A stretch of 39,591 nucleotides of DNA. Source: Candidatus Woesearchaeota archaeon. Its GTDB lineage: Archaea; Nanobdellota; Nanobdellia; SCGC-AAA011-G17; ARS1403. Every line of letters begins with the position of its first letter. Within the stretch, counting starts at the first letter, position 1. Position numbers and translations under genes: made by a program. Positions 1 to 39,591 of this stretch are shown here, piece after piece. Below the pieces are notes generated by a model that worked only from the letters and a program-made list of their open reading frames with translations, made no database searches and had not been told where the DNA came from. The stretch spans positions 1-39,591 of the forward strand of contig CAYJRS010000002.1 of assembly GCA_964372845.1 (NCBI GenBank), given 5' to 3'.

Positions 1-32
1 GAAATGGTTGAGCATTTCCATTTTACTGGAGC

Positions 33-55
33 CAACCAGGCAGACATTCTCGCGA
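33..55 (+). repeat. 23-nt direct copy (22/23) of the central part of the downstream tRNA gene (141-163)
   Basis: CAACCAGgCAGACATTCTCGCGA at 33-55 versus CAACCAGaCAGACATTCTCGCGA at 141-163. Similarity stops abruptly on both sides. Confidence 0.8.
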
Positions 56-76
56 TAATTATCTAGAATAAAGGTA

Positions 77-84
77 ATATATAA
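77..84 (+). promoter_or_regulatory. TATA-like box upstream of the tRNA gene
   Basis: ATATATAA lies about 18-25 nt upstream of the first acceptor-stem base (102), which fits archaeal promoter spacing. Confidence 0.35.
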
Positions 85-101
85 TACTTTCGTTCAGTAA
101 A

Positions 102-212
102 GCCGGGGTGGTGGAGTTTGGTTTAACACACCTTGGTTCTCAACCAGACAGACATTCTCGCGAGTGTCTCACGAGTTCGAATTGGTTTACCACGAGAATC
201 TCGTCCCCGGCG
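102..212 (+). tRNA. Intron-containing tRNA, tentative anticodon CUC (Glu); isotype uncertain
   Basis: Acceptor stem GCCGGGG 102-108 / CCCCGGC 205-211, discriminator G212, no encoded CCA. D arm GTG/CAC with GG in the loop. The 7-nt loop TTCTCAA (137-143) sits on stem TTGG/CCAG. T arm ACGAG 171-175 / CTCGT 200-204 is split by 17 nt that fold as hBHBh': helix TTCG 176-179 : CGAG 193-196, AAT bulges at 180-182 and 197-199, inner hairpin TGG-TTTA-CCA. Excision restores the T-loop TTCGAAT. An extra perfect 8-bp hairpin occupies 150-169. Confidence 0.75.
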
Positions 213-219
213 CTGAAAC

Positions 220-260
220 GCGGGTTCGAAATGTTTCTCACGGAAATCCCACATTTAGAA
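220..260 (+). other. tRNA-like T-arm / 3' fragment carrying the same BHB-type insertion; no 5' half found
   Basis: GCGGG-TTCG-[AAA]-TG-TTTCT-CA-CGGA-[AAT]-CCCAC. TTCG pairs with CGGA over 4 bp (one GU), flanked by two 3-nt bulges. The outer helix has one C.A mismatch. The AT-rich segment ATTTAGA follows where an acceptor strand would lie. Confidence 0.4.
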
Positions 261-302
261 TTATTAAATGGAACTATATAAAACTTATGTTGTGATTTCA
301 AA

Positions 303-515
303 ATGAAAATAAAATTTCAAAACATTGGATGGAAAAGCAAGATAAGCCAGAAGAGATCTACTCTAAGCATTTCCATAAATAAATTAGTGGTTGTCGGTTC
401 TTGCTTGAAAAAAGGAGATGTTCTATATAGTTACTTAGGAGAGGACGAGAATGGAAGGGTTGTTATGATTACTTATTTAGATAGAAAGGAAAAAAATAAT
501 TGTAGTAGTTCTTGA
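303..515 (+). CDS. Hypothetical small protein, possibly AbrB/MazE-like
   Basis: 70-aa ORF. The segment LKKGDVLYSYLGEDENGRVVMI weakly resembles a swapped-hairpin beta-barrel motif. Confidence 0.45.
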   Translation: MKIKFQNIGWKSKISQKRSTLSISINKLVVVGSCLKKGDVLYSYLGEDENGRVVMITYLDRKEKNNCSSS

Positions 516-565
516 GGGGGCAAAAACATACGCTATTTGTATTTAAGTAATTTATTTTTCTTTTC

Positions 566-799
566 TTGATGAAAGTTAAAAGTCCTTTTAGAACTGCTAA
601 GAGGAAATTAAAGAAAAAATATACTGTAACTTTATTTGAAGATAAAAAAGGGAGGCTGTGTTTACCAATTCCAGATGAAATTTGCGAGATGTTTGGCATT
701 GAAGTTGGGGATGTTGCAATATTTGAAGTTATTAATAAAAAAACTTTTGTTATAAGATTCGTTAATAAGAATATGAGTAGCTTGGTTGAGAAAATATAA
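566..799 (+). CDS. AbrB/SpoVT-family DNA-binding protein (antitoxin-like)
   Basis: LCLPIPDEICEMFGIEVGDVAIFEV matches the AbrB-type motif. The stop overlaps the next start (TAATG). Confidence 0.6.
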   Translation: MMKVKSPFRTAKRKLKKKYTVTLFEDKKGRLCLPIPDEICEMFGIEVGDVAIFEVINKKTFVIRFVNKNMSSLVEKI

Positions 800-1044
800 T
801 GGCTAAAGGTTTGGATGCACGATGCAGAAACTGCAATAAAATATTTTGGGTTGAATTAAAATTGAAATTTGGTGTTAGGAAAGATATCCATGTGCCTGAT
901 TTGTTGAAGTGCTTTTTGGATGAGTCAAGATTTTATTTTAAATGCCCTTACTGTAAAAAGCCAACTATTGTTGGGGTTGCATTCTTCCGCTATAGAGAAC
1001 CTGAGATAACACAAATTGTTGAAAATCCAGATTACATCGGCTAA
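799..1044 (+). CDS. Zinc-ribbon protein
   Basis: 81 aa with two CxxC pairs (CRNC, CPYC). Translationally coupled to the upstream gene. Confidence 0.55.
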   Translation: MAKGLDARCRNCNKIFWVELKLKFGVRKDIHVPDLLKCFLDESRFYFKCPYCKKPTIVGVAFFRYREPEITQIVENPDYIG

Positions 1045-1045
1045 A

Positions 1046-1249
1046 ATGAAACATGATGAATTAATTTGCCCGAATTGTAAAAAAGAAACACTGCATAGGG
1101 TTAGGAATAAATACGGATTAGGTGATAAAGGAAAGCCTTACCTAAAAAATCAGATAAAGCATTGTTTAGTTTGTAACTTTTATCATGGCTATAAAGAAAA
1201 GAGAACAAGATCTGAAAGGAAAGAAGAGACGATGGTAAGTTTGAGATGA
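1046..1249 (+). CDS. Zinc-ribbon protein
   Basis: ATG at 1046 lies 1 nt after the upstream stop; the ORF-track start at 1016 falls inside the upstream gene. CPNC ... CLVC motifs. Confidence 0.5.
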   Translation: MKHDELICPNCKKETLHRVRNKYGLGDKGKPYLKNQIKHCLVCNFYHGYKEKRTRSERKEETMVSLR

Positions 1250-1279
1250 TATGGCAATTTATATAAACTGAAATAATAT

Positions 1280-1906
1280 ATGGACATCATGAAGTTAATA
1301 AAAACAATCAGAACTGCTTCCAATGAGATCTTCATTTACAATTTTAAAGATAAAACCGTTGCGTTTAAACCAAGCGATGATGTAGAAAAAGAATTATTAG
1401 TGAATAAACTAGCTAAATTATTTGATGTTAATGTTATGAAAATAAAAACTGCTGAGATTGAAGGCAGGAAGGGGATTCTGATGGATTATCTTGAACATAG
1501 TACACTATTAGTACATTATAAAAAGGAATTGGACAAAGAGCAGATCAAACAATTAAAGAAGATAGTATTATTTGATATATGGATAGGTAACAGAGATAGG
1601 CATACTGCAAATATTTTCGTTAATGATAATCTGACTGCATTTGATCATAATAATGTATTTAACAAAAGTGCTGCAAGAAATTTCATTAAACTGGATGTCG
1701 GAAGGAGAGTAAATAAGGATTACGTTGAGATTATAGAAAAGACTTTAAGTAAGAGTTTTACTGTAGCACAAGTATTAAAAAAACTTGGTTTTGCGGAAGA
1801 AGATTTTAGAGAGATAAATGAAAAAGAGATTAGGAGAATCGTTATTGATAAATCATTATCAGAATTCTTAGTTTCAAGAGGGGATTTTAATAGAATTAGA
1901 TTCTAA
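1280..1906 (+). CDS. Atypical protein kinase, HipA-like / PI3-PI4-kinase-like catalytic core
   Basis: Catalytic-loop-like FDIWIGNRDRHTANIFV (GxxDRHxxN) followed by TAFDHNNVF (a DFG-equivalent). Upstream there is an AFKP lysine and an LMDYLE hinge-like segment. Confidence 0.7.
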   Translation: MDIMKLIKTIRTASNEIFIYNFKDKTVAFKPSDDVEKELLVNKLAKLFDVNVMKIKTAEIEGRKGILMDYLEHSTLLVHYKKELDKEQIKQLKKIVLFDIWIGNRDRHTANIFVNDNLTAFDHNNVFNKSAARNFIKLDVGRRVNKDYVEIIEKTLSKSFTVAQVLKKLGFAEEDFREINEKEIRRIVIDKSLSEFLVSRGDFNRIRF

Positions 1907-2374
1907 ATATTTGAAGACTTCCAATAAAGAAGAATCATCTGCCTTATCTCCAATAAACCAAGGATTTATCTTGAATACATTGTCTTTTTCCAGGAAGAAT
2001 TCAGGATTATCATCTATACCAATAACATCATCAATATGAATGCTAAAATCATCTGCTATTTTTTTAAGTGACTTTTTTCCATTTTCCAAATCTTCTCTCC
2101 CATAAATTCTAGTAAAACTATCTAAAATATTTACTGCTTTTAGCTTCTTTATTGTTACATCTCTGTTAACTACTGAGAAAGCAATTAGTTCAAATTTTTC
2201 TTTCACTTTTTCTAGGAATGCATTTAAGTTAGGCCTTGGGCTAATATAGTACTTTTCGAAGATTAATTTTCCATCATAACTTATATAATTTTTTTTAAAT
2301 ATTTTTAAGAATGATAAGGGTTCCATGTTTAGTAAAGTTTCATCAACATCAAGAACGAGTATTTTTTTATTCAT
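1874..2374 (-). CDS. HAD-superfamily phosphatase of the NIF/FCP1/SCP (CTD-phosphatase-like) type
   Basis: N-terminal LVLDVDETLL (DxDxT), RPNLNAFLEKV, IAFS, and GIDDNPEFF...INPW. This order matches the NLI-interacting-factor-like domain. The 3' end overlaps the kinase gene by 33 nt. Confidence 0.8.
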   Translation of the reverse strand: MNKKILVLDVDETLLNMEPLSFLKIFKKNYISYDGKLIFEKYYISPRPNLNAFLEKVKEKFELIAFSVVNRDVTIKKLKAVNILDSFTRIYGREDLENGKKSLKKIADDFSIHIDDVIGIDDNPEFFLEKDNVFKINPWFIGDKADDSSLLEVFKYLESNSIKIPS

Positions 2375-2493
2375 GTTACTTTCGAACTACACCTTCTATA
2401 TTAATTTTACGATATTGTTTGCACCCACATAAACATACGTTATAATTATTTAAGTAAGTTGAAGTTTTTTCCTTATACCTTTAGGAGATAAAA

Positions 2494-2847
2494 ATGTCAG
2501 AAAGCCAATCAAGATACAGCATTGTTGAAAGATTAACAAAAACTAAACTGGATATTATGACTTCTAAATCCAACCTTAAAGAAGAGCTTAAACATAAACA
2601 GCAGGAAATAGAAGAGCTGAAAAAAGATTTAGAAAACTGGGAGAAGGACATCGAGGAGGATATAAACAGGGAAAAGAGAAGCAAAGAGAGGATAATTGAA
2701 AAGACCACTAAAGCATATCAAAATCTAAAGGAAAGAATGGAAGAAAAAGAACAAATTTACGATGAGAAGATGAAAGCTATCGAGAAAGCTCTAGAATCTA
2801 TTGAAGAGATTAGCAAGACCTCTCCTACAATCCAAACAAAATCATAG
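2494..2847 (+). CDS. Coiled-coil protein, unknown function
   Basis: 117 aa, heptad-rich and K/E-rich. AGGAG lies 6 nt upstream of the ATG. Confidence 0.6.
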   Translation: MSESQSRYSIVERLTKTKLDIMTSKSNLKEELKHKQQEIEELKKDLENWEKDIEEDINREKRSKERIIEKTTKAYQNLKERMEEKEQIYDEKMKAIEKALESIEEISKTSPTIQTKS

Positions 2848-3008
2848 TCCAATAGAAAATAAAACAAGCCATGTGCTTTTGGACACCAATCGGAGAAAAT
2901 TTGCAAAGCCATGTTGCTGCTACCCCGTGCAGACCGAATCTGCAAAGTGGCATAAAAGTTTTGTCACTGGGGTTTTATGATTATTAATCAAGTTATAAAA
3001 AATTTAAT

Positions 3009-3314
3009 TCAATGCCCCAAACAGGCTGAATCTGTTGGAACCTCTGTTTGATCATATGTCTTTTTAACAAACTTTTTTTCGACTAAATACTGCTCAACTT
3101 CGTCTCCAGAAACATCAATCAGCATCTCTCCATTAACTTCAACACAAGGCGATAAAGTTTGTCCTGATTTTTCCACCATTTCCTGGAATTGCTTTTGATT
3201 ATCGATTATATTTCTGTCTTCATATTTCAAATTATATTTCTTTAGAATTTCTCTAACACCCATGCTCCATCCACAATGTGGTTTGAGATAAGCGATTACT
3301 TTTGGCTGTTTCAT
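3009..3314 (-). CDS. Glutaredoxin-like thioredoxin-fold protein
   Basis: KPHCGWSMGV (CxxS active-site position) and about 100 aa, typical of Grx/NrdH-like proteins. Confidence 0.7.
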   Translation of the reverse strand: MKQPKVIAYLKPHCGWSMGVREILKKYNLKYEDRNIIDNQKQFQEMVEKSGQTLSPCVEVNGEMLIDVSGDEVEQYLVEKKFVKKTYDQTEVPTDSACLGH

Positions 3315-3464
3315 ATTTTTTATACTAATTAATAAGTTTTTTAAGCTTTCTATTCAATTTTGATTTCTGAAAATTTTAGTTTTATATGACTTTGATGATT
3401 TTTCTGTATTTGAAGGAGCTATGAAAAAAATAAAAATATAGATTGATAATAAAGAGGGTACTGA

Positions 3465-3749
3465 TTATTTTATCTTTTCTTTAATTTCATTTATATCATT
3501 TCTTACTTTCTTGAAGCTGTTAATCATTTCAGCTTTGATTTCACCAACTTCCCTATTAAGCTTTATCAGATAATTAGATACATCCCTATGTATATTTATA
3601 GCATACATTGCTACTGCTGTTAGTCCTGAGAAGAATGCAAGATACACCTGTATGTCCGTAGCTGTATTTCCAAAAATTCTAGTCAATATCATTACGAATA
3701 AAATAATTAAAATTAAAATCAATATACTTTCAATCCAATTTATTTCCAT
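3465..3749 (-). CDS. Membrane protein with C-terminal coiled segment
   Basis: 94 aa with two hydrophobic helices, then a charged tail. Confidence 0.55.
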   Translation of the reverse strand: MEINWIESILILILIILFVMILTRIFGNTATDIQVYLAFFSGLTAVAMYAINIHRDVSNYLIKLNREVGEIKAEMINSFKKVRNDINEIKEKIK

Positions 3750-3750
3750 A

Positions 3751-3840
3751 TTAGATTCCTCTTATTACAGTATAGACTAATAAAGCTATAGATCCTACTA
3801 AAAGCGTATACAGGATTATCCTTCTTATATCGATTTCCAT
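3751..3840 (-). CDS. Possible 29-aa single-pass membrane peptide
   Basis: MEIDIRRIILYTLLVGSIALLVYTVIRGI. The stop lies 1 nt before the start of the downstream gene. Below the ORF-track length cutoff. Confidence 0.3.
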   Translation of the reverse strand: MEIDIRRIILYTLLVGSIALLVYTVIRGI

Positions 3841-3933
3841 AATATTTTATAATAGAATAGATTATAAATACTTTTGCAATCCTGAACATTTTTTGAATAC
3901 TAAAATTACTTTTTGATATTAAAACCTAATAGG

Positions 3934-4110
3934 TGATGAACAGCACCTATAAGTTCCCATGCATGAGCACAGTACAGTTATAGGCGTTGCCCTGCTTAAC
4001 TCCCTCGTAATCATCTGGAAGACGATTAATCCGAGATCGAACTTCCCGAAATTTCCCGAAGAAAATTTTCTACGAGATCGGGTGGAACCAGGGCACTATG
4101 GCCGTCCATC
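3934..4110 (-). rRNA. 5S rRNA with a 63-nt insertion replacing the helix III tip / loop C
   Basis: On the minus strand, helix I pairs GATGGACGGC with GCTGTTCATC (10 bp, 2 GU). Helix II pairs GCCCTG with CAGGGC. Also present: GGGAGTTAAGC, GTACTG, CATGGGAAC, and helix CCTATAA/TTATAGG. About 176 nt versus about 120 nt normally. GC is well above the surroundings. Confidence 0.7.
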
Positions 4111-4243
4111 AAATTATAAATTAAAAAATTGGTTTTTAAGCTTTACTCCTGGCTTTTTCATCATGATATCATAAAGTGCATCAACAATTCTTTTATATTG
4201 TTGTATTATTTTTAAGAAAAAAAGAAAAATAAAGAAATAACTA

Positions 4244-4390
4244 TTATTCCATCTTGCCAATCTTGAACATTTTTGTTCCGCATTTCATGCAAGTTCCCTT
4301 TACAGCATCTCTGCCATTTTTCATCTTTACTTGCTTAGCATCCTTAATCTGCCTTGATGTTTTGCATTTCATGCAGTGCCCTTCAACCAT
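4244..4390 (-). CDS. Small zinc-ribbon protein (DUF5679-like)
   Basis: MVEGHCMKCK...GTCMKCGTKMF has two CxxC pairs. GGAGGTG lies 5 nt upstream of the ATG at 4390, favouring this start over 4450. Confidence 0.6.
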   Translation of the reverse strand: MVEGHCMKCKTSRQIKDAKQVKMKNGRDAVKGTCMKCGTKMFKIGKME

Positions 4391-4479
4391 TTTCACACCT
4401 CCCTCTTCATCTCCAACATTATTTTTATTGTCTTTTGGATAAAAATACACTGATAACTCGCTTTTTTAAGGTTTCTATT

Positions 4480-5154
4480 TCAAGATTTTCCTTTTTCTTT
4501 GAAACTATAATAACTGTCTCTGCCAATTATCACATGATCCAAAACAGGAATATCCAAACCTTCTCCTGCTTTCATTAAGATTTTTGTAACTTCTATGTCT
4601 TGCTGCGAGGGGGTTGAATTCCCTCTAGGATGATTATGCACTAATATTATTGAATCTGAGCTCTCCTTAATTGCTTCTTTGAAAATCTCTCTTGGATGCA
4701 CTAAAGTTGAGTTTAATATGCCGATGCTGATCTTCTTTACAGTTATTACTTCTCTATTAGTATTTAATAAAACAGCGAATAAAACCTCTTTTTTGTAATC
4801 TTTTACCTTATCTGAAAGCATATTATAAATATCTCTTGCTGATGTAATTGGTTTTTTATTATAACCGCCCATCTTTAATGTGTTGTATCTTTTGCTTAAT
4901 TCAATGAAACTGAGGATTTTTAATGCTGCTGCTGTGTCATTTCTGCATTCTTTTTTTAATTCTTGAAAACTTAGTTCTTCTAATTTGTTCAGGTTGTATT
5001 TTTTCAATAATCTGTTTGCTAGGGTTATAACACTTTCTTCTTTTGTTTTTCCTAAAATTATTTCCAACAATTCAGAATCAGATAGGTTTTCAGCACCCTC
5101 TTTTATTAATCTGCTTCCTGGACGGTCATACCAAGGCATGTTTAGGATACCCAT
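4480..5154 (-). CDS. radC: RadC-family JAB/MPN domain protein
   Basis: HNHPRGNSTPSQQD JAMM motif and an N-terminal helix-hairpin-helix-like region; 224 aa. Confidence 0.9.
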   Translation of the reverse strand: MGILNMPWYDRPGSRLIKEGAENLSDSELLEIILGKTKEESVITLANRLLKKYNLNKLEELSFQELKKECRNDTAAALKILSFIELSKRYNTLKMGGYNKKPITSARDIYNMLSDKVKDYKKEVLFAVLLNTNREVITVKKISIGILNSTLVHPREIFKEAIKESSDSIILVHNHPRGNSTPSQQDIEVTKILMKAGEGLDIPVLDHVIIGRDSYYSFKEKGKS

Positions 5155-5222
5155 ACAAAAAATTAAAAGAAGAATTATATATAAGCCTTTAGAATTAAAA
5201 ATTCAGTAATAGTAATATTTAT

Positions 5223-5293
5223 GGGCTTGTAGTTCAACGGAAGAACGTTGCCTTCGCAAGGCAGAAATGCGGGTTCAATTCCCGTCAAGTCCA
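5223..5293 (+). tRNA. tRNA-Ala (CGC)
   Basis: Acceptor GGGCTTG/CAAGTCC with the G3:U70 alanine identity pair. Anticodon loop TTCGCAA on stem TTGCC/GGCAG. T arm GCGGG-TTCAATT-CCCGT. Discriminator A; no encoded CCA. Confidence 0.9.
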
Positions 5294-5424
5294 GTGTAAT
5301 GGAGCTGCAGGAATTCCGTACAAGAATAAATTCTTGCTTTTGAACCTCGGCTGCAACGTCCCGAACGTTAACAAAAAATTGAAATAGTAAAGTTTATATA
5401 ATTTTTATCCTTTCAAAATAATTT

Positions 5425-6177
5425 ATGAGAAAAAGTATTATTCTGTTCATTGTTATTCTCCTAGTTAGTTCTGCTCTTGTATTTGCTGCAGGCAGTGGAG
5501 GCGGTGGTGTAAGAAAGAGCGTTAGTTCTAGAGATATTGATAATGATCAAGTGGCAGTTACTAAACCAGTTATAGGCATAGATAGAAATGCTTCAGTGAA
5601 AAGAGAATTGCCAGAACAAGCATCTAGAGGAAAAGGATTGAAGTGCGGTCATTTATCAACGGTGAGGGAAAGAGTTGACTGTAGATTAAAATTACAAAAG
5701 GATGAATTATACGAGGAAAATGAATTATTATACCTCCCAGAAGAATGCAGGGCGCTAGAGGGAGAAGAGCAGGATAAATGCATAGAGAATTACCAGAAAA
5801 CACAACGCTGCTGGAAATTTCCTGTTGGAGATGCTAGGATTAATTGCGTTAAAGAAAATTTAGAATTGAAAAGAAGCCATAAAGAAGAGAAGCAGAGATG
5901 CAAGCAACTAGAAGGGGATGAGAGGAAAGAATGTGTACAGAAGTTTAAGGAAAGTGCTTATGACCTTATCAAATTCAGATTTTATGATCTTGAGGAAAGA
6001 GCTGAGAAGTTAAAAGAAAGAGGGCTTGCTAGTGAGTCGGATGTTGTTGAATTAGTTACTGCTCTTGAAGAAAAAAAGATTGAGTTCAATAATGCTTCTA
6101 CAGTGAGAGAAAAGAAAAGAATTATATTGGAAGTCAGGCAGCTTTGGAAGGAGTTCATTAAGAAGGTGAGAAAATGA
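5425..6177 (+). CDS. Secreted Cys-containing coiled-coil protein, unknown function
   Basis: N-terminal signal/anchor ILFIVILLVSSALVFA, with multiple Cys in a K/E-rich body. Confidence 0.65.
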   Translation: MRKSIILFIVILLVSSALVFAAGSGGGGVRKSVSSRDIDNDQVAVTKPVIGIDRNASVKRELPEQASRGKGLKCGHLSTVRERVDCRLKLQKDELYEENELLYLPEECRALEGEEQDKCIENYQKTQRCWKFPVGDARINCVKENLELKRSHKEEKQRCKQLEGDERKECVQKFKESAYDLIKFRFYDLEERAEKLKERGLASESDVVELVTALEEKKIEFNNASTVREKKRIILEVRQLWKEFIKKVRK

Positions 6178-6368
6178 ACCGGAAGATCTTTTTCATATTA
6201 ATTGTTTTATTTTTGGTAGTAGGGGCTGGATGCGAAAAGGCTGCTAAAGAAAGTAGCAATAAAGATATAGGTAAAGATGATACGGAAAGCAGAGATAGTG
6301 AATACTATGATGGATTAGATGATGCCTTTACTGAGCTAGACGAACTTGAGGAAGAAGATCAGTTATAA
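6174..6368 (+). CDS. Small putative lipoprotein, acidic
   Basis: Signal peptide ending in a lipobox-like VVGAGC. The start overlaps the upstream stop (ATGA). Confidence 0.55.
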   Translation: MNRKIFFILIVLFLVVGAGCEKAAKESSNKDIGKDDTESRDSEYYDGLDDAFTELDELEEEDQL

Positions 6369-7099
6369 ATCTCTTTCTTGATATCCTCTTTTTGAATGCC
6401 TAATTCTGTAATTAAAATGTCTTCCATGTCTTTCACAAATTCAGGCGGTCCGCATAGATAGAAATCTGTTTCTGCTAACAATAGGCCGGAATTTTCAATC
6501 ATTTCCTTTTTAATCCTGCCAGTTGCTCCCTTCCAATTTTCTCGAGTTAGAGTAAATTCATGGCTTATATTTTTTGAAGTTTTTGAAATTAATTCTATCT
6601 CCTTTCTCCAGAGTATTTCATTTTCAGTTTTGTTTGAGTAGATAATATGGGTTCTTAATGGAAGTTTTTTTTCATGAACATATCTTAATATTGACATCAA
6701 TGGAGAGATGCCTGAGCCTGCTCCAATAAGCATTATATTCTTCTTAGTATTTTTTTCATCAAAGTAAAATTTCCCGAAAGGTCCGGTTACAGCAATTAAT
6801 TCTCCTGATTGCAAGTGATTTACAAAATATTCTGAAACAAAACCATCTTCTGTTGGCTTCACTGTAATTTCCAAATAATTCTGTTGGAGCGGTGCTGATG
6901 ACATTGAAAAGGGGCGCTTTTGAATTTTATTTTTCCCGTCTCTAACTTTAAATCTCCCAGTTTTTTCCAGATCAAGCTCCATCATTGCAAACTGACCTGG
7001 CTGAAAATTAAATGGTTTTCCATCCAAGCTTATACGGACTGCTTTCGCTGTAGGAGAAAGTTTAATCAATTCTGAAACCTTTAGTATGTAATTTGGCAT
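6359..7099 (-). CDS. Ferredoxin-NADP reductase-like FAD/NAD(P)-binding oxidoreductase
   Basis: RPFSMSS (RxYS-type FAD motif) and the GAGSGISP nucleotide-binding motif; 246 aa. Confidence 0.85.
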   Translation of the reverse strand: MPNYILKVSELIKLSPTAKAVRISLDGKPFNFQPGQFAMMELDLEKTGRFKVRDGKNKIQKRPFSMSSAPLQQNYLEITVKPTEDGFVSEYFVNHLQSGELIAVTGPFGKFYFDEKNTKKNIMLIGAGSGISPLMSILRYVHEKKLPLRTHIIYSNKTENEILWRKEIELISKTSKNISHEFTLTRENWKGATGRIKKEMIENSGLLLAETDFYLCGPPEFVKDMEDILITELGIQKEDIKKEIYN

Positions 7100-7139
7100 G
7101 ATATTTTTTGAGTATAGAGAAACTATTTTTAAGCTTTTC

Positions 7140-8852
7140 TTAGTGTTCTGAAAGTCTGTAATATAAAACTTGAATCATAAGTTCGTGCTGTAATGGGTTG
7201 TTCATCATGGATTCCATGTTTGTTTTTAATACGTCTTCTATAATTCTTTTATAGTGTTTATTTTTTTCATATTTGTTTAGCTTGTATAATGCAAGGAGCA
7301 TCATCGATGTCCCTGATGGGATAACACTATCTTGCGTCGTTGGAATTTTGAGGTAAAGTTTCTCGTGAAGCTTTGAAGTAAATGAAAACTCTCCTTTATC
7401 CTTGTAGAATAATTTTAGTGTTGTCTCTGCTAGATTATTAGCTTCCTTAAGATATTTTTTATTTTTTGATGCCTCGTATATGTCTAATAATGCATTCGCA
7501 AAAAATGAATAATCCTCTAGAAAGCCTGCTAAATTTTTCTTTCCATAAATTCTAAGAAGTTTTTCTCTATTTAAGCAATCCTTTAATATTTTTTCTGTTA
7601 TCTGCTCTGCTATTTCCAATGCATCTTTATTTTGAAAAGTTCTGCTGTATGCTGCTAGCGCTGAAATGACTAATGCATTCCAAGAGACAATTATTTTTGT
7701 GTCTGTTGCAGGGGACCCTCTTTTGTTTCTGTAAATTAACAGAGATTTCTTGTCTTGCTCGATTTTTCTTTTTTCATCTTCTGTAAGATTATCACTCATT
7801 ACGTGCAAAATGTTTTTTCCTTCATAATTTCCTTGCTTTGTGACGTTGAAGTATTTTATGAAGAGCTCAGGATCTTTTGTATTTTGCTTAACTTCATCGT
7901 ATGTAAATAGATAAAACTTTCCCTCTTCGCCTTCAGAATCTGCATCCTGTCCTGAGTAAAAACCGTTTTCTGATAGCAGGTAATTTTTAAGATAATTATA
8001 TATTCCATCAGCTTTTTCTTTAAAATAAATATCTTTAGTTTTAACATAATTCTTCGCATAGGCAATTAATAGCAATGCATTGTCATAAAGAGTTTTTTCA
8101 AAATGTGGAATCAGCCAAAGTTCATCAGTTGAATACCTGGAGAAGCCTCCTGCTAAATGATCATAAATTCCTCCATTGCCGATTTTCTTTAATGTATGAG
8201 ATACTTTATCGATGTGCTTTTTCTGTTCAATATTAAATAACAAAGAAAGGGTTATAGGAAATTTTGGTGCCCCCGTAAATCCACCATTCTCATCATCATA
8301 GTAGTGCTCAAACAATTCATTGAAATTACTGATAGGCTCGTATGAAAGCTCTCTAGGCTTTGGTTGTTTTTTTTCAAATAAAAATTTCCTGTTTAGATTT
8401 GCTTCAGAATCAAACTGCTTCTTAATCTGCTTAAGCAATGAAAGAAAAGAGGGCATATTATATCTTTCCTCTTTTGGAAAATAAGTTCCTGCAAAAAATG
8501 GTTTCAAGTCTGGAAATAAAAAGATATTCAGAGGCCATCCACCTGATCCTGTTGTATTTATTGCAAACTGCATATACGCTGCATCAATATCCGGCCTTTC
8601 TTCCCTATCAACTTTTATTGAAATAAAATATTTATTTAAAAAAGATGCCGTTTCTTCATCTTCAAAGGATTCTTTTTCCATCACGTGACACCAATGGCAG
8701 GTTGAATACCCAATTGAAAGGAATATCGACTTATTTTCTCTTTTTGATTTTTCCAGCGCTTCTTTACCCCAAGGATACCAGTTTACAGGATTATATGCAT
8801 GCTGTAGCAAATATGGAGACGTTTCTTTGATCAATTTATTTGGATTCTTCAT
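7140..8852 (-). CDS. Thioredoxin-domain protein, DUF255 / YyaL family
   Basis: N-terminal [13 protein letters not shown] motif and a long alpha-toroid-like C-terminal region; 570 aa. Confidence 0.9.
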
Positions 8853-9210
8853 TTTTGTTGCAGTTTTCTTAATTGCAAAGCTTTAAATAATTCCTAAGTA
8901 TTTTAAGATTATGGCAATGAGAAGAGAAGATACAAGGAGGGAACATAATAGTTTTGTGGAGAGTATGCTGAAGAAAGCTGAGGAGAAAAACACAATCAAA
9001 CCGCAGTCTTTGTATGACAGTGTTGATGTTAAAAAAATCCAAGAATTGACTGCAGAAATAAAAAGTGGCAGCACTGCCCATAGAACTAAAAGACAGGATT
9101 TTTAATTTTTTTATTCTTTTTCTAAACTTTTATTAAGATTACAACTATGAGCGGTTAAACTCCTTTCAGGTACAGACAAGTTTATATATTTTATGTTCCT
9201 AAATAAAACC

Positions 9211-9369
9211 ATGAAAATAAGGGAAGTTCTAGATAAGAAGATTGGAAGTACAGAGTATACAAGATTCATAACTACTTTACCAAAGGATATAGTTAAAGAA
9301 TCAAGACTTCTTGGCAAACAGCTAAAGGCAATAGCTAAAAAAGGAAAAATAATTCTCGAAGAAGAATAA
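9211..9369 (+). CDS. Possible 52-aa AbrB/SpoVT-like protein
   Basis: MKIREVLDKKIGSTEYTRFITTLPKDIVKESRLLGK... contains an AbrB-like TLPKDIV motif. TTTATATA lies about 25 nt upstream. Below the ORF-track cutoff. Confidence 0.4.
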   Translation: MKIREVLDKKIGSTEYTRFITTLPKDIVKESRLLGKQLKAIAKKGKIILEEE

Positions 9370-9504
9370 CTCTTTCATGTACCGAAAGCTTTATATACCT
9401 GTACTTTCTAAAAAAACCGTCCTTCATTAAGGAATAGCTGTAAAACAAATTCTTTGCTTTTGAGACGAAAGTCGGAAGGAAAAAAATTAGACAGAGGCAG
9501 TTAA

Positions 9505-10347
9505 ATGAAGAGTCTAAATGAGAGAATTGAGGGTGCTGAAATATTCTTGGATAAAGGCAGGAATAGAAGGAAATATTTTAACGGGATTTTAATAGGCACC
9601 CTGCTAGCATTATCGTATCCAAGCTTAAACAAAATTACTGAATACAAAGTTCCTTCAATACAAGAATTTAGAAAAGAGCTGAGAAAACCTTATAATGGAA
9701 GAAGAGATGATGTTTTTTCTCTTGAAGCAATTACCGACGACAGTTTAAGGATCGCTGTTGTTAACCACTATAATGACATTAAAGATAGTGATGTTGAGAA
9801 AGTTGTCGGGCGCATTGATGGCAGATTTAGAAATATAATCGATCATGCTTCAGATAATTATAATCTTGATCCTATCCTAGTTAAGGGGCTGGCTTATCAG
9901 GAATCTACTGGAGATCCTAGAGCTATATCACCGAAAGGGGCACTAGGGTTAATGCAGATTATGCCAAATACAGTATACGAGATTATAAGAAAATACCTAA
10001 AGAATGATAAGATAAAGCAGGAGATAATACCTAAAAGGAGAATATTGAAAGAGAGAGTAATGGCTCCAAAATATAACATAGAGATGGGCGCGAGCTATTT
10101 GTCTGGTTTAATTGACATGTATGACGGCAATGTTATCTTAGGACTTGCTGCATATAACTTAGGTCCTTCAGAGGTCAATGGAATCTTGAAAATGGCCAGT
10201 ATGAAGCCCGAGGAAGCTCACTGGCACAAGATAAAATATTTATTGCCGAGGGAGACAAGGGAGTTTATTCCTAAAGTGTTTAGCAAGGCGCTGAAGATAA
10301 GAGAGAATTATATGCATAATAAAGATAAGACAAATCAATATCATTAA
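9505..10347 (+). CDS. Lytic transglycosylase (SLT domain) with N-terminal membrane anchor
   Basis: AYQESTGDPRAISPKGALGLMQIMP (catalytic E-S, GLMQ) and AAYNLGP. Confidence 0.85.
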   Translation: MKSLNERIEGAEIFLDKGRNRRKYFNGILIGTLLALSYPSLNKITEYKVPSIQEFRKELRKPYNGRRDDVFSLEAITDDSLRIAVVNHYNDIKDSDVEKVVGRIDGRFRNIIDHASDNYNLDPILVKGLAYQESTGDPRAISPKGALGLMQIMPNTVYEIIRKYLKNDKIKQEIIPKRRILKERVMAPKYNIEMGASYLSGLIDMYDGNVILGLAAYNLGPSEVNGILKMASMKPEEAHWHKIKYLLPRETREFIPKVFSKALKIRENYMHNKDKTNQYH

Positions 10348-10422
10348 AACAATAATTATTTTCTAGTGCTAAAGGAAAAGGTTATAAAGTATCTGTGTTT
10401 TCTCTTTTTCCGGGGTTGAATT

Positions 10423-10737
10423 ATGGCTTTTGTTAAAGTTGCTTCTAAAAATGAGATTGAAAGCGGAAGAGGAAAAACTGTTGACGTTAATGGGAAAGAA
10501 GTTGCTGTGTTAAATGATAATGGAAAATTTTTCGCCATTGAAAACACCTGCGCGCATATGCAAGGTCCTTTGGGAGAAGGAAGTTGCGAAAACGGAAAAG
10601 TTACTTGTCCCTGGCATTCATGGACATATGATTTAAAAACTGGAAAAAATACTTATAATCAAGATATTAAATTAAGTGTTTATGAAACTAAAGTTCAGGG
10701 GGATGATGTTTTAATAAATACTGAGCCTAAAAAATAA
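10423..10737 (+). CDS. Rieske [2Fe-2S] domain protein (NirD-like)
   Basis: CAHMQGPL ... CPWHSW (CxH ... CxxH). Confidence 0.85.
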   Translation: MAFVKVASKNEIESGRGKTVDVNGKEVAVLNDNGKFFAIENTCAHMQGPLGEGSCENGKVTCPWHSWTYDLKTGKNTYNQDIKLSVYETKVQGDDVLINTEPKK

Positions 10738-10749
10738 AGGAGGAAATAA

Positions 10750-11352
10750 ATGCACACTCTACCAAAACTGCCATATGAGTACAATTCTTTAGAGCCCTAT
10801 TTTGATAAAGAAACAATGATTCTGCATCATACAAAACATCATCAAACATATATTGATAAATTGAATGCAGCTTTGGAAAAATATCCGCATTTGCAGGACA
10901 GAAAAATTGAGGATATGTTAAAAGTCTTGAGCGCAGTCCCAGAGGAGATAAGAACTGCTGTTAGGAATCACGGCGGTGGGCATTACAATCATTCTATATG
11001 GTGGCTGATGCTAAAAAAGAATATAAAGTTTTCAGGAGACATTGCTAAAACCATAGAAAAAAAATTTGGAAGCTATGACGAATTCAAGAAAAAATTTACA
11101 GAAGCTGCCTTAACAAGATTCGGAAGTGGATGGGCATGGCTTGTTGTTGATAAGGGAAAATTGGAAATCATTTCAACTGGAAATCAGGATTCTCCTCTGA
11201 GTGAAGGAAAAATTCCTATCTTAGGAGTTGATGTCTGGGAGCATTCATATTATAAAAAATACGGTCCTAACCGAGCTGGCTATGTTGAAGCATTTTTCAA
11301 TATAATAAATTGGGAACAAGTCAATGAAAATTTTAAGAAGGCTAAAAAGTAA
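10750..11352 (+). CDS. sod: Fe/Mn superoxide dismutase
   Basis: [13 protein letters not shown]-type GSGWAWL, and DVWEHSYY. Confidence 0.95.
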
Positions 11353-12291
11353 TTATTTTTTTATTATTTTCTTTAATGTGTTGTATTCTTTCATAAATAA
11401 TTCTAAGGTTGGCTTTAGATCTTGTCTTTTCTGGTATGCCTGCAGTGAATTATAATACCCTATTCTGTTTTTAAAATTGATGTTTATTGGCGGCAGATTG
11501 TGCTTTATTAATATGTTATTAAGTAAAATTCTTCCTACTCTGCCATTTCCATCTCTAAACGGGTGAATGTTTTCAAATTGGTTATGAACAACAGCAGCTA
11601 AGACTAAAGCAGGGTATTTATTTTTATTTTTCTCATACCATTCAATCAATTCTTTTAATAAATAATTAATCCTTGCTTGTGATGCTCCTTCGTGAACAAC
11701 AACCCCTTTGCTATCAATCACAGCTACTTCTTCTCCTTTCTTTCTTAGCTTTCCTGCAAAAGGTTTAGAGTTCTTGAAAATAATTTTATGAATTTCTTTG
11801 ATTAGTTCAATTGAAATATGTTCTTTTGTTTTTCTTATAAATGCTATTGCTTCATTTACTCCATATGCCTCAGCAATATCCTCTTTTGACTTGTCAGGCC
11901 ATTTGTCTCTTTCTAATATATCTTTTACTTCAATTTCATTTAGTTTGCTTCCTTCTATTGCATTTGTATTATAAGTAAACAGCTCAGAGAAGACTTTCCA
12001 TTGCCCTTCTGAAAGACGAGGGATTCTTATAGGTATTTCTTTTTCAAGCCTTTCTGCGAATTTTATTTCGTCTTTTGAGAGCTCAAATTTCAAAGGATCT
12101 TTTATCACATTATATCTATATATTTCTTCTAGAATCAGCTTTTCAGCAATCTGCTTTCTTTCTTTTAATTTTTCCGGCTTTAAATCCTGACCTAGATATT
12201 TCCTGAACTTATGGACTTTACTGCCTTCCCTAAGTGAGTGAGAGAGATAATACTTTATTTTGCCTTTTGATTTTCTTTTTTCTATGTGCAT
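11353..12291 (-). CDS. Fic-family protein (AMPylase-type motif)
   Basis: HPFRDGNGRVGR matches HxFx(D/E)GNGRxxR. Confidence 0.9.
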   Translation of the reverse strand: MHIEKRKSKGKIKYYLSHSLREGSKVHKFRKYLGQDLKPEKLKERKQIAEKLILEEIYRYNVIKDPLKFELSKDEIKFAERLEKEIPIRIPRLSEGQWKVFSELFTYNTNAIEGSKLNEIEVKDILERDKWPDKSKEDIAEAYGVNEAIAFIRKTKEHISIELIKEIHKIIFKNSKPFAGKLRKKGEEVAVIDSKGVVVHEGASQARINYLLKELIEWYEKNKNKYPALVLAAVVHNQFENIHPFRDGNGRVGRILLNNILIKHNLPPININFKNRIGYYNSLQAYQKRQDLKPTLELFMKEYNTLKKIIKK

Positions 12292-12296
12292 AGATA

Positions 12297-12366
12297 TATT
12301 ATGGGTGACTACATTTATAAATGTTTTTATTATGGGTGACTACACTTCAGTTATTTTGTGGTCACC
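12297..12366. promoter_or_regulatory. Operator-like repeats in the fic / aldo-keto reductase divergent intergenic region
   Basis: Perfect 17-nt direct repeat TATTATGGGTGACTACA at 12297-12313 and 12328-12344 (31-nt period). An inverted partial copy GTGGTCACC lies at 12358-12366. TTTATAAAT sits between the direct repeats. Confidence 0.5.
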
Positions 12367-12426
12367 TAAAAGAAGCCATATTTCTGTGATAAATAACTTT
12401 TTATATCTTATTTTCTCTTTTAGATT

Positions 12427-13245
12427 ATGCAAACAATAAAGCTTGCTTCTGGATATGAAATGCCTGTACTAGGACTAGGTACTTGGCAGTTAACAGGAAG
12501 AAGATGCAAGGAAGCTGTGAAAAAAGCAGTTGAGTTAGGATATAGACATATTGATACTGCTTGGATTTATGATAATCAGGAAGATGTTGGAAATGCAATT
12601 AAAGAATCTTGGATTAAAAGAGAAAAATTATTTATAACATCAAAAGTTTGGACAGACAACTTAAGGTATGAAGATGTGTTGGAGCAGTGCAAGGAAACAT
12701 TAAATCAACTAAAGTTAGATTATCTTGACTTGTATCTGATACACTGGCCTAATAGCGATGTGCCTTTGGAAGAAACGTTTAGGGCATTTAAAAAATTAGT
12801 GAATGATAAAAAAGTTAGAAGCATTGGTGTTAGCAATTTTAATATAGCCAGAGTTAGAGAGGCAAAGGAAAAAAGTGAAATTCCAGTTTCTGTGAATCAA
12901 GTTGAATATCATCCTTACCTGAACCAGGAATCTTTATTAGAGGAATGCAAGAAAAATAAAATTACTTTAACAGCTTACTCTCCCTTGGCAAGAGGAAACA
13001 TCATTAATGATAAAGTTTTGAAAGCTGCTGCAGAGAAATATAATAAAACTACTTCTCAAGTTGCATTGCGCTGGCTACTGCAGAAAAACATTATTGCAAT
13101 TCCAAAAGCAAGCTCTGAAGATCATTTAAAAGAAAATTTGAATATTTTTGATTTTGAATTGGAAAAAGAAGAAATAGAAAAAATAAATAAAATAAACATT
13201 AGGAAAAGATTGGTAAATCCTGGGTTTAGTGAGTTTGAAGATTAG
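12427..13245 (+). CDS. Aldo/keto reductase
   Basis: GYRHIDTA, LIHWP, NQVEYHP; 272 aa. Confidence 0.9.
   Translation: MQTIKLASGYEMPVLGLGTWQLTGRRCKEAVKKAVELGYRHIDTAWIYDNQEDVGNAIKESWIKREKLFITSKVWTDNLRYEDVLEQCKETLNQLKLDYLDLYLIHWPNSDVPLEETFRAFKKLVNDKKVRSIGVSNFNIARVREAKEKSEIPVSVNQVEYHPYLNQESLLEECKKNKITLTAYSPLARGNIINDKVLKAAAEKYNKTTSQVALRWLLQKNIIAIPKASSEDHLKENLNIFDFELEKEEIEKINKINIRKRLVNPGFSEFED
13210..13245 (+). repeat. Aldo-keto reductase 3' end, copy 1 (in-gene)
   Basis: Encodes LVNPGFSEFED-stop. Imperfectly repeated at 13834-13869 (26/36 nt; 7/11 residues identical). Confidence 0.7.
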
Positions 13246-13280
13246 AAAGATTTAATAATTAGCCGCACTATTCTCATAAC

Positions 13281-13469
13281 ATGAAAAGTTTAGAAAAAAT
13301 CAAAAATAAATATGTAGGGAAATGGATTGCTTTATCCGGCGGAAAGGTTGTAGCGGTTAATTCCGACTACCATGAGTTGCATAAAGATTTAAAGGAAAAG
13401 AATTTTAGAGATATTTACGTTGTTTATTCTCCAAGTCCTGAAGATAAAAAATATGAAACCATGCTGTAA
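13281..13469 (+). CDS. DUF5678-like small protein
   Basis: KYVGKWIALSGGKVVAVNSDYHELHKDL. The stop is directly followed by the next ATG (TAAATG). Confidence 0.6.
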   Translation: MKSLEKIKNKYVGKWIALSGGKVVAVNSDYHELHKDLKEKNFRDIYVVYSPSPEDKKYETML

Positions 13470-13841
13470 ATGAGGTATTACAATAAATTAAAAGTTAAAG
13501 CTATTTTTTCTAAGAGAAACTTGAGATATGCTGAAGATGCTATTATTGATACAGGCTCTTCAGTTACAATTATTCCTCCTGAAATAGCGGATTATCTAGA
13601 ATTTGAACCGGATAAAGAAAACCCTTCAATGAAAATAGTTACTGGTTCTGGAATATTAGAAATTCCAAGAAAAATAGCAACAACAATGAAAATTAATGAT
13701 TTGGTGTTTACAGATTTTCCTGTTGGAGTGCATGAGTTACCTAAAGAAGTTGAGACTAAAGTTCTAATAGGGATGGACATTATTAATCAAATAAAACTAA
13801 TAGTTAATGGGAAGAATAGAGAGTTTGAAATCATTAGTTAA
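13470..13841 (+). CDS. Retropepsin-like (clan AA) aspartic protease
   Basis: AIIDTGSSVTIIP (D-T/S-G active site) and the later LIGMDIINQ flap/dimer region; 123 aa. Confidence 0.75.
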   Translation: MRYYNKLKVKAIFSKRNLRYAEDAIIDTGSSVTIIPPEIADYLEFEPDKENPSMKIVTGSGILEIPRKIATTMKINDLVFTDFPVGVHELPKEVETKVLIGMDIINQIKLIVNGKNREFEIIS

Positions 13842-13869
13842 TCCTGAATTTAGTGAACTCGAAAATTGA
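13834..13869 (+). repeat. Displaced copy of the aldo-keto reductase 3' end (out of frame with the protease gene)
   Basis: Reads LVNPEFSELEN-stop in its own frame, versus LVNPGFSEFED-stop at 13210-13245. Confidence 0.7.
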
Positions 13870-13870
13870 G

Positions 13871-13919
13871 TTTTAACCGCTTCGCTGATGGACAACGAAG
13901 TTTTCCATGAGCCTTTCCT
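13871..13919 (-). repeat. Intergenic hairpin-repeat family, copy A
   Basis: TTTTAACCGCTTCGCTG-ATGGACAAC-GAA-GTTTTCCAT-GAGCCTTTCC. It starts 1 nt after the stop of the displaced reductase end. Confidence 0.75.
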
Positions 13920-13980
13920 TTTACAACATAATATTCATAACATATAAAAAAATAAATACTAAAAATACCTGAATAGGTTT

Positions 13981-14358
13981 ATGGGTAAATTAATTTATTG
14001 TGCAACACCTTCTAGATTAGTTCATAGGATTGAAGATATTATGGACTTTGTTACAAAAAACGATTATGCTCCTTTGCATCCATTTCAAGCATTTCCTTAT
14101 GAGAGATTTGAAGGAAATCCGAAAATTGGGAGGGACAAATCGATGGAATGGTGTTTGAGGCTTATCGATGTAAGCGACGAATTCTGGATGTTTGGAATAT
14201 CTGATGGAACATTAATTGAAGTTGTACATGCAATAAATATTATGAAACCGATTAGTTTACAACTTGAGGGTTTTGATCCGGATTGGAAAAGAGTTTATAA
14301 AAAATTAGGTTCGAAATATAAGAATCCCATAGATCCTTTTCTTTATACGCTTAAATAA
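13981..14358 (+). CDS. Hypothetical protein
   Basis: 125-aa ORF in a clean intergenic context; no motif recognised with confidence. Confidence 0.55.
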   Translation: MGKLIYCATPSRLVHRIEDIMDFVTKNDYAPLHPFQAFPYERFEGNPKIGRDKSMEWCLRLIDVSDEFWMFGISDGTLIEVVHAINIMKPISLQLEGFDPDWKRVYKKLGSKYKNPIDPFLYTLK

Positions 14359-14411
14359 AATTATATTACCATAACAAACTTTATAAATGTTCACAATAGT
14401 CTACTTTCACT

Positions 14412-14789
14412 ATGAAACATACTTTTTTACAGCCTCAGGAGATTGAAGTCTTCTATATCTTGCCTGCTTTAAGAAGACATTTAGCTATGTATATGAAATT
14501 GCAAGGTTTGAAGCAGAACAAAATAGCTGAAATATTGCATATTGAAAAATCAGCTGTAAGCCAGTATATAAAAAAGAAAAGAGGGAACAATGTTGAATTT
14601 AGCGAGAATGTTTTGAATGAGATTGCGAAGTCAGCCTCTAAAATAAGAGATGAGTTTAGTTTGTTAGGGGAGACTCAAAGATTATTAAGATTGATAAAAA
14701 GCTCAGGTGATTTGTGCCGGATTCATAAGAATATTTCCAGTATACCAGAAGACTGTGAGCCTGAAAAAATAAATTGTTTTGGGGTTTAA
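14412..14789 (+). CDS. HTH transcriptional regulator with C-terminal Cys cluster, upstream of the suf operon
   Basis: HTH-like NKIAEILHIEKSAVSQYIKKKRG. C-terminal C-x12-C-x6-C (LCRIHKNISSIPEDCEPEKINC). Confidence 0.7.
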   Translation: MKHTFLQPQEIEVFYILPALRRHLAMYMKLQGLKQNKIAEILHIEKSAVSQYIKKKRGNNVEFSENVLNEIAKSASKIRDEFSLLGETQRLLRLIKSSGDLCRIHKNISSIPEDCEPEKINCFGV

Positions 14790-14790
14790 A

Positions 14791-16209
14791 ATGGCTGAAG
14801 AAATAAATATGCAGGATTTTACTATCGATAGGAGCAGGTACGATGATGCTCTTGTTATGGAAAATGAGTTTGAGGCAGCTGAAGGATTGAATGAAGAACT
14901 TGTCAGAGAGATTTCTAGAGACAAAAATGAGCCAGAGTGGATGCTGAAAAAAAGACTGCAGGGATTAGATTGGTTTAACAAAACTCCTTTGCCTAACTGG
15001 GGGCCAAGAGAAGTGAGGGAGAAGCTGGACTTAAATAAAATAAAATACTATATCAAGCCCGGAGCTAAAGAAGCAAGAAACTGGGGGGATGTTCCAGAAG
15101 AGATAAGAAAAGTTGCTGAAAGGATTGGAATTCCCGAGGCTGAAAGAAGAGAACTTGGAGGAGCTGGGTTTCAATTCGATTCGCAGATGGCTTATCATAA
15201 TTTAAGAAAAGAATTGGAAGAGCAGGGAGTTGTATTTGAAAACATGGATGTTGCTCTGCAGAAATATCCTGAGCTTGTTAAAAAATATTTTATGACTTCT
15301 TGCATACCTATTAATGATCATAAATTTATAATGCTGCATGCTGCTGTTTGGAGCGGTGGAACTTTTATTTATATTCCTGAAAATGTGAAAGTTAGAATTC
15401 CTTTGCAAGCATATTTTAGAATGAATGCAAGATCTGGAGGACAATTTGAGCACACTTTAATAATTGCTGATAAAAATTCTGAGGTAGTATATATCGAGGG
15501 CTGTTCAGCACCAGTGTATTCTGAAAATGCACTGCATGCTGGATGCGTCGAGATACATGTTTTGGAAGGAGCTAGAGTAAGATATATGAGCGTCGAGAAT
15601 TGGAGCAGAAACACGTTTAATTTGAATACAAAGAGAGCAATTGTCCAGAAAAATGGAATTGTTGAGTGGTTAAATGGAAATATGGGATCGGGAGTTACTA
15701 TGCTCTATCCCTGCTCTGTTCTCGTTGGTGAGAATGCTAAATCTGATTCTCTAGGAATTGCATTTGCTGGACCAGGACAGAACCAAGATACTGGAAGCAA
15801 AGTTATCCATGCAGCTCCTAACACTTATTCGACGATAAAAGCAAAGAGTATAAGTAAAGGTGGAGGGATCTCAAGCTATAGGGGGTTGGTGAAAGTAAAT
15901 AAAAATGCAAGGAATACAAAATGCAGCGTTAACTGCGATGCTCTGCTAATTGATGATAAATCCATATCGAATACTTTTCCATTTATGAAAATTGATACTA
16001 ATGAAGTTGACATTGCCCATGAGGCCTCTGTTGGAAGAATTGGCGACGACGAAATCTTTTATTTAATGTCCCGCGGCTTAAGTAAAGAGCAGGCAATACA
16101 GATGGTTGTTGCTGGCTTCATCGAGCCTGTGGTGAAGCAACTGCCTCTTGAATATGCTGTTGAATTGAATAAACTAATTGAATTAGAAATGGAAGGAAGC
16201 GTCGGCTGA
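14791..16209 (+). CDS. sufB: Fe-S cluster assembly protein SufB
   Basis: Typical SufB length and C-terminal motifs (HEASVGRIGDDEIFYLMSRGL). An alternative ATG at 14779 overlaps the regulator. Confidence 0.95.
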   Translation: MAEEINMQDFTIDRSRYDDALVMENEFEAAEGLNEELVREISRDKNEPEWMLKKRLQGLDWFNKTPLPNWGPREVREKLDLNKIKYYIKPGAKEARNWGDVPEEIRKVAERIGIPEAERRELGGAGFQFDSQMAYHNLRKELEEQGVVFENMDVALQKYPELVKKYFMTSCIPINDHKFIMLHAAVWSGGTFIYIPENVKVRIPLQAYFRMNARSGGQFEHTLIIADKNSEVVYIEGCSAPVYSENALHAGCVEIHVLEGARVRYMSVENWSRNTFNLNTKRAIVQKNGIVEWLNGNMGSGVTMLYPCSVLVGENAKSDSLGIAFAGPGQNQDTGSKVIHAAPNTYSTIKAKSISKGGGISSYRGLVKVNKNARNTKCSVNCDALLIDDKSISNTFPFMKIDTNEVDIAHEASVGRIGDDEIFYLMSRGLSKEQAIQMVVAGFIEPVVKQLPLEYAVELNKLIELEMEGSVG

Positions 16210-16211
16210 AG

Positions 16212-17000
16212 ATGAACAATGAAAAAATTATTCTGATTAATGAAGACTCTAAAGAAGAAATTAAGATAGACAGCGATACCAATGTTAAGATCATTGTCGG
16301 AAAAAATTCTGAAGTGAGAGTAACAGATACTTCCGACAGCAATGTCCATGTTCTTGTCGGCGAGAATTCAAAAGTTAACTATCTGTCTATCAAGGATGAG
16401 AACAGTAAAAATCTTTCTATAAAAAAAGCAGAAATTGAGAAAGATGGAAAAATCAACTGGCTAGAGTGCTACTTGGGCACCGGGATTATAAAATCCATTA
16501 TCAGAACCGATCTTATTGGCGAAGGGAGCGAGAGTGAGAGTTTTGGAGTTATCTTCGGCAGCGATAAAGAGATTTTTGATATTAAGAATGAGGTTATCCA
16601 TATTGGAAATAGAAGTAAGAGCAATATGCTTACAAGGGTTGTTTTGGATAATGAAGCAAGGGCCAATTATAATGGATTGGTTAGAGTAAGCTCAAATGCC
16701 AGGGGCTGCGAGGGCTATCAAAAAAAAGAAACTATATTATTGAGCGATGATGCAAAGATAGATGCAGTTCCAAATTTAGAAATTGAGAACAATGACGTAA
16801 GATGCAGCCACGGCGCTACCATCAGCCAAATAGACGAGGGAAAGTTATTCTACATGCAATCAAGAGGTATAGATAAAAAGAGCGCCAAGATGGCTATTAT
16901 CGAGGGCTTTTTTGATCCTATATTAGTGACTATTGATGATCCTGAATTAAAGGAAAACATTAAAAATTCTATCTCGAAAAGATTAGAGACAATAAAATGA
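16212..17000 (+). CDS. sufD: Fe-S cluster assembly protein SufD (short form)
   Basis: NDVRCSHGATISQIDEGKLFYMQSRGI parallels the SufB C-terminus. Positioned between sufB and sufS. Confidence 0.85.
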   Translation: MNNEKIILINEDSKEEIKIDSDTNVKIIVGKNSEVRVTDTSDSNVHVLVGENSKVNYLSIKDENSKNLSIKKAEIEKDGKINWLECYLGTGIIKSIIRTDLIGEGSESESFGVIFGSDKEIFDIKNEVIHIGNRSKSNMLTRVVLDNEARANYNGLVRVSSNARGCEGYQKKETILLSDDAKIDAVPNLEIENNDVRCSHGATISQIDEGKLFYMQSRGIDKKSAKMAIIEGFFDPILVTIDDPELKENIKNSISKRLETIK

Positions 17001-18235
17001 AAAATAGTTTGCTAGATGTCGGAGAATTGAGAAAGGATTTTAGCATTTTGAATAAGAAGATAAACGGCAAGGATCTTGTTTATCTAGACAATGGAGCAAC
17101 CAGCCTGACTCCTGAAGCGGTTATTGGAGTGATGAACCAGTATTACGGGGAATACAACGCCAATGTCCATAGAAGCATACATTCTATCGGCGAGAGAGCA
17201 ACTAAAGAATATGAAGATGCCCATAAAAAAGTTGCCAAATTTATTAACGCTGACTTTGACGAGATTGTTTTTACGCGAGGCGCAACTGAATCATTGAATG
17301 CACTTGCTTATTCCCTGATAAAGAATTTGAAAGAAGGCGACGAAATTGTGCTGAGCGAAATGGAGCATCACTCAAATATTGTGCCGTGGCAGCAGTTAGC
17401 CAAAGATAAAAAAATTAAGGTCGGATATATTAAGGTCAATAAAGCTTTTGAATTAGATATGGGGCATGCTCGGGACTTGATAAATAACAAAACTAAAATT
17501 GTTTCTGTAACGCATGTTTCCAATGTCCTAGGAACGATAAACGATATTAAAGAAATTTGTAAAATAGCCCATAGCAGAAATGCTTTATTTATCGTCGATT
17601 CTTCTCAAGGCGTTCCGCATCTCCGTGTTAATGTTAAAGAGCTTGATTGTGATTTTCTTTGCTTTTCAGGACATAAAATGCTCGGTCCTACAGGCATCGG
17701 AGTTTTATATGGAAAGAAAAAAATGCTTGAGAAACTAAATCCTTTTTTATTCGGCGGCGAGATGATAAAAGAAGTTAGTTACGAGGACAGCAGCTGGAAT
17801 GATCTGCCTTGGAAATTTGAAGCTGGCACACCAAATATCGCCGGGGGGATTGGACTTGGAAGGGCAGTGGATTATTTATTAGATGTTGGCATGGATAAAA
17901 TAAAACAATATGATGATTATCTCATTGAGTACACTATTAAAAGGTTGAAGGAAATCGACGGAGTTAAAATATTTGGCCCTGATGATTTAAAGAAAAGATC
18001 TAGTGTGGTGAGCTTTAAGGTAGAAGGAATGCATGCCCACGACGTTGTTGCATTGCTTGACAGAGATGGCATTGCAATTCGCGGCGGACATATGTGCGCT
18101 ATGCCGTTGGTAACAAAAGTATTGAAGGAACAAAGTATCTGCAGGGCTTCATTGTATTTTTACAACACTCCTGGAGATATTGACAAACTTGTTGAGGGGA
18201 TTAAGAAAGCTAGGGAGGTATTTCAGCTGATATGA
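16997..18235 (+). CDS. sufS: Cysteine desulfurase SufS
   Basis: PLP-lysine region FSGHKMLGPTGIG and active-site RGGHMCA; 412 aa. ATGA overlap with sufD. Confidence 0.95.
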   Translation: MKNSLLDVGELRKDFSILNKKINGKDLVYLDNGATSLTPEAVIGVMNQYYGEYNANVHRSIHSIGERATKEYEDAHKKVAKFINADFDEIVFTRGATESLNALAYSLIKNLKEGDEIVLSEMEHHSNIVPWQQLAKDKKIKVGYIKVNKAFELDMGHARDLINNKTKIVSVTHVSNVLGTINDIKEICKIAHSRNALFIVDSSQGVPHLRVNVKELDCDFLCFSGHKMLGPTGIGVLYGKKKMLEKLNPFLFGGEMIKEVSYEDSSWNDLPWKFEAGTPNIAGGIGLGRAVDYLLDVGMDKIKQYDDYLIEYTIKRLKEIDGVKIFGPDDLKKRSSVVSFKVEGMHAHDVVALLDRDGIAIRGGHMCAMPLVTKVLKEQSICRASLYFYNTPGDIDKLVEGIKKAREVFQLI

Positions 18236-18645
18236 AAGAAAGCCTAGACCCTAACTGGTTAGGGAATGAGGAAGAGGAGATTTACAAAGAGAATATACTG
18301 GACCATTATAAAAATCCAAGGAATTTTGGAGAATTGGAAATGGCCGAGATAAAGGAGAGTGAATTAAATCCTGTCTGCGGCGATATGATAAAATTATTTG
18401 TTAAGCTTGATAAAAGTAAAAAAGTCTTTGATGTTAAATTCAAAGGTAATGGATGCGCTATAAGTGTTGCTGCCACTTCGATGCTGACAGAGGAATTGAA
18501 AGGAAAAAGTTTGGAAGAGGTCAAAAAAATTAGCAAGGAAGATATTTTCAATATGCTTGGAGTTAAGCTCGGAGTTGTGAGAATGAAATGCGGATTACTG
18601 TGTTTGAATACTTTAAACAAAGGAATTAAAAACATGGGGAAATAA
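18232..18645 (+). CDS. sufU: SufU / IscU-like sulfur acceptor-scaffold
   Basis: Conserved cysteines in NPVCGD, GNGCAIS and MKCGLL. Confidence 0.85.
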   Translation: MKESLDPNWLGNEEEEIYKENILDHYKNPRNFGELEMAEIKESELNPVCGDMIKLFVKLDKSKKVFDVKFKGNGCAISVAATSMLTEELKGKSLEEVKKISKEDIFNMLGVKLGVVRMKCGLLCLNTLNKGIKNMGK

Positions 18646-18646
18646 A

Positions 18647-19402
18647 ATGCCTAAACTTGAGATTGAAAATTTGCATGTGAATGTGGAAGGAGAAGAGATC
18701 TTGAAGGGCGTAAATTTAAAAATTGAACTTGGAAAAGTTCATGCACTTATGGGTCCAAATGGAAGCGGCAAATCGACGATGGCAAATGTCCTGATGGGAA
18801 ATCCAAAATATAAGATTACCGAAGGCAAGATTATTTTAGATGGAGAAGATATAACTGAGCTAAGTGCCGACGAGAGGGCAAAAAGGGGATTATTTTTGAG
18901 TTTCCAGTATCCTAGCGAGATAACAGGAGTTACGATGAGCAATTTTCTAAGGACTGCATACAATTCCACAAAGGGAGAGAGCGTCAATGTGCTGGATTTT
19001 CACAGAAAACTTAAAGATAAGATGAAAGAGCTTAGCATAGATCCGAGATTTAGCAAGAGATATGTAAATGAGGGATTTTCAGGAGGTGAAAAGAAGAGGA
19101 ATGAGATTCTGCAAATGGCTATTTTGGAGCCGAGATATATGATTCTCGACGAAACTGATTCAGGACTCGATGTAGAAGCTATTAGAATTGTTGGAAATGC
19201 AGTTACTAAAATGAGAAACTCTGAAAACTGTATCTTGATTATAACACATTATTACAGAATATTAAATTATATAACCCCTGATAAAGTCCATGTTATGATT
19301 GACGGAAGGATAGTTGATGAAGGAGGCAATGAACTTGCCGAGGAAATTGAAAGAAATGGGTTTAATAAATATCTACAAAATATAAAAATGGAGACTGCTT
19401 AA
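18647..19402 (+). CDS. sufC: Fe-S cluster assembly ATPase SufC
   Basis: Walker A GPNGSGKST, signature FSGGEKKR, Walker B ILDETDSGLD. Confidence 0.95.
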   Translation: MPKLEIENLHVNVEGEEILKGVNLKIELGKVHALMGPNGSGKSTMANVLMGNPKYKITEGKIILDGEDITELSADERAKRGLFLSFQYPSEITGVTMSNFLRTAYNSTKGESVNVLDFHRKLKDKMKELSIDPRFSKRYVNEGFSGGEKKRNEILQMAILEPRYMILDETDSGLDVEAIRIVGNAVTKMRNSENCILIITHYYRILNYITPDKVHVMIDGRIVDEGGNELAEEIERNGFNKYLQNIKMETA

Positions 19403-19873
19403 ATGTTCGGCAAAAAAAATTATGAAAATCCTGATATTGTAGAAGAAGATTTTTCAGAAACCCGGAGTTTCCAAGAAACTGGAATCAAAGACAAAGATGC
19501 TTGGAATAAAGGAAGGGAGGAAGAGAAGAAATTAGGAGTTACTGAGCCTTACCCGAAGAAAAGCTTTGAGAAGATCGAGAAAGAAATTGATAAAAAAATA
19601 ATTGATGTAATCAAAAATGTCCAAGATCCTGAACTCGGTGTTGACATCTGGAGCTTGGGGTTGATATACAACATTGAACAAAATGGAAAACTTGATATTG
19701 TGATGACTTTCACTTCGCCTATGTGCCCTTATGGCCCGCAGATAGTTTCTGAGCTGAAATCTGGGCTGAGGGGGAAAGGTTATAAAGAAGAAAATGTAAA
19801 TATTAATGTCGTATTCAATCCATTATGGGAACCAAGCGATGAGCTGAAAGAAGCACTTGGAATGGGAGGTTAA
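19403..19873 (+). CDS. DUF59 (SufT/MIP18-like) Fe-S assembly protein with N-terminal acidic extension
   Basis: DPELGVDIWSLGLIY ... FTSPMCPYG. Confidence 0.85.
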   Translation: MFGKKNYENPDIVEEDFSETRSFQETGIKDKDAWNKGREEEKKLGVTEPYPKKSFEKIEKEIDKKIIDVIKNVQDPELGVDIWSLGLIYNIEQNGKLDIVMTFTSPMCPYGPQIVSELKSGLRGKGYKEENVNINVVFNPLWEPSDELKEALGMGG

Positions 19874-19874
19874 A

Positions 19875-20555
19875 ATGCTAAAAAAACTATTTTCAATGAG
19901 AAAAGATTTTGAGAATCCGGATGTAGTTGAAGAAGATGCTTTTGTAAATAATTTTGAAAGTGAAACTGTTGAAATGAAAGAAGGATTAGAAGATAATAAA
20001 ATGGAAATGAATGGAAAGATAACAAAGGAGACTACTATCGGAGACATTGTTGAAAAACATCCTGAAGTTATTGAAACTTTGACTGAGCTTGGAGTTCATT
20101 GCGTTGGCTGCCATGTTTCTCCGTTTGAATCTTTGGAAATGGGATTTAAAGGGCATGGGATGAGCGATGAAGAGGTTGAAGATGCAATTGCCAAACTAAA
20201 TGATGTTATTGAAAATTCTAAAAATGAAAATAAAGTTTTCAACGATAAAATACATCTGACTAGAAATGCTGCTGAAAAAATAAAAACACTTTCTAATGGA
20301 GATGGTGGTCTGAGAATTTATGTTGAAAGGGGTGGATGCTCCGGATATACTTACGAGATGGAAATTGTCGAGGATAGAAAAGAAGATGATTTGGAATTCA
20401 CAGATAAAGGCGTGAAAATCTTCATAGAAAAGAACAGCTTTGAAAAATTGAAAGGGAGTTACATTGATTACTTAGATACTTTGCAGGGAGCTGGATTTAA
20501 AATTAAGAATCCAAATGCAAATACAACCTGCGGATGCGGGGAGAGTTTTGGATAA
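19875..20555 (+). CDS. Fusion of a DUF1858 redox-disulfide-like domain and an A-type (IscA/SufA/HesB) Fe-S carrier
   Basis: TIGDIVEKHPEVIETLTELGVHCVGCHVS followed by a C-terminal CGCGESFG. GGGAGG lies 5 nt upstream of the ATG at 19875. Confidence 0.85.
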   Translation: MLKKLFSMRKDFENPDVVEEDAFVNNFESETVEMKEGLEDNKMEMNGKITKETTIGDIVEKHPEVIETLTELGVHCVGCHVSPFESLEMGFKGHGMSDEEVEDAIAKLNDVIENSKNENKVFNDKIHLTRNAAEKIKTLSNGDGGLRIYVERGGCSGYTYEMEIVEDRKEDDLEFTDKGVKIFIEKNSFEKLKGSYIDYLDTLQGAGFKIKNPNANTTCGCGESFG

Positions 20556-20879
20556 ATGAAAGTCCTATTTATCTGCAACCAAAATCAGCATAGAAGTAAA
20601 ACAGCTGAAGAAATTTTTAGAGGTAAATTCGAAACTAAATCTGCCGGCCTATTTAATGAGAAACCAGTTAATGAAAAACAATTGTCATGGGCTGATATAA
20701 TTATTGTCATGGAAGACCATCAAAGAGCAGAGATAGCAAAAAGATTTCCTAAAATTTATATGCAAAAAAGGATACTTTCATTAAACGTGCCTGATCTCTA
20801 CAGTTATGATCAACAAGAATTAATTGATTTGCTTAAAAAACGCTTTAATCATTTAGCCATTCCTCAAATTGTTTCTTAG
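20556..20879 (+). CDS. Low-molecular-weight phosphotyrosine-phosphatase-like protein (short form)
   Basis: N-terminal VLFICNQNQHRSK matches the C-x5-R-S P-loop. Confidence 0.75.
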   Translation: MKVLFICNQNQHRSKTAEEIFRGKFETKSAGLFNEKPVNEKQLSWADIIIVMEDHQRAEIAKRFPKIYMQKRILSLNVPDLYSYDQQELIDLLKKRFNHLAIPQIVS

Positions 20880-21027
20880 CCTCTTCTTTTGATTTAAAAA
20901 TTTTAGTTTCTGCTACCGATAAATTGGGATATCTCCTTGTAACTTTATATTTCTTTTCTTCATGATCTATCATTTCTATAATAGAGATTTCCCATTTCCT
21001 TGTCGGATGTTTTTTAATCTCTTTCAT
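20845..21027 (-). CDS. Hypothetical 60-aa protein, last gene of the PIN operon
   Basis: The start overlaps the upstream stop (TAATG). Converges on and overlaps the phosphatase-like gene by 35 nt. Confidence 0.5.
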   Translation of the reverse strand: MKEIKKHPTRKWEISIIEMIDHEEKKYKVTRRYPNLSVAETKIFKSKEEAKKQFEEWLND

Positions 21028-21137
21028 TACTTACTAATCTGCTTTCCTCTGAATCTGTCATGACAACTGCATGGGCAGTAAACATTTCCAATTGGTAGAT
21101 GCCCGCATTTTTTACAGTGTTTTATTCCATCTTCCAT
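21027..21137 (-). CDS. Possible 36-aa zinc-binding peptide
   Basis: MEDGIKHCKKCGHLPIGNVYCPCSCHDRFRGKQISK. GGAGAGGG lies upstream. The ATG lies inside the 31-bp cysS-end repeat. Below the ORF-track cutoff. Confidence 0.4.
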   Translation of the reverse strand: MEDGIKHCKKCGHLPIGNVYCPCSCHDRFRGKQISK

Positions 21138-21148
21138 TTCACACCTTT
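21118..21148 (-). repeat. Perfect 31-bp copy of the cysS 3' end (distal copy)
   Basis: TGTTTTATTCCATCTTCCATTTCACACCTTT is identical to 23115-23145. Confidence 0.9.
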
Positions 21149-21169
21149 TTATCCCTCTCCTCAAATTTT

Positions 21170-21718
21170 TTATTTGTATTTATTCCTTTTGCTTTCTTGT
21201 AGTTTTAGAAATTGCTCTGGTTTAATAATTTCTATACCAAGATCAAGATTTTTAATTTTATTATACAAGGCATCATCTCTTGTTACAAAATACCTGCATC
21301 CACTTTTTATAACTTGAAATATTAAAATAGCATCTATGAATTCAACACCTTTCTTCGCCAAATTAGTTATAAACTCCGTATCTAACTCGTGAGTTTTCTT
21401 AGAAGCGATCTCTTTTAAATCACCTATAATATTTTCTATACCCTTTAATTCATCTTCACTTAATCTAATATTTCTCTTAGCCTCCAAAAATTCTCTTGTA
21501 TGGAATCCCAAGTCGAATAATTTTAATTCTAGAAATAATTCCTGCAACACAGACCTATATTCTAATAAAGTCCGATCTGAAATAACTAAATCTATCTTGT
21601 CTGTTAAGTAAAGTTCTGCAATTGATAAAGCCCTCTTTAGTCTTGGTGAAATGTGCTCTTCTTCTTTCCTCTCTGCCAATGTTAAGTCCACCAAAATATT
21701 TGTATCTAATGCTATCAT
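21170..21718 (-). CDS. PIN-domain nuclease with an internal insertion
   Basis: MIALDTNILV (first acidic residue), FIDAIL and VTRDD (later acidic residues). At 182 aa it is longer than a typical VapC. Confidence 0.7.
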   Translation of the reverse strand: MIALDTNILVDLTLAERKEEEHISPRLKRALSIAELYLTDKIDLVISDRTLLEYRSVLQELFLELKLFDLGFHTREFLEAKRNIRLSEDELKGIENIIGDLKEIASKKTHELDTEFITNLAKKGVEFIDAILIFQVIKSGCRYFVTRDDALYNKIKNLDLGIEIIKPEQFLKLQESKRNKYK

Positions 21719-21828
21719 TTTTTAAAATATCTTTTTTTAATAATTCTTCTTGCTTGACCTATCCATTTTCCTTTTCTTTTTTTAGTCTTAGTTGGTTTCT
21801 TTTTCGGTCTTGGTTTTTCTTTTGCCAT
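21715..21828 (-). CDS. Possible 37-aa highly basic peptide upstream of the PIN gene
   Basis: MAKEKPRPKKKPTKTKKRKGKWIGQARRIIKKRYFKK. AGGAGGTG lies 6 nt upstream. ATGA overlap with the PIN start. Confidence 0.45.
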   Translation of the reverse strand: MAKEKPRPKKKPTKTKKRKGKWIGQARRIIKKRYFKK

Positions 21829-21956
21829 TTTTTACACCTCCTTATGGTAATGTATTTTGGGCTAAAATACTATTTAAACAATTCGATTCTTATTTAAAAA
21901 AACTAATTACCCAGAAAATAAATCGATGGAGAACCTAATTCTTTTTCAGGATTTTT

Positions 21957-22053
21957 TTGATTTCTTTTTTCTAAAGTAGGGATGAAAGGGGGATAATCCC
22001 TTCAAGGAAAGGCTCATGGAAAACGTAGTTGTCCATCAGCTTAAGCGGTTAAA
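21957..22053 (+). repeat. Intergenic hairpin-repeat family, copy B
   Basis: GATTTCTTTTTTCTAAAG ... GGAAAGGCTC-ATGGAAAAC-GTA-GTTGTCCAT-CAGCTTAAGCGGTTAAA. It ends 1 nt from the HEPN stop codon. Confidence 0.75.
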
Positions 22054-22080
22054 TTTATTCTATCTTCCATTTCACGCCCT
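22054..22080 (-). repeat. Degenerate copy (24/27) of the cysS 3' end, forming the C-terminus of the HEPN ORF
   Basis: Encodes EGVKWKIE-stop versus cysS KGVKWKME-stop. Confidence 0.75.
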
Positions 22081-22510
22081 CTTTTGTCAATTGTTCAAAT
22101 TTTTCTCTTATTTCTGGTAAGGCTTGTTTTGCAAATTCTAAAGCCTCTGCACATTTTTCTGATGATATCTCTTCTGCCTTATAGACTGAACTGTTTCTAA
22201 GCATTCTGTAGCTATCAATCACATTTACTTCTCCATCATTTAACATTTTATACCCTTTAAGAAACGCTATTAAAGCTTCATGAGAGTAAGGCTTATACCC
22301 TTTTATTTCCATCAAGGATTGTGAAGCTTCTCTTAATGATTCATAGATATCTTCAAAGATAATGGATGATTCCGATTTGGTTATTTTTTCATTCATTACC
22401 CTTCTAAGCCTGACTTCAGCTTTTTGTAACAATGATCTTGCCATACCAAGATTAGGAATTGATTTTCTTACAAGATTTTCATTCACATAATATTCAAATG
22501 GCTTGATCAT
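22055..22510 (-). CDS. HEPN-domain protein (partner of the upstream nucleotidyltransferase)
   Basis: All-helical 151 aa with an RMLRNSSVY region at the HEPN motif position. ATGA overlap with the upstream MNT gene. Confidence 0.8.
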   Translation of the reverse strand: MIKPFEYYVNENLVRKSIPNLGMARSLLQKAEVRLRRVMNEKITKSESSIIFEDIYESLREASQSLMEIKGYKPYSHEALIAFLKGYKMLNDGEVNVIDSYRMLRNSSVYKAEEISSEKCAEALEFAKQALPEIREKFEQLTKEGVKWKIE

Positions 22511-23034
22511 TTTATTATTTCCATAAATCCTTCTAAAACTATGCCGTTAGCAAGTGAATTTTTAAATTCCTTTTCTGCCTTATCAAGGTTAATTAAATAA
22601 ATATTAATTTTTCTTGCCAGTTTATTCTCAAATTTCTTAAGGTCCGGAGTTTCTTTTTTGGAGGTGATTATTGCTATGTCTATGTCGCTTTTTTCTGTGT
22701 CTGTGCCCTCTGAGTAACTACCAAATAGTATAATTGCCCTAGGCATTTCGTAATGCTTTTTGATAAAATCTATAAAACCGATATCATATAAAGAATAAGT
22801 GTTGTAAAGCCTTTTAATTAGCAAGAATTTTCCGTTAAAATCAGGCCTAACTTCTTCTATATGCTTTACTTTTTTTGTGGTCAGCAGTTTTTCTTTTTTC
22901 AGCTTTTTTACGATTTTTATTATGCCTGTACTTGACAGCCCTGTTAATCTTGAAATCTCTCTTATATGGAATGTCCTATATGGAAACTTAAAAAATAATT
23001 CCATGACTTTAAGATTGTTATCTTTTGTGATCAT
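22507..23034 (-). CDS. Minimal nucleotidyltransferase (MNT) with N-terminal winged-helix domain
   Basis: ILFGSYSEGTDTEKSDIDIAII (GS ... DxD). Confidence 0.85.
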   Translation of the reverse strand: MITKDNNLKVMELFFKFPYRTFHIREISRLTGLSSTGIIKIVKKLKKEKLLTTKKVKHIEEVRPDFNGKFLLIKRLYNTYSLYDIGFIDFIKKHYEMPRAIILFGSYSEGTDTEKSDIDIAIITSKKETPDLKKFENKLARKINIYLINLDKAEKEFKNSLANGIVLEGFMEIIK

Positions 23035-23114
23035 ATGAGAACTATAGTTATCAATTGATATTTAAAGTTTGCGGTTAACTAAAACATAGCTAATAGTAAC
23101 TGCCATTTATTCAT

Positions 23115-23145
23115 TGTTTTATTCCATCTTCCATTTCACACCTTT
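23115..23145 (-). repeat. cysS 3' end, proximal (in-gene) copy of the 31-bp repeat
   Basis: Covers the last 8 codons, the stop and 4 nt downstream of cysS. Identical to 21118-21148. Confidence 0.9.
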
Positions 23146-24471
23146 CTTTGTGTCTTCTAAAATAATTCCTTTCTCTTTTAATTTTTCCCTGATCTTATCT
23201 GCTTTCCTGAAATCTTTTTTCCTTCTTGCCCTTTCTCTTTCCTGGATTAGTTTTTTAATTTCAGCAGATAGTTTTTTTTCTTTTATTGTTAATATATTGA
23301 ATACTTTATCAAATTCTAACATTAACTGATAACTTTTCTTTCCTCCCCCTTTCTTGTTGACTTTGTTCATGAAATCAAATATAACTGCTAATGCCTGCGG
23401 TGTATTGAAATCGTCATTCATTGCTTCTACGAATTTTTCTTTTGTTTCTTTTATTAACTGTAAATCGTCTTTTTCTTTGCTGCTCTTTAAATCTAAAACA
23501 AAATTGTTCAGCCTTTCCAGTGCATTCTTGCTTTGCTCTAATATGTCGAATGAAAAACTAATTGGAGTTCTGTAGTGATTTGAAGCAAAAAAATATCTTA
23601 TAACTTTTCCGTTGTATCTTCGTAGAGCCTCCTTTATAGTTATGAAATTCCCTTTTGATTTGCTCATTTTTTCCTTGTCGGTATTTAAGAAAGCTGTATG
23701 GAGCCAATATTTAACTAAAGGTTTTTTGCCTGAAATCGATTCCATCTGAGCTATTTCTGCTTCATGATGCGGGAATATCAAATCAACTGCGCCTCCATGA
23801 ATATCATATTGCTGTCCGAGTTCTTTTTCTGTTATTGCAGTGTCTTCGATATGCCATCCTGGCCTGCCATCTCCCAATTTCCATTTCCAGCTTGGATCTC
23901 CTGGCTTTGAAAACTTCCATAAACAGAAATCTCCTTTGTTTCTTTTTTCCTGATTTTCGTCTATCCTTGAAACTGCGTCTTCAGCCTCTTCGTGTTTTCT
24001 TTTAGCTAACTTTCCATAATCTTTAAATTTAGTCAGATCAAAATAATAACCATCTGAAGTTTTATATGCGCAATCTCTTTCTAACAGTCTCTGCACTTGG
24101 CTTTGAATCTCTTTTATGTAATCTGTTGCCCTTGCATATCTGCTTATTGAGTCTACTCCTAGTTCCTTCATATCTCTCAGATATTCATTTTCATATTTTC
24201 TTGCTATCTCTTTCCATGAAGTTTTTTCTTCTCTTGCTTTTTGTATTATTTTATCATCTATATCTGTTACATTCTGCAGATAGAAAACCTTGTATTTAAG
24301 ATAGTGGAGATATTTTACTATTATATCGAACTGTATGTAGGTTTTTGCATGACCTATATGGGCAAGATTATAAGGAGTTAAACCGCAAACAAACAGATTT
24401 ACTTTTTTCCCTTTAATTGGCTTGAAAACTTCCTTTTTTCTTGTTAAGGTGTTGTAAAGATGTATTTGCAT
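23119..24471 (-). CDS. cysS: Cysteinyl-tRNA synthetase
   Basis: HIGHAKTY and KMSKSKGN class I signatures; 450 aa. Confidence 0.95.
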   Translation of the reverse strand: MQIHLYNTLTRKKEVFKPIKGKKVNLFVCGLTPYNLAHIGHAKTYIQFDIIVKYLHYLKYKVFYLQNVTDIDDKIIQKAREEKTSWKEIARKYENEYLRDMKELGVDSISRYARATDYIKEIQSQVQRLLERDCAYKTSDGYYFDLTKFKDYGKLAKRKHEEAEDAVSRIDENQEKRNKGDFCLWKFSKPGDPSWKWKLGDGRPGWHIEDTAITEKELGQQYDIHGGAVDLIFPHHEAEIAQMESISGKKPLVKYWLHTAFLNTDKEKMSKSKGNFITIKEALRRYNGKVIRYFFASNHYRTPISFSFDILEQSKNALERLNNFVLDLKSSKEKDDLQLIKETKEKFVEAMNDDFNTPQALAVIFDFMNKVNKKGGGKKSYQLMLEFDKVFNILTIKEKKLSAEIKKLIQERERARRKKDFRKADKIREKLKEKGIILEDTKKGVKWKME

Positions 24472-24671
24472 TTAATTTAGGAATAGATTTTTGTTTATAA
24501 ACGTTATTGGGAGATTTTCCTCTTCTAAAACTTTATTCTATGCATCTTCAGTTCTCTTATTCTCCTTTTTCATTTTGCATTTTAAAGTAAGAACAGTTAA
24601 CTTATAAGTGTTTTGCAAACAGCTTTAAATATTTTATTTCATTTCTAGCTTTTCGGGGGTGTATTTATTAA

Positions 24672-24983
24672 ATGCAGTTATCTATGCAGTTTGCTGGAAA
24701 GCTGGAAACACTAAATGGATACGACAGGAAGGCTGTTAAAAACTGGGTGGAGAGATTTCTTGAGAAGCAGGGTAGATTTGTAGAGAGTGGAAACCTTAAC
24801 TTGAGGCTTGAGCAGAGAGAACTGAAATTTAGGGGGATACCATTGTTTAGCTGCAAGGCGAATTTATTTACAGACAGAGGGAAGTTTGTTGCGAGCGGCG
24901 AGGAATATGGTATACAGCAGTGCGTGAATATAGCCTTGAACAAGGTGAAGAGGCAGTTATTAAAGAGAAAAGAAATGATCTGA
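24672..24983 (+). CDS. Ribosome hibernation factor-like protein (HPF/RaiA, S30AE family)
   Basis: FVASGEEYGIQQCVNIALNKVKRQLLKRKE resembles the ...VASG...Y.AI....KLERQL.K motif of YfiA/HPF; about 100 aa. Confidence 0.6.
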   Translation: MQLSMQFAGKLETLNGYDRKAVKNWVERFLEKQGRFVESGNLNLRLEQRELKFRGIPLFSCKANLFTDRGKFVASGEEYGIQQCVNIALNKVKRQLLKRKEMI

Positions 24984-25056
24984 GTGAAGAGAATAAACCC
25001 ATGTAGACTTTGATAGATAGATTTTTATTTCTTGATTTCTTATCAAACTTGTTTTT

Positions 25057-25467
25057 ATGCCAAAAGAATTATCTGCAGGAATGATAGTGTATAATCCTAA
25101 ATTAAAAAAGTTCTTGGTCTTGGAATACAGCAGCCATTGGGGGTTTGTAAAAGGCCATATTGAGGCTGGGGAAGATGAAGAGAAGGCTGCAAAAAGAGAG
25201 CTGAAAGAAGAAACAGGGATTGATAAATTTAAATTCATTAAAGATTTTAAGGAAAGAATTAATTATTTTTTCAAGAAAGAAGGGAAAAGAGTCTATAAAG
25301 AAGTAGTATTTTTTCTTGTTCTTACAGAAACAGAAGATGTGAAGATAAGCGAGGAGCATAAGAGCTATAAGTGGTATGATTATGAAGAAGCCTATAAACT
25401 TGTAAAATTCAAGAACACTCGCGAGATTCTAAAAAAAGCTAATGAACATATCTTGAAAGTTTTGTAA
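25057..25467 (+). CDS. Nudix hydrolase
   Basis: Nudix box GHIEAGEDEEKAAKRELKEETGI. Confidence 0.9.
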   Translation: MPKELSAGMIVYNPKLKKFLVLEYSSHWGFVKGHIEAGEDEEKAAKRELKEETGIDKFKFIKDFKERINYFFKKEGKRVYKEVVFFLVLTETEDVKISEEHKSYKWYDYEEAYKLVKFKNTREILKKANEHILKVL

Positions 25468-25478
25468 ATTGAAAGAGA

Positions 25479-25557
25479 AGGACACCTGCGGTTTCCATTT
25501 GCCTTCCCCTCACACTTTCTTTTTTGGAAAAAGAAAGTGTGCAGCGAAGCGGTTGAA
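25479..25557 (-). repeat. Intergenic hairpin-repeat family, copy D (rearranged, with a 14-bp perfect hairpin)
   Basis: AAGGACAC-CTGCG-GTTTCCAT-TTGCCTTCCCC, then CACACTTTCTTTTT-TGG-AAAAAGAAAGTGTG, then CAGCGAAGCGGTTGAAAA. Confidence 0.65.
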
Positions 25558-25634
25558 AATCAAAATGCTTAAAAATGCTTAAAATAAGGCAAGATAGAGG
25601 TGAAAGCCTCAGACTTGTTCTGGGTTTTGTAATC

Positions 25635-26480
25635 ATGAAAAAGACATTATTGTTGTTAGTAGTGCTTTTAACTAGTTCTGCCTATGCCAATTCAATTACA
25701 ATTACATCTGTTACCCCCCGGCCAAATACAATAGAGCCTGGAGGAAGAGTAGACATCAGCGTTAGCCTGGAAAACCAGGGAGATAGAGATATTACTGATA
25801 TAAGCGTTGGCCTTGATCTTAGCTCAAGCAACCTGCCTTTCATCCCAATAGGGAGCGCTGCTAAAAAAGTGATTAAAGAAATTGAAGAGGATGAGTCTGG
25901 GAGCGTTGAATTTACTTTGATGAGCAGCCCTGATGCCAAGCCAGATACTTATAAGATTCCGATTATTGTAAGCTACAAGAACGGAGATGAAATCGTAGAG
26001 GAGAAAAGTATTATCGGTCTTATAATCGAAGCAGTTCCTTTGCTTGAAGCTGCTGTTGAAGAGAGCGAAATATTTAAAGTTGGACAGGCTGGAGAAGTGA
26101 CTGTAAGATTTGTTAATAAAGGGTTGGGAAGCATTAAGTTCTTGTCTGCTGAGCTTGAGAAAAACGCTGATTATGATATTTTATCAGTCAACACAGTTTA
26201 CGTCGGTAATATTGAGCCTGATGACTTTGAGACTGCCAGCTTTAAATTGGTATTCAAAAGAAGATCTGTGCAGCTGCCATTGCATGTAGAGTATAAAGAC
26301 AATAAAAACAAATTATTTGAGCAGACATTTAATCTTGATTTTCCGATTTACAGCGAGCAGGAAGCAATTGAATTGGGGCTGGAAAAAAAATCTAAAACAG
26401 GAATTTATATCGGGATTGCAACAGTTATTATTTTATTTTTCTTATATAGAAGATACAGGAAAAAGAAAAGAGCGAGATGA
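25635..26480 (+). CDS. Surface protein with COG1361/CARDB-like domains and a C-terminal membrane anchor
   Basis: Signal peptide MKKTLLLLVVLLTSSAYA. ITITSVTPRPNTIEPGGRVDISVSLENQGDRDITDISV. C-terminal TM helix plus RRYRKKKR. Confidence 0.8.
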   Translation: MKKTLLLLVVLLTSSAYANSITITSVTPRPNTIEPGGRVDISVSLENQGDRDITDISVGLDLSSSNLPFIPIGSAAKKVIKEIEEDESGSVEFTLMSSPDAKPDTYKIPIIVSYKNGDEIVEEKSIIGLIIEAVPLLEAAVEESEIFKVGQAGEVTVRFVNKGLGSIKFLSAELEKNADYDILSVNTVYVGNIEPDDFETASFKLVFKRRSVQLPLHVEYKDNKNKLFEQTFNLDFPIYSEQEAIELGLEKKSKTGIYIGIATVIILFFLYRRYRKKKRAR

Positions 26481-26502
26481 TAAAAATTTTGGATTTTAAA
26501 AA

Positions 26503-27396
26503 ATGAAACAGAAACTAGCAATACAGAAAGATATAGAATTCTTTGACAGGAAAGGCTTTGTCCCTTCTAGAAAAGTTAAAACTCTTGATGATTATCTACA
26601 AGAATCGGTAGATAAACTAGAACTTATAGAAAATTTTAAGAATAATTCTCAGGATTTTATTTCTGAACACCTAGGCATTGATACAAATATTGAAGTTTTA
26701 TTACCTTCAGAAGGATGGCAGAAAAGATTTTATGAAATTTTTCTTACTGAACCATTACCGGGGATTTATGCAAGTTCAATTGATGTTAGAAAGATAATGA
26801 CGTCTCATTCTTTATTCCAAAAAACAAAATATTGGTTGGGATGTAGGTTAATTTCATTGGGATTTAGAGGGACAATCCTAGATTTTGGAGATAAAAATTT
26901 GAACACTTATATCCCTATTATAAAAAAAGGAGAAAAAGATGATAATGAAGAAGCTTCTGAATGGTTATGTCATGAAACGGTTCATTGTGTTCGTAGCCAA
27001 CGCCTAGGATTAAGATTAAGAGACGTCTTAGGTTATGGATCTGTAGAAGAGACTATTGCTTATACAATAGACGACATTAGTGATACAAATATAGCTCTAA
27101 ATTTCTTACCCCCAATAATACAAGGAGTTATCCTTTCTCCTATTTTACTAGGAGCTCATTTTTTTTATCCAATTGCTAATATTTCGACATTTTCGGTTAT
27201 TGGAATGTCTCTATATTACGGAAATAAAACAGCCACTTTTTTTAACAAATGTGAAAAAGAAGAATTAAATCCACATTATATGTTTTTAAGATCCAATCCT
27301 TCTGAATATTCAAAAAAAGAACCAATTAGAGATCAGTTGTATAAAAATAATAATGTCAGATTTAAGATTATGGCTAATAGGTTGGGGATTAATTGA
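26503..27396 (+). CDS. Membrane protein with an HExxH motif (putative zinc metallopeptidase)
   Basis: WLCHETVHCV, then EET about 20 residues later. Hydrophobic segments lie near the C-terminus. Confidence 0.5.
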   Translation: MKQKLAIQKDIEFFDRKGFVPSRKVKTLDDYLQESVDKLELIENFKNNSQDFISEHLGIDTNIEVLLPSEGWQKRFYEIFLTEPLPGIYASSIDVRKIMTSHSLFQKTKYWLGCRLISLGFRGTILDFGDKNLNTYIPIIKKGEKDDNEEASEWLCHETVHCVRSQRLGLRLRDVLGYGSVEETIAYTIDDISDTNIALNFLPPIIQGVILSPILLGAHFFYPIANISTFSVIGMSLYYGNKTATFFNKCEKEELNPHYMFLRSNPSEYSKKEPIRDQLYKNNNVRFKIMANRLGIN

Positions 27397-27432
27397 TTGT
27401 GAGAATCAGACGATAAGAAGAAGATTAAGAAA

Positions 27433-28608
27433 ATGATAAATGACTATTTCCTGCTGGCTTTCAAAAGTATTCGCCACAGAAAATTAAGGAGCTGGCTTAC
27501 AATACTTGGGATTGTGATTGGGGTTGCTGCCATTGTTGCTTTAATCTCTCTTTCACTCGGGCTGCAGGCAACTATTGAAGAGCAATTCGAAGCATTTGGT
27601 GCTGACAGATTATTGATTGCTGCTCAAGGATTTCAAGGGCCTGGAAGCCAGTCAGAGGGGATAACTGACAAGGATATTTCTGTTCTTGAAAGGATGAGCG
27701 AATTTAAAACAATTTCATATGGATCAGCTCGCCCAGGAGAGGTTGAGTTCAAAAATGAGGTAAAATTTCCAAGTGTATTCGGCGGCAAAAATGGAAAAGA
27801 GCTTTTGGAGGATACCACAGATTTGGCTGATGGGAGATATATTGACGATGGAGACGATAATGATGCTTTAATTGGATCAAGGGTAGCTGATGGCTTGTTT
27901 AAAAATGAGATAAGAGTGAGGAACAAAATTAAAATTGCTGGAAAAGAATTCAAAGTTGTCGGTGTTTTAAAAGAGATTGGAAACCAGCAAGATGATAATA
28001 CTATATACATAACCTTAGATGGTTATAGAAAGATATTCGGCGAGACCGATGAAGTCGGTTTTATCTCTGCCCAAGTAAAACCAGGAATTGACATTTTATC
28101 TTTTCAGGAAAAAGTTAAAAGGGAATTGGAAAGATCTAGAGGGAATAAAAATTTTCAAGTTATTACACCTACTCAAATTTTAGAGCAGATAGGCACAATA
28201 TTAGGCGTTGTCCAGGCAGTTTTAGTCGGGATTGCTGCTATTAGCTTGGTTGTTGGAGGGATTGGAATTACAAATTCAATGTATACAACTGTGCTTGAAA
28301 GAACAAAAGAAATAGGCATTATGAAATCTATTGGTGCAAGAAACTCCGATATCCTTTCTATATTCTTGATTGAGTCTGGCTTGATGGGATTAGTTGGCGG
28401 ATTCTTCGGCGTTATAATTGGCACTTTGATTTCGCTTGGCATTGGAAAATTCTCTACAGATGCAGGCTTTAAGTTACTAGTAAAAATAAATCCTCAATTG
28501 ATGATTTTTGGTCTTGGATTTGCATTTGTTGTCGGTATGATTTCCGGAAGTTTGCCTGCAAGACAAGCAAGCAAATTAAAACCTGTGGATGCGTTGAGAC
28601 ATGAATAA
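27433..28608 (+). CDS. ABC transporter permease, MacB/FtsX family
   Basis: N-terminal TM helix, a large extracytoplasmic domain and a C-terminal FtsX-type TM bundle; 391 aa. Confidence 0.9.
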   Translation: MINDYFLLAFKSIRHRKLRSWLTILGIVIGVAAIVALISLSLGLQATIEEQFEAFGADRLLIAAQGFQGPGSQSEGITDKDISVLERMSEFKTISYGSARPGEVEFKNEVKFPSVFGGKNGKELLEDTTDLADGRYIDDGDDNDALIGSRVADGLFKNEIRVRNKIKIAGKEFKVVGVLKEIGNQQDDNTIYITLDGYRKIFGETDEVGFISAQVKPGIDILSFQEKVKRELERSRGNKNFQVITPTQILEQIGTILGVVQAVLVGIAAISLVVGGIGITNSMYTTVLERTKEIGIMKSIGARNSDILSIFLIESGLMGLVGGFFGVIIGTLISLGIGKFSTDAGFKLLVKINPQLMIFGLGFAFVVGMISGSLPARQASKLKPVDALRHE

Positions 28609-29299
28609 AATGAAAAATAAAAAAATAATTGAATTGAAAGAAGTTTGGAAGATTTACAAAATGGAAGAAGTAGATTTTCCTGCATTGCGCGGAATGAATT
28701 TAGAAGTAAATGAAGGAGAATTCTTAGTTGTTATCGGACCAAGCGGTTCAGGAAAAAGTACCGCACTTAATGCTATCGGCGCTTTAGATGTTCCAAGCAA
28801 GGGGGTTATTTATTTGGGCGGGAGTGATATTTCAAAATTATCTGAATCAGAGCTTGCTCAAATTCGCGGCAAAAAAATTGGGTTTGTTTTTCAATCATTT
28901 CATTTAATTCCTAGCTTATCAACTTTGGAGAATGTCATACTTCCTATGACGTTTCAAGGAATTTCTAGAGAGGAAAGAATTAGCAGAGCCAAGGAATTGT
29001 TGAATGCCGTCGGACTGAGTGATAAAATAAATAATCTTCCAAGCCAGTTGAGTGGAGGGCAGAGACAGAGAGTTGCAATTGCCAGAGCTCTTGCTAATAA
29101 CCCTGAAGTGATTCTTGCCGATGAGCCAACAGGAAATTTAGATAGTAAGACAGGAGCTGAAATTTTGAGATTGCTTAAAAAACTGAATGAAGAAGGAAAA
29201 ACATTAGTAGTTGTAACTCACGACGAGAATATTGCAAGAGAAGCAGACAGAATAGCTTATCTGGAAGATGGGAAAGTCGTGAGAGTTGAGAAAAATTAA
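28601..29299 (+). CDS. ABC transporter ATP-binding protein (MacB/LolD type)
   Basis: GPSGSGKST, LSGGQRQRVAIARAL, ILADEPTGNLD. Confidence 0.95.
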   Translation: MNKMKNKKIIELKEVWKIYKMEEVDFPALRGMNLEVNEGEFLVVIGPSGSGKSTALNAIGALDVPSKGVIYLGGSDISKLSESELAQIRGKKIGFVFQSFHLIPSLSTLENVILPMTFQGISREERISRAKELLNAVGLSDKINNLPSQLSGGQRQRVAIARALANNPEVILADEPTGNLDSKTGAEILRLLKKLNEEGKTLVVVTHDENIAREADRIAYLEDGKVVRVEKN

Positions 29300-29354
29300 A
29301 TCACCAAGAAGATGAACAAAAAGTTTTCAGTCTGCCTTTTCCCATTAATCTATC

Positions 29355-29516
29355 TTAAATAATCTTCAAAAAAATAGCATATATTAAAGCGAACAATGAT
29401 AGAATCATGCTAAAGCTGTCAAAACAGTACGTCCCTGCGGCTATTATAAAATTATAAACTATTATCAATGCTGTAAAAAATATAAAGGTTATTTCTAATC
29501 TTGATTTTGGAGTCAT
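29355..29516 (-). CDS. Possible 53-aa membrane peptide
   Basis: Hydrophobic ORF. Its ATG directly follows the stop of the upstream mini-ORF. Confidence 0.3.
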   Translation of the reverse strand: MTPKSRLEITFIFFTALIIVYNFIIAAGTYCFDSFSMILSLFALIYAIFLKII

Positions 29517-29618
29517 TTATATAATCCCAATTATCTTGAGTATCATTAAAATTATCATAATAATCAATAATCCCCAACCAATCCATGTTACGGCTTGTTC
29601 AATTTTCTTACTTGCCAT
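29517..29618 (-). CDS. Possible 33-aa membrane peptide
   Basis: MASKKIEQAVTWIGWGLLIIMIILMILKIIGII. GGAGGAG lies 5 nt upstream. Confidence 0.35.
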   Translation of the reverse strand: MASKKIEQAVTWIGWGLLIIMIILMILKIIGII

Positions 29619-29821
29619 ATAATCTCCTCCATTATTAAGTTTTAATCGCCTACAATAATGATTATGGTGCAATTAAGATATAAATATTTATGCATTCATA
29701 CGGTTAGACGGAAGATTTCATAAGAAACTGCAGAAGCTTTGTCATTCAAAGCAGTTAGAGTGAAGAAAAATATTCGTAATACTTAAATATTATTAAGAAT
29801 TATTTTTTTAGAGGTGATATT

Positions 29822-29935
29822 TTGGCTAAAGAAAAAATCGTATCTAAGTTTATGATTATTACTTTAATTTTAGTTGCTATAATAATAATCCTCTCGCTTA
29901 TTTTATTAATTAAAAGAGTTTATGGTGGTGGGTGA
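29822..29935 (+). CDS. Possible 37-aa membrane peptide (TTG start)
   Basis: GAGGTGA lies upstream of the TTG. One hydrophobic helix. The stop overlaps the next ATG (TGATG). Confidence 0.35.
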   Translation: MAKEKIVSKFMIITLILVAIIIILSLILLIKRVYGGG

Positions 29936-30216
29936 TGGCATGGGAAATTGGTGAGGTCTTGTTTTTAATTGGACAGCTCTTAGCATACATCATCGGGATA
30001 ATTGTGATAATACAGATTCTTAGAAGTTTATTTGGTGGGACATGGGAAATAGAAAATACTATTTTAACTATTGTTGTATTTAATTTGACTATAACTTTTA
30101 GCCTTGGTGGATATTTGTTGAATTCAAATAGAAGCTTAAATAGCAAAATTGCAAACATCGACAAAAAAATTCATGGCCATATCGAGTGGCACAGAGGAAA
30201 AGATAGCAGGAGATAG
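29935..30216 (+). CDS. Membrane protein, unknown function
   Basis: Two hydrophobic helices. The stop lies 1 nt before the polX ATG. Confidence 0.55.
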   Translation: MAWEIGEVLFLIGQLLAYIIGIIVIIQILRSLFGGTWEIENTILTIVVFNLTITFSLGGYLLNSNRSLNSKIANIDKKIHGHIEWHRGKDSRR

Positions 30217-30217
30217 C

Positions 30218-31894
30218 ATGATCAATAAGGAAATTGCTAAGATATTTTATGAAATTTCTGAAATATTAAAATTAAAAAATGTGCAATGGAAACCTCAAGC
30301 CTATAACAAAGCAGCTCGTGTGATAGATGATTTGGAAAAAGATTTGAAAGAAATTTATGATGAAAAAGGATTAAAGGGATTGGATGAAATATCTGGAGTT
30401 GGAAAGGGAATTGCAAAAAAAATTGAGGAATATATAAAAACTGGAAAAATAAAAGAGTATCAGAAATTAAAAAAAAGTATTCCTAAAGGCCTGATTGAGA
30501 TGATGGATATTACCGGTATTGGTCCGAAGAAGGCTCAATTTTTGTATAAAGAATTAAAGATAAAAAGCATTAAAGATTTAGAGAGGGCTGTTAGAAAACA
30601 CAAGATAAAAGAACTGGAGAGATTTGGGGAGAAAAGCGAGAAAGATATTAGAGAAGAAATTGAATTTTTCAAGAAAAGAAGTAAGAATAGAATGCTTCTT
30701 GGAGATGCTTTGGATCTTTCTGAAGACGTAGTAAAAAAATTAAAAGCAAAAAAAATTTTGGTCTGTGGCTCGATAAGGAGGATGTATGAAACCATTGGCG
30801 ACATAGACATTTTAGCTGTTGCCGATAAAAACATCGTCGAGGATTTCTGCAAACTTGCCGATAGAATTTTGGCTAAAGGTGAAGGAAAAGCAAGCATAAT
30901 AATCGGAGACAGACAAATAGATTTGAGAGTTGTTCCTAAAGAGGATTTCTGGAGTGGAGTTCATTATTTTACCGGAAGCAAGGATCATAGTGTTGAGCTC
31001 AGGAAAATAGCTATAAGAAAAGGGATGAAATTAAGCGAGTATGGATTGTTTAAAGGAGAAAGAAGAATTGCTGGAAAAAGCGAGGAAGAAATTTATCAAA
31101 AATTAGGAATGCAATATATCCCTCCAGAGTTGAGAGAAAATAAAGGTGAGATTGAAGCTGCGATTAAGAAAAAAATTCCTAAATTAATTAATTACAACGA
31201 CATAAAAGGGGATTTACATATGCATACTAAACACAGTGATGGAAACAATAGCATTTTAGAGATGGTTAGTGCTGCCAAAAAAATCGGATACAGTTATATT
31301 GGGATTAGTGATCATTCTCGAACAAGAAAGATAGCAGGAGGATTAACCGAAGATGAGCTGATGAAAGAGATCAAAGAGGTTAGAAAAATAAAAATTTCTG
31401 GGATTAAAGTTTTGATTGGAAGCGAAGTCGATATTTTAGGGGATGGAAGCCTGGATTACAATGATAAAATCTTGAAAAAGCTTGACTATGCAATTGGTTC
31501 AATACATTCTGGATTCAAAGGGGATGTAACTAAAAGAATTTTAAAGGCTATGGAAAATAAATACATGAATATTCTTGCTCATCCTACTGGAAGATTAATT
31601 CAGGAAAGGAAAGGATATGAAATAAAGTTTGATGAAGTATTAAGAGTTGCTAAGGAGACTAAAACTTTATTGGAGATAAACGCTCATCCTTCTAGATTGG
31701 ATTTAAGAGACGAGATGATAAAGGCTGCTGTTGAGAATGGAGACAAATTAATAATTGGAACTGATGCGCATAACGTCGATGGTTTAAGACATATGAAGCT
31801 GGGAATCGGACAGGCTAGGAGAGGATGGGCAGGAAAAGAAGATATTGCAAATACTAGAAGCTGGAATGAACTAAGAAAAATAATTGGGAGGTAG
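30218..31894 (+). CDS. polX: Family X DNA polymerase with C-terminal PHP domain
   Basis: HhH repeats (GVGKGIAKKI, GIGPKKA), catalytic GSIRRMYETIGDIDIL, and PHP HMHTKHSDG ... GISDHS. ATG 30218 is preferred over 30149, which overlaps the upstream gene. Confidence 0.9.
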   Translation: MINKEIAKIFYEISEILKLKNVQWKPQAYNKAARVIDDLEKDLKEIYDEKGLKGLDEISGVGKGIAKKIEEYIKTGKIKEYQKLKKSIPKGLIEMMDITGIGPKKAQFLYKELKIKSIKDLERAVRKHKIKELERFGEKSEKDIREEIEFFKKRSKNRMLLGDALDLSEDVVKKLKAKKILVCGSIRRMYETIGDIDILAVADKNIVEDFCKLADRILAKGEGKASIIIGDRQIDLRVVPKEDFWSGVHYFTGSKDHSVELRKIAIRKGMKLSEYGLFKGERRIAGKSEEEIYQKLGMQYIPPELRENKGEIEAAIKKKIPKLINYNDIKGDLHMHTKHSDGNNSILEMVSAAKKIGYSYIGISDHSRTRKIAGGLTEDELMKEIKEVRKIKISGIKVLIGSEVDILGDGSLDYNDKILKKLDYAIGSIHSGFKGDVTKRILKAMENKYMNILAHPTGRLIQERKGYEIKFDEVLRVAKETKTLLEINAHPSRLDLRDEMIKAAVENGDKLIIGTDAHNVDGLRHMKLGIGQARRGWAGKEDIANTRSWNELRKIIGR

Positions 31895-31900
31895 GATAAT

Positions 31901-32068
31901 ATGGCAAAAAAACATAAAACAAAAGCAAGAGGATGGCACAATCCAGCAAAATTTGTTTTGCATGGAACTCATGGAAAATGCAAATTGTGTAAAAAGCTGG
32001 TAAAAAATTTAGAGGAGCATATGAAAAAGATGCATAAAAAAGAGATTAAAAGAATAGCTGTCAAATAA
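31901..32068 (+). CDS. Possible 55-aa C2H2-like zinc-finger protein
   Basis: GKCKLCKKLVKNLEEHMKKMHKK (C-x2-C-x9-H-x4-H); basic. Below the ORF-track cutoff. Confidence 0.45.
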   Translation: MAKKHKTKARGWHNPAKFVLHGTHGKCKLCKKLVKNLEEHMKKMHKKEIKRIAVK

Positions 32069-32116
32069 TCTTTATAGAATACATTTGTTTTTATACTATT
32101 AATTACTTTTTTAGTT

Positions 32117-32428
32117 ATGCAAAACTATGTTGAAATTCCCATAGCAAACCATGTTTATAAATTAGATAGAAAATATAAAACAATTGCTAGAAAGAAAAGA
32201 TTTAGTAAAGAAGAAGTTGAAAACCTTAGGCAAATTAATTCCGAATCAAATTACTGGAGAGATAAAAGTCTTGGGGTTATAGGAAGTTTAGACGAAAGAT
32301 TCTTTGGATTATGTTCCAGCTCTGAGCTTGATGGTATAGATCTGATTTTTGAGAAAAGAATGAATAAAAAAGGTAACGAATTTTATTGTTTAACTGAAAG
32401 CAATAAAAAGGTTATTTTTTCTCGATAA
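32117..32428 (+). CDS. Hypothetical protein
   Basis: 103-aa ORF; no motif recognised. Confidence 0.5.
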   Translation: MQNYVEIPIANHVYKLDRKYKTIARKKRFSKEEVENLRQINSESNYWRDKSLGVIGSLDERFFGLCSSSELDGIDLIFEKRMNKKGNEFYCLTESNKKVIFSR

Positions 32429-32436
32429 CAACCTCC

Positions 32437-32586
32437 TAGTGTAATACTTGCTGTTTCTTTTTTATCAGTGTTACTTTAACCAAATCTTTATGCTCAAAAT
32501 CATCATGCCTATCCTTTGGAACCTTAATAACTCGATTTTTACCCATTTTAGAGATACGTTTTGTAAATGAAATGTCATACTCCATG
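32437..32586 (-). CDS. Possible 49-aa AbrB-like protein
   Basis: MEYDISFTKRISKMGKNRVIKVPKDRHDDF... has an AbrB-like VIKVPKD motif. Below the ORF-track cutoff. Confidence 0.3.
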
Positions 32587-32635
32587 TATATCACAGGTAT
32601 ACTTAAAATATAAATTATATATAAATTTAGCGTAA

Positions 32636-33265
32636 TTACTCTTTTGTAAGGATTTCAACCTGAATCTTGGCTAATTTCTTGAATTTCAATGCGTCCTGCT
32701 CTGTTCCAACTATGTCGCCATAATGATAAGGGATTGCAATCTTCGGCTTCATTTCATTTACTAAATTAGCTGCTTCTTTATAGTTCATAACATAAGTGCC
32801 TGATACTGGAATTAAAGCTACGTCTACTTTTATGTTTTTTATTTCGGGAATATTGTCTGTGTCGCCTGCGTAGAAAATCCTGCTATTATTATGATTGATT
32901 ATGAATCCAACCCAGTCATTTTCTTTTGGATGAAATTTTTTGTTTAGGTTATAAGAAGGGGTTGTTTCAATTAAAACATTTTTAATATTGTATTTCTTTC
33001 TTGGCTCTATTAATGTGACTTTTCCTAGAACCTCCCTTAACTTTGACTGGCAGTCCGGGGTCATTAGAATATCTGTTTCTTGCGAGGTTATTTTTTTTAT
33101 ATCTTCTAAAGAGAAATGATCATAGTGAGAATGTGAGATGAGGATTATATCTGCTTTTTCTTCCTCTTGAATTTTCCAAGGATCTATATATATTATTCTT
33201 CTTCCTGAAAGCTTAAATGAAGCATGACCTAACCATTTTATTTTTTCCATTATTTTCAAAAACAA
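32636..33265 (-). CDS. Metallo-beta-lactamase-fold hydrolase (UPF0173-like)
   Basis: ILISHSHYDH metal-binding motif; 209 aa. Confidence 0.9.
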   Translation of the reverse strand: MFLKIMEKIKWLGHASFKLSGRRIIYIDPWKIQEEEKADIILISHSHYDHFSLEDIKKITSQETDILMTPDCQSKLREVLGKVTLIEPRKKYNIKNVLIETTPSYNLNKKFHPKENDWVGFIINHNNSRIFYAGDTDNIPEIKNIKVDVALIPVSGTYVMNYKEAANLVNEMKPKIAIPYHYGDIVGTEQDALKFKKLAKIQVEILTKE

Positions 33266-33300
33266 AGATTTATATATAAATATTTATATGATAGATTAGA

Positions 33301-33546
33301 ATGACCATGATGAATTTCTCAGGAATGAATTTTTACATGCAGGACTGGTTTTTATTTCCTGGGTTTATGATGTTTGGAGTTGCGGTTGGTGCTTTGTTCT
33401 TGGCTTTCTGGGTCTGGATGATTGTTGATTGTGCCAGGAGAAATTTTAAAAATGGTAATGAGAAAATTATTTGGATTCTGATTATTTTGTTTGCAAAGGT
33501 CATTGGGGCTGTGATTTATTTCTTTGTTGTGAAGAATCGGAAATAA
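33301..33546 (+). CDS. Small membrane protein with a PLD-nuclease N-terminal-like (PLDc_N) domain
   Basis: WVWMIVDCARRNF...KIIWILIILFAKVIGAVIYFFV. Confidence 0.65.
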   Translation: MTMMNFSGMNFYMQDWFLFPGFMMFGVAVGALFLAFWVWMIVDCARRNFKNGNEKIIWILIILFAKVIGAVIYFFVVKNRK

Positions 33547-33588
33547 GCTGTCACAAGATTTTTAAATATGCATTAATTAGTTAATTGT

Positions 33589-33891
33589 ATGAAAAAGCAG
33601 ACTCTCACTTCAAGGAAGATAATAAATACGATAGAACGGCATAGAAATGATCTGGCTAAATTTGATGTTAAGAAGATTGGCTTATTCGGATCGTTTTCTA
33701 AACATCCAGATAAAAGTAGTGATATAGACTTCCTTGTAGAATTTAAGAAACCCTCATTTGATAATTATATGGGATTAAAATTTAAACTAGAAAAGTTATT
33801 TAATAGAAAAGTTGATTTGGTTATAGAAAAAGAGTTAAAACCGGCATTGAAGTATGTAAAAAGGGAAGCTATTTATGCCAAAGGATTATAG
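33589..33891 (+). CDS. Nucleotidyltransferase MntA-like (antitoxin of the HepT pair)
   Basis: [22 protein letters not shown]. Confidence 0.85.
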
Positions 33892-34225
33892 GGTTTACTT
33901 GGATGATATTTTAGATTCTATTAAAAATGTTGAAGATTATTCTAAGAAGATCACCTCTATAAAAATGCTTGAAAAAGATAAACTGAGAAAAGATGCCATA
34001 ATTAGAAATCTGGAAATTATTGGTGAGGCAGTTAAAAGTCTGCCTTCAGAAATTAGAGAGAAGTATCCTGATGTTGAATGGAAGAAGATTGCTGGTTTTA
34101 GAGGTATATTAATTCATGAATATTCTGGGATTAGTTTGGAGATTGTATGGGATGTAATAAAAAACAAGATTCCAGAACTTAAAATTACGATAAATAGGAT
34201 TTTGAAAGAATATAAAGGGCTATGA
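33875..34225 (+). CDS. HepT-like DUF86/HEPN toxin
   Basis: RNLEIIGEA and FRGILIHEY (R-x4-H). Overlaps the MNT gene by 17 nt. Confidence 0.85.
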
Positions 34226-34812
34226 TTAAAAGAAAAGATTTCTATTTTAAAAAAGCAAAGAAGGAGGGTTATCTTGCTAGGAGCTCTTACAAGTTGATTG
34301 AGCTCAACAGGAAATATAATTTAATCAGAAGGGATAGTGATGTTTTGGACATTGGCTGCAGCCCTGGAAGCTGGGTGCAGGTTTGCTTGAAATTAAATGT
34401 TAGAAGGGTTGTCGGGATTGATATTGAGAAGGCTAAAGTAAAGGGTAATAAATTTGAGTTCATCAACGAAGATATAAATGAAATCGATGTTGATAAGCTT
34501 GGGAAATTTGATGTTGTGCTTAGTGATATTTCACCAAAAACAAAAGGGTTTTTTGACGCTGAGGAGAGTGTTGATCTTAGCAGAAAAGCCTGGGGGGTAA
34601 CTAAGGAAGTTTTGAAGCCGAAAGGAAATTTTCTGTGCAAGATCTTTCAGGGAGCTGATTTTGACGCCTTCTGCAGAGAAGTAAAGAAGCACTTTTATTT
34701 TTTTAAGGTTTCAAAACCTAAGGCGAGCAGAAAAGAGAGCAGGGAGATGTACCTCATTGGGAAAGGCTTTTTGGGCAACCTGCAAAATATAGATAAAAAG
34801 ATATATAAATGA
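34222..34812 (+). CDS. rlmE: rRNA 2'-O-methyltransferase RlmE/FtsJ
   Basis: [28 protein letters not shown]. Confidence 0.9.
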
Positions 34813-34846
34813 AAAGATAATAGTAAAATTACAAAGAGGTGATATT

Positions 34847-35041
34847 ATGGCTAAAAAAAATGGGGATTTAAATTTTAATTGGTGTTGTAATTCTTGCTGT
34901 TCAGGATTTGGTGCTGCTTTGATTTTGATTGGTGCTGCTTATGCCCTGCAACATGCTGGAATATTATTTAGTAACGTGATTTTGTGGCCTTGGGTTTTGA
35001 TTGCCCTCGGGATATGCACTTACCTGTTTAAAAAAAGATAA
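34847..35041 (+). CDS. Small Cys-rich membrane protein
   Basis: NWCCNSCCSGFG followed by two hydrophobic helices. GAGGTGA lies upstream. Confidence 0.45.
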   Translation: MAKKNGDLNFNWCCNSCCSGFGAALILIGAAYALQHAGILFSNVILWPWVLIALGICTYLFKKR

Positions 35042-35044
35042 AAG

Positions 35045-35239
35045 ATGTGGTTTGCAAAAGTCATTAAAAATTTGAAGTGGTGGGATCTTTCCTTAATTAA
35101 AGCAGCCATATTTTTCTTTTCTCTTTTTGTTGCCAGTTACATCAGCAGCTATGTCCTGATTAGAGGAAGATGGTTGTGGCTGGTGTTGGCAGCTGCATTT
35201 GCTGTTAGGCCAGTTAATATTGCTTTGAAACATATGTAA
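35045..35239 (+). CDS. Small membrane protein
   Basis: Two hydrophobic helices; tightly follows the previous ORF. Confidence 0.45.
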   Translation: MWFAKVIKNLKWWDLSLIKAAIFFFSLFVASYISSYVLIRGRWLWLVLAAAFAVRPVNIALKHM

Positions 35240-35242
35240 TTT

Positions 35243-36073
35243 TTATTTTGTATGAAATTCAACTACGTCTTCATCTGCTAAGATATGATCTAATCCGCAT
35301 CTCATGTTTTCAAATTTTACAGATTTTCCTGTTATCCTGGCATACTTGAAATTTTTAACAAAGTCTTTATGAACAATTTCTGCTAGATCCTGAACTGCTG
35401 ATCCCTTTTTTAGTGCTACAGGAGGATAATCTTTCTGCTTGCCTGGCTGCTTTGTATAAACTTTTATTATGTCTAATGAATTCCAGATTCTTTCTTCAAA
35501 TTCCTCTTCTCCATTGTAAATAATTCTCTTAACATTTATGTTTGCTAATTCTTTGTCTAGAAGTCTTTTCTCTTCTGGAGTGTTGAATGTCAGTATTATT
35601 AATTCAGACTGCTTCATGATTGAGAGGAGTGAGGGGCCTAGTTCTGTTTCATGGAAATTTTCTATGATAGCCGGAATTTCAACAATTTGCAATTTTATCC
35701 CTTTATAATCAAGAATTCCCTGGACAGGCTTCTTTGTTGTGAATGGATAATCTGCAATTTTTGCGTTTGCATTTGTTAATTTATTTAGAAGCGTTGACTT
35801 CCCTGAGTTTGTTGTGCCGATGATGCATATTAGAGCTGCCCCTTCTTTTTTGAAAGAAATTTTTTGATAGGATCCTTTCTTTGCTGATTTCTTTATTGAA
35901 TCTTTCAGCTTTGCTATTTTTGTTTTAATCTGCTTTCTAAGTTTCTCCGCTCCTTTGTGGGAAGGTGCCAAAGACAGCATTTTCTGCAAACACTGTAACT
36001 TTTCTTCGGGGGTATTCGCTTTTAGGTACTCTTCTTCAGCTTTTTGATAATGTATATCTGCATTTATTGGCAT
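35243..36073 (-). CDS. Archaeal DRG-like GTPase with C-terminal TGS domain, reduced form
   Basis: N-terminal helical region typical of archaeal DRG, G1 GTTNSGKST, G2 DYPFTT, C-terminal TGS-like VVEFHTK. The G3 position reads VEIPA rather than DxPG. Confidence 0.8.
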   Translation of the reverse strand: MPINADIHYQKAEEEYLKANTPEEKLQCLQKMLSLAPSHKGAEKLRKQIKTKIAKLKDSIKKSAKKGSYQKISFKKEGAALICIIGTTNSGKSTLLNKLTNANAKIADYPFTTKKPVQGILDYKGIKLQIVEIPAIIENFHETELGPSLLSIMKQSELIILTFNTPEEKRLLDKELANINVKRIIYNGEEEFEERIWNSLDIIKVYTKQPGKQKDYPPVALKKGSAVQDLAEIVHKDFVKNFKYARITGKSVKFENMRCGLDHILADEDVVEFHTK

Positions 36074-36288
36074 CTTTAATGCTCCATAGATAATATTTTC
36101 CTTTTCTTTCCTTTTTAAGGATTCCTTCTTTATAAAAATTATTTAAATGTTGTAATAAAACATCTATTCCAACTCCTGCATCAAATTGTAATTCCGTACT
36201 TTTGGCCATTCCTAACTCATTTAACTTTTTTAATATCTTAATTTTTGTAAATTTGGAACAATTCTTATTAGTATTTGATCTATTATAT

Positions 36289-36960
36289 ATGAAACTTGAT
36301 ACATTTATCTTTAAATTTATCCCTCATTGGAGGGGATGGAAACCTTTGATGTCCATGTTCTTCAATAAAAAGTTTTTAATACTGGGTTTTAATTGTTTTA
36401 TTGCAATGGTAGATGCTAATCAAGTGCTGGATATAATCATGAGCGGGAGCTTGAATAGAGTGATTGCTGCTATTGTTGTCTTGTTGATTGCCTTCTTAAT
36501 CGCCAGGTTTCTTGGAAATTTGGCTGCTAAGGTTTTGAATGAGTTGAAGACGAATAAAATATTGAAAGAAAGTTTTGGAGTTAGGGCTCCTGTCGAGCAG
36601 ATCTTTAGCAAGGGAGTATATTATCTTGTTTTGTTCATCGGCGTCATAATGGCATTGAACCAGCTCGGACTGAGCACCATCATATTATATATTATCCTGA
36701 TAATTGTTCTTTTAATCGTTGTTAGTTTTATTTTACTGGCTTTCAAAGATTTTGTTCCTAATATGTTTGCTAGTTTTTGGATACATCAGAAAAAAATAAT
36801 TGAAGTCGGGGACATTGTTGAGATAAAGGATGTTTCTGGAAAAATTGTTGAGATTAATTTGACTGAGACTAAAATCGAGACAAAGGATAAAGAAATAGTG
36901 CTGTTTCCTAATTCTTTGCTTTTGAGAGAAAAGATAAAGAAAATTAAAAATAAAAATTAA
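36289..36960 (+). CDS. Small MscS-like mechanosensitive channel
   Basis: TM helices followed by VGDIVEIKDVSGKIVEINLTETKIETKDKEIVLFPNS (MscS beta-domain signature). ATG 36289 is preferred over the TTG at 36202. Confidence 0.7.
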   Translation: MKLDTFIFKFIPHWRGWKPLMSMFFNKKFLILGFNCFIAMVDANQVLDIIMSGSLNRVIAAIVVLLIAFLIARFLGNLAAKVLNELKTNKILKESFGVRAPVEQIFSKGVYYLVLFIGVIMALNQLGLSTIILYIILIIVLLIVVSFILLAFKDFVPNMFASFWIHQKKIIEVGDIVEIKDVSGKIVEINLTETKIETKDKEIVLFPNSLLLREKIKKIKNKN

Positions 36961-36984
36961 TATTTTCTTTTTTTCTTTGGATAC

Positions 36985-37058
36985 GATTTCTTTTTCTAAA
37001 AGAAAATGTGAGGGAAAGGTGGATGGAAAACGTAGTTGTCCATGAGAGTGAAGCGAAT
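36985..37058 (+). repeat. Intergenic hairpin-repeat family, copy C
   Basis: TTTCTTTT-TCT-AAAAGAAA hairpin, TGTGAGGGAAAGGTGG, ATGGAAAAC-GTA-GTTGTCCAT, GAGAGTGAAGCGAATAA. Confidence 0.7.
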
Positions 37059-37113
37059 AAAAACTAGTTTTTGAAAGATAAGATTTATAAAGAATGTATT
37101 CTATTATATAATT

Positions 37114-37518
37114 ATGAAAAACCCTAAACGGAATGATAAATTAATAATTGTGATTGGTGTGCTGAGTGTTCTTGTGTTGATAAATATAGTTGTCAGCTTT
37201 CGTGATAGTGGGATAAAGAGTGTTACTGGCAGCGTTGTTCAAGAGGCTGCAGATTCCGGAAATGAAAATTCTAATGATTTAATTAATGATGTATCTAGGC
37301 TTAGAAGTGATAATGAAAGGTTAATTGTGGAAAAAGATGCTCTTTCAAAGAAGGTAGTTGAGCTTGAAGCGAAGATAAAGGCTTTTGAAGAAGAGAATGA
37401 AGTGAAAAAAGAAACCTGCCCGTTAAATTGCGGCGTAGATGAACTTTGCTCTCCAGTTAATAAATTAGATGGCCGTGTTGAGTGGCAGTGCGTTGATGAC
37501 CCTGCAAAATTTGTTTAA
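37114..37518 (+). CDS. Membrane-anchored coiled-coil protein with Cys-rich C-terminus
   Basis: N-terminal TM helix, coiled-coil middle, C-terminal CPLNCGVDELC...WQC. Confidence 0.6.
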   Translation: MKNPKRNDKLIIVIGVLSVLVLINIVVSFRDSGIKSVTGSVVQEAADSGNENSNDLINDVSRLRSDNERLIVEKDALSKKVVELEAKIKAFEEENEVKKETCPLNCGVDELCSPVNKLDGRVEWQCVDDPAKFV

Positions 37519-37561
37519 TTTCTTTATGATTAGCTTTTTAAATTAACTTTCTTGAGATAGT

Positions 37562-38467
37562 ATGAAGATGAAAATAAGCAAAACTTTTCTGAATATAGTG
37601 TATTTGATAGTAATATGTTTATTGATCTTTCAGAGTTATCTCTATTATGACTTAAAAATGAATATAAGCAAGGATATTGAGTCTATAGAAGATTCTTTGT
37701 TGAGCCTTGACAATAAGATAAACTCTGAAAAAAGCGAGCTTGATGAGGAAATAAGCGATTTGAGGAATGAAAGTGCAAATGCAATTAAAGGCCTTGGTGG
37801 GAATATAAATGCCTTGATGAAGGAGAGTGAGGAGAGCAAAAAAGCAATAAAAGAACTATCGGTTGGATTGGAAGAGCTTGAGAATGTTCAAGTGCAGGCG
37901 AGCAAGGATTTTTCTTCGATAATTGAAGACGTGATTGACAGCGTTGTCGTGGTTAAGGCTGGAAATGATTTTGGTTCAGGTGTTTTTGTTTCTCCTGAAT
38001 ATTTAATTACGAATTATCACGTTGTTAAAGATAATCAGGATAATATTGTTATAGGCACTGTTAATAATAAAGCATTCCGAGCTGACTTGATTGGATATGA
38101 GCCTAATATTGATCTTGCTGTTCTTTATGTAAAAGGTGGCAACTTTCCGTTTTTAGAATTTGAGAATGTGAATAATGTTAAAATTGGAGAGAGTGTTATT
38201 GCTGTTGGCAGCCCTTTAGGTTTGAGCTTTAGCGTCACTCAGGGAATCGTTAGCTCTAAGCAGAGGACAGGTCCAAATAGATTGAATATTTATCTGCAAA
38301 CGGATACACCAATAAATCCTGGAAACTCTGGCGGTCCTTTAATAAATTTAAATAAAAAAATTGTTGCGATAAATACCTGGAAAATTGCCAACGTTGAAGG
38401 GCTTGGGTTTTCTATTAGAAGCGATGTTGTCAAAGATGTTTATGAAAAAATTTTAGAAAAAGTTTAA
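37562..38467 (+). CDS. Trypsin-like serine protease (HtrA/DegP-like, no PDZ) with N-terminal anchor and coiled coil
   Basis: Catalytic triad contexts TNYHV, DLAVL, GNSGGPL. Confidence 0.85.
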   Translation: MKMKISKTFLNIVYLIVICLLIFQSYLYYDLKMNISKDIESIEDSLLSLDNKINSEKSELDEEISDLRNESANAIKGLGGNINALMKESEESKKAIKELSVGLEELENVQVQASKDFSSIIEDVIDSVVVVKAGNDFGSGVFVSPEYLITNYHVVKDNQDNIVIGTVNNKAFRADLIGYEPNIDLAVLYVKGGNFPFLEFENVNNVKIGESVIAVGSPLGLSFSVTQGIVSSKQRTGPNRLNIYLQTDTPINPGNSGGPLINLNKKIVAINTWKIANVEGLGFSIRSDVVKDVYEKILEKV

Positions 38468-38832
38468 TTGTAAGCCTTTACTTCATAGCTTCCTGTTTTG
38501 AAATCAAAATTTATGGAAATTTTTGGAATTAAGTTATTTCTGAAAACTTTCAAGATTAATTCTGGAATGTCTGGATCATCCTCAATAAAGACATTTGGGT
38601 AAATTCTAGAAAGGAATCTTCTCGTTTCTTTTGGGATATGCATTTCACAAATCAATCCAAATCGATCCTTATCTAAAGAATAAACATTCTCTAATGGATA
38701 ATCTAAAGAACCTAACAACTGCATAGAATCTGAAATTTTATCCAAATAAAGAATTCCCTGCAATCCTTCTGTAGTTTCTAACCCAGTAGCAATTGAAATT
38801 CCTGATTGTGTTTCTAATGCGCTGATTCTCAT
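38464..38832 (-). CDS. Hypothetical protein
   Basis: 122-aa ORF 10 nt downstream of the 217-aa ORF on the same strand. Confidence 0.5.
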   Translation of the reverse strand: MRISALETQSGISIATGLETTEGLQGILYLDKISDSMQLLGSLDYPLENVYSLDKDRFGLICEMHIPKETRRFLSRIYPNVFIEDDPDIPELILKVFRNNLIPKISINFDFKTGSYEVKAYN

Positions 38833-38842
38833 ATTGTTAATC

Positions 38843-39496
38843 CTATATTTGATTTCTGATATTATCTAAATTAGTTTTTACTTTGTTAAATATCTTATCT
38901 TGAATATCTATGGGTAATATCCCAAATGTATCCTTAAATCTTTCATGGATAAACCATGGAATTTCATGGTCATACCTTCCCTGTTGAAATAATTCATTTT
39001 CTAAGTCAAGATGTTCTTGAGCATAACGATAAATCAAATTCCAAGATTCATAACTATATGTATGGCAAAGAGCACGTATCCAAGTTTCTAAATTATTTTC
39101 ACTAGGAGATTTAGAAAAGGCTTCAATACAAACTTTGTCATACGCCCTTTCTCTAAGAAATTGTAATGGGTTATGTGCTTTTAAAAATTCTTCAAAAAAG
39201 CGTTTCTTCGATATTAGTAATTTTATAGTTTTATCTATATAATCTCTATCCGTTCTAGATAATTCAGTATATTTATTTTCAGTTAAATTCCTTGTACGTG
39301 AATCTTGAACAAACCATTTACAAAACTTACTTCCTTGACGATATTTTTCAAATTCATTTACTTCATAATCTATGTATAATGTTGCTATCCTTGGTAAAAT
39401 CTCATTATTAAGGTAAAACATAATTTTTTCTTGATCATAATGTCTCCTATATCCTAATGCTGCAATTTCTTCTAAAGTGGTAATTTTTCTTTCCAT
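38843..39496 (-). CDS. Hypothetical protein
   Basis: 217-aa ORF; helical, rich in W/Y/H; no motif recognised. Confidence 0.55.
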   Translation of the reverse strand: MERKITTLEEIAALGYRRHYDQEKIMFYLNNEILPRIATLYIDYEVNEFEKYRQGSKFCKWFVQDSRTRNLTENKYTELSRTDRDYIDKTIKLLISKKRFFEEFLKAHNPLQFLRERAYDKVCIEAFSKSPSENNLETWIRALCHTYSYESWNLIYRYAQEHLDLENELFQQGRYDHEIPWFIHERFKDTFGILPIDIQDKIFNKVKTNLDNIRNQI

Positions 39497-39591
39497 TTCG
39501 ATCTATTAATCTGTAAGGTAAGAAGATGATTTACGGTTTATAAGTCTTTCTTATTAATACTACTTTAAAGTAAACAATAAACTTCTTTTAT

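Follow-up and report, generated by a model that had tools for sequence, protein, structure and literature searches.

Introns of the hBHBh′ type at non-canonical positions are found in tRNA genes of Thermoproteales, ARMAN and other DPANN archaea, and Woese- and Pacearchaeota contain many disrupted tRNAs together with α4 EndA splicing endonucleases that carry an extra loop (PMC5829648). Another group of unusual tRNAs, the allo-tRNAs, is bacterial, and its defining trait is an acceptor/T branch of the 8/4 or 9/3 type (Mukai et al. 2017, PMC5389517). These molecules combine a serine-type body and a long variable arm with diverse non-serine anticodons and frequent stem defects; they are sited by toxin-antitoxin-like or other accessory genes, and translational use of all members is doubtful (PMC5389517). 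A rearranged archaeal tRNA locus has been described in Caldiarchaeum subterraneum, where 1.8 kb with a recombinase gene separate a tRNA-Thr fragment from the gene (Sugahara et al. 2012, PMC3293823). Finally, in the BHB intron in the 5′ UTR of HVO_1309 (Haloferax volcanii) and in rRNA processing stems, the flanking sequences pair into a helix, interrupted by a 3-nt bulge, that encloses a structured RNA lying ahead of a coding region (PMC7714728).

The locus described here lies at the beginning of a 39,591-nt stretch of DNA (referred to below as the window) from a Woesearchaeota (DPANN) MAG obtained from groundwater, in which a class-II tRNA gene was recognized at positions 102–212. Its insert does not differ in any essential respect from archaeal hBHBh′ introns: two 3-nt bulges set 4 bp apart, flanking helices, a canonical T-loop restored by excision, an endonuclease gene and several disrupted tRNAs per genome are common to both, and here the same insertion site recurs throughout a family and in ordinary tRNA-Leu and tRNA-Ser of relatives. 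The Woesearchaeales family to which the gene belongs resembles allo-tRNAs in all of the traits listed above (including the serine-type body with diverse non-serine anticodons) except the defining one, since it is archaeal and has a 7/5 branch; further features that set it apart from allo-tRNAs are its T-loop intron, its leader/trailer helix and the partial copy of itself upstream. As in tRNA-Thr-II of C. subterraneum, a sense 5′ fragment lies upstream as a direct repeat in a heterogeneous population (PMC3293823), whereas the spacer is here about 50 nt, no recombinase is found nearby, and the same layout is retained from one genus to the next. In contrast to HVO_1309 and the rRNA stems, the bracketing helix has a clean bulge on its 5′ side only, the bracketed RNA is a whole tRNA, and cleavage is predicted. 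The locus is likely to represent an intron-bearing class-II tRNA of this family, with a putative role in serine missense decoding or in RNA processing, flanked by a recombining self-copy and by the relic of a T arm.

The tRNA gene and its T-loop intron

All features described below are located on the + strand. The pre-tRNA gene (102–212) has a length of 111 nt, and its spliced form of 94 nt, as judged from ARAGORN analysis of the spliced sequence, covariance model R1 and pair counts. A perfect 7-bp acceptor stem (102–108/205–211), followed by G212 at position 73, encloses a 3-bp D stem (111–113/127–129), a 4-bp anticodon stem (133–136/144–147) bordered by a C132·A148 mismatch, the anticodon loop TTCTCAA (137–143, anticodon CTC at 139–141), and a T stem (171–175/200–204) interrupted by the insert; the spliced tRNA has a 7/5 acceptor/T branch according to ARAGORN. 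A preliminary description, made from the letters alone, had already noted the acceptor stem, the 3-bp D stem, G73 and the class-II appearance (now specified as Ser-type), the reading of the anticodon as CUC on a stem of 4 clean base pairs, and a spliced length of about 94 nt, and all of these were borne out. It had taken the 8-bp hairpin at 150–169 for an extra arm; the hairpin (150–157/162–169, seven Watson–Crick pairs and one G·U, loop TCGC) is present, but it is the normal long variable arm, kept in all homologs.

Chance does not explain the structure, as the fold of 102–212 has a z score of −4.0 against shuffled sequences; the region scores 129 bits with model R1. No tRNA was called in unspliced 102–212 by ARAGORN or by the Rfam tRNA model (at the gathering threshold and at E ≤ 10). 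Deletion of the 17 nt resulted in an ARAGORN call of tRNA(ctc), 94 nt, and 11 homologs behaved in the same way. The failures with raw sequence are thus caused by the intron and do not argue against a tRNA. Support from a covariance model, on which the preliminary description had made its reading depend, was absent for the Rfam model on unspliced DNA and present for R1.

The T-loop intron (183–199, 17 nt) forms a strict hBHBh′ motif. Its central helix (176–179/193–196; U·G, U-A, C-G and G-C) separates two 3-nt AAT bulges placed on opposite strands (180–182 and 197–199), and its inner hairpin TGG-TTTA-CCA (183–192) is closed by helix 183–185/190–192. Since AAT is duplicated, the ends of the intron may lie anywhere from 180–196 to 183–199; excision restores the sequence TTCGAAT. 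Every helix and bulge of the split T arm was found where the preliminary description had placed it. The T-loop position, which it regarded as non-canonical, is conserved in homologs with covariation: in 18 of them the pairing of the central helix reaches 97%, and one pair (G57:C → A57:U) covaries, in 9 versus 6 sequences. The bulge geometry, the canonical tRNA obtained after removal, the compensatory changes in homologs and the presence of an endonuclease gene all agree with an hBHBh′ intron. The type of splicing endonuclease, left for identification by the earlier description, is α4-like: the only such enzyme of the genome is EndA, encoded by a 191-aa ORF on contig C41 (C41:1031–1606; PF01974 match, 105 bits). 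The endA gene adjoins the gene of RNase Z, and RNase P RNA is also present in the genome. By analogy with established archaeal tRNA splicing, EndA would cut the insert at the two AAU bulges, and ligation of the halves would yield the 94-nt tRNA. The same T-loop site is occupied by introns in ordinary tRNA-Leu and tRNA-Ser of relatives (L023, L027), and T-loop inserts are carried by other tRNAs of the same genome (C59). The region 102–212 is a genuine intron-containing class-II tRNA gene, in spite of its unusual form. Since standard finders miss tRNAs with T-loop introns in DPANN genomes, the tRNA sets published for such lineages lack some genes; these can be retrieved with a simple model made for the family.

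A Woesearchaeales family with a serine-type body

The gene and its homologs make up a lineage-specific family, with no fewer than 17 loci distributed over about 16 genomes of Woesearchaeales. The search of 151 genomes of the order with R1 revealed high-scoring members in 11 further genomes, with a lower score (54 bits) for G001. Members share the T-loop intron, the leader/trailer helix with its 3-nt bulge ahead of G1, a downstream ORF on the same strand and an upstream partial sense self-copy. In 18 aligned homologs 92.5% of the cells were paired and 28 of the 38 pairs had changed on both sides (none of 500 shuffles reached this value), although these pairing counts are somewhat inflated, as the model used to align the sequences (alignment A2) had itself been derived from six members of the family. 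All stems are at least 85% paired family-wide and display many compensatory changes, which argues for selection on the fold.

The gene is preceded by an A/T-rich spacer and leader (56–98) containing a TATA-like box at about 75–85 and the family-conserved leader TTTCGTTCAGT (88–98). The box ends 16–18 nt before G1, compared to about 24 nt in ordinary tRNAs of the same genome. Within the segment 95–101, the leader strand CAGT (95–98) pairs with G212-C213-T214-G215, and a 3-nt AAA bulge (99–101) directly precedes G1; the complementary trailer is CTGAAACG (213–220). This helix covaries within the family (CAGT/GCTG, TTGC/GCAA, TAGC/GCTA, CTGC/GCAG, GTGT/GCAC) and is paired in 87.5% of the cells. 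Since its trailer side has no clean 3-nt bulge, it forms only half of a BHB motif. By sequence comparison, this is an accessory, Woesearchaeales-specific family whose acceptor stem is lengthened by the covarying leader/trailer helix.

The long variable arm and G73 that characterize tRNA-Ser are present here (8-bp arm, G212) and in all family members. The acceptor sequence GCCRRGG, found also in tRNA-Ser of relatives, and the 1-nt linker after the variable arm are likewise serine-like; overall identity is only slightly higher to tRNA-Ser than to tRNA-Leu. A serine anticodon (NGA or GCU) was not found: the family has six different non-serine anticodons, CUC in the window and GAU, GAA, GAG, CAA or UAA in homologs. 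Judged from its nucleotide sequence, the predicted 94-nt product has a serine-type body bearing the anticodon CUC. At the syntenic site beside a wHTH gene, the anticodon is CUC in the window, GAU in G003, CAA in G036, UAA in G058 and GAA in G001, G006 and G007, while L052, with GAG, was placed at this site through shared intergenic sequence and ORF1. Because orthologs at a single syntenic site differ in their anticodons, the tRNA would seem to be dispensable for normal decoding. A conventional tRNA-Glu(CUC) is encoded elsewhere in the genome (C29:5543–5617), and an ordinary tRNA-Ile(GAU) is present too. Archaeal SerRS recognizes the long arm and G73, not the anticodon, and the tRNA is for this reason probably charged with serine. 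Its predicted role would be that of a missense serine tRNA or, mainly, of a folded processing element heading the downstream transcript.

It is rather unlikely that this particular copy is a decaying pseudogene, i.e. a once-functional family member that has ceased to be expressed or charged and is disappearing through deletions between the repeats. Its anticodon stem is weak, with 4 pairs (including a G·U), a C·A mismatch and one nucleotide more than in homologs, and the 5′ half of the gene appears to be missing in about 30% of the population (see below). Single stem defects occur in other members as well: an acceptor A·C in G003, anticodon-stem mismatches in G006 and G007a, and, in L052, only six acceptor 5′ nucleotides counted before TGG. 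The preliminary description would have read a conventional tRNA-Glu(CUC) elsewhere, combined with a silent locus, as the mark of a pseudogene, and the first half of this combination was found. The RNA runs searched, among them small metatranscriptomes that belong to a study on a relative, contained no sequence of the locus. Against decay, the acceptor stem, T arm, BHB motif, variable arm, U33/purine-37 pattern and leader/trailer helix are all intact in this copy, and the pairing and compensatory changes of the family indicate selection on the fold.

Repeats, relic T arm and a probable deletion allele

Upstream of the gene, positions 33–55 match 141–163 within the tRNA at 22 of 23 positions. 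This direct repeat comprises the 3′ side of the anticodon stem and the 5′ strand and loop of the variable arm, and its chance expectation in 262 nt is estimated at about 1e-7. The 23-nt repeat of the tRNA body had been reported earlier; its partner, which was to be sought upstream of the window, lies inside it. At 27–39 the anticodon arm is repeated in degenerate form, as CTGG-AGCCAA-CCAG, in which the loop has 6 nt, and the equivalent hairpins of relatives also carry non-anticodon loops (TTAAAAA, CTAA, GAAA). A 5′ hairpin-like remnant of the copy, AAATGG..CCATTT (1–24), was recognized by comparison with G003:C3, G012, L052 and G058, and corresponds to the D-arm-derived hairpins of relatives' copies (GGTGG..CCACC, GGCC..GGCC).

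Upstream partial sense copies (anticodon arm and 5′ side of the variable arm) are present at 16 of the 17 loci examined, partly by eye, usually 104–112 nt and mostly about 106 nt from the tRNA. Each follows the variable arm of its own tRNA, even where G006 and G007a differ. Rather than a one-off att scar, as first proposed, the upstream fragment is a conserved component of the family. D-arm or acceptor similarity does persist in the copies at other loci. Within the genome this tRNA alone has such a copy; a 39-nt “copy” at tRNA-Ile (C38), considered as a sign of a general tRNA feature, proved to be a scaffold-gap artefact. A diversity-generating retroelement was ruled out, since differences between copy and tRNA are not confined to adenines. 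The C/D-box guide RNA suggested by the CUGAUGA loops was also rejected (the copy is sense, not antisense, and has no D box), as was tandem duplication of the whole promoter and 5′-half unit (similarity outside the 23-nt core reaches z of about 1.5 in the window).

Downstream of the gene, a T arm with its own BHB-type insert but no acceptor strand occupies 217–250. Its core (222–250) reproduces the geometry of the main T arm (GGG/CCC, TTCG/CGGA, bulges AAA and AAT, inner TG..CA), in agreement with the second T-arm-like unit without a 5′ half noted previously. Its identity is 85% to the corresponding arm of G003:C3, the syntenic ortholog, and 82% to those of G007a and G058, compared to only 68% to that of the tRNA gene immediately before it. 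The unit is probably left over from the T arm of an earlier resident tRNA displaced by the present gene.

The contigs of run X3 cover positions 1–55, 26–178 (depth 22.5) and 149 onward. An additional 45-nt contig (depth 9) aligns to 141–178 from its 8th base with one mismatch, and fits the junction of 26–55 with 164–178 predicted for 31-mers. This contig geometry suggests that in one source metagenome the 108-bp inter-repeat segment is missing from roughly 30% of the genomes; in the related species G058 the equivalent 5′-truncated form is the only one in the assembly. For the G006 locus, the deletion allele was not seen in four other metagenomes. Recombination between the two repeats would excise the 108 bp, which comprise the spacer and the tRNA 5′ half and contain no gene. 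The preliminary reading of the flanks as tRNA-derived fragments tied to recombination was correct. The choice initially posed between a multi-insertion tRNA and a recombination-scarred locus is not an exclusive one: the tRNA contains an intron and its locus is scarred.

ORF1 (303–515, 70 aa), the first downstream ORF, is the conserved partner of a divergent wHTH gene. Across the family, a same-strand ORF starts 10–90 nt downstream of the tRNA, and within 10–50 nt in most loci examined. Two sites (L058 and L060) have the wHTH gene and ORF1 with no tRNA between them, and in some relatives ORF1 directly follows the shared promoter region. The wHTH protein is 76–87% identical across families, compared to 32–42% for RNR. 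A mobile module composed of the wHTH gene and the tRNA was considered and rejected: about 300 wHTH protein clusters all have 73–90% identity, so this is simply a very conserved Woesearchaeal protein, and the idea of horizontal transfer was dropped. No relatives of the wHTH protein were found on viral contigs.

That the fragments are att-type scars of an integrated element, which brought a promoter and a tRNA 5′ part and recombined in the variable arm, is unlikely. Such an origin would explain the sharp end of the identity tract in the variable-arm loop at every locus, the presence/absence polymorphism of exactly the inter-repeat segment (depth 9 versus 22.5 in run X3) and the empty sites in L058 and L060, and it has a precedent in the tRNA-Thr 5′ fragment of C. 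subterraneum (PMC3293823). However, the repeats enclose merely 108 geneless bp and thus no integrase, and no recombinase domain was found in ten ORFs within the first 5.2 kb, nor in the two genes immediately upstream, which encode the wHTH and DUF2203 proteins. Sensitive BLAST of 1–262 against the window and the genome gave no distal copy of any tRNA part. Moreover, architecture and spacing are the same in several GTDB families, and each copy changes together with the tRNA it belongs to (G006 versus G007a), neither of which is expected of a single old integration scar.

It is quite improbable that the upstream copy acts as an RNA element, co-transcribed from the ORF1 promoter and competing for the 3′ strand of the variable arm, with a predicted effect on folding or processing of a tRNA-mRNA precursor. 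The copy does lie downstream of a conserved promoter region shared with empty sites, the ORF start is within 10–50 nt of the tRNA in most loci, the copy hairpins are kept (with a compensatory D-stem change in G124), and copy differences in G007a and G012 turn G·U into G-C with the shared 3′ strand. Those in G136 and G094, on the other hand, break a pair; similarity beyond the 23-nt core is not significant in the window, and gene conversion between close direct repeats accounts for the co-evolution equally well. A split or permuted tRNA joined in trans, brought to mind by tRNA fragments on both sides and by the abundance of BHB motifs in the genome, is scarcely credible, as the collinear gene has all of its parts, the upstream fragment has no acceptor strand and the same sense as the 5′ half, and the assembly contains no complementary partner.

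Implications of the favoured reading

If the locus is an intron-bearing family tRNA with a recombining self-copy, the family may be an archaeal counterpart of the allo-tRNAs, with serine-type bodies whose anticodons shift between codons for Ile, Phe, Leu and Glu, and do so even from one ortholog to another. Charging of its members would amount to natural missense decoding in archaea; uncharged, they would represent a tRNA fold that has been co-opted to serve adjacent genes in RNA processing or as a leader.

A bolder proposal, which we regard as speculative and improbable, is that these loci are cassettes: serine-type tRNAs with a free anticodon, set between promoters and accessory-gene starts, with the tRNA as intron and the half-copy as switch. 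The tRNA may be cut from the mRNA leader by means of the leader/trailer bulge-helix, and the switch may act either on RNA, through competition for the strand of the variable arm, or on DNA, through the 108-bp excision. In that case the half-copy would turn a potentially mistranslating tRNA on or off.

A conserved self-copy that still recombines offers a rare view of tRNA-gene rearrangement in a natural population. The heterogeneity at the repeats also accounts for the break of the assembly at window position 1, where the 55-nt end is common to the window and the reverse complement of contig C31, and synteny in G003 confirms that the two are adjacent.

Structure of the tRNA gene at 102–212

Inspection of the sequence confirmed that all the features listed in the preliminary description of region 1–262 are present as described. 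The gene has a 7-bp acceptor stem (102–108/205–211) followed by G212, a 3-bp D stem, a 4-bp stem bearing a TTCTCAA loop, an 8-bp tetraloop hairpin (150–169), and a T stem (171–175/200–204) interrupted by 17 nt. The insert comprises a 4-bp central helix (176–179/193–196), two AAT bulges (180–182 and 197–199) and an inner hairpin (TGG-TTTA-CCA). A second T-arm-like unit with the same bulge-helix-bulge layout, but without an acceptor strand, lies at 222–250. No tRNA was called in the raw region by ARAGORN, or by the Rfam tRNA model even at E≤10; the RNA fold of 102–212 has a z-score of −4.0 relative to shuffled sequences. Following in silico removal of the 17 nt, ARAGORN identified a class-II tRNA of 94 nt whose anticodon is ctc. 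The interpretation offered with the original observation held only in part: the hairpin at 150–169, taken there for an extra arm, is the long variable arm of a class-II tRNA.

G73, the GCCRRGG acceptor stem and the 1-nt linker following the long arm suggest that the tRNA body is of the serine type; its overall identity is only slightly higher to tRNA-Ser than to tRNA-Leu. Archaeal SerRS recognizes its tRNA by the long arm together with G73 and is not known to read the anticodon. According to archaeal serine identity rules the tRNA would be serylated, which would give it missense potential. Ordinary tRNA-Glu(CUC) and tRNA-Ile(GAU) are both encoded in the same genome. The distance from the end of a TATA-like box to G1 is 16–18 nt, compared to 24 nt for the ordinary tRNAs of this genome.

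A family of homologous tRNAs with varying anticodons

A BLAST search of 41 relatives with window 95–265 identified homologs, six of which served to build a covariance model (R1) that was then run on 151 genomes of the order. Members scoring at least 63 bits were found in G003 (two), G006, G007 (two), G012, G036, G049, G051 (two), G089, G094, G124 and G136, while the G001 locus reached 54 bits; the scores of ordinary tRNA-Ser and tRNA-Leu were below those of family members. Two further members (L052 and L054) were recovered by a pattern scan. The relatives with homologous loci are recorded as Candidatus Woesearchaeota or Nanoarchaeota from groundwater. One of them (L014, G007:C31, 1501–1950) carries a GAA and a CAA family tRNA in tandem, separated by approximately 320 nt, and both have a partial copy of their own upstream.

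In an alignment of 18 sequences, 92.5% of cells are paired and 28 of 38 pairs show changes on both sides; no shuffled alignment or slid register came near the observed pairing. Pairing reaches 97% in the central helix of the bulge-helix-bulge (BHB) motif, where position 57 and its partner in the intron covary (G:C, n = 9; A:U, n = 6). Since this helix covaries, and the same T-loop site is occupied by an intron in ordinary tRNA-Leu(UAA) and tRNA-Ser(GCU) of relatives (L023, L027), the sequence comparison argues that the intron is real and typical of the lineage. It is a further example of an already known intron type. By analogy with archaeal tRNA splicing, the endonuclease EndA would cut within both AAU bulges, after which the halves would be joined by a ligase. 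The genome contains a single 191-aa, alpha4-like EndA gene adjoining RNase Z, encodes RNase P RNA, and has introns, T-loop ones among them, in many other tRNAs. In a study whose genomes included Pace- and Woesearchaeota, DPANN lineages were reported to have alpha4 EndAs carrying an additional loop, together with a marked rise in disrupted tRNAs (PMC5829648). The intron stretch TTGGTTTACCAC (182–193) is identical at 11 of 12 positions to the D-loop region TTGGTTTAACAC of the same gene (118–129), which may hint at the origin of the intron or be due to chance.

Four leader nucleotides of the family pair with G73 and three trailer nucleotides (87.5% of cells paired), and these pairs covary (CAGT/GCTG, TTGC/GCAA, TAGC/GCTA, CTGC/GCAG, GTGT/GCAC). 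A 3-nt bulge, mostly AAA, is located immediately 5′ of G1. On the trailer strand there is usually no clean bulge but a single bulged nucleotide or a small internal loop, making the leader/trailer helix half a BHB motif.

Family members carry six different anticodons (GAU, GAA, CAA, UAA, GAG and CUC), and all of them retain U33 and have a purine as residue 37. In 7 of 7 genomes with the divergent wHTH gene (the source genome G000, G001, G003, G006, G007, G036 and G058), a family tRNA immediately adjoins that gene, its anticodon being CUC in the source genome, GAU in G003, GAA in G001, G006 and G007, CAA in G036 and UAA in G058. Common intergenic sequence and ORF1, the first downstream ORF, indicate that the GAG tRNA of L052 probably occupies the same site. 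The nearest precedent for a serine-type body with a varying anticodon is provided by bacterial allo-tRNAs, whose anticodons cover 35 codons; stem defects are frequent in them, and their neighbours include toxin-antitoxin genes (PMC5389517). However, allo-tRNAs are defined by an 8/4 or 9/3 acceptor/T branch, whereas that of the Woesearchaeales family is 7/5.

The upstream partial copy and a deletion allele

The preliminary description sought the partner of a 23-nt repeat upstream of the window, but it lies within it: 33–55 and 141–163 form a direct repeat (22/23 identical). A partial sense copy, made up of the tRNA's own anticodon arm and the 5′ strand and loop of its variable arm, was recognized, partly by eye, upstream of 16 of 17 loci, in some additionally covering the D arm or acceptor strand. 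The start-to-start spacing is 104–112 nt, except in four loci (100, 134, 156 or 170 nt); in every case identity stops within the variable-arm loop or early in the 3′ strand. The loops of the copies' anticodon-like hairpins (TTAAAAA, CTAA, GAAA, AGCCAA) are not anticodon-like. Variable arms diverge strongly between loci, yet every copy matches its own tRNA, even in G006 versus G007a (one of two G007 loci), where the copies are orthologs in other respects. Copy and tRNA segment therefore evolve together, through gene conversion or through selection for pairing with the common 3′ strand. Evidence on such pairing is split: copy differences improve it in G007a and G012, and break one pair in G136 and G094. 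No upstream copies were found at other tRNAs of this genome, an apparent one at tRNA-Ile in contig C38 being a scaffold-gap artefact. The gap of Ns there (C38:2101–2330) is bordered by identical 55-nt sequences ending exactly after the tRNA-Ile(GAU) anticodon loop; this assembly break possibly reflects population heterogeneity in intron presence.

Heterogeneity at the locus was examined in Logan contigs (31-mers) of metagenome run X3. Contigs end at 55 (depth 32.5), span 26–178 (depth 22.5) and start at 149 (depth 28.8), and a 45-nt contig (depth 9) aligns from its 8th base to 141–178 with one mismatch. A simple SNP would yield 61 nt and break the 26–178 contig, while a junction of 26–55 with 164–178 predicts exactly a 45-nt unitig with the observed alignment. 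Junction geometry and depths (9/31.5) thus show, indirectly, that approximately 30% of X3 genomes are missing the 108-bp inter-repeat segment (spacer, leader and tRNA 5′ half). Coexistence of this allele with the full form accounts for the k = 55 assembly break at 1–55. Three other runs contained the full form only, and no deletion allele was detected at the G006 locus in four runs; at the orthologous site of G058 an equivalent 5′-truncated form is the sole one assembled. The family is a new variation on known types, with a putative serine-type body, a drifting anticodon, a leader/trailer helix, a conserved recombining self-copy and a position before ORFs.

Genomic neighbourhood and history of the locus

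Contig C2 of an 811-kb MAG (34% GC, 70 contigs) begins with the window, whose first 55 nt are identical to the final 55 nt of the reverse complement of contig C31. Synteny with G003:C3 confirms that the latter is the true upstream neighbour. It carries RNR, ThyA, a MiaB-like gene, DUF2203 and a divergent gene whose 147-aa wHTH product has a weak PurA-like region at its C terminus; no tRNA 5′ half was found in this neighbouring sequence. The wHTH protein (C31:161–601) is very highly conserved, with about 300 clusters at 73–90% identity, whereas RNR falls to 32–42% between the same genomes.

In most loci examined a same-strand ORF begins 10–50 nt past the tRNA, and in several the gap is too short for a promoter. 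L058 and L060 contain the wHTH gene and an ORF1 homolog with the same conserved promoter region and no tRNA between them; where present, the tRNA cassette therefore sits between the promoter region and the ORF1 start. In L058, from a marine relative, a tRNA-like sequence GCCCGTG...TTGGGTTCGATTCCCAA...CACGGGC (1150–1230, minus strand) comes immediately after the stop codon that ends the ORF1 homolog.

Window 217–250 shares 85% identity with the T arm of the G003 syntenic ortholog, 82% with the T arms of G007a and G058, and only 68% with that of the gene before it, whose present T arm (ACGAG/CTCGT) is like that of G006. Upstream, the 5′ hairpin of the copy (1–24) resembles that of G003:C3, and 27–55 matches the present tRNA. 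The simplest reading would be that an older resident cassette was largely replaced by the current one, its outer ends being left on both sides.

Downstream, a small-ORF island (303–2374) encodes an AbrB/DUF1905-like ORF, two zinc-ribbon ORFs, a HipA/PI3-4K-like kinase and a convergent NIF phosphatase. In G003 neither the kinase nor the phosphatase is present, and two of the small ORFs are also missing, so the island's gene content is variable within the genus. A 5S rRNA match (3935–4109, minus strand; 48 bits) contains an insertion of approximately 66 nt in the helix III/loop C region.

Follow-up and report, generated by a model that had tools for sequence, protein, structure and literature searches.

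The closest described counterparts of the locus are cis-mobilisable elements (CIMEs) and integrative elements accreted in tandem at target-gene 3' ends (reviewed in PMC5704250), together with tycheposon-type islands (bioRxiv 10.1101/2020.12.28.424599). The likeness to CIMEs lies in an element without an integrase, in arrays of elements and repeats (here at a CysRS gene), and in the occurrence of empty sites and of different cargo in relatives. The locus differs from CIMEs in its size, the cassette being only 0.6 kb long with two genes, and in that no related parent element bearing an integrase was found, nor any cognate integrase. The target here is a protein-coding gene of a DPANN archaeon, an att core with inverted arms cannot be seen, and a single 40-kb window holds two target tails that are unrelated to each other. 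Integron cassettes are likewise recombinase-less units of one or two genes in repeat-bounded arrays, swapped between lineages and commonly carrying toxin-antitoxin cargo; archaeal integrons have been reported. Here, however, the repeats copy the end of a host gene and are not attC hairpins, and the cassette has a putative promoter of its own. An integron attC was rejected as GTTAATC and GTTAACC each miss GTTRRRY by one base and no paired RYYYAAC accompanies them, and no IntI or attI was found. A transposon or IS was rejected on the lack of terminal inverted repeats in the window, L005 or L040 (such handles denote the loci and lineages compared), the lack of a transposase and the repeat length of 19-38 nt. 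A DGR VR/TR pair was also rejected, with 4 of the 10 differences not at adenines of the second repeat, no reverse transcriptase and a repeat of only 36 nt.

The cargo also has described counterparts. As in VapBC and MNT-HEPN, two short coupled genes are found with the small partner first, and the pair is patchy and horizontally exchanged; a hypervariable hotspot beside Fic, PIN/MazE, HNH and MNT/HEPN genes is a further likeness to type II toxin-antitoxin systems. Among established toxins we know of no retropepsin-like protease, and DUF5678 does not belong to the established antitoxins. The two-gene cassette CAS_00054, named PDC-M08, is a phage-defence candidate, PDCs being candidates found by guilt-by-embedding (Payne et al., bioRxiv 10.1101/2024.01.29.577857). 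Both are two-gene cassettes and the protease studied here matches M08B, the difference being that the DUF5678 protein matches no PDC-M08A. The cassette protease resembles the Ddi1 RVP domain and the rickettsial retropepsin-like aspartic protease APRc (PMC4140852) in being a single-lobe DTG protease, of about 120 aa and with DTGS and hhGxD (LIGMD) motifs, that must dimerise. It differs from them in being free-standing, archaeal, without membrane or UBL/UBA domains, and always paired with DUF5678.

The genomes of DPANN archaea are tiny, few mobile elements can be recognised in them and few defence systems are known from them, so that the gain and loss of their accessory genes are poorly understood. 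The present locus offers a handle on this gene flux through its junction repeats, natural empty sites, alternative cargo, exchange between lineages and a second locus. The DNA studied is contig CAYJRS010000002.1 (GCA_964372845.1) of a Candidatus Woesearchaeota archaeon; the window is the whole stretch analysed, 39,591 nt with a GC content of 33%, and the focus was on positions 12,427 to 13,919. The host is a tiny Woesearchaeota-type (DPANN) archaeon from groundwater. The features are summarized in Table 1, where t1 and t2 denote the two copies of the reductase tail.

Table 1. Positions of the features of the reductase and CysRS loci in the window
Feature	Positions	Strand	Evidence or remark
Aldo-keto reductase gene (272 aa), target with duplicated 3' end	12427..13245	+	PF00248 3e-68
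t1, functional reductase tail LVNPGFSEFED-stop, left direct repeat	13210..13245	+	
Cassette leader	13246..13280	+	Archaeal TATA-like box TTTAATAA at 13251-13258, 23 nt before the ATG; read from sequence
DUF5678 protein gene (62 aa), cassette gene 1	13281..13469	+	PF18929 1.2e-9
Retropepsin-like aspartic protease gene (123 aa), cassette gene 2	13470..13841	+	PF13650, PF13975 ~1e-11
t2, second reductase-tail copy LVNPEFSELEN-stop, right direct repeat	13834..13869	+	
Hairpin repeat copy A, directly 3' of t2	13871..13920	+	
Lineage-variable segment between reductase and HTH-SufB	13262..14379	+	L028 homology stops at 13261 and resumes at 14380; holds the cassette, t2, the hairpin and a 125-aa DUF7768-like gene (13981-14358)
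CysRS tail copy 1 (...DTKKGVKWKME-stop)	23119..23154	-	3' end of the CysRS gene (23119-24471)
CysRS cassette 1	22055..23034	-	Nucleotidyltransferase (22507-23034) and HEPN-like ORF (22055-22510)
In-frame CysRS tail copy (EGVKWKIE-stop)	22055..22090		Last codons of the HEPN-like ORF
Hairpin repeat copy B	22004..22053		After the HEPN-like ORF
CysRS cassette 2	21122..21718	-	PIN gene (21170-21718, PIN 1.8e-5), then third CysRS tail
Third CysRS tail	21122..21157		31/36

The comparison of t1 (TTGGTAAATCCTGGGTTTAGTGAGTTTGAAGATTAG) with t2 (TTAGTTAATCCTGAATTTAGTGAACTCGAAAATTGA) gave 26 identical nucleotides out of 36. The second copy is offset by +1 from the frame of the protease ORF, whose TAA stop (13839-13841) it overlaps; the sequence-only reading had likewise described it as out of frame and overlapping. 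Its remark that the copies diverge mostly at third positions was also borne out, six of the ten differing nucleotides being at third codon positions, with the amino-acid changes G>E, F>L and D>N. Exactly two coupled genes had been claimed between the copies, and the ORFs of the DUF5678 protein and the DTGS protease indeed abut there, with TAA|ATG at 13467-13472. Hairpin copy A, one of three in the window, begins about 1-2 nt past the t2 stop, again in agreement with that reading. On both window strands t2 was the top non-self match to the reductase tail, the runner-up having 24/36, and an independent repeat finder reported the t1/t2 pair as 53 nt at 72%. A comparison with a shuffled low-GC background had been named beforehand as a check, and the repeat is significant by it: when the entire window was shuffled 300 times with dinucleotides preserved, no shuffle gave a match of 26, and the maxima averaged 22.1 (sd 0.9).

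Reductase orthologues in syntenic Woesearchaeota/Nanoarchaeota loci showed 67-92% identity. Eight of these lineages carry the cassette after the reductase, and t2 was present in seven of them, with its position and frame unchanged, and the duplication is no isolated case; L022 has the cassette after the reductase without t2. The repeat at this site is 30-38 nt long. It is a perfect 30 nt in L005, 34/36 in L040 and 31/36 in L014, where all five t1/t2 differences are synonymous. Non-conservative changes of t2 were found in the window (G>E) and in L024 (G>S and F>S), and the t2 ends are altered in L005, L021 and L027. Between genomes the identity of t2 stands at 73%, compared with 30% in the 27 nt that follow. 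In seven lineages the +1 frame runs uninterrupted to a stop in roughly the same position, with an ATG upstream in that frame.

The two copies co-vary within genomes, as a similarity as high as that observed comes up in only 0.4% of the full set of 5040 re-pairings (p=0.004). Lineage-specific variants are common to t1 and t2 of one genome (ATT in L005, CCA in L040), and a codon signature, GGC TTT TCT, occurs in several t2 copies and in no t1. The co-variation, the variants common to both copies and the t2 identity between genomes indicate that t1 and t2 copies keep exchanging sequence. The sequence-only reading had held that an incoming element supplied t1 and that t2 is the displaced host end, which could not be established. 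The single tail of the sister lineage L028 matches window t1 at 34/36 and window t2 at 27/36, and the homology between the window and L028 runs 16 nt beyond the t1 stop. Taken together with the t2 signature and the variants common to the two copies, this shows the copies to have been reshuffled or homogenised, which leaves the direction of the original event unreadable.

The site after the reductase is occupied differently in relatives. A clean empty site, with the reductase leading directly to the HTH gene, was observed in L033-35. The two closest relatives, L028 and L029-32, whose reductases are 92% and 89% identical to that of the window, carry a fatty-acid desaturase in place of the cassette. 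The cargo is an HNH gene with two small ORFs in L036/37, the hairpin repeat, a 469-aa gene and PIN/MazE in L038/39, and a 105-aa membrane ORF in L006. The arrangement of reductase followed by hairpin, which the earlier reading had wished to see in relatives, exists in L038/L039, where the same hairpin as in the window comes directly after a single tail. No second tail was found in the sites that are empty or hold other cargo (L033-35, L028-32, L036-39, L006), and the idea that desaturase, HNH or PIN/MazE cargo is also flanked by reductase tails was rejected. The locus combines two of the marks of an att-flanked element, direct repeats with the target 3' end on either side of the insert and single-tail empty sites in relatives. 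An excised circle was not seen, nor was a same-species empty site, with 4/4 same-species contigs carrying the cassette. No recombinase was found in the cassette, in the 43 loci compared around it or among the 27 window ORFs scanned, a scan that left out smaller ORFs and a few of at least 130 aa. An IS6-family transposase in L024 is an unrelated insertion. With its empty and alternative states, the reductase 3' end appears to be a recombination hotspot.

When mapped on the reductase tree the cassette has a patchy distribution, and the tree of the cassette itself disagrees with that of the reductase. Between L005 and L040 the four-fold sites of the cassette are 79% identical and those of SOD, reductase, HTH and SufB 55% (Fisher p=1e-4). 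L014 and L027 agree at 26/26 four-fold sites of DUF5678 and at 28/44 of the reductase, and between L014 and L024 the reductase is closer than the cassette. The window and L014 are 100% identical over 13242-13298 and 95-97% identical to about 13338, the flanking genes being at 72-75%. Most pairs are saturated at four-fold sites and so carry no information on transfer. The comparisons indicate recent transfer of the cassette between lineages, and lineages already in possession of it could have exchanged it by ordinary allelic recombination. The DUF5678-protease pair was further found at three unrelated loci (L010-13, L020 and L041-43). In L041-43 a 19-nt repeat flanks the pair, perfect in L042 and with one mismatch in L041 and L043, and the protease end GAGATTAGTTAAT gives a 12-nt match to the reductase tail start AGATTAGTTAAT; no flanking repeat was detectable at the L010 and L020 copies. 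The proposal of a small cassette, mobile or mobilised and with no recombinase of its own, is backed by the empty site, the other cargo and the conflicting trees, and also by the synonymous sites, the patchy distribution, the three unrelated loci and the reductase-hairpin arrangement of L038/L039.

Judged by its sequence, the CysRS locus has the same architecture as the reductase locus, with the gene end in three copies bounding two cassettes. The third tail contains a perfect 31-nt run shifted by 5 nt (AAAGGTGTGAAATGGAAGATGGAATAAAACA). Cassette 1 matched PADLOC PDC-M05A (7e-16) and PDC-M05B (2e-6) and showed Polbeta/NTP_transf_2 domains. A tail scan of all ORFs of at least 90 aa revealed that only CysRS, the HEPN-like ORF and the reductase exceed the background maximum of 23/36.

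The reading preferred here, to which a probability of roughly 55% is given, is that the 0.6-kb promoter-DUF5678-protease unit is a recombinase-less mobilisable accessory cassette flanked by att-like repeats of the target 3' end. Behind it stand a real and recurrent repeat, empty and alternative sites, cassette exchange and a second locus of the same architecture. The copies t1 and t2 would be junction repeats behaving like attL and attR. Recombination of one tail copy with the other, or of a tail carried by the cassette with that of the resident reductase, would insert, delete or swap the cassette, and the reductase would stay intact through each of these events. The agent may be a trans-acting recombinase or host homologous recombination. 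One sequence-specific recombinase cannot serve both sites because the reductase and CysRS tails are unrelated in sequence, and the inverted-arm core typical of tyrosine-recombinase sites is absent from the tail. The right junction probably first formed at a 10-12-nt microhomology between the protease end (...ATT AGT TAA) and the reductase (AGA TTA GTT AAT); such an origin would place t2 out of frame and overlapping the protease stop.

It is somewhat unlikely that a single ancient insertion with target duplication took place in the clade ancestor and was inherited vertically since, the repeats being a scar and the cassette immobile. Patchiness would then come from repeated loss or replacement, t2 would be kept recognisable solely by occasional gene conversion from t1, and the mosaic would arise through allelic recombination. 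Such a history agrees with the identical place and junctions of the cassette in eight lineages, and with L014 and L024, whose t2 and downstream flank are common by descent and whose cassette interiors differ. The saturation of most pairs at four-fold sites also favours it, as does the fact that neither recombinase nor excised form was seen. On the reductase tree, however, it requires the cassette to have been lost independently four times or more, and a neutral 27-nt scar at 73%, set against about 55% four-fold identity, demands very frequent conversion. The near-perfect repeats of L005 and L040 coincide with a recently shared cassette, one of the three unrelated loci of the pair has its own 19-nt flanking repeat, and CysRS shows the same architecture independently, all of which tell against such a history. 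A target-site duplication by an unknown insertion mechanism, in which staggered breaks 20-40 nt apart are filled in and both copies are host sequence, is considered improbable. The insertions that survive would be those leaving the upstream gene intact and giving expression signals to the downstream gene. The derived GGC TTT TCT, shared by t2 copies and found in no t1, argues for a separate lineage of t2 rather than a copy taken afresh from the resident tail with every insertion, and the cassette is without defined ends or inverted repeats. We know of no enzyme that makes 30-40-nt duplications around a 0.6-kb insert, barring CRISPR repeat duplication and target-primed reverse transcription, neither of which is indicated at the locus. 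What the duplication would account for is the host-lineage variants in both copies of L005 and L040, the repeat length varying by context (19 nt for L042, 30-38 nt behind the reductase), and the same architecture at the unrelated targets reductase and CysRS.

A coding or regulatory function of t2, in place of a role as recombination site, is very improbable; t2 would be either a +1 frameshift extension by which the protease gains the C-terminal peptide of the reductase or a 20-aa overlapping ORF (MGRIESLKSLVNPEFSELEN). The five synonymous differences in L014 and the open +1 frame with its similar stop in seven lineages and upstream ATG would suit a function; the synonymous pattern is, however, equally expected if t2 is periodically copied from the selected t1. 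The cassettes at L022, L010, L020 and L041-43 do without a tail, and the non-conservative changes in the window and L024 and the altered ends in L005, L021 and L027 also speak against a function. That the similarity arose by chance in a genome of low GC content, or through faulty assembly, is refuted by the comparative data and has a negligible probability. The window has the low GC content that chance would need and one unrelated 24/36 match at 33349, but no shuffle reached the observed score, and the repeat recurs in seven lineages with a perfect 30-mer and 34/36 among its copies. The artefact was rejected on finding the same structure in independent Logan, ENA, JGI and NCBI assemblies.

Beyond the mobilisable cassette, a wider reading is unlikely, namely an undescribed general mode of cassette insertion in DPANN archaea without a cassette-encoded recombinase. 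It would perhaps rely only on short homology or a trans enzyme and place toxin-antitoxin or defence cassettes at housekeeping 3' ends. Each insertion would then duplicate 20-40 nt of the target, building arrays of host-gene tails, and DUF5678 with the retropepsin-like protease would form a new toxin-antitoxin or defence family based on a protease. Should the repeats function as recombination sites, the turnover of cassettes at the ends of housekeeping genes could be one of the main routes of gene flux in these organisms, and new toxin-antitoxin or defence modules would be findable by position.

In all 11 lineages and four genomic contexts with the pair, the protein analysis placed DUF5678 on the upstream side of the protease. 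The small genes are adjacent, co-oriented, coupled and always together, which is the layout of a type II toxin-antitoxin system; in L020 the ORFs overlap by 17 nt. The protease matched PF13650 at 1.4e-11 (45.3 bits, cutoff 24.3) and PF13975 at 2.3e-11 (44.5 bits, cutoff 28.2), and TIGR02281 and TIGR03698 only below their cutoffs. Its DTGS motif, single lobe and hhGxD motif are those of clan AA retropepsin-like proteases. Residues D27, T28, G29 and S30 are invariant in 17 protease homologues, as are I, G and M of LIGMD, and the retropepsin domain of Ddi1 came up as a weak match in a profile search. Residues 9-118 matched PADLOC PDC-M08B at 8.3e-14. The DUF5678 protein of the window had no match among the PADLOC models, PDC-M08A included, at E<=0.1, and ten broader DUF5678 homologues had none at E<=1. 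An exhaustive DUF5678 profile search returned 29 representatives at E<=1e-3, mostly of 52-107 aa; no protease fusion was recognised among them, the longer matches being taken without a protease-domain scan. Phage or plasmid copies of the protease were looked for and none found. The PDB single-sequence search gave nothing for the protease, and the weak lectin matches of DUF5678 look spurious. The structure predictions had pLDDT values of 57.8 (DUF5678) and 33.2 (protease), too low for inference. The literature search on DUF5678 biology found one unrelated match and nothing else, and PDC-M08 appeared only as a cassette ID in a supplementary table.

From the gene layout, the PDC-M08B match of the protease and the variable cargo nearby, which is toxin-antitoxin or defence-like (Fic/SoFic, PIN/MazE, HNH), we infer that DUF5678 and the protease most likely form a toxin-antitoxin-like or defence-type module, a plausible assignment. 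The homodimeric aspartic protease would be the effector, and the small DUF5678 protein would restrain or sense it. If true, the pair adds a protease-based module and gives DUF5678 a function. The TATA-like box is taken as the putative cassette promoter, from which the cassette would be expressed with its two ORFs translationally coupled, and the transcript is probably leaderless.

The hairpin repeat has three copies in the window where 0 are expected. At the gathering threshold Rfam recognised only a tRNA and 5S rRNA in the window, the hairpin matching no family; it may be terminator-like or a small mobile repeat. The motif TTARCCGC had 6 matches against 0.6 expected in the enrichment count, and it occurs close to the two left cassette junctions and where hairpins A and B begin.

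The sequence-only reading had placed a duplicated 3' end of the aldo-keto reductase gene around a two-gene cassette, and every factual element of this was confirmed. The reductase's own tail (t1) and the second copy (t2) were identical at 26/36 nt, exactly two abutting ORFs (DUF5678 and a retropepsin-like protease) lie between them, t2 lies in the +1 frame with respect to the protease ORF, whose TAA stop it overlaps, and a hairpin follows. In a comparison with either strand of the window, whose GC content is 33%, t2 was the top non-self match to the reductase tail. The similarity is significant against the shuffled background: when the entire window was shuffled 300 times with dinucleotides preserved, no shuffle gave a match of 26/36 (mean maximum 22.1).

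Features of the window discussed in the text
Feature	Position	Strand	Match or sequence
208-aa ORF	1280-1906	+	PADLOC PDC-M03A; HipA-like kinase similarity below Pfam cutoffs
Fic-domain gene	11353-12291	-	PADLOC PDC-S04 4e-34, SoFic 2e-33
Aldo-keto reductase gene	12427-13245	+	PF00248, 3e-68
t1, reductase 3' end	13210-13245	+	TTGGTAAATCCTGGGTTTAGTGAGTTTGAAGATTAG; LVNPGFSEFED, stop
DUF5678 gene	13281-13469	+	PF18929, 1.2e-9
Retropepsin-like protease gene, DTGS	13470-13841	+	PF13650 and PF13975, about 1e-11
t2, second tail copy	13834-13869	+	TTAGTTAATCCTGAATTTAGTGAACTCGAAAATTGA; LVNPEFSELEN, stop
Hairpin copy A	13871-13920	+	
125-aa ORF	13981-14358	+	weak DUF7768 similarity (4.8e-4, below cutoff)
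SufB gene	14779-16209		476 aa, without intein
CysRS locus with three tail copies	21122-24471	-	KGVKWKME, stop
Hairpin copy B	22004-22053	-	
Third hairpin copy	37013-37060	-	

The pair lies directly 3' of the reductase in eight distinct lineages, namely the window and, among the related loci fetched for comparison (L numbers), L021, L022, L014-19, L024, L027, L005/L023 and L040. The counter-case raised earlier, of orthologous loci all carrying the pair without a duplicated end, was not what was found, since t2 follows the protease in seven of the eight, with the same +1 register and protease-stop overlap in all seven; L022 lacks t2 and retains the protease's own last bases alone. The likeness of t1 to t2 ranges from a perfect 30-nt repeat in L005, through 34/36 in L040 and 31/36 in L014 (five differences, every one synonymous), to the two most decayed pairs, those of the window and of L024 (25/36, the lowest). 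This likeness is greater within a genome than across genomes, the observed mean being reached by 0.4% of all 5040 re-pairings, and lineage-specific variants are common to both copies (ATT, Ile, in L005; CCA, Pro, in L040). Between genomes the t2 copies are 73% identical compared to 30% for the next 27 nt, and a GGC TTT TCT signature is common to several t2 copies and present in no t1. These comparisons indicate that t2 is a maintained sequence exchanging information with t1, neither a fresh scar nor free-drifting DNA.

The content of the reductase 3' site was compared in relatives without the pair. A fatty-acid desaturase begins 23 nt past the reductase stop in L028, the sister lineage of the window (reductase 92% to the window), and also follows in L029-32 (89%). 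The HTH gene follows directly in L033-35 (76%), which is a clean empty site, while L036/37 (74%) carry an HNH gene and two small ORFs, L038/39 (71%) the hairpin repeat, a 469-aa gene and a PIN/MazE pair, and L006 (67%) a 105-aa membrane ORF. No second reductase tail was found in any of these loci. The homology between the window and L028 ends at 13261 and restarts at 14380, and cassette-bearing and cassette-less lineages are interleaved in the reductase tree. On this evidence the cassette is accessory and its site a hotspot. The predicted empty site, a tail followed by the hairpin, was recovered in part: in L038/39 the hairpin is directly 3' of the single reductase tail (L038 3815-3860), but the lineage is distant and other cargo follows the hairpin. 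L024 has an IS6-family transposase (DDE_Tnp_IS240, 2.9e-16; 289-1086) that separates the reductase tail from the cassette; this insertion is secondary and unrelated.

The cassette tree consists of two clades cutting across the reductase tree, which points to a history of the cassette's own. At four-fold sites, L005 and L040 agree at 79% in the cassette versus 55% in SOD, reductase, HTH and SufB (Fisher p=1e-4), and L014 and L027 at 26/26 in DUF5678 versus 28/44 in the reductase. Between L014 and L024, the reductase tail region agrees at 20/23 four-fold sites, and amino-acid identity is 77% for DUF5678 and 88% for the protease. Window positions 13242-13338 match L014 3770-3866 at 100% over about 13242-13298 and at 95-97% up to about 13338, a tract that runs from the reductase stop through the leader of the cassette into DUF5678, of which it takes in the first ~58 nt (about 19 codons). 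Outside it the reductases are 72% and the proteases about 72-75% identical; since the flanking genes stand at 72-81% against this near-identical tract, it is a recent recombination tract. The suggestion of a small mobile cassette was therefore borne out as an accessory cassette exchanged between lineages, on the grounds of empty or other-cargo sites, conflicting trees, four-fold sites and maintained direct repeats of the target end.

Three further, unrelated contexts (L010-13, L020 and L041-43) contain the pair as well. In L041-43 it is flanked by the 19-nt direct repeat TATTTGGAGGTTTAAAAAA, perfect in L042 (831-849, 1441-1459) and with one mismatch in L041 and L043; the copies directly precede the start codons of DUF5678 and a downstream DUF1554 gene, and the repeat could in part reflect a stereotyped ribosome-binding site. 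A TnpB/Cas12f-like ORF lies ~2 kb upstream in L041. The protease end in these loci, GAG ATT AGT TAA T, matches AGA TTA GTT AAT of the reductase codons over 12 nt. At the reductase site, the right junction probably formed at this microhomology between protease end and reductase tail, which would explain the odd frame of t2 and its overlap with the protease stop. The view that t1 was incoming and t2 is the displaced host end was not established; in the window it is t1, the functional copy, that has the native look, agreeing with the sister tail at 34/36 versus 27/36 for t2. The original event may have run in either direction, and the repeats may be still-active recombination sites or a maintained scar.

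Among known systems, the closest match is an att-flanked integrative element without its own integrase, known as a cis-mobilisable element. Of the two copies that flank such elements, the host contributes one and the incoming element the other (bioRxiv 10.1101/2020.12.28.424599), and cis-mobilisable elements also accrete in tandem at the 3' end of the target gene (PMC5704250). The present cassette differs in being just two genes long and in that the reductase tail has no sequence relationship to the CysRS tail; no integrase-bearing relative was found. In agreement with the earlier reading, no recombinase was detected in the cassette, and scans of the fetched loci and of 27 ORFs of the window gave none either. 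An integron cassette was rejected for want of an attC core pair and IntI, a transposon for want of terminal inverted repeats, and a DGR repeat pair because a reverse transcriptase is lacking and the t1/t2 differences extend beyond adenines.

For each ORF of at least 90 aa, the final 36 nt were scanned against the 3 kb downstream; matches above the background maximum of 23/36 were limited to three tails, those of the reductase, CysRS (31/36) and a HEPN-like ORF (27/36). The minus-strand order is CysRS, a nucleotidyltransferase and HEPN-like pair (PADLOC phage-defence candidate models PDC-M05A 7e-16, PDC-M05B 2e-6), hairpin copy B, a small basic ORF with a PIN gene, and the third CysRS-tail copy with a perfect 31-nt run. 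The C-terminus of the HEPN-like ORF (EGVKWKIE, stop) is the middle, in-frame copy. Two toxin-antitoxin-like cassettes are thus arrayed at this locus, each with a copy of the host gene's end as its boundary, and the architecture is that of the reductase locus. The ~50-nt hairpin (stem GAUGGA.CAAC/GUU.UCCAU, then a T-rich tract) has three copies in the window versus none expected, two of them 1-3 nt past a duplicated gene tail; in L038/L039 it carries a compensatory outer-stem change, GCU/AGC to GUU/AAC. No Rfam model matched it at the gathering threshold. The octamer TTARCCGC, with 6 matches versus 0.6 expected (9151, 13259, 13353, 13873, 22045, 23071), follows the first copy of the tail at the reductase and CysRS loci alike, is also present where hairpins A and B begin, and may be part of the cassette boundary.

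The DUF5678 and protease genes are always co-oriented and coupled; they abut at TAA/ATG in the window and overlap by 17 nt in L020. A TATA-like box 23 nt upstream of the first ATG suggests a leaderless transcript. DTGS and the I-G-M of LIGMD are invariant in 17 protease homologues. The protease matched PDC-M08B (8.3e-14) and DUF5678 matched no PADLOC model; PDC systems are candidates found through guilt-by-embedding, and PDC-M08, which consists of two genes, is present in RefSeq in 381 instances (bioRxiv 10.1101/2024.01.29.577857). The variable cargo nearby is toxin-antitoxin- or defence-like (Fic/SoFic, PIN/MazE, HNH, MNT-HEPN). The DUF5678 subfamily is small, since 1.84 billion proteins yielded 29 representatives at E<=1e-3, and the predicted structures of both proteins were too low in quality for use. 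We favour a toxin-antitoxin-like or defence module, in which a dimeric protease would be the effector and DUF5678 its restraint.

The window is chromosomal DNA, and the Suf operon, CysRS, a PolX-type polymerase, 5S rRNA and a tRNA are among its genes. Its nearest named relatives are groundwater Candidatus Woesearchaeota and Nanoarchaeota MAGs, across which the order SLT, Rieske, SOD, a variable slot, reductase, a variable slot, HTH and SufB is kept. In the slot between SOD and reductase, where the window has the Fic-domain gene, Fic is found in several lineages; L038 has a PIN pair there, L005 a 94-aa ORF, L040 and L014-16 other genes, and L028 nothing. The 125-aa ORF lies within a lineage-specific segment and is absent from L005, L040 and L028. 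The SufB of several relatives (L014-19, L033-37) is interrupted by a LAGLIDADG-containing intein (852-876 aa). The 208-aa HipA-like ORF could be one more candidate for a toxin-antitoxin or defence role.

Follow-up and report, generated by a model that had tools for sequence, protein, structure and literature searches.

Among described systems, those closest to the repeats reported here are the bacterial REP, BIME and REPIN elements, whose doublets are mobilised by RAYT, a Y1 HUH transposase. HUH enzymes recognise a subterminal hairpin combined with a single-stranded tail. Integron attC sites have RYYYAAC...GTTRRRY core sites at the base of a single long imperfect hairpin; they are arrayed between cassettes next to an integrase. 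Bacterial REPs have a conserved GTAG/CGTC tetranucleotide at one end of the palindrome (PMC3733652).

The window analysed here, a stretch of 39,591 nt from a Candidatus Woesearchaeota archaeon, holds hairpin repeats that resemble several of these elements. Like REP, BIME and REPIN repeats, they are imperfect palindromes of small size in which a fixed mismatch marks strand identity, and they are extragenic, often just past stop codons, present in tens of copies and divided into lineage subfamilies. They are mosaic with other short motifs, as BIMEs are, and their inverted pairs have a fixed relative orientation, as in REPINs, although the short-spacer doublets that predominate in REPINs are rare here; as with REPs, copies are kept at some orthologous sites and missing at others. 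In contrast to REPs, the host is an archaeon, the GTAG/CGTC head is lacking and no RAYT/Y1 gene was detected in this genome, whereas REP and REPIN systems have a single-copy RAYT (Y1 HUH, PF01797) flanked by repeats, which was not found for the family. Pairs usually combine differing subtypes and may enclose genes, and on either side of the palindrome stand conserved single-stranded boxes, S and T. MITEs and mobile insertion cassettes are likewise small, non-coding and present or absent among close relatives, and outward-facing inverted arms around 0.06-2 kb, which may include passenger genes, are found on contigs C9, C5 and C49 of the source genome (G000). For the family, neither a matching autonomous transposon nor a reproducible target-site duplication was detected, and its arms differ in subtype and co-segregate with the host gene, not with the cargo.

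A modular family of hairpin repeats

The hairpin copies are members of an uncatalogued, modular, hairpin-forming short repeat family. The unit consists of the purine box S (GGAAAGG or GGGAAGG plus 3 nt), then H, then the tail T, CAGCGAAGCGGTTAAA. H is a 9-bp hairpin, ATGGAAAMC-N3-GKTGTCCAT, with a 3-nt loop and a fixed A.G mismatch; in the alignment, GGAAAGG-N3 precedes the stem and CAGCG follows it. A second, AT-rich hairpin module, P1, often lies 5' of S-H-T and occurs as types U and V, the V type reading GAACCCTTTyGGAAAAAGCGTTCACGGAAAAA. Modules U, V, P1', S, H, T and M enter at least six mosaic combinations, among them S-H-T, U-S-H-T, U-S-H, U-T, V-S-H-T and M-U'-S-H-T, and the subfamilies are genome-specific. 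Rfam covariance models matched none of the copies at the gathering score or at E<=10. All-against-all BLAST of the 1.2-kb contexts of the copies confined similarity to 50-150 nt and found neither longer shared flanks nor an adjacent mobile element.

A first-pass annotation of the window had described a family of four copies and proposed a covariance-model search of the genome and related metagenomes. That search expanded the family considerably. The model, R1, located 18, 19, 7, 5, 1 and 17 copies in 6 of 10 genomes of the GTDB family; the source genome (0.81 Mb; 811 kb) holds 17-18, and about 70 more lie beyond its 18, with 1-19 in each relative. The repeat family also occurs on 52 contigs from related metagenomes. 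Multi-copy occurrence is restricted to one GTDB family of groundwater Woesearchaeota, and a search of 185k species genomes returned multi-copy matches from groundwater Woesearchaeota MAGs only. The reversed pattern gave no match in 41 genomes and the reversed source genome gave none either, which excludes chance. A viral origin was ruled out, as none of the viral contigs searched matched the repeat.

Copies and fragments in the window

The window contains five units plus fragments. The four copies of the first-pass annotation all lie where it had placed them, and a fifth copy (E) and a degenerate remnant raise its count. Copy A (13871..13924, minus strand; covariance score 52.9 bits) is a solo S-H-T that reads, in plus-strand order, as the reverse complement of T (TTTTAACCGCTTCGCTG, 13871-13887), H (ATGGACAACGAAGTTTTCCAT, 13888-13908), GAG and the reverse complement of S (CCTTTCC, 13912-13918). 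Copy B (21978..22053, plus strand; 55 bits) has the form P1'-S-H-T, with a GC-type upstream hairpin at ~21985-22002, S at 22006-22012, H at 22016-22036 and T (CAGCTTAAGCGGTTAAA) at 22037-22053. Copy C (36962..37062, plus strand; 54.2 bits) is a U-S-H-T in which a T-run and the P1 hairpin TTTCTTTTT-CTAA-AAGAAAA (36962-37011) are followed by S (37013-37019), H (37023-37043) and a T variant, GAGAGTGAAGCGAATAAAA; the stop of an MscS-like gene lies on one side and the TATA of the next gene (AGATTTATAAAG) on the other. Copy D (about 25478..25559; 44.6 bits) is rearranged: its var2 S-H is of minus-strand orientation (H 25478-25498, S 25503-25509), a P1 palindrome of 14 perfectly paired bp comes next (25511-25541), and its T box reads on the plus strand (25542-25559). 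A NUDIX stop lies 10 nt from its H, and orthologous copies occur in relatives G002 and G003. Its loop, previously given as 5 nt, is 3 nt long (GCA), and its stem is the compensated ACC/GGT form. Copy E (36320..36359, plus strand; 27.9 bits) joins an S-like GGAGGGG to the H ATGGAAACC-TTT-GATGTCCAT, with one C.A mispair, and occupies a divergent spacer ahead of what is probably the true start of the MscS-like gene.

A degenerate S-H remnant (about 29311..29350, minus strand), with a weak score of 8 bits, lies directly 3' of the stop of an ABC-ATPase-like gene. At the same gene end, L309, a relative contig of 90% identity, carries an intact var2 unit in the opposite orientation, and it lacks ~920 nt that the window carries in addition at ~29.3 kb. 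A probable degenerate U-T remnant ending in ATGAGCGGTTAAAC (9105..9160, plus strand) precedes the promoter of a small AbrB-like gene. An isolated T-core octamer, GCGGTTAA (23071..23078, plus strand), lies at the border of the MNT/HEPN cassette, ~40 nt past the cysS stop, and is probably a remnant as well. Since GCGGTTAA occurs five times in the window against 0.48 expected (one occurrence, at 13353, falls inside an ORF), the short fragments reported earlier at 9151 and 23071 are probably real remnants.

Stem structure and covariation

The 9-bp stem had been said to keep the same single mismatch in A, B and C; the A.G mismatch is present in all three and in nearly all family members. In the H alignment, 98.7% of stem cells pair, and double changes occur at 4 of the 8 stem pairs, a support that none of 500 shuffles reached. 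The compensatory change from AAC/GTT to ACC/GGT is coordinated in 37 of 38 copies. Subfamilies var5 (stem ATAAGAAACC/GGTGTCTTAT) and var6 (ACAAGAACC/GGTTTTTGT) both lack the ATG and keep the stem, further stems are diverged yet complementary (ATGAAAAC/GTTTTCAT and ATGGAAAACC/GGTTTTCCAT), and entirely different outer stems coexist within one genome. The compensatory stems and the ATG-less var5 and var6 bear out the earlier proposal of structure rather than coding.

Across genera, S and T keep a very highly conserved sequence, and H and P1 keep their structure. On the S-H-T strand, P1 carries a fixed G.T beside an A.G, and T-runs lie on both of its strands. Wobble mispairs favor the S-H-T strand, with six of the G.U type against one of the A.C type, an asymmetry that hints at a strand-specific, possibly RNA, role. 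The longer composite M-U'-S-H-T closes into a multi-hairpin fold using TTCGCT/AGCGAA. The MFE z-scores of single units are unremarkable (-0.8 to +0.02), with the exception of D (z -3.2). RNAalifold supported no pairing outside H, and a pairing of S with the post-H sequence (GAAGG/TCTTC, variant 2) was rejected for want of its support.

Genomic placement and turnover

Sixteen of the 18 copies in the source genome lie outside ORFs of at least 60 aa, in a genome that is 86% coding (P ~1e-12). Most copies adjoin ordinary, undisplaced genes, including dnaJ, aIF2-gamma, S6e, MscS and NUDIX. Intrinsic terminators and 3'-UTR elements are depleted between divergent genes and have a fixed gene-downstream orientation that the family lacks: with mechanical gene calls, 13 contexts are antisense, 10 sense, 10 divergent and 8 convergent, near random expectation. 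A 3'-UTR or terminator module or a small RNA, as first suggested, therefore loses its positional argument, given the lack of orientation bias and the location of about a quarter of the copies (~24%) between divergent genes. Replication-strand bias was ruled out by a GC-skew count of 11 vs 7, and both orientations occur within one strongly skewed contig.

The family turns over: sites that carry a copy in some relatives lack it in others. The site of copy C is empty in G003 and G008 and filled by different variants in the source genome and in L309, L311, L318, L326 and L345, and that of copy D is filled in three species. The spacer at G000:C15:6122-6191 is empty, whereas its counterpart in L317 has one arm and that in G001 has two. 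Same-site occupancy by variants, together with the conserved S and T, is as compatible with a functional element under host selection as with a selfish element. No strain-level insertion polymorphism was seen in the Logan contigs of four source-metagenome DNA runs, which contain a single arrangement and whose only breaks fall at the 31-nt cysS repeats; none of the RNA runs contains the stretch.

Units are mostly solo or in pairs 0.1-2 kb apart. Nearby inverted pairs within 3 kb number at least 14 with S inward and none in the reverse arrangement, and the compact REPIN-like doublet, rcT...T, is rare, with one clear case (G008:C26) among about 98 copies. The arms of a pair usually belong to different subtypes and each stays with its neighboring host gene in relatives, so movement of a pair as a unit finds no support; several unit-bearing spacers hold different cargo in different species. 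The idea that an inverted pair and its cargo move as one unit is likewise unsupported, as relatives keep the arms on different contigs or with other cargo. Separately, G002 may carry an inversion between D and E, one breakpoint of which falls at the NUDIX-side unit; its second end has no simple reciprocal junction.

Displaced gene ends and cassettes

A displaced copy of an aldo-keto reductase 3' end (LVNPEFSELEN*; 13834..13869, plus strand) matches the original at 13210-13245 over 26 of 36 nt, and the original and displaced ends bracket a cassette with DUF5678 and retropepsin-like genes. As first noted, A and B each lie 1 nt from the stop codon of such a displaced end. TGA at 13867-13869 closes the reductase copy and A begins at 13871, 1 nt on. 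Three copies of the cysS 3' end (21121-21171, 22054..22104 and 23118-23168) bracket MNT/HEPN and PIN cassettes; at the middle copy, the minus-strand codon TAA (22057-22055) closes a HEPN-like ORF with the copied cysS C-terminus (GVKWKIE*), and the T box of B ends at 22053, 1 nt from that codon.

Contig L327 carries an intact cysS followed by 1 nt and rc(T-H-S), with no cassette. A further species of the genus, G003, carries this reductase cassette as well, flanked by perfect 29-nt direct repeats and with no unit. The unit is shown to have stood next to the cysS stop before the toxin-antitoxin cassette was inserted, and the same order probably applies to the reductase stop. The position of A and B beside displaced gene ends probably arose because the unit formed the 3' flank of the gene beforehand. 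As the repeat family explains the shared hairpin at displaced gene ends, no special recombination site is needed. A recombination or attachment element tied to displaced ends, the leading suggestion of the first-pass annotation, finds no support as a general rule, since most copies flank undisplaced genes, the cysS unit of L327 lacks a cassette, and the G003 reductase cassette has perfect repeats and no motif.

Search for a mobilising enzyme

A MITE-like repeat is the closest of the candidates first listed in that the copies are dispersed, intergenic, modular and polymorphic for presence or absence, but consistent terminal inverted repeats (TIRs) or target-site duplications (TSDs) were not definable among the filled and empty sites compared. 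The TIR check returned only a 7-nt TGGACAC/GTGTCCA match, in U-S-H units, and T-rich flanks blur the element edges; for the TSD check, empty and filled sites are too diverged to delimit a duplication.

The ends of IS200/IS605 elements and the family both combine a subterminal imperfect hairpin with a conserved single-stranded tail. However, TnpB (PF07282) is absent from every motif-rich genome, and TnpA and TnpB, both lacking there, are present in motif-free relatives; the family also has no GC-skew orientation bias. Profile scans found no Y1_Tnp (PF01797) in G000, G002, G004 and G008. The domain is present in G001, G003, G006 and G007, where it neither flanks nor correlates with the motif, and the Y1 loci inspected, one in each of these four genomes, have no motif module. 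IS200/IS605, RAYT and TnpB partners were rejected on the basis of the scans and these motif-free loci. Neither DNA similarity nor the PF01797/PF07282 scans detected an autonomous partner element in the flanks of about 98 copies. The source genome is 79% complete, and the absence of a gene from it is therefore weak evidence.

A related module in tRNA introns

Archaeal exon-intron junctions form a bulge-helix-bulge (BHB) motif composed of a helix, a 3-nt bulge, a 4-bp helix, a 3-nt bulge and a helix. The P1/V module (a GAACC...GGTTC hairpin plus ACGGAAAAA) occurs between genes, fused to S-H-T, at the 5' ends of D-loop and T-loop introns of several tRNAs, and once in frame in a pilin-like ORF. 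V-type modules lie in non-canonical tRNA introns from at least four genera, always in the tRNA sense and 1-2 nt after the 5' splice site. In a tRNA-Asp gene (G000:C59:632-747, minus strand), the V module is the inner helix of a textbook hBHBh' motif with outer helix CCGAG/CUCGG, central helix UUCA/UGAA, bulges AAU and UUU, and inner helix GAACC/GGUUC, and removal of the 40-nt intron leaves a 76-nt cloverleaf. For the D-loop intron of the C16 tRNA, no canonical BHB motif could be drawn by hand. The S-H-T unit itself differs from a BHB intron, as it forms no BHB and was not detected within any tRNA; the only candidate, that of the C19 tRNA, is a weak resemblance.

The tRNA introns of Thermoproteales resemble each other (Fujishima et al. 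2010, via PMC4090602), and the latter source describes the mechanism of archaeal tRNA intron gain as unknown. Intergenic copies of the intron sequence, as seen in the present family, are absent from the summary of the Thermoproteales case in PMC4090602. We tentatively raise the possibility, on balance doubtful, that the family is a reservoir of mobile hairpin cassettes that seed non-canonical tRNA introns. A V module landing in a tRNA gene, with local sequence completing the bulge-helix-bulge, would be cut out by the splicing endonuclease, and the insertion would be tolerated.

Weighing the explanations

We lean, with modest confidence, toward a lineage-specific, non-coding, modular and non-autonomous repeat family of the REP/BIME/REPIN type. 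On our best reading, such a family would be new for archaea, and any function would be a candidate only. The folded single strand, whether DNA or RNA, may be the recognised form, and a trans-acting enzyme or recombination may spread and homogenise the copies. In these compact genomes, a copy would survive nowhere but in the short gap that separates a stop codon from the following promoter, and this would be why copies abut gene ends. A and B would be solo arms that already stood 1 nt past the reductase and cysS stops, and later toxin-antitoxin-type cassettes may have duplicated the last ~30 nt of the host gene, pushing the old end and the arm away together.

The conservation of S and T in sequence and of H and P1 in structure across genera would equally be expected of a host-functional RNA, a structured transcript produced within neighboring transcripts or as a small RNA of its own. 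As a 3'-end hairpin it could stop exonucleases or aid termination, with S and T as single strands that bind protein or RNA. Orthologous sites that keep a unit with different but paired stems, the 6:1 wobble bias toward the S-H-T strand, the fixed G.T next to an A.G in P1, the T-runs on both P1 strands and the closed M-U'-S-H-T fold all point the same way. We nonetheless consider this reading rather unlikely: the copies have no orientation preference, and ~24% lie between divergent genes, a setting in which transcripts would not be expected to end. No TATA box stands at a fixed upstream distance; a promoter in P1 or upstream was rejected, as the TATA-like runs 22-25 nt before the ATG in about half of the U-less copies cannot be told from AT-rich background, and GC-type P1' copies have no such run. 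The MFE z-scores (-0.8 to +0.02, except D), the silence of RNAalifold beyond H and of Rfam even at E<=10, and the dispensability of sites in sister species argue against it as well. Two further readings fare worse. Both direct-repeat cassette sites in the window continue, after the displaced stop, with 1 nt and rc(T-H-S), as would be expected if a site-specific recombinase inserted small toxin-antitoxin cassettes, attC-like, at the T box or hairpin beside gene 3' ends. T-like octamers near the opposite edge of each cassette (GCGGTTAA at 23071-23078 and, with one mismatch, TTAGCCGC at 13259-13266), an MNT-HEPN cassette in G000:C9 enclosed by two arms that face outward, one against the dnaJ stop and the other against the stop of another gene, and unit-holding spacers with different cargo in different species are consistent with such a site. 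Against it, the L327 unit follows an intact cysS with no cassette, the G003 reductase cassette has its perfect 29-nt repeats and no unit, many units flank cargo-free housekeeping genes, the cassette-bracketing repeats are host gene ends and not the unit, and no integrase is among the annotated window genes. The attC hallmarks, a RYYYAAC/GTTRRRY foot of a long imperfect hairpin and site arrays, are also absent: S and T do not pair, AAAAC/GTTGT lies beside the loop and not at the foot, and there is one unit per site. We regard this explanation as very improbable. We all but discount that the repeat is an operator bound by a protein as double-stranded DNA, or that it is translated as a tiny ORF. 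The palindrome with its 3-nt spacer would suit an operator, and in most variants the SD-like S and the ATG (GGAAAGG-N3-ATG) resemble a ribosome-binding site and start, variant 1 encoding MENxVVHQRSG* and an in-frame TAA within T giving an 11-codon ORF in the commonest form. But neither frame nor stop is conserved (B, C6 and several relatives read through or terminate at other positions), and var5 and var6 keep the stem without an ATG, and on these grounds the micro-ORF with SD-plus-start was rejected. The coordinated AAC/GTT to ACC/GGT change and the differing outer stems within one genome indicate base pairing and not the half-sites of a dimer or a peptide.

Significance

Structurally constrained hairpin repeats here fill the spacers of DPANN genomes of 0.8 Mb in which non-coding DNA is scarce, and the searches detected no recognisable mobilising enzyme. 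The family breaks assemblies and marks hot spots of rearrangement and cargo, and it therefore affects MAG quality and synteny analysis. A module shared with spliced tRNA introns makes the spread of archaeal tRNA introns directly testable in this lineage, and intron seeding, if true, would explain in concrete terms, at the level of DNA, how archaeal tRNA genes gain introns.

Structure of the repeat unit

The window lies on contig C2 (positions 1-39591) of a 0.81-Mb genome (G000; 34% G+C, 70 contigs). The closest relatives of its cysS gene are found in Nanoarchaeota, Woesearchaeota, and Pacearchaeota MAGs, which identifies the host as a DPANN archaeon, and mechanically called ORFs of at least 60 aa cover 86% of this very compact genome. 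The four hairpin copies described in the first-pass annotation were all found in place: A (13871-13924, minus strand), B (21978-22053, plus), C (36962-37062, plus), and D (25478-25559, minus). The family is larger than these four copies, as a fifth unit, E (36320-36359, plus), and degenerate pieces had been overlooked. D is not the 5-nt-loop variant that it was taken for and bears a compensated stem, ACC/GGT.

The shared unit consists of three parts: a purine box (S), a hairpin (H), and a tail (T). S is GGAAAGG or GGGAAGG with 3 nt after it; H (ATGGAAAMC-N3-GKTGTCCAT) pairs into a 9-bp stem that has a single A.G mismatch and a loop of 3 nt (GTA, GCA, TTC, or TTT); and T reads CAGCGAAGCGGTTAAA. 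The strict pattern occurs in 17 copies in G000, with zero matches in reversed controls. A second, AT-rich hairpin, P1, often lies upstream of S, either as type U (TTTCTTTGGACACGATTTCTTTTT-loop-AAAAAGAAAGTGTGAG) or, read on the opposite strand, as type V (GAACC-stem-GTTCACGGAAAAA), and a GC-type form, P1', is found in B. P1 has its own internal mismatch and compensatory changes (CAC/GTG, CTT/AAG, and GAAC/GTTC). S-H-T alone makes up the 50-nt units of A and C9, while B is P1'-S-H-T, C and the C10 copy are U-S-H-T, and most variant-2 copies, which share the stem type of D, are U-S-H. U-T is seen on the plus strand of D, on C18 and C59, and on C33 of the related genome G002; V-S-H-T on C6, on C12, and in G002 and G003 copies; and M-U'-S-H-T is a composite of roughly 150 nt that includes two further hairpins. 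An all-against-all comparison of 1.2-kb contexts showed that similarity between copies ends at 50 to 150 nt and revealed no larger attached element.

Stem covariation and possible folding strand

Stem covariation supports the structural interpretation first given to the hairpin: 98.7% of cells are paired across 38 aligned copies, both sides have changed at 4 of 8 pairs, and AU is replaced by CG at one pair in 10 copies. None of 500 shuffles reached the observed pairing values, and pairing drops to 27 to 52% with slid partners. Distant members have different sequences yet complementary stems (ATAAGAAACC/GGTGTCTTAT, ACAAGAACC/GGTTTTTGT, ATGAAAAC/GTTTTCAT, GTGGAAACC/GGTGTCCAC, and ATGGAAAACC/GGTTTTCCAT), and the A.G mismatch is retained in nearly all of the diverged stems. 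The stem is genuine, and it can fold only in single-stranded DNA, in RNA, or in a cruciform. Several stem types occur side by side in one genome and both arms change jointly, making a duplex operator for a dimeric protein unlikely; a conserved peptide was rejected as the identity of the unit. Read on the S-H-T strand, non-Watson-Crick departures in H are of the G.U type in six independent cases versus the A.C type in one, and an invariant G.T in P1 lies on that strand as well. The S-H-T strand may therefore be the one that folds, although the bias is only suggestive (P about 0.06). A search for RNA-seq runs that contain the region returned none.

Phylogenetic distribution

A covariance-model search, as proposed with the original observation, was run with an S-H model (R1) and recovered 18, 19, 7, 5, 1, and 17 copies in 6 of the 10 genomes of the GTDB family, with no or marginal matches in the other four. 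Among 31 genomes of other families in the same order, two have a single one-mismatch match and the rest have none. Across 185,579 species genomes, multi-copy matches are confined to groundwater Woesearchaeota MAGs, and the scattered single matches elsewhere fit a rough estimate of the chance level for an 18-base pattern in 596 Gb. Viral contigs yielded no family match, while related groundwater metagenomes added 52 contigs that carry the family. Subfamilies are partly genome specific: G008 has 2-nt-loop, var6, and var7 forms, and G002 has a GAAC-type P1 whose stem is 8 bp long. This specificity indicates amplification or homogenization within genomes.

Position relative to genes and displaced gene ends

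Sixteen of the 18 G000 copies lie outside ORFs (P about 1e-12), and the other two fall in a doubtful 5' extension of one ORF or in a probably spurious ORF. By mechanical gene calls, the contexts of 41 informative copies (13 antisense codirectional, 10 sense codirectional, 10 divergent, and 8 convergent) match the expectation for random placement in spacers. Orientation shows no GC-skew bias, and a single strongly skewed contig carries units in either orientation. When the H/T side points toward a convergent gene end, the stop codon lies 10 to 31 nt from H and once, at dnaJ, within T; where it faces a gene start, 50 to 120 nt are left, often with a canonical TATA box (AAAnTTTATAAA) in the gap. 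In our reading, units lie so close to stop codons because the spacers are compact, and not because there is a specific junction. Neighboring genes are both housekeeping (dnaJ, aIF2-gamma, S6e, Pop5-like, and cysS) and accessory.

A and B do adjoin displaced gene ends, each 1 nt beyond the displaced copy. The reductase gene is followed by a two-gene DUF5678 and retropepsin-like cassette bracketed by copies of the last 36 nt of the gene, and three copies of the cysS end bracket the MNT/HEPN and PIN cassettes downstream of that gene. The Hainich contig L327 has no cassette at this site: 1 nt separates its intact cysS (…DVKWKTE*) from the reverse complement of T-H-S. For cysS, this settles which came first: the unit formed the native 3' flank before the cassettes arrived, and these brought or generated a substitute gene end. 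The reductase cassette of G003 has perfect 29-nt repeats and no unit; the cassette mechanism therefore needs no hairpin. The association of the family with displaced gene ends is historical, and the mechanistic tie suggested earlier is not borne out. A residual oddity is that T-core octamers at 23071-23078 (GCGGTTAA) and 13259-13266 (TTAGCCGC, one mismatch) sit 16 to 40 nt within the cysS and reductase cassettes, respectively, counted from the edge nearer the gene, whose distal displaced end has the full T box after it. Cassettes might begin with a T remnant.

Inverted pairs

The REPIN/TIR-like feature of the family is its inverted pairs. Units in opposite orientation within 3 kb of each other always have the S side inward and the H/T side outward; this holds for at least 14 pairs, and no pair shows the opposite arrangement. 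They occur in G000 (C5, C9, and C49), G001 (C1, C9, C17, and C22), G002 (C45), G003 (C14), and G008 (C7 and C26), and on metagenome contigs L311, L332, and L333. The shortest spacer, 60 nt in G008 C26, belongs to a true rcT...T doublet whose ends are able to pair, and the longest measure about 2 kb. The two arms are usually of different subtypes and in relatives each keeps to its host gene, so transposition of a pair as a unit is no more than a possibility. The spacer of the G000 C9 pair holds an MNT-HEPN pair and a small ORF between the stop codons of dnaJ and another gene. Two tandem copies of the palindrome TTAGTTCATTCTGTGAACTAA (C9:9915-9970; L375 1316-1371) lie there between a TATA box and the HTH-MNT gene start and probably form an autoregulatory operator of this MNT-HEPN cassette.

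Turnover and retention of sites

Site C, between an MscS-like gene and the next promoter, is empty in G003 and G008 and filled in G000 and five metagenome relatives with differing module sets and stem variants. The spacer G000:C15:6122-6191 is empty, while its L317 equivalent has an 85-nt U-S-H and its G001 equivalent has a two-armed composite of roughly 270 nt. Three species retain D at the end of the NUDIX gene, its P1 and H stems being compensated, and a unit at the end of a 280-aa gene on C9 is retained in G001. Sites are thus gained or lost, yet also long-lived; the pattern fits replacement or conversion by other members of the family as well as it fits compensatory evolution in place.

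Family units mark the spacer after an ABC-ATPase-like gene, a hot spot for cargo, in the window (29300-30148) and in L309 (3100-3170), which is 90% identical to it. L309 has an intact unit overlapping the stop codon, versus a degenerate, oppositely oriented copy and about 920 nt of extra DNA in the window. These 920 nt, which L309 is without, contain small membrane-protein-like ORFs. G000-G002 synteny breaks at a unit beside the NUDIX gene (G002:C13:1801-1825 and 18240-19018), and several G000 and G002 contigs end at a unit or within 150 nt of one (G000 C11, C12, and C18). In this way, the repeats break up assemblies and flag sites of rearrangement.

Comparison with known elements

The family has no match in Rfam, and attC was rejected because S and T do not pair. 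It is also not derived from IS200/IS605, an origin in known insertion sequences having been considered in the first-pass annotation: motif-rich genomes are without Y1 transposase and TnpB, both are present in motif-free genomes, and no modules were found in the Y1 loci inspected. Two hallmarks taken from PMC3733652 and the REPIN literature separate the family from REPs, as it does not have their GTAG/CGTC head and no RAYT was found. In behavior it is nonetheless REP/BIME-like. The initial observation is confirmed and extended to an uncatalogued family of modular, REP/BIME/REPIN-like repeats that belongs to a single family of Woesearchaeota. We lean toward a selfish or structural repeat; a host-functional RNA element is possible but rather doubtful, and each remaining alternative seems quite improbable.

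A module shared with tRNA introns

BLAST of the G000 intron-bearing tRNAs against the element library revealed that the D-loop intron at G000:C16:13791-13933 matches, at 30 of 32 nt, a P1/V module directly before S-H in G003:C8. This tRNA is Arg(CCT) by the anticodon loop read by eye and tRNA-Ser by the ARAGORN label. The P1/V module (GAACCCTTTyGGAAAAAGCGTTCACGGAAAAA) occurs in spacers and also at the 5' end of noncanonical D-loop and T-loop introns in at least six tRNA genes from four genera, always in the tRNA sense and starting 1 to 2 nt after the 5' splice site. Besides the C16 gene, these loci are G000:C59:632-747 (minus strand), G001:C17:41681-41742, G001:C9:33801-33837, G007:C97:963-994, and G006:C17:10460-10488. 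The C59 gene, a tRNA-Asp, becomes a 76-nt cloverleaf once 40 nt are taken from the T-loop, and its junction is a textbook hBHBh' motif with the module's GAACC/GGUUC as the inner helix. The 34-nt module recurs in the family: G004 has 10 copies, G007 has 9, and G000, G003, and G006 have 3 apiece.

At G007:C67:5409-5440 (L373), a pilin-like ORF has a V module apparently in frame near its N terminus (MKLGKRGQ-[EPFRKAFTEKG..]-KKGQVTIFIILG), with a short duplication flanking the module, which would be inserted in frame or else be an intron spliced from the mRNA. A tRNA at G000:C19:4631-4761 (L361 332-462), missed by ARAGORN in default mode, has an intron of roughly 55 to 60 nt whose hairpin (GATAAGAAAC-TTA-GTTTCTTATG) and preceding GAAGTT weakly resemble var5 S-H (9 bits); its G001 ortholog has a V-module intron in the D-loop instead. 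In the window, a 5S rRNA match (3935-4109, minus strand) covers 175 nt for a model of 120 positions, so an insertion of about 55 nt in this gene is possible. A T-arm-like fragment, GCGGGTTCGAAATGTTTCTCACGGAAATCCC (214-250), directly follows an intron-bearing tRNA at 102-212, and TTCTCACGGAAA, inserted in it, resembles the tail of module V.

According to a review (PMC4090602), how archaeal tRNA introns transpose is not known, and the process is presumed to operate on DNA. A module common to spacers and introns offers a way to study it.

Follow-up and report, generated by a model that had tools for sequence, protein, structure and literature searches.

A small variable region is lodged in the 16-nt overlap of cysS and Zn36 in a Woesearchaeota-type DPANN archaeon. 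Each unit of this islet has copies of the overlap on either side, so neither host gene is truncated: the last 8 codons and the stop codon of cysS are preserved, as is the start codon of Zn36. The locus forms a clean natural series, from empty to one unit to two units, in which the host genes are never damaged, and a second essential gene (ABCE1-like) bears the same tail-duplication signature with the same cassette. We favour, at about even confidence, an integrase-independent insertion that would duplicate the tail of the host gene, followed by gain and loss through recombination across the repeats, a reading drawn from the sequences of three or four events. The genomes of DPANN archaea are tiny and gene-dense, contain overlapping genes and few recognisable enzymes of mobile elements, and vary in gene content by strain. 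To our knowledge, the route by which these archaea gain accessory genes is poorly understood.

Structure of the islet

The window (the whole stretch of DNA analysed, 39,591 nt) carries the islet as two units and three copies of a repeat, R, with the following features from cysS to Zn36.

23119..24471, minus strand: cysS, cysteine--tRNA ligase, the host gene (TIGR00435, 482 bits; PF01406, E=1.4e-107)
23115..23145, minus strand: R1, proximal perfect 31-bp repeat, with the cysS tail, the stop codon and 4 nt beyond (exact match)
23078..23114, minus strand: filler separating R1 from the cassette, with ~11 nt at its start (ATGAATAAAT..) common to L105 and the remainder window-only (left-junction alignment)
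23043..23077, minus strand: conserved left cassette end, AACCGCAAACTTTAAATATCAATTGATAACTATAG, promoter/operator-like, with a TATA-like box and palindromes (putative promoter function)
22507..23034, minus strand: wHTH-MNT nucleotidyltransferase (antitoxin-type), first gene of unit 1 (PF18765, E=5.4e-12; PF01909, E=2.2e-9)
22055..22510, minus strand: HEPN protein, second gene of unit 1 (PADLOC PDC-M05B; AlphaFold2 and Foldseek fold)
22054..22087, minus strand: R2, degenerate cysS-tail copy in the middle, occupying the position of R2' in L105
22002..22055, minus strand: hairpin element copy B, opening unit 2 on the left, a genome-specific interspersed repeat (nhmmer E=1.6e-16)
21715..21828, minus strand: 37-aa lysine/arginine-rich ORF, putative PIN partner, preceded by GGAGGTG and overlapping the PIN start by 4 nt
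21170..21718, minus strand: PIN-domain protein, 182 aa, toxin-type gene of unit 2 (PF01850, 25.8 bits against a 23.6-bit cut-off)
21118..21148, minus strand: R3, distal perfect 31-bp repeat, carrying the Zn36 start codon (exact match)
21027..21137, minus strand: Zn36, 36-aa zinc-ribbon ORF (CxxC...CxCxC), conserved in five lineages

The 31-mer TGTTTTATTCCATCTTCCATTTCACACCTTT has exactly two copies in the window, at 21118-21148 and 23115-23145 (expectation from shuffles 0.00), and there are no others in the 40 kb even with 3 mismatches allowed. R1 holds the last 8 cysS codons (KGVKWKME), the stop codon and 4 nt beyond, and the ...GVKWK.. ending is typical of the CysS of relatives. R2 matches 23118-23151 at 28/34 positions (score 21.5 versus 11.7 +/- 1.2 for shuffles) and encodes the ...EGVKWKIE* end of the HEPN ORF, and R3 supplies the Zn36 ATG at 21137. 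The initial annotation had described the perfect repeats, the content of R1, the degenerate third copy and the start codon in the distal repeat in the same terms, and our analysis agrees on each. The insertion target that it named, the 3' end of cysS, is correct as to the cysS terminus but is more exactly the 16-nt overlap with the conserved zinc-ribbon gene. The three copies are direct repeats spanning the 3' end of the target gene, with cysS and Zn36 both intact. The single-copy R of relatives differs between them at 2-6/31 positions, so a 31/31 match between R1 and R3 implies either homogenisation or a recent event. R copies of the same genome are alike.

Unit 1 is a wHTH-MNT/HEPN cassette of ~1 kb that runs from promoter to stop codon, with CGTAAACTTTA.. 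at its left edge and AAGGARTGA at its right edge; the aligned cassette ends carry no terminal inverted repeats. The AACCGCAAACTTTAAATATCAATTGATAACTATAG-type stretch upstream of MNT is also present in L105, L111, L093, L099 and L096, inter-locus homology begins there, and the TATA-like box and palindromic stretch, a putative promoter, travel with the cassette in six loci. The MNT and HEPN genes overlap by 4 nt and have the type VII HepT/MntA layout, in which MNT adjoins a HEPN-fold protein. The family matches the PADLOC candidate system PDC-M05A/B (wHTH-MNT to PDC-M05A, E=7e-16) rather than NCBIfam MntA, which is hit at 47 bits, under its 60-bit cut-off. For the HEPN protein, the AlphaFold2 model has a pLDDT of 93.4 with residues 147-151 of the tail disordered, and the top Foldseek matches are all HEPN domains, including 2hsb, 3o10 and the type VII toxins 7ae6/7ae8, at a probability of 1.00. 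PF05168 is matched by 9/30 family members. The Rx4-6H RNase motif is absent from the HEPN family; the invariant motif is instead RxLRNxxxY, with Tyr replacing His, in 30/30 members. The native part of the protein ends at ~22079 (..TKE), and R2 encodes residues 145-151 (GVKWKIE) together with the stop codon (22055-22078). The closest homologues end in ..KE*, and L105 and L111 retain the native ...KE* stop; the read-through into a cysS-type tail is secondary.

Unit 2 begins with the hairpin element, which lies directly after the degenerate repeat as initially described, and its far end is R3, without a hairpin. Other copies of the element in the window are at 13866-13922, 37006-37068 and 25477-25515 (partial). 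It is missing from ~110 related loci, including L105 and L111, which carry the MNT/HEPN cassette, and it has no Rfam match. The fold is weak (z-scores -0.4 to -2.5), with a conserved stem of about 9 bp whose AAC..GTT lies by the loop and not at the base. On these grounds we rejected the hairpin as a cassette part or attC site. The initial gene calls (wHTH-MNT, HEPN, PIN and the 37-aa basic ORF) are all borne out. VapBC modules pair a PIN-domain toxin with an upstream antitoxin whose DNA-binding fold is recognisable (AbrB, RHH, PHD or the like). Here a PIN domain is present, and the upstream ORF encodes the 37-aa poly-basic peptide, which matches no family in Pfam, NCBIfam or PADLOC; gene calling also picked up this ORF in the Logan contig L002. 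The PIN protein has a single relative (56% identical, on an 816-bp contig) among 5.8 billion clusters.

In three independent Logan assemblies (k=31), identity to the window is 99.95-100% and the breaks fall precisely at the repeat, which is what a genuine 31-bp repeat must produce. It is highly improbable that the block is an assembly artefact, that is, a free circle or another strain's sequence that shares the 31-mer with an empty-site chromosome and was threaded in by the assembler. The k=31 graph fits a circle plus empty site equally well, its topology (A-R, R-B-R, R-C) being identical in both cases, and the Logan contigs were therefore discarded as a test between the two. However, the NCBI contig of 41.5 kb passes through both block junctions, R2, which lies within the block, is left over from integration at cysS, and independent assemblies of a diverged relative (L105, L106 and, from other samples, L107-L110) show the MNT/HEPN unit integrated between non-identical repeats with unambiguous junctions.

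Occupancy in relatives and at other loci

The initial annotation had proposed comparing the site among related genomes, and it is polymorphic. It is empty, with a single R, in four related Woesearchaeota lineages (L112-L118; CysS 78-80% identical), which have the same downstream synteny (Fe-S/Suf/NifU/NifS) and in which the first 16 nt of Zn36 overlap the last 16 nt of cysS. The Zn36 orthologues in L112, L117 and L118 are 76-82% identical and start 15 nt before the cysS end, and joining the left side of R1 to the right side of R3 gives the single-copy junction of these three loci. A fifth lineage (L105/L106) carries only the MNT/HEPN unit and a LAGLIDADG ORF (HEG) between two R copies, in the order R1', promoter, HEG, MNT, HEPN and R2' running into Zn36, and the window carries two units. 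These relatives substantiate the earlier proposal of serial insertions at the cysS terminus, each bounded by a repeat copy and regenerating the gene end. The 1,966-bp block of that proposal is indeed inserted but is not one event, since the MNT/HEPN unit and its left junction are common to a ~21%-diverged lineage: L105 is 79% identical to the window over 981 nt, shares the left-junction filler and has a 23/24 repeat. Only the hairpin/basic37/PIN unit is lineage-specific.

The L105 cysS is chimeric with a window-like 3' end, which indicates that recombination occurs at the cysS gene end. At the right junction of L105, the native end of HEPN, AAGGAGTGA, and the cysS tail, AAAGGAGTGAAATGG, coincide in a microhomology of 9 nt. 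In 30 cysS loci from GTDB representative genomes there is no tail duplication downstream of cysS, and no synteny either; we accordingly rejected the idea that such duplications are common downstream of cysS in DPANN archaea.

At L111, the same ~1-kb MNT/HEPN cassette, from promoter to stop and with the same left and right edges, follows an ABCE1-like gene and is flanked by a duplication of 101 nt from the tail of this gene (91/101; score 76 versus 9.7 +/- 1.0 for shuffles). The L111 junction has no microhomology. The presence of the cassette at the 3' end of another essential gene indicates that insertion with tail duplication happened more than once, and since the L111 locus has no downstream gene needing rescue, the duplication stems from the mechanism and not from selection. 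The initial annotation had seen the same logic at an aldo-keto reductase (AKR) locus, where we find a marginal, weak parallel at the DNA level (31/41; score 16 versus a null maximum of 15). The protease there ends natively at EFEIIS* and overlaps the AKR-tail copy, and an in-frame fusion of that copy to the protease was rejected on account of this native end. Right-hand junctions with microhomology are thus two, L105 (9 nt) and AKR (11/15, imperfect). There were no other tail duplications among 1,545 ORFs in 1.1 Mb of related loci. Two candidate cases were discarded: L046, in which a palindromic REP-like element lies on both sides of cysS (a Saccharibacteria MAG) with a spurious ORF, and L119 (P0071 context), where the cassette is decayed, its MNT is truncated and there is no repeat.

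Proposed insertion mechanism and alternatives

On our preferred reading, two self-contained operons, each running from promoter to stop, would have been added successively, unit 1 and then unit 2. Units would enter just 3' of the host stop codon by an illegitimate, integrase-independent process, either copy-choice or microhomology-assisted end-joining, and entry would duplicate a variable stretch of the host tail (24-107 nt). The repeat-flanked unit could then spread to empty alleles, stack with other units or be lost, by ordinary recombination across R copies or flanking genes, and its TA content and essential-gene neighbour would favour retention. The perfect identity of R1 and R3 would mark the latest event, and the diverged R2 would be the old distal repeat of the MNT/HEPN unit, with a later 4-nt change abolishing the HEPN stop codon so that the ORF ran into the cysS-type tail. 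That R3 resembles R1, and not the adjacent R2, is unexplained by simple target duplication at R2; something further must have happened, for instance recombination between alleles with different contents, gene conversion, or insertion of the complete composite a second time. The variable repeat length (24, 31-34 and 101 nt by locus) and the junction microhomology argue against a single site-specific recombinase. Of the recurrent cassette capture that the initial annotation suggested, the recurrence of tail-duplicating insertion stands through L111; a dedicated integron-like machinery is hypothetical.

Alternatively, R may be an attachment site, and integrase-less, cis-mobilizable cassettes (CIME/IMEX-like) may have been moved by a site-specific recombinase whose gene lies in another part of the genome or on a plasmid or virus, with tandem accretion at the cysS 3' end; we consider this possible but rather doubtful. 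It would suit a flanking repeat that is perfect over 31 bp, the empty, one-unit and two-unit states among relatives, the likeness of R copies within each genome and a layout like that of tandem islands at gene 3' ends (PMC5704250, PMC3146451), and a trans-acting site-specific recombinase would also give the use of one 31-bp site by two different units with R1 = R3. However, the ABCE1-like locus has an unrelated 101-nt repeat, so the cassette sites share no att core and one recombinase with one att site cannot cover both loci. No recombinase, transposase or Cas1 domain is present in any window ORF of at least 90 aa or in precomputed Pfam matches to called genes at the relatives' loci, and Pfam, NCBIfam and PADLOC scans of all block ORFs gave no integration or transfer genes. 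R lacks dyad symmetry (no inverted arms of at least 5 nt), and the cassettes end exactly at promoter and stop codon, which leaves no space for remnants of a decayed element. A codon-degenerate R has 0 matches in IMG/VR and 7 in JGI metagenomes, the latter by chance only, and searches of IMG/VR, PLSDB and INPHARED did not recover the MNT protein. Nor is there a transposon, MITE or casposon signature, terminal inverted repeats and a fixed-length target duplication both being absent.

Spread by a free-standing LAGLIDADG homing endonuclease is improbable. Such an enzyme would cut the empty cysS/Zn36 junction, and break repair would copy in the occupied allele with its cassettes and repeats. In L105/L106, a LAGLIDADG_3+HTH ORF does lie inside the cassette, between promoter and MNT start (PF14528, E=7.5e-14), L119 has a LAGLIDADG_3 gene 1.4 kb from its decayed cassette, and the chimeric L105 cysS near the site is what flank co-conversion would yield. 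Yet neither the window nor L111 has a homing endonuclease gene, and as homing makes no target duplications, it could only spread a pre-existing structure. We give the least credence, close to none, to an integron-type array that lacks its integrase (CALIN) and uses the hairpin repeats as attC sites. Co-oriented TA cassettes in an array, an imperfect hairpin after unit 1 and after the AKR-locus cassette, and reports of integrons in archaea (PMC9668308) speak for it. Against it, an attC site (a 57-141-nt imperfect hairpin with R''/R' cores at the stem base) does not follow each cassette: the block holds a single hairpin, whose stem of about 9 bp has no R''/R' cores pairing at the base, the far end of unit 2 has none, and L105 and L111 lack it despite their MNT/HEPN cassette. 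The cassettes bring their own promoter-like region, whereas those of integrons are mostly promoterless, unit boundaries are copies of the host gene tail rather than attC x attI products, and there is no IntI-type tyrosine integrase by the array (no Phage_integrase domain in window ORFs of at least 90 aa), although a CALIN does not require one. The initial statement that the window has no integrase, attC-type site or transposase holds, for the two enzymes across ORFs of at least 90 aa.

Relation to known elements

IMEX elements, among them CTX phage and the gonococcal genetic island, rely on Xer recombination at dif to integrate; they have no recombinase of their own, carry direct repeats of ~28-31 bp and insert repeatedly at one chromosomal site through host enzymes. 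The islet is similar in its lack of an element recombinase, its 31-bp direct repeats and its reuse of one site, but R is a junction of protein-coding genes without dif-like dyad symmetry and L111 uses an unrelated sequence.

The closest known analogues are integrase-less elements stacked in tandem at gene 3' ends. CIMEs build up by tandem accretion where a housekeeping gene ends, as with ICESt1/ICESt3 at fda in Streptococcus thermophilus (PMC5704250). As in the islet, their units lack an integrase, direct repeats contain the target 3' end, a single site accommodates several units, these leave the target gene intact, and content differs among related strains. However, CIMEs are decayed ICEs or IMEs with att sites used by a known cognate tyrosine integrase (PMC5704250), whereas the units here are ~1-kb promoter-to-stop TA operons without remnants of larger elements or an integrase in 40 kb, and the same cassette has another repeat, of another length, at another gene. 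The Dehalococcoides ssrA islands form a tandem array downstream of an essential single-copy gene, with direct repeats of ~20 bp of the gene's 3' end (PMC3146451). Some of them lack integration modules, and an edge ORF reads into the repeat and acquires a variable C-terminus, as HEPN does here; they differ in their size (10-30 kb), a serine-recombinase module (dsiB) in about half of them, an RNA-gene target and a fixed repeat length (PMC3146451).

Integron arrays and CALINs, including archaeal ones (PMC9668308), likewise gather small, co-oriented, TA-rich cassettes at one site, but the islet has no attC, attI or IntI, and has putative promoters of its own and duplicated host tails as boundaries. 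Illegitimate, microhomology-mediated insertion (homology-facilitated illegitimate recombination, or MMBIR-type template switching, PMC2621351) resembles the islet in its variable-length duplication, filler at one junction, microhomology at the other and lack of an element enzyme. Such events are normally one-off and scattered, whereas the signature recurs here with one cassette family at two essential genes, each time at the 3' end, and one of these sites was used twice.

A broader proposal, which we put forward tentatively and think rather unlikely, is that DPANN archaea may acquire self-contained TA/defence operons by an undescribed integrase-free route. A promoter-to-stop unit would be joined after the stop codon of an essential gene, with its other end 24-107 nt upstream in the gene tail, often at microhomology. 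The duplicated tails would keep packed or overlapping genes intact. They would then provide homology that moves with the cassettes, through which these could be stacked, exchanged or lost; such a system would do the work of an integron without attC or IntI. If the signature is general, it would offer a simple sequence-based detection of recent gene gains in streamlined genomes and a testable model of how TA/defence modules anchor beside essential genes. If a trans-acting recombinase is responsible instead, CIME-type accretion would be extended to DPANN archaea, with an overlap of protein-coding genes as the attachment site.

The MNT/HEPN cassettes adjoining RNase HII have no flanking repeats, which counts against the preferred mechanism. 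Their HEPN tails (L093-L104) have no upstream counterpart, and we rejected the idea that all variable HEPN C-termini are captured host tails; these tails look like ordinary fast-evolving ends.

Repeat and gene layout at the cysS terminus

The 31-mer TGTTTTATTCCATCTTCCATTTCACACCTTT (R) has exactly two exact copies in the window, a proximal one at 23115-23145 (R1) and a distal one at 21118-21148 (R3), with 0.00 expected from shuffled sequence and no further copy at ≤3 mismatches in the window. R1 takes in the final 8 cysS codons with their stop and extends 4 nt further. A degenerate middle copy (R2, 22054-22087) is identical to the R1 region at 28/34 positions (score 21.5 versus 11.7 +/- 1.2 for shuffles) and encodes the C-terminal EGVKWKIE* of a 151-aa HEPN ORF. 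Both the exact repeat and the degenerate third copy closing this ORF had been described in the initial annotation and are upheld here. Given that ...GV+WK.. is an ordinary CysS C-terminus, the HEPN ending is borrowed from cysS. The genes at the locus are as follows.

Genes at the cysS locus
23119-24471, minus strand: cysS (TIGR00435, 482 bits)
22507-23034, minus strand: wHTH-MNT nucleotidyltransferase (unit 1, the cassette)
22055-22510, minus strand: 151-aa ORF, HEPN protein (unit 1)
21715-21828, minus strand: 37-aa basic ORF, basic37 (unit 2)
21170-21718, minus strand: 182-aa PIN protein, PIN182 (unit 2)
21027-21137, minus strand: small zinc-ribbon ORF of 36 aa, Zn36, starting in R3
20845-21027, minus strand: 60-aa ORF after Zn36

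Logan assemblies (k=31) from three sequencing runs match the window at 99.95-100% identity and are all interrupted at R itself: the cysS contig stops on base 30 of R, the block contig measures 2,026 bp (30 + 1,966 + 30) and the downstream contig starts on base 2 of R. Such precise breaks confirm a true 31-bp repeat, and the k=31 contigs are compatible with both an integrated block and a circle plus an empty site.

The HEPN protein has 258 homologues, and PF05168 was reached by 9 of 30 sampled. Its AlphaFold2 model (pLDDT 93.4) retrieves only HEPN domains among the leading Foldseek matches, type VII toxins included, and in PADLOC the MNT and HEPN proteins match PDC-M05A/B, a candidate defence system. 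Where HEPN RNases have the catalytic Rx4-6H motif, all 30 aligned members have RxLRNxxxY (Rx4Y), and they share an equally invariant SHE triad. On this motif the pair cannot be firmly placed in the characterised HepT/MntA family. This widespread DPANN family may have a biochemical activity other than HepT's. In the nearest relative (L105, see below) the protein has its native end, ..SKE*, with the TGA inside GGAGTGAAATGG; in the window, 4 additional bases (GGCG) abolish this stop, so that the reading frame continues through the cysS-frame tail. Disorder is predicted for residues 147-151, in keeping with an origin as appended foreign sequence.

Empty, one-unit and second-gene sites in relatives

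By its CysS the window belongs to Woesearchaeota/Nanoarchaeia (DPANN). Among species-representative genomes the closest CysS is 72% identical, and 30 DPANN cysS loci from that collection showed neither tail duplication nor conserved synteny. We fetched the contigs of CysS relatives at 78-80% identity from a large protein collection. In L112-L116, L117 and L118 a single R follows cysS and cassettes are absent, with the Fe-S/SufC/NifU/NifS/SufBD genes downstream of R as in the window. In all of them the Zn36 orthologue starts 15 nt before the cysS end, giving a 16-nt overlap (junctions MEERIKPCSKCGHLPAGNIYCPCSCHDRFRGKQIKL in L112 and AAAGGTGTGAAATGGAAGATGAAATAAAACCATGTAAAAAATGCGGA in L118). The left half of R1 joined to the right half of R3 reconstructs this single-copy junction exactly; the block has therefore been inserted where two genes overlap, and duplication of the 31 bp leaves both cysS and Zn36 whole. 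The single-copy R and overlapping Zn36 thus bear out the proposed insertion at the cysS terminus with restoration of the gene end.

The nearest HEPN relative (73% amino acid identity) lies on two Hainich groundwater contigs (L105/L106), likewise downstream of cysS. The order there is cysS with its proximal repeat (R1'), putative cassette promoter, LAGLIDADG_3+HTH ORF, MNT, HEPN and a second repeat (R2') running straight into Zn36, followed by a 60-aa ORF, a 149-aa PIN gene (PIN149, opposite strand) and LMWP. MNT+HEPN of L105 share 79% identity with the window across 981 nt, and R2'-Zn36 is 80% identical to R3-Zn36. By sequence comparison, L105 is the window layout minus unit 2 (hairpin B, basic37, PIN182 and one R copy) plus an endonuclease gene. 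A left-junction filler, ATGAAT[A/T]AAAT, is common to both, which indicates that their MNT/HEPN insertions stem from one event. Empty, one-unit and two-unit states are thus all present downstream of cysS, the cassette-content polymorphism that the initial annotation had suggested looking for.

The same cassette also occurs at another essential gene, again between copies of its host gene's tail. In L111 a cassette with 70.6% nucleotide identity to the window's, from putative promoter to HEPN end, sits after an ABC-ATPase (ABCE1-like) gene, and the 35-aa ORF directly 3' of the HEPN stop is a 101-nt duplicate of the host gene tail (91/101 identity; score 76 versus 9.7 +/- 1.0 for shuffles). The downstream neighbour is convergent and needs no rescue, which makes the duplication an outcome of the insertion mechanism and not only of selection. 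The cassette edges are the same at all loci, the left one at CGTAAACTTTA[A/T]ATATCA, ~45 nt before the MNT start codon, and the right one at the HEPN stop codon (AAGGARTGA). Flanking repeats are absent from sister-subfamily cassettes adjoining RNase HII and from a decayed cassette copy (L119). In a scan of the fetched loci (1.12 Mb, 1,545 ORFs), clear tail duplications were confined to MNT/HEPN cassette loci; a high score at L046 was rejected as a REP-like palindrome flanking cysS.

Junctions and mode of insertion

The identity of R1 and R3 at 31/31 positions, although single-copy R varies at 2-6/31 positions between relatives, and the common lineage-specific variants of the R copies inside each genome point, at the sequence level, to a recent event or to homogenisation at R. 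The pattern would follow equally well from a trans-acting recombinase, which these observations favour, as does the use of one 31-bp site by two different units. However, in line with the reported lack of an integrase or transposase, a domain search found no integrase, transposase, Cas1 or similar domain among window ORFs of at least 90 aa, nor was there a recombinase-type domain among precomputed Pfam matches of called genes in the relatives' loci. R contains no inverted arms of at least 5 nt, and the cassette ends no terminal inverted repeats. Repeat length also depends on the locus (24, 31-34 or 101 nt): the left junction always falls 0-4 nt past the stop of the host gene, and the copied stretch reaches a variable distance upstream. 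The right junction of L105 is a 9-nt microhomology, AAGGAGTGA forming the native end of HEPN and also occurring in the cysS tail, and at the aldo-keto reductase (AKR) locus of the window the native protease-gene end overlaps the tail copy at 11/15 positions. Taken together, these features are better explained by an illegitimate event assisted by microhomology than by a transposase or a site-specific recombinase.

Recombination between differently filled alleles would account for the R1/R3 pattern equally well. That recombination at the cysS gene end does occur is seen from the chimeric cysS of L105 (1584-3023; also L106), which resembles the window over ~30 codons at its start and ~55 at its end but shares only ~43% identity over the ~390 codons between, with an in-frame stop at about codon 33; this gene may have been replaced in patches, or it may be a pseudogene. 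We infer that units enter through an integrase-independent event that would duplicate the host gene tail, and that they may afterwards be exchanged, stacked or lost by recombination across the repeats or the genes on either side. On this view the most recent event would have left the R1/R3 pair, and R2 presumably dates from earlier, as the distal repeat of the MNT/HEPN unit.

The nearest known kinds are integrase-less CIMEs (PMC5704250) and tandem islands at essential-gene 3' ends (PMC3146451). Unlike these, the units here are minimal promoter-to-stop operons, the repeat length is locus-dependent with junction microhomology, and the target is the overlap of two protein-coding genes in a DPANN archaeon. 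We think it possible, though rather unlikely, that the islet reflects an undescribed acquisition mechanism.

LAGLIDADG_3 endonuclease-like ORFs are found in L105 (3096-3581; also L106), wedged between the putative cassette promoter and the MNT start, and in L119 (6934-7719), 1.4 kb from the decayed cassette. No relatives of the cassette MNT protein were found in IMG/VR, PLSDB or INPHARED; a codon-degenerate R was absent from IMG/VR and gave chance matches only in JGI metagenomes. A gene for a PolX-family polymerase with a PHP domain, an enzyme of the gap-filling/end-processing type, lies 7 kb away (30149-31894, plus strand) and could be relevant to fill-in at staggered breaks.

Hairpin element, AKR locus and other window features

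An interspersed element of ~55 nt, specific to the source genome, occurs in three full copies and one rearranged copy in the window.

Copies of the hairpin element
13866-13922, plus strand: copy A
22002-22055, minus strand: copy B
37006-37068, minus strand: full copy
25477-25563: rearranged copy

It has conserved flanks (TTTAACCGCTT.. / ..CCTTTCC) and an imperfect 5+3-bp hairpin, and three copies begin 0-10 nt past a stop codon. The element was found in none of ~110 related loci, has no Rfam match and is not part of the common MNT/HEPN cassette; it may be REP/MITE-like or terminator-like.

At the AKR locus (12427-13925, plus strand) an aldo-keto reductase (PF00248) is followed by a pair of DUF5678 and retropepsin-like protease genes, the protease matching PDC-M08B in PADLOC, then by a 41-nt tail copy (13827-13867 versus 13203-13243, 76% identity) and hairpin copy A. 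This arrangement is similar to that at cysS, as the proposed parallel insertion implied, but statistical support for the tail copy is marginal (score 16 versus a null maximum of 15).

The 60-aa ORF after Zn36 is not homologous to the 59-61-aa ORFs at the same position in relatives (23-31% identity over 13-17 residues, versus 66-88% among the relatives' ORFs).

Positional counterparts of the 60-aa ORF
4688-4870: L105
7488-7667: L112
7477-7662: L118

PIN149 is present in L105 and L118 only. This mismatch and the patchy PIN149 mark the whole stretch downstream of cysS as a small gene-replacement hot spot.

Other toxin-antitoxin or defence-type genes are dense in the window (1280-1906, 4480-5154, 11353-12291 and 33589-34225), encoding a HipA-like kinase, RadC, a Fic protein (PADLOC PDC-S04/SoFic) and a second, canonical MNT/HepT pair (PF01909 + PF01934). 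A 5S rRNA match (3935-4109, minus strand) scores 48.2 bits, above the gathering threshold, and spans 175 nt versus the 120-nt model, with ~66 nt inserted in the loop after helix III.
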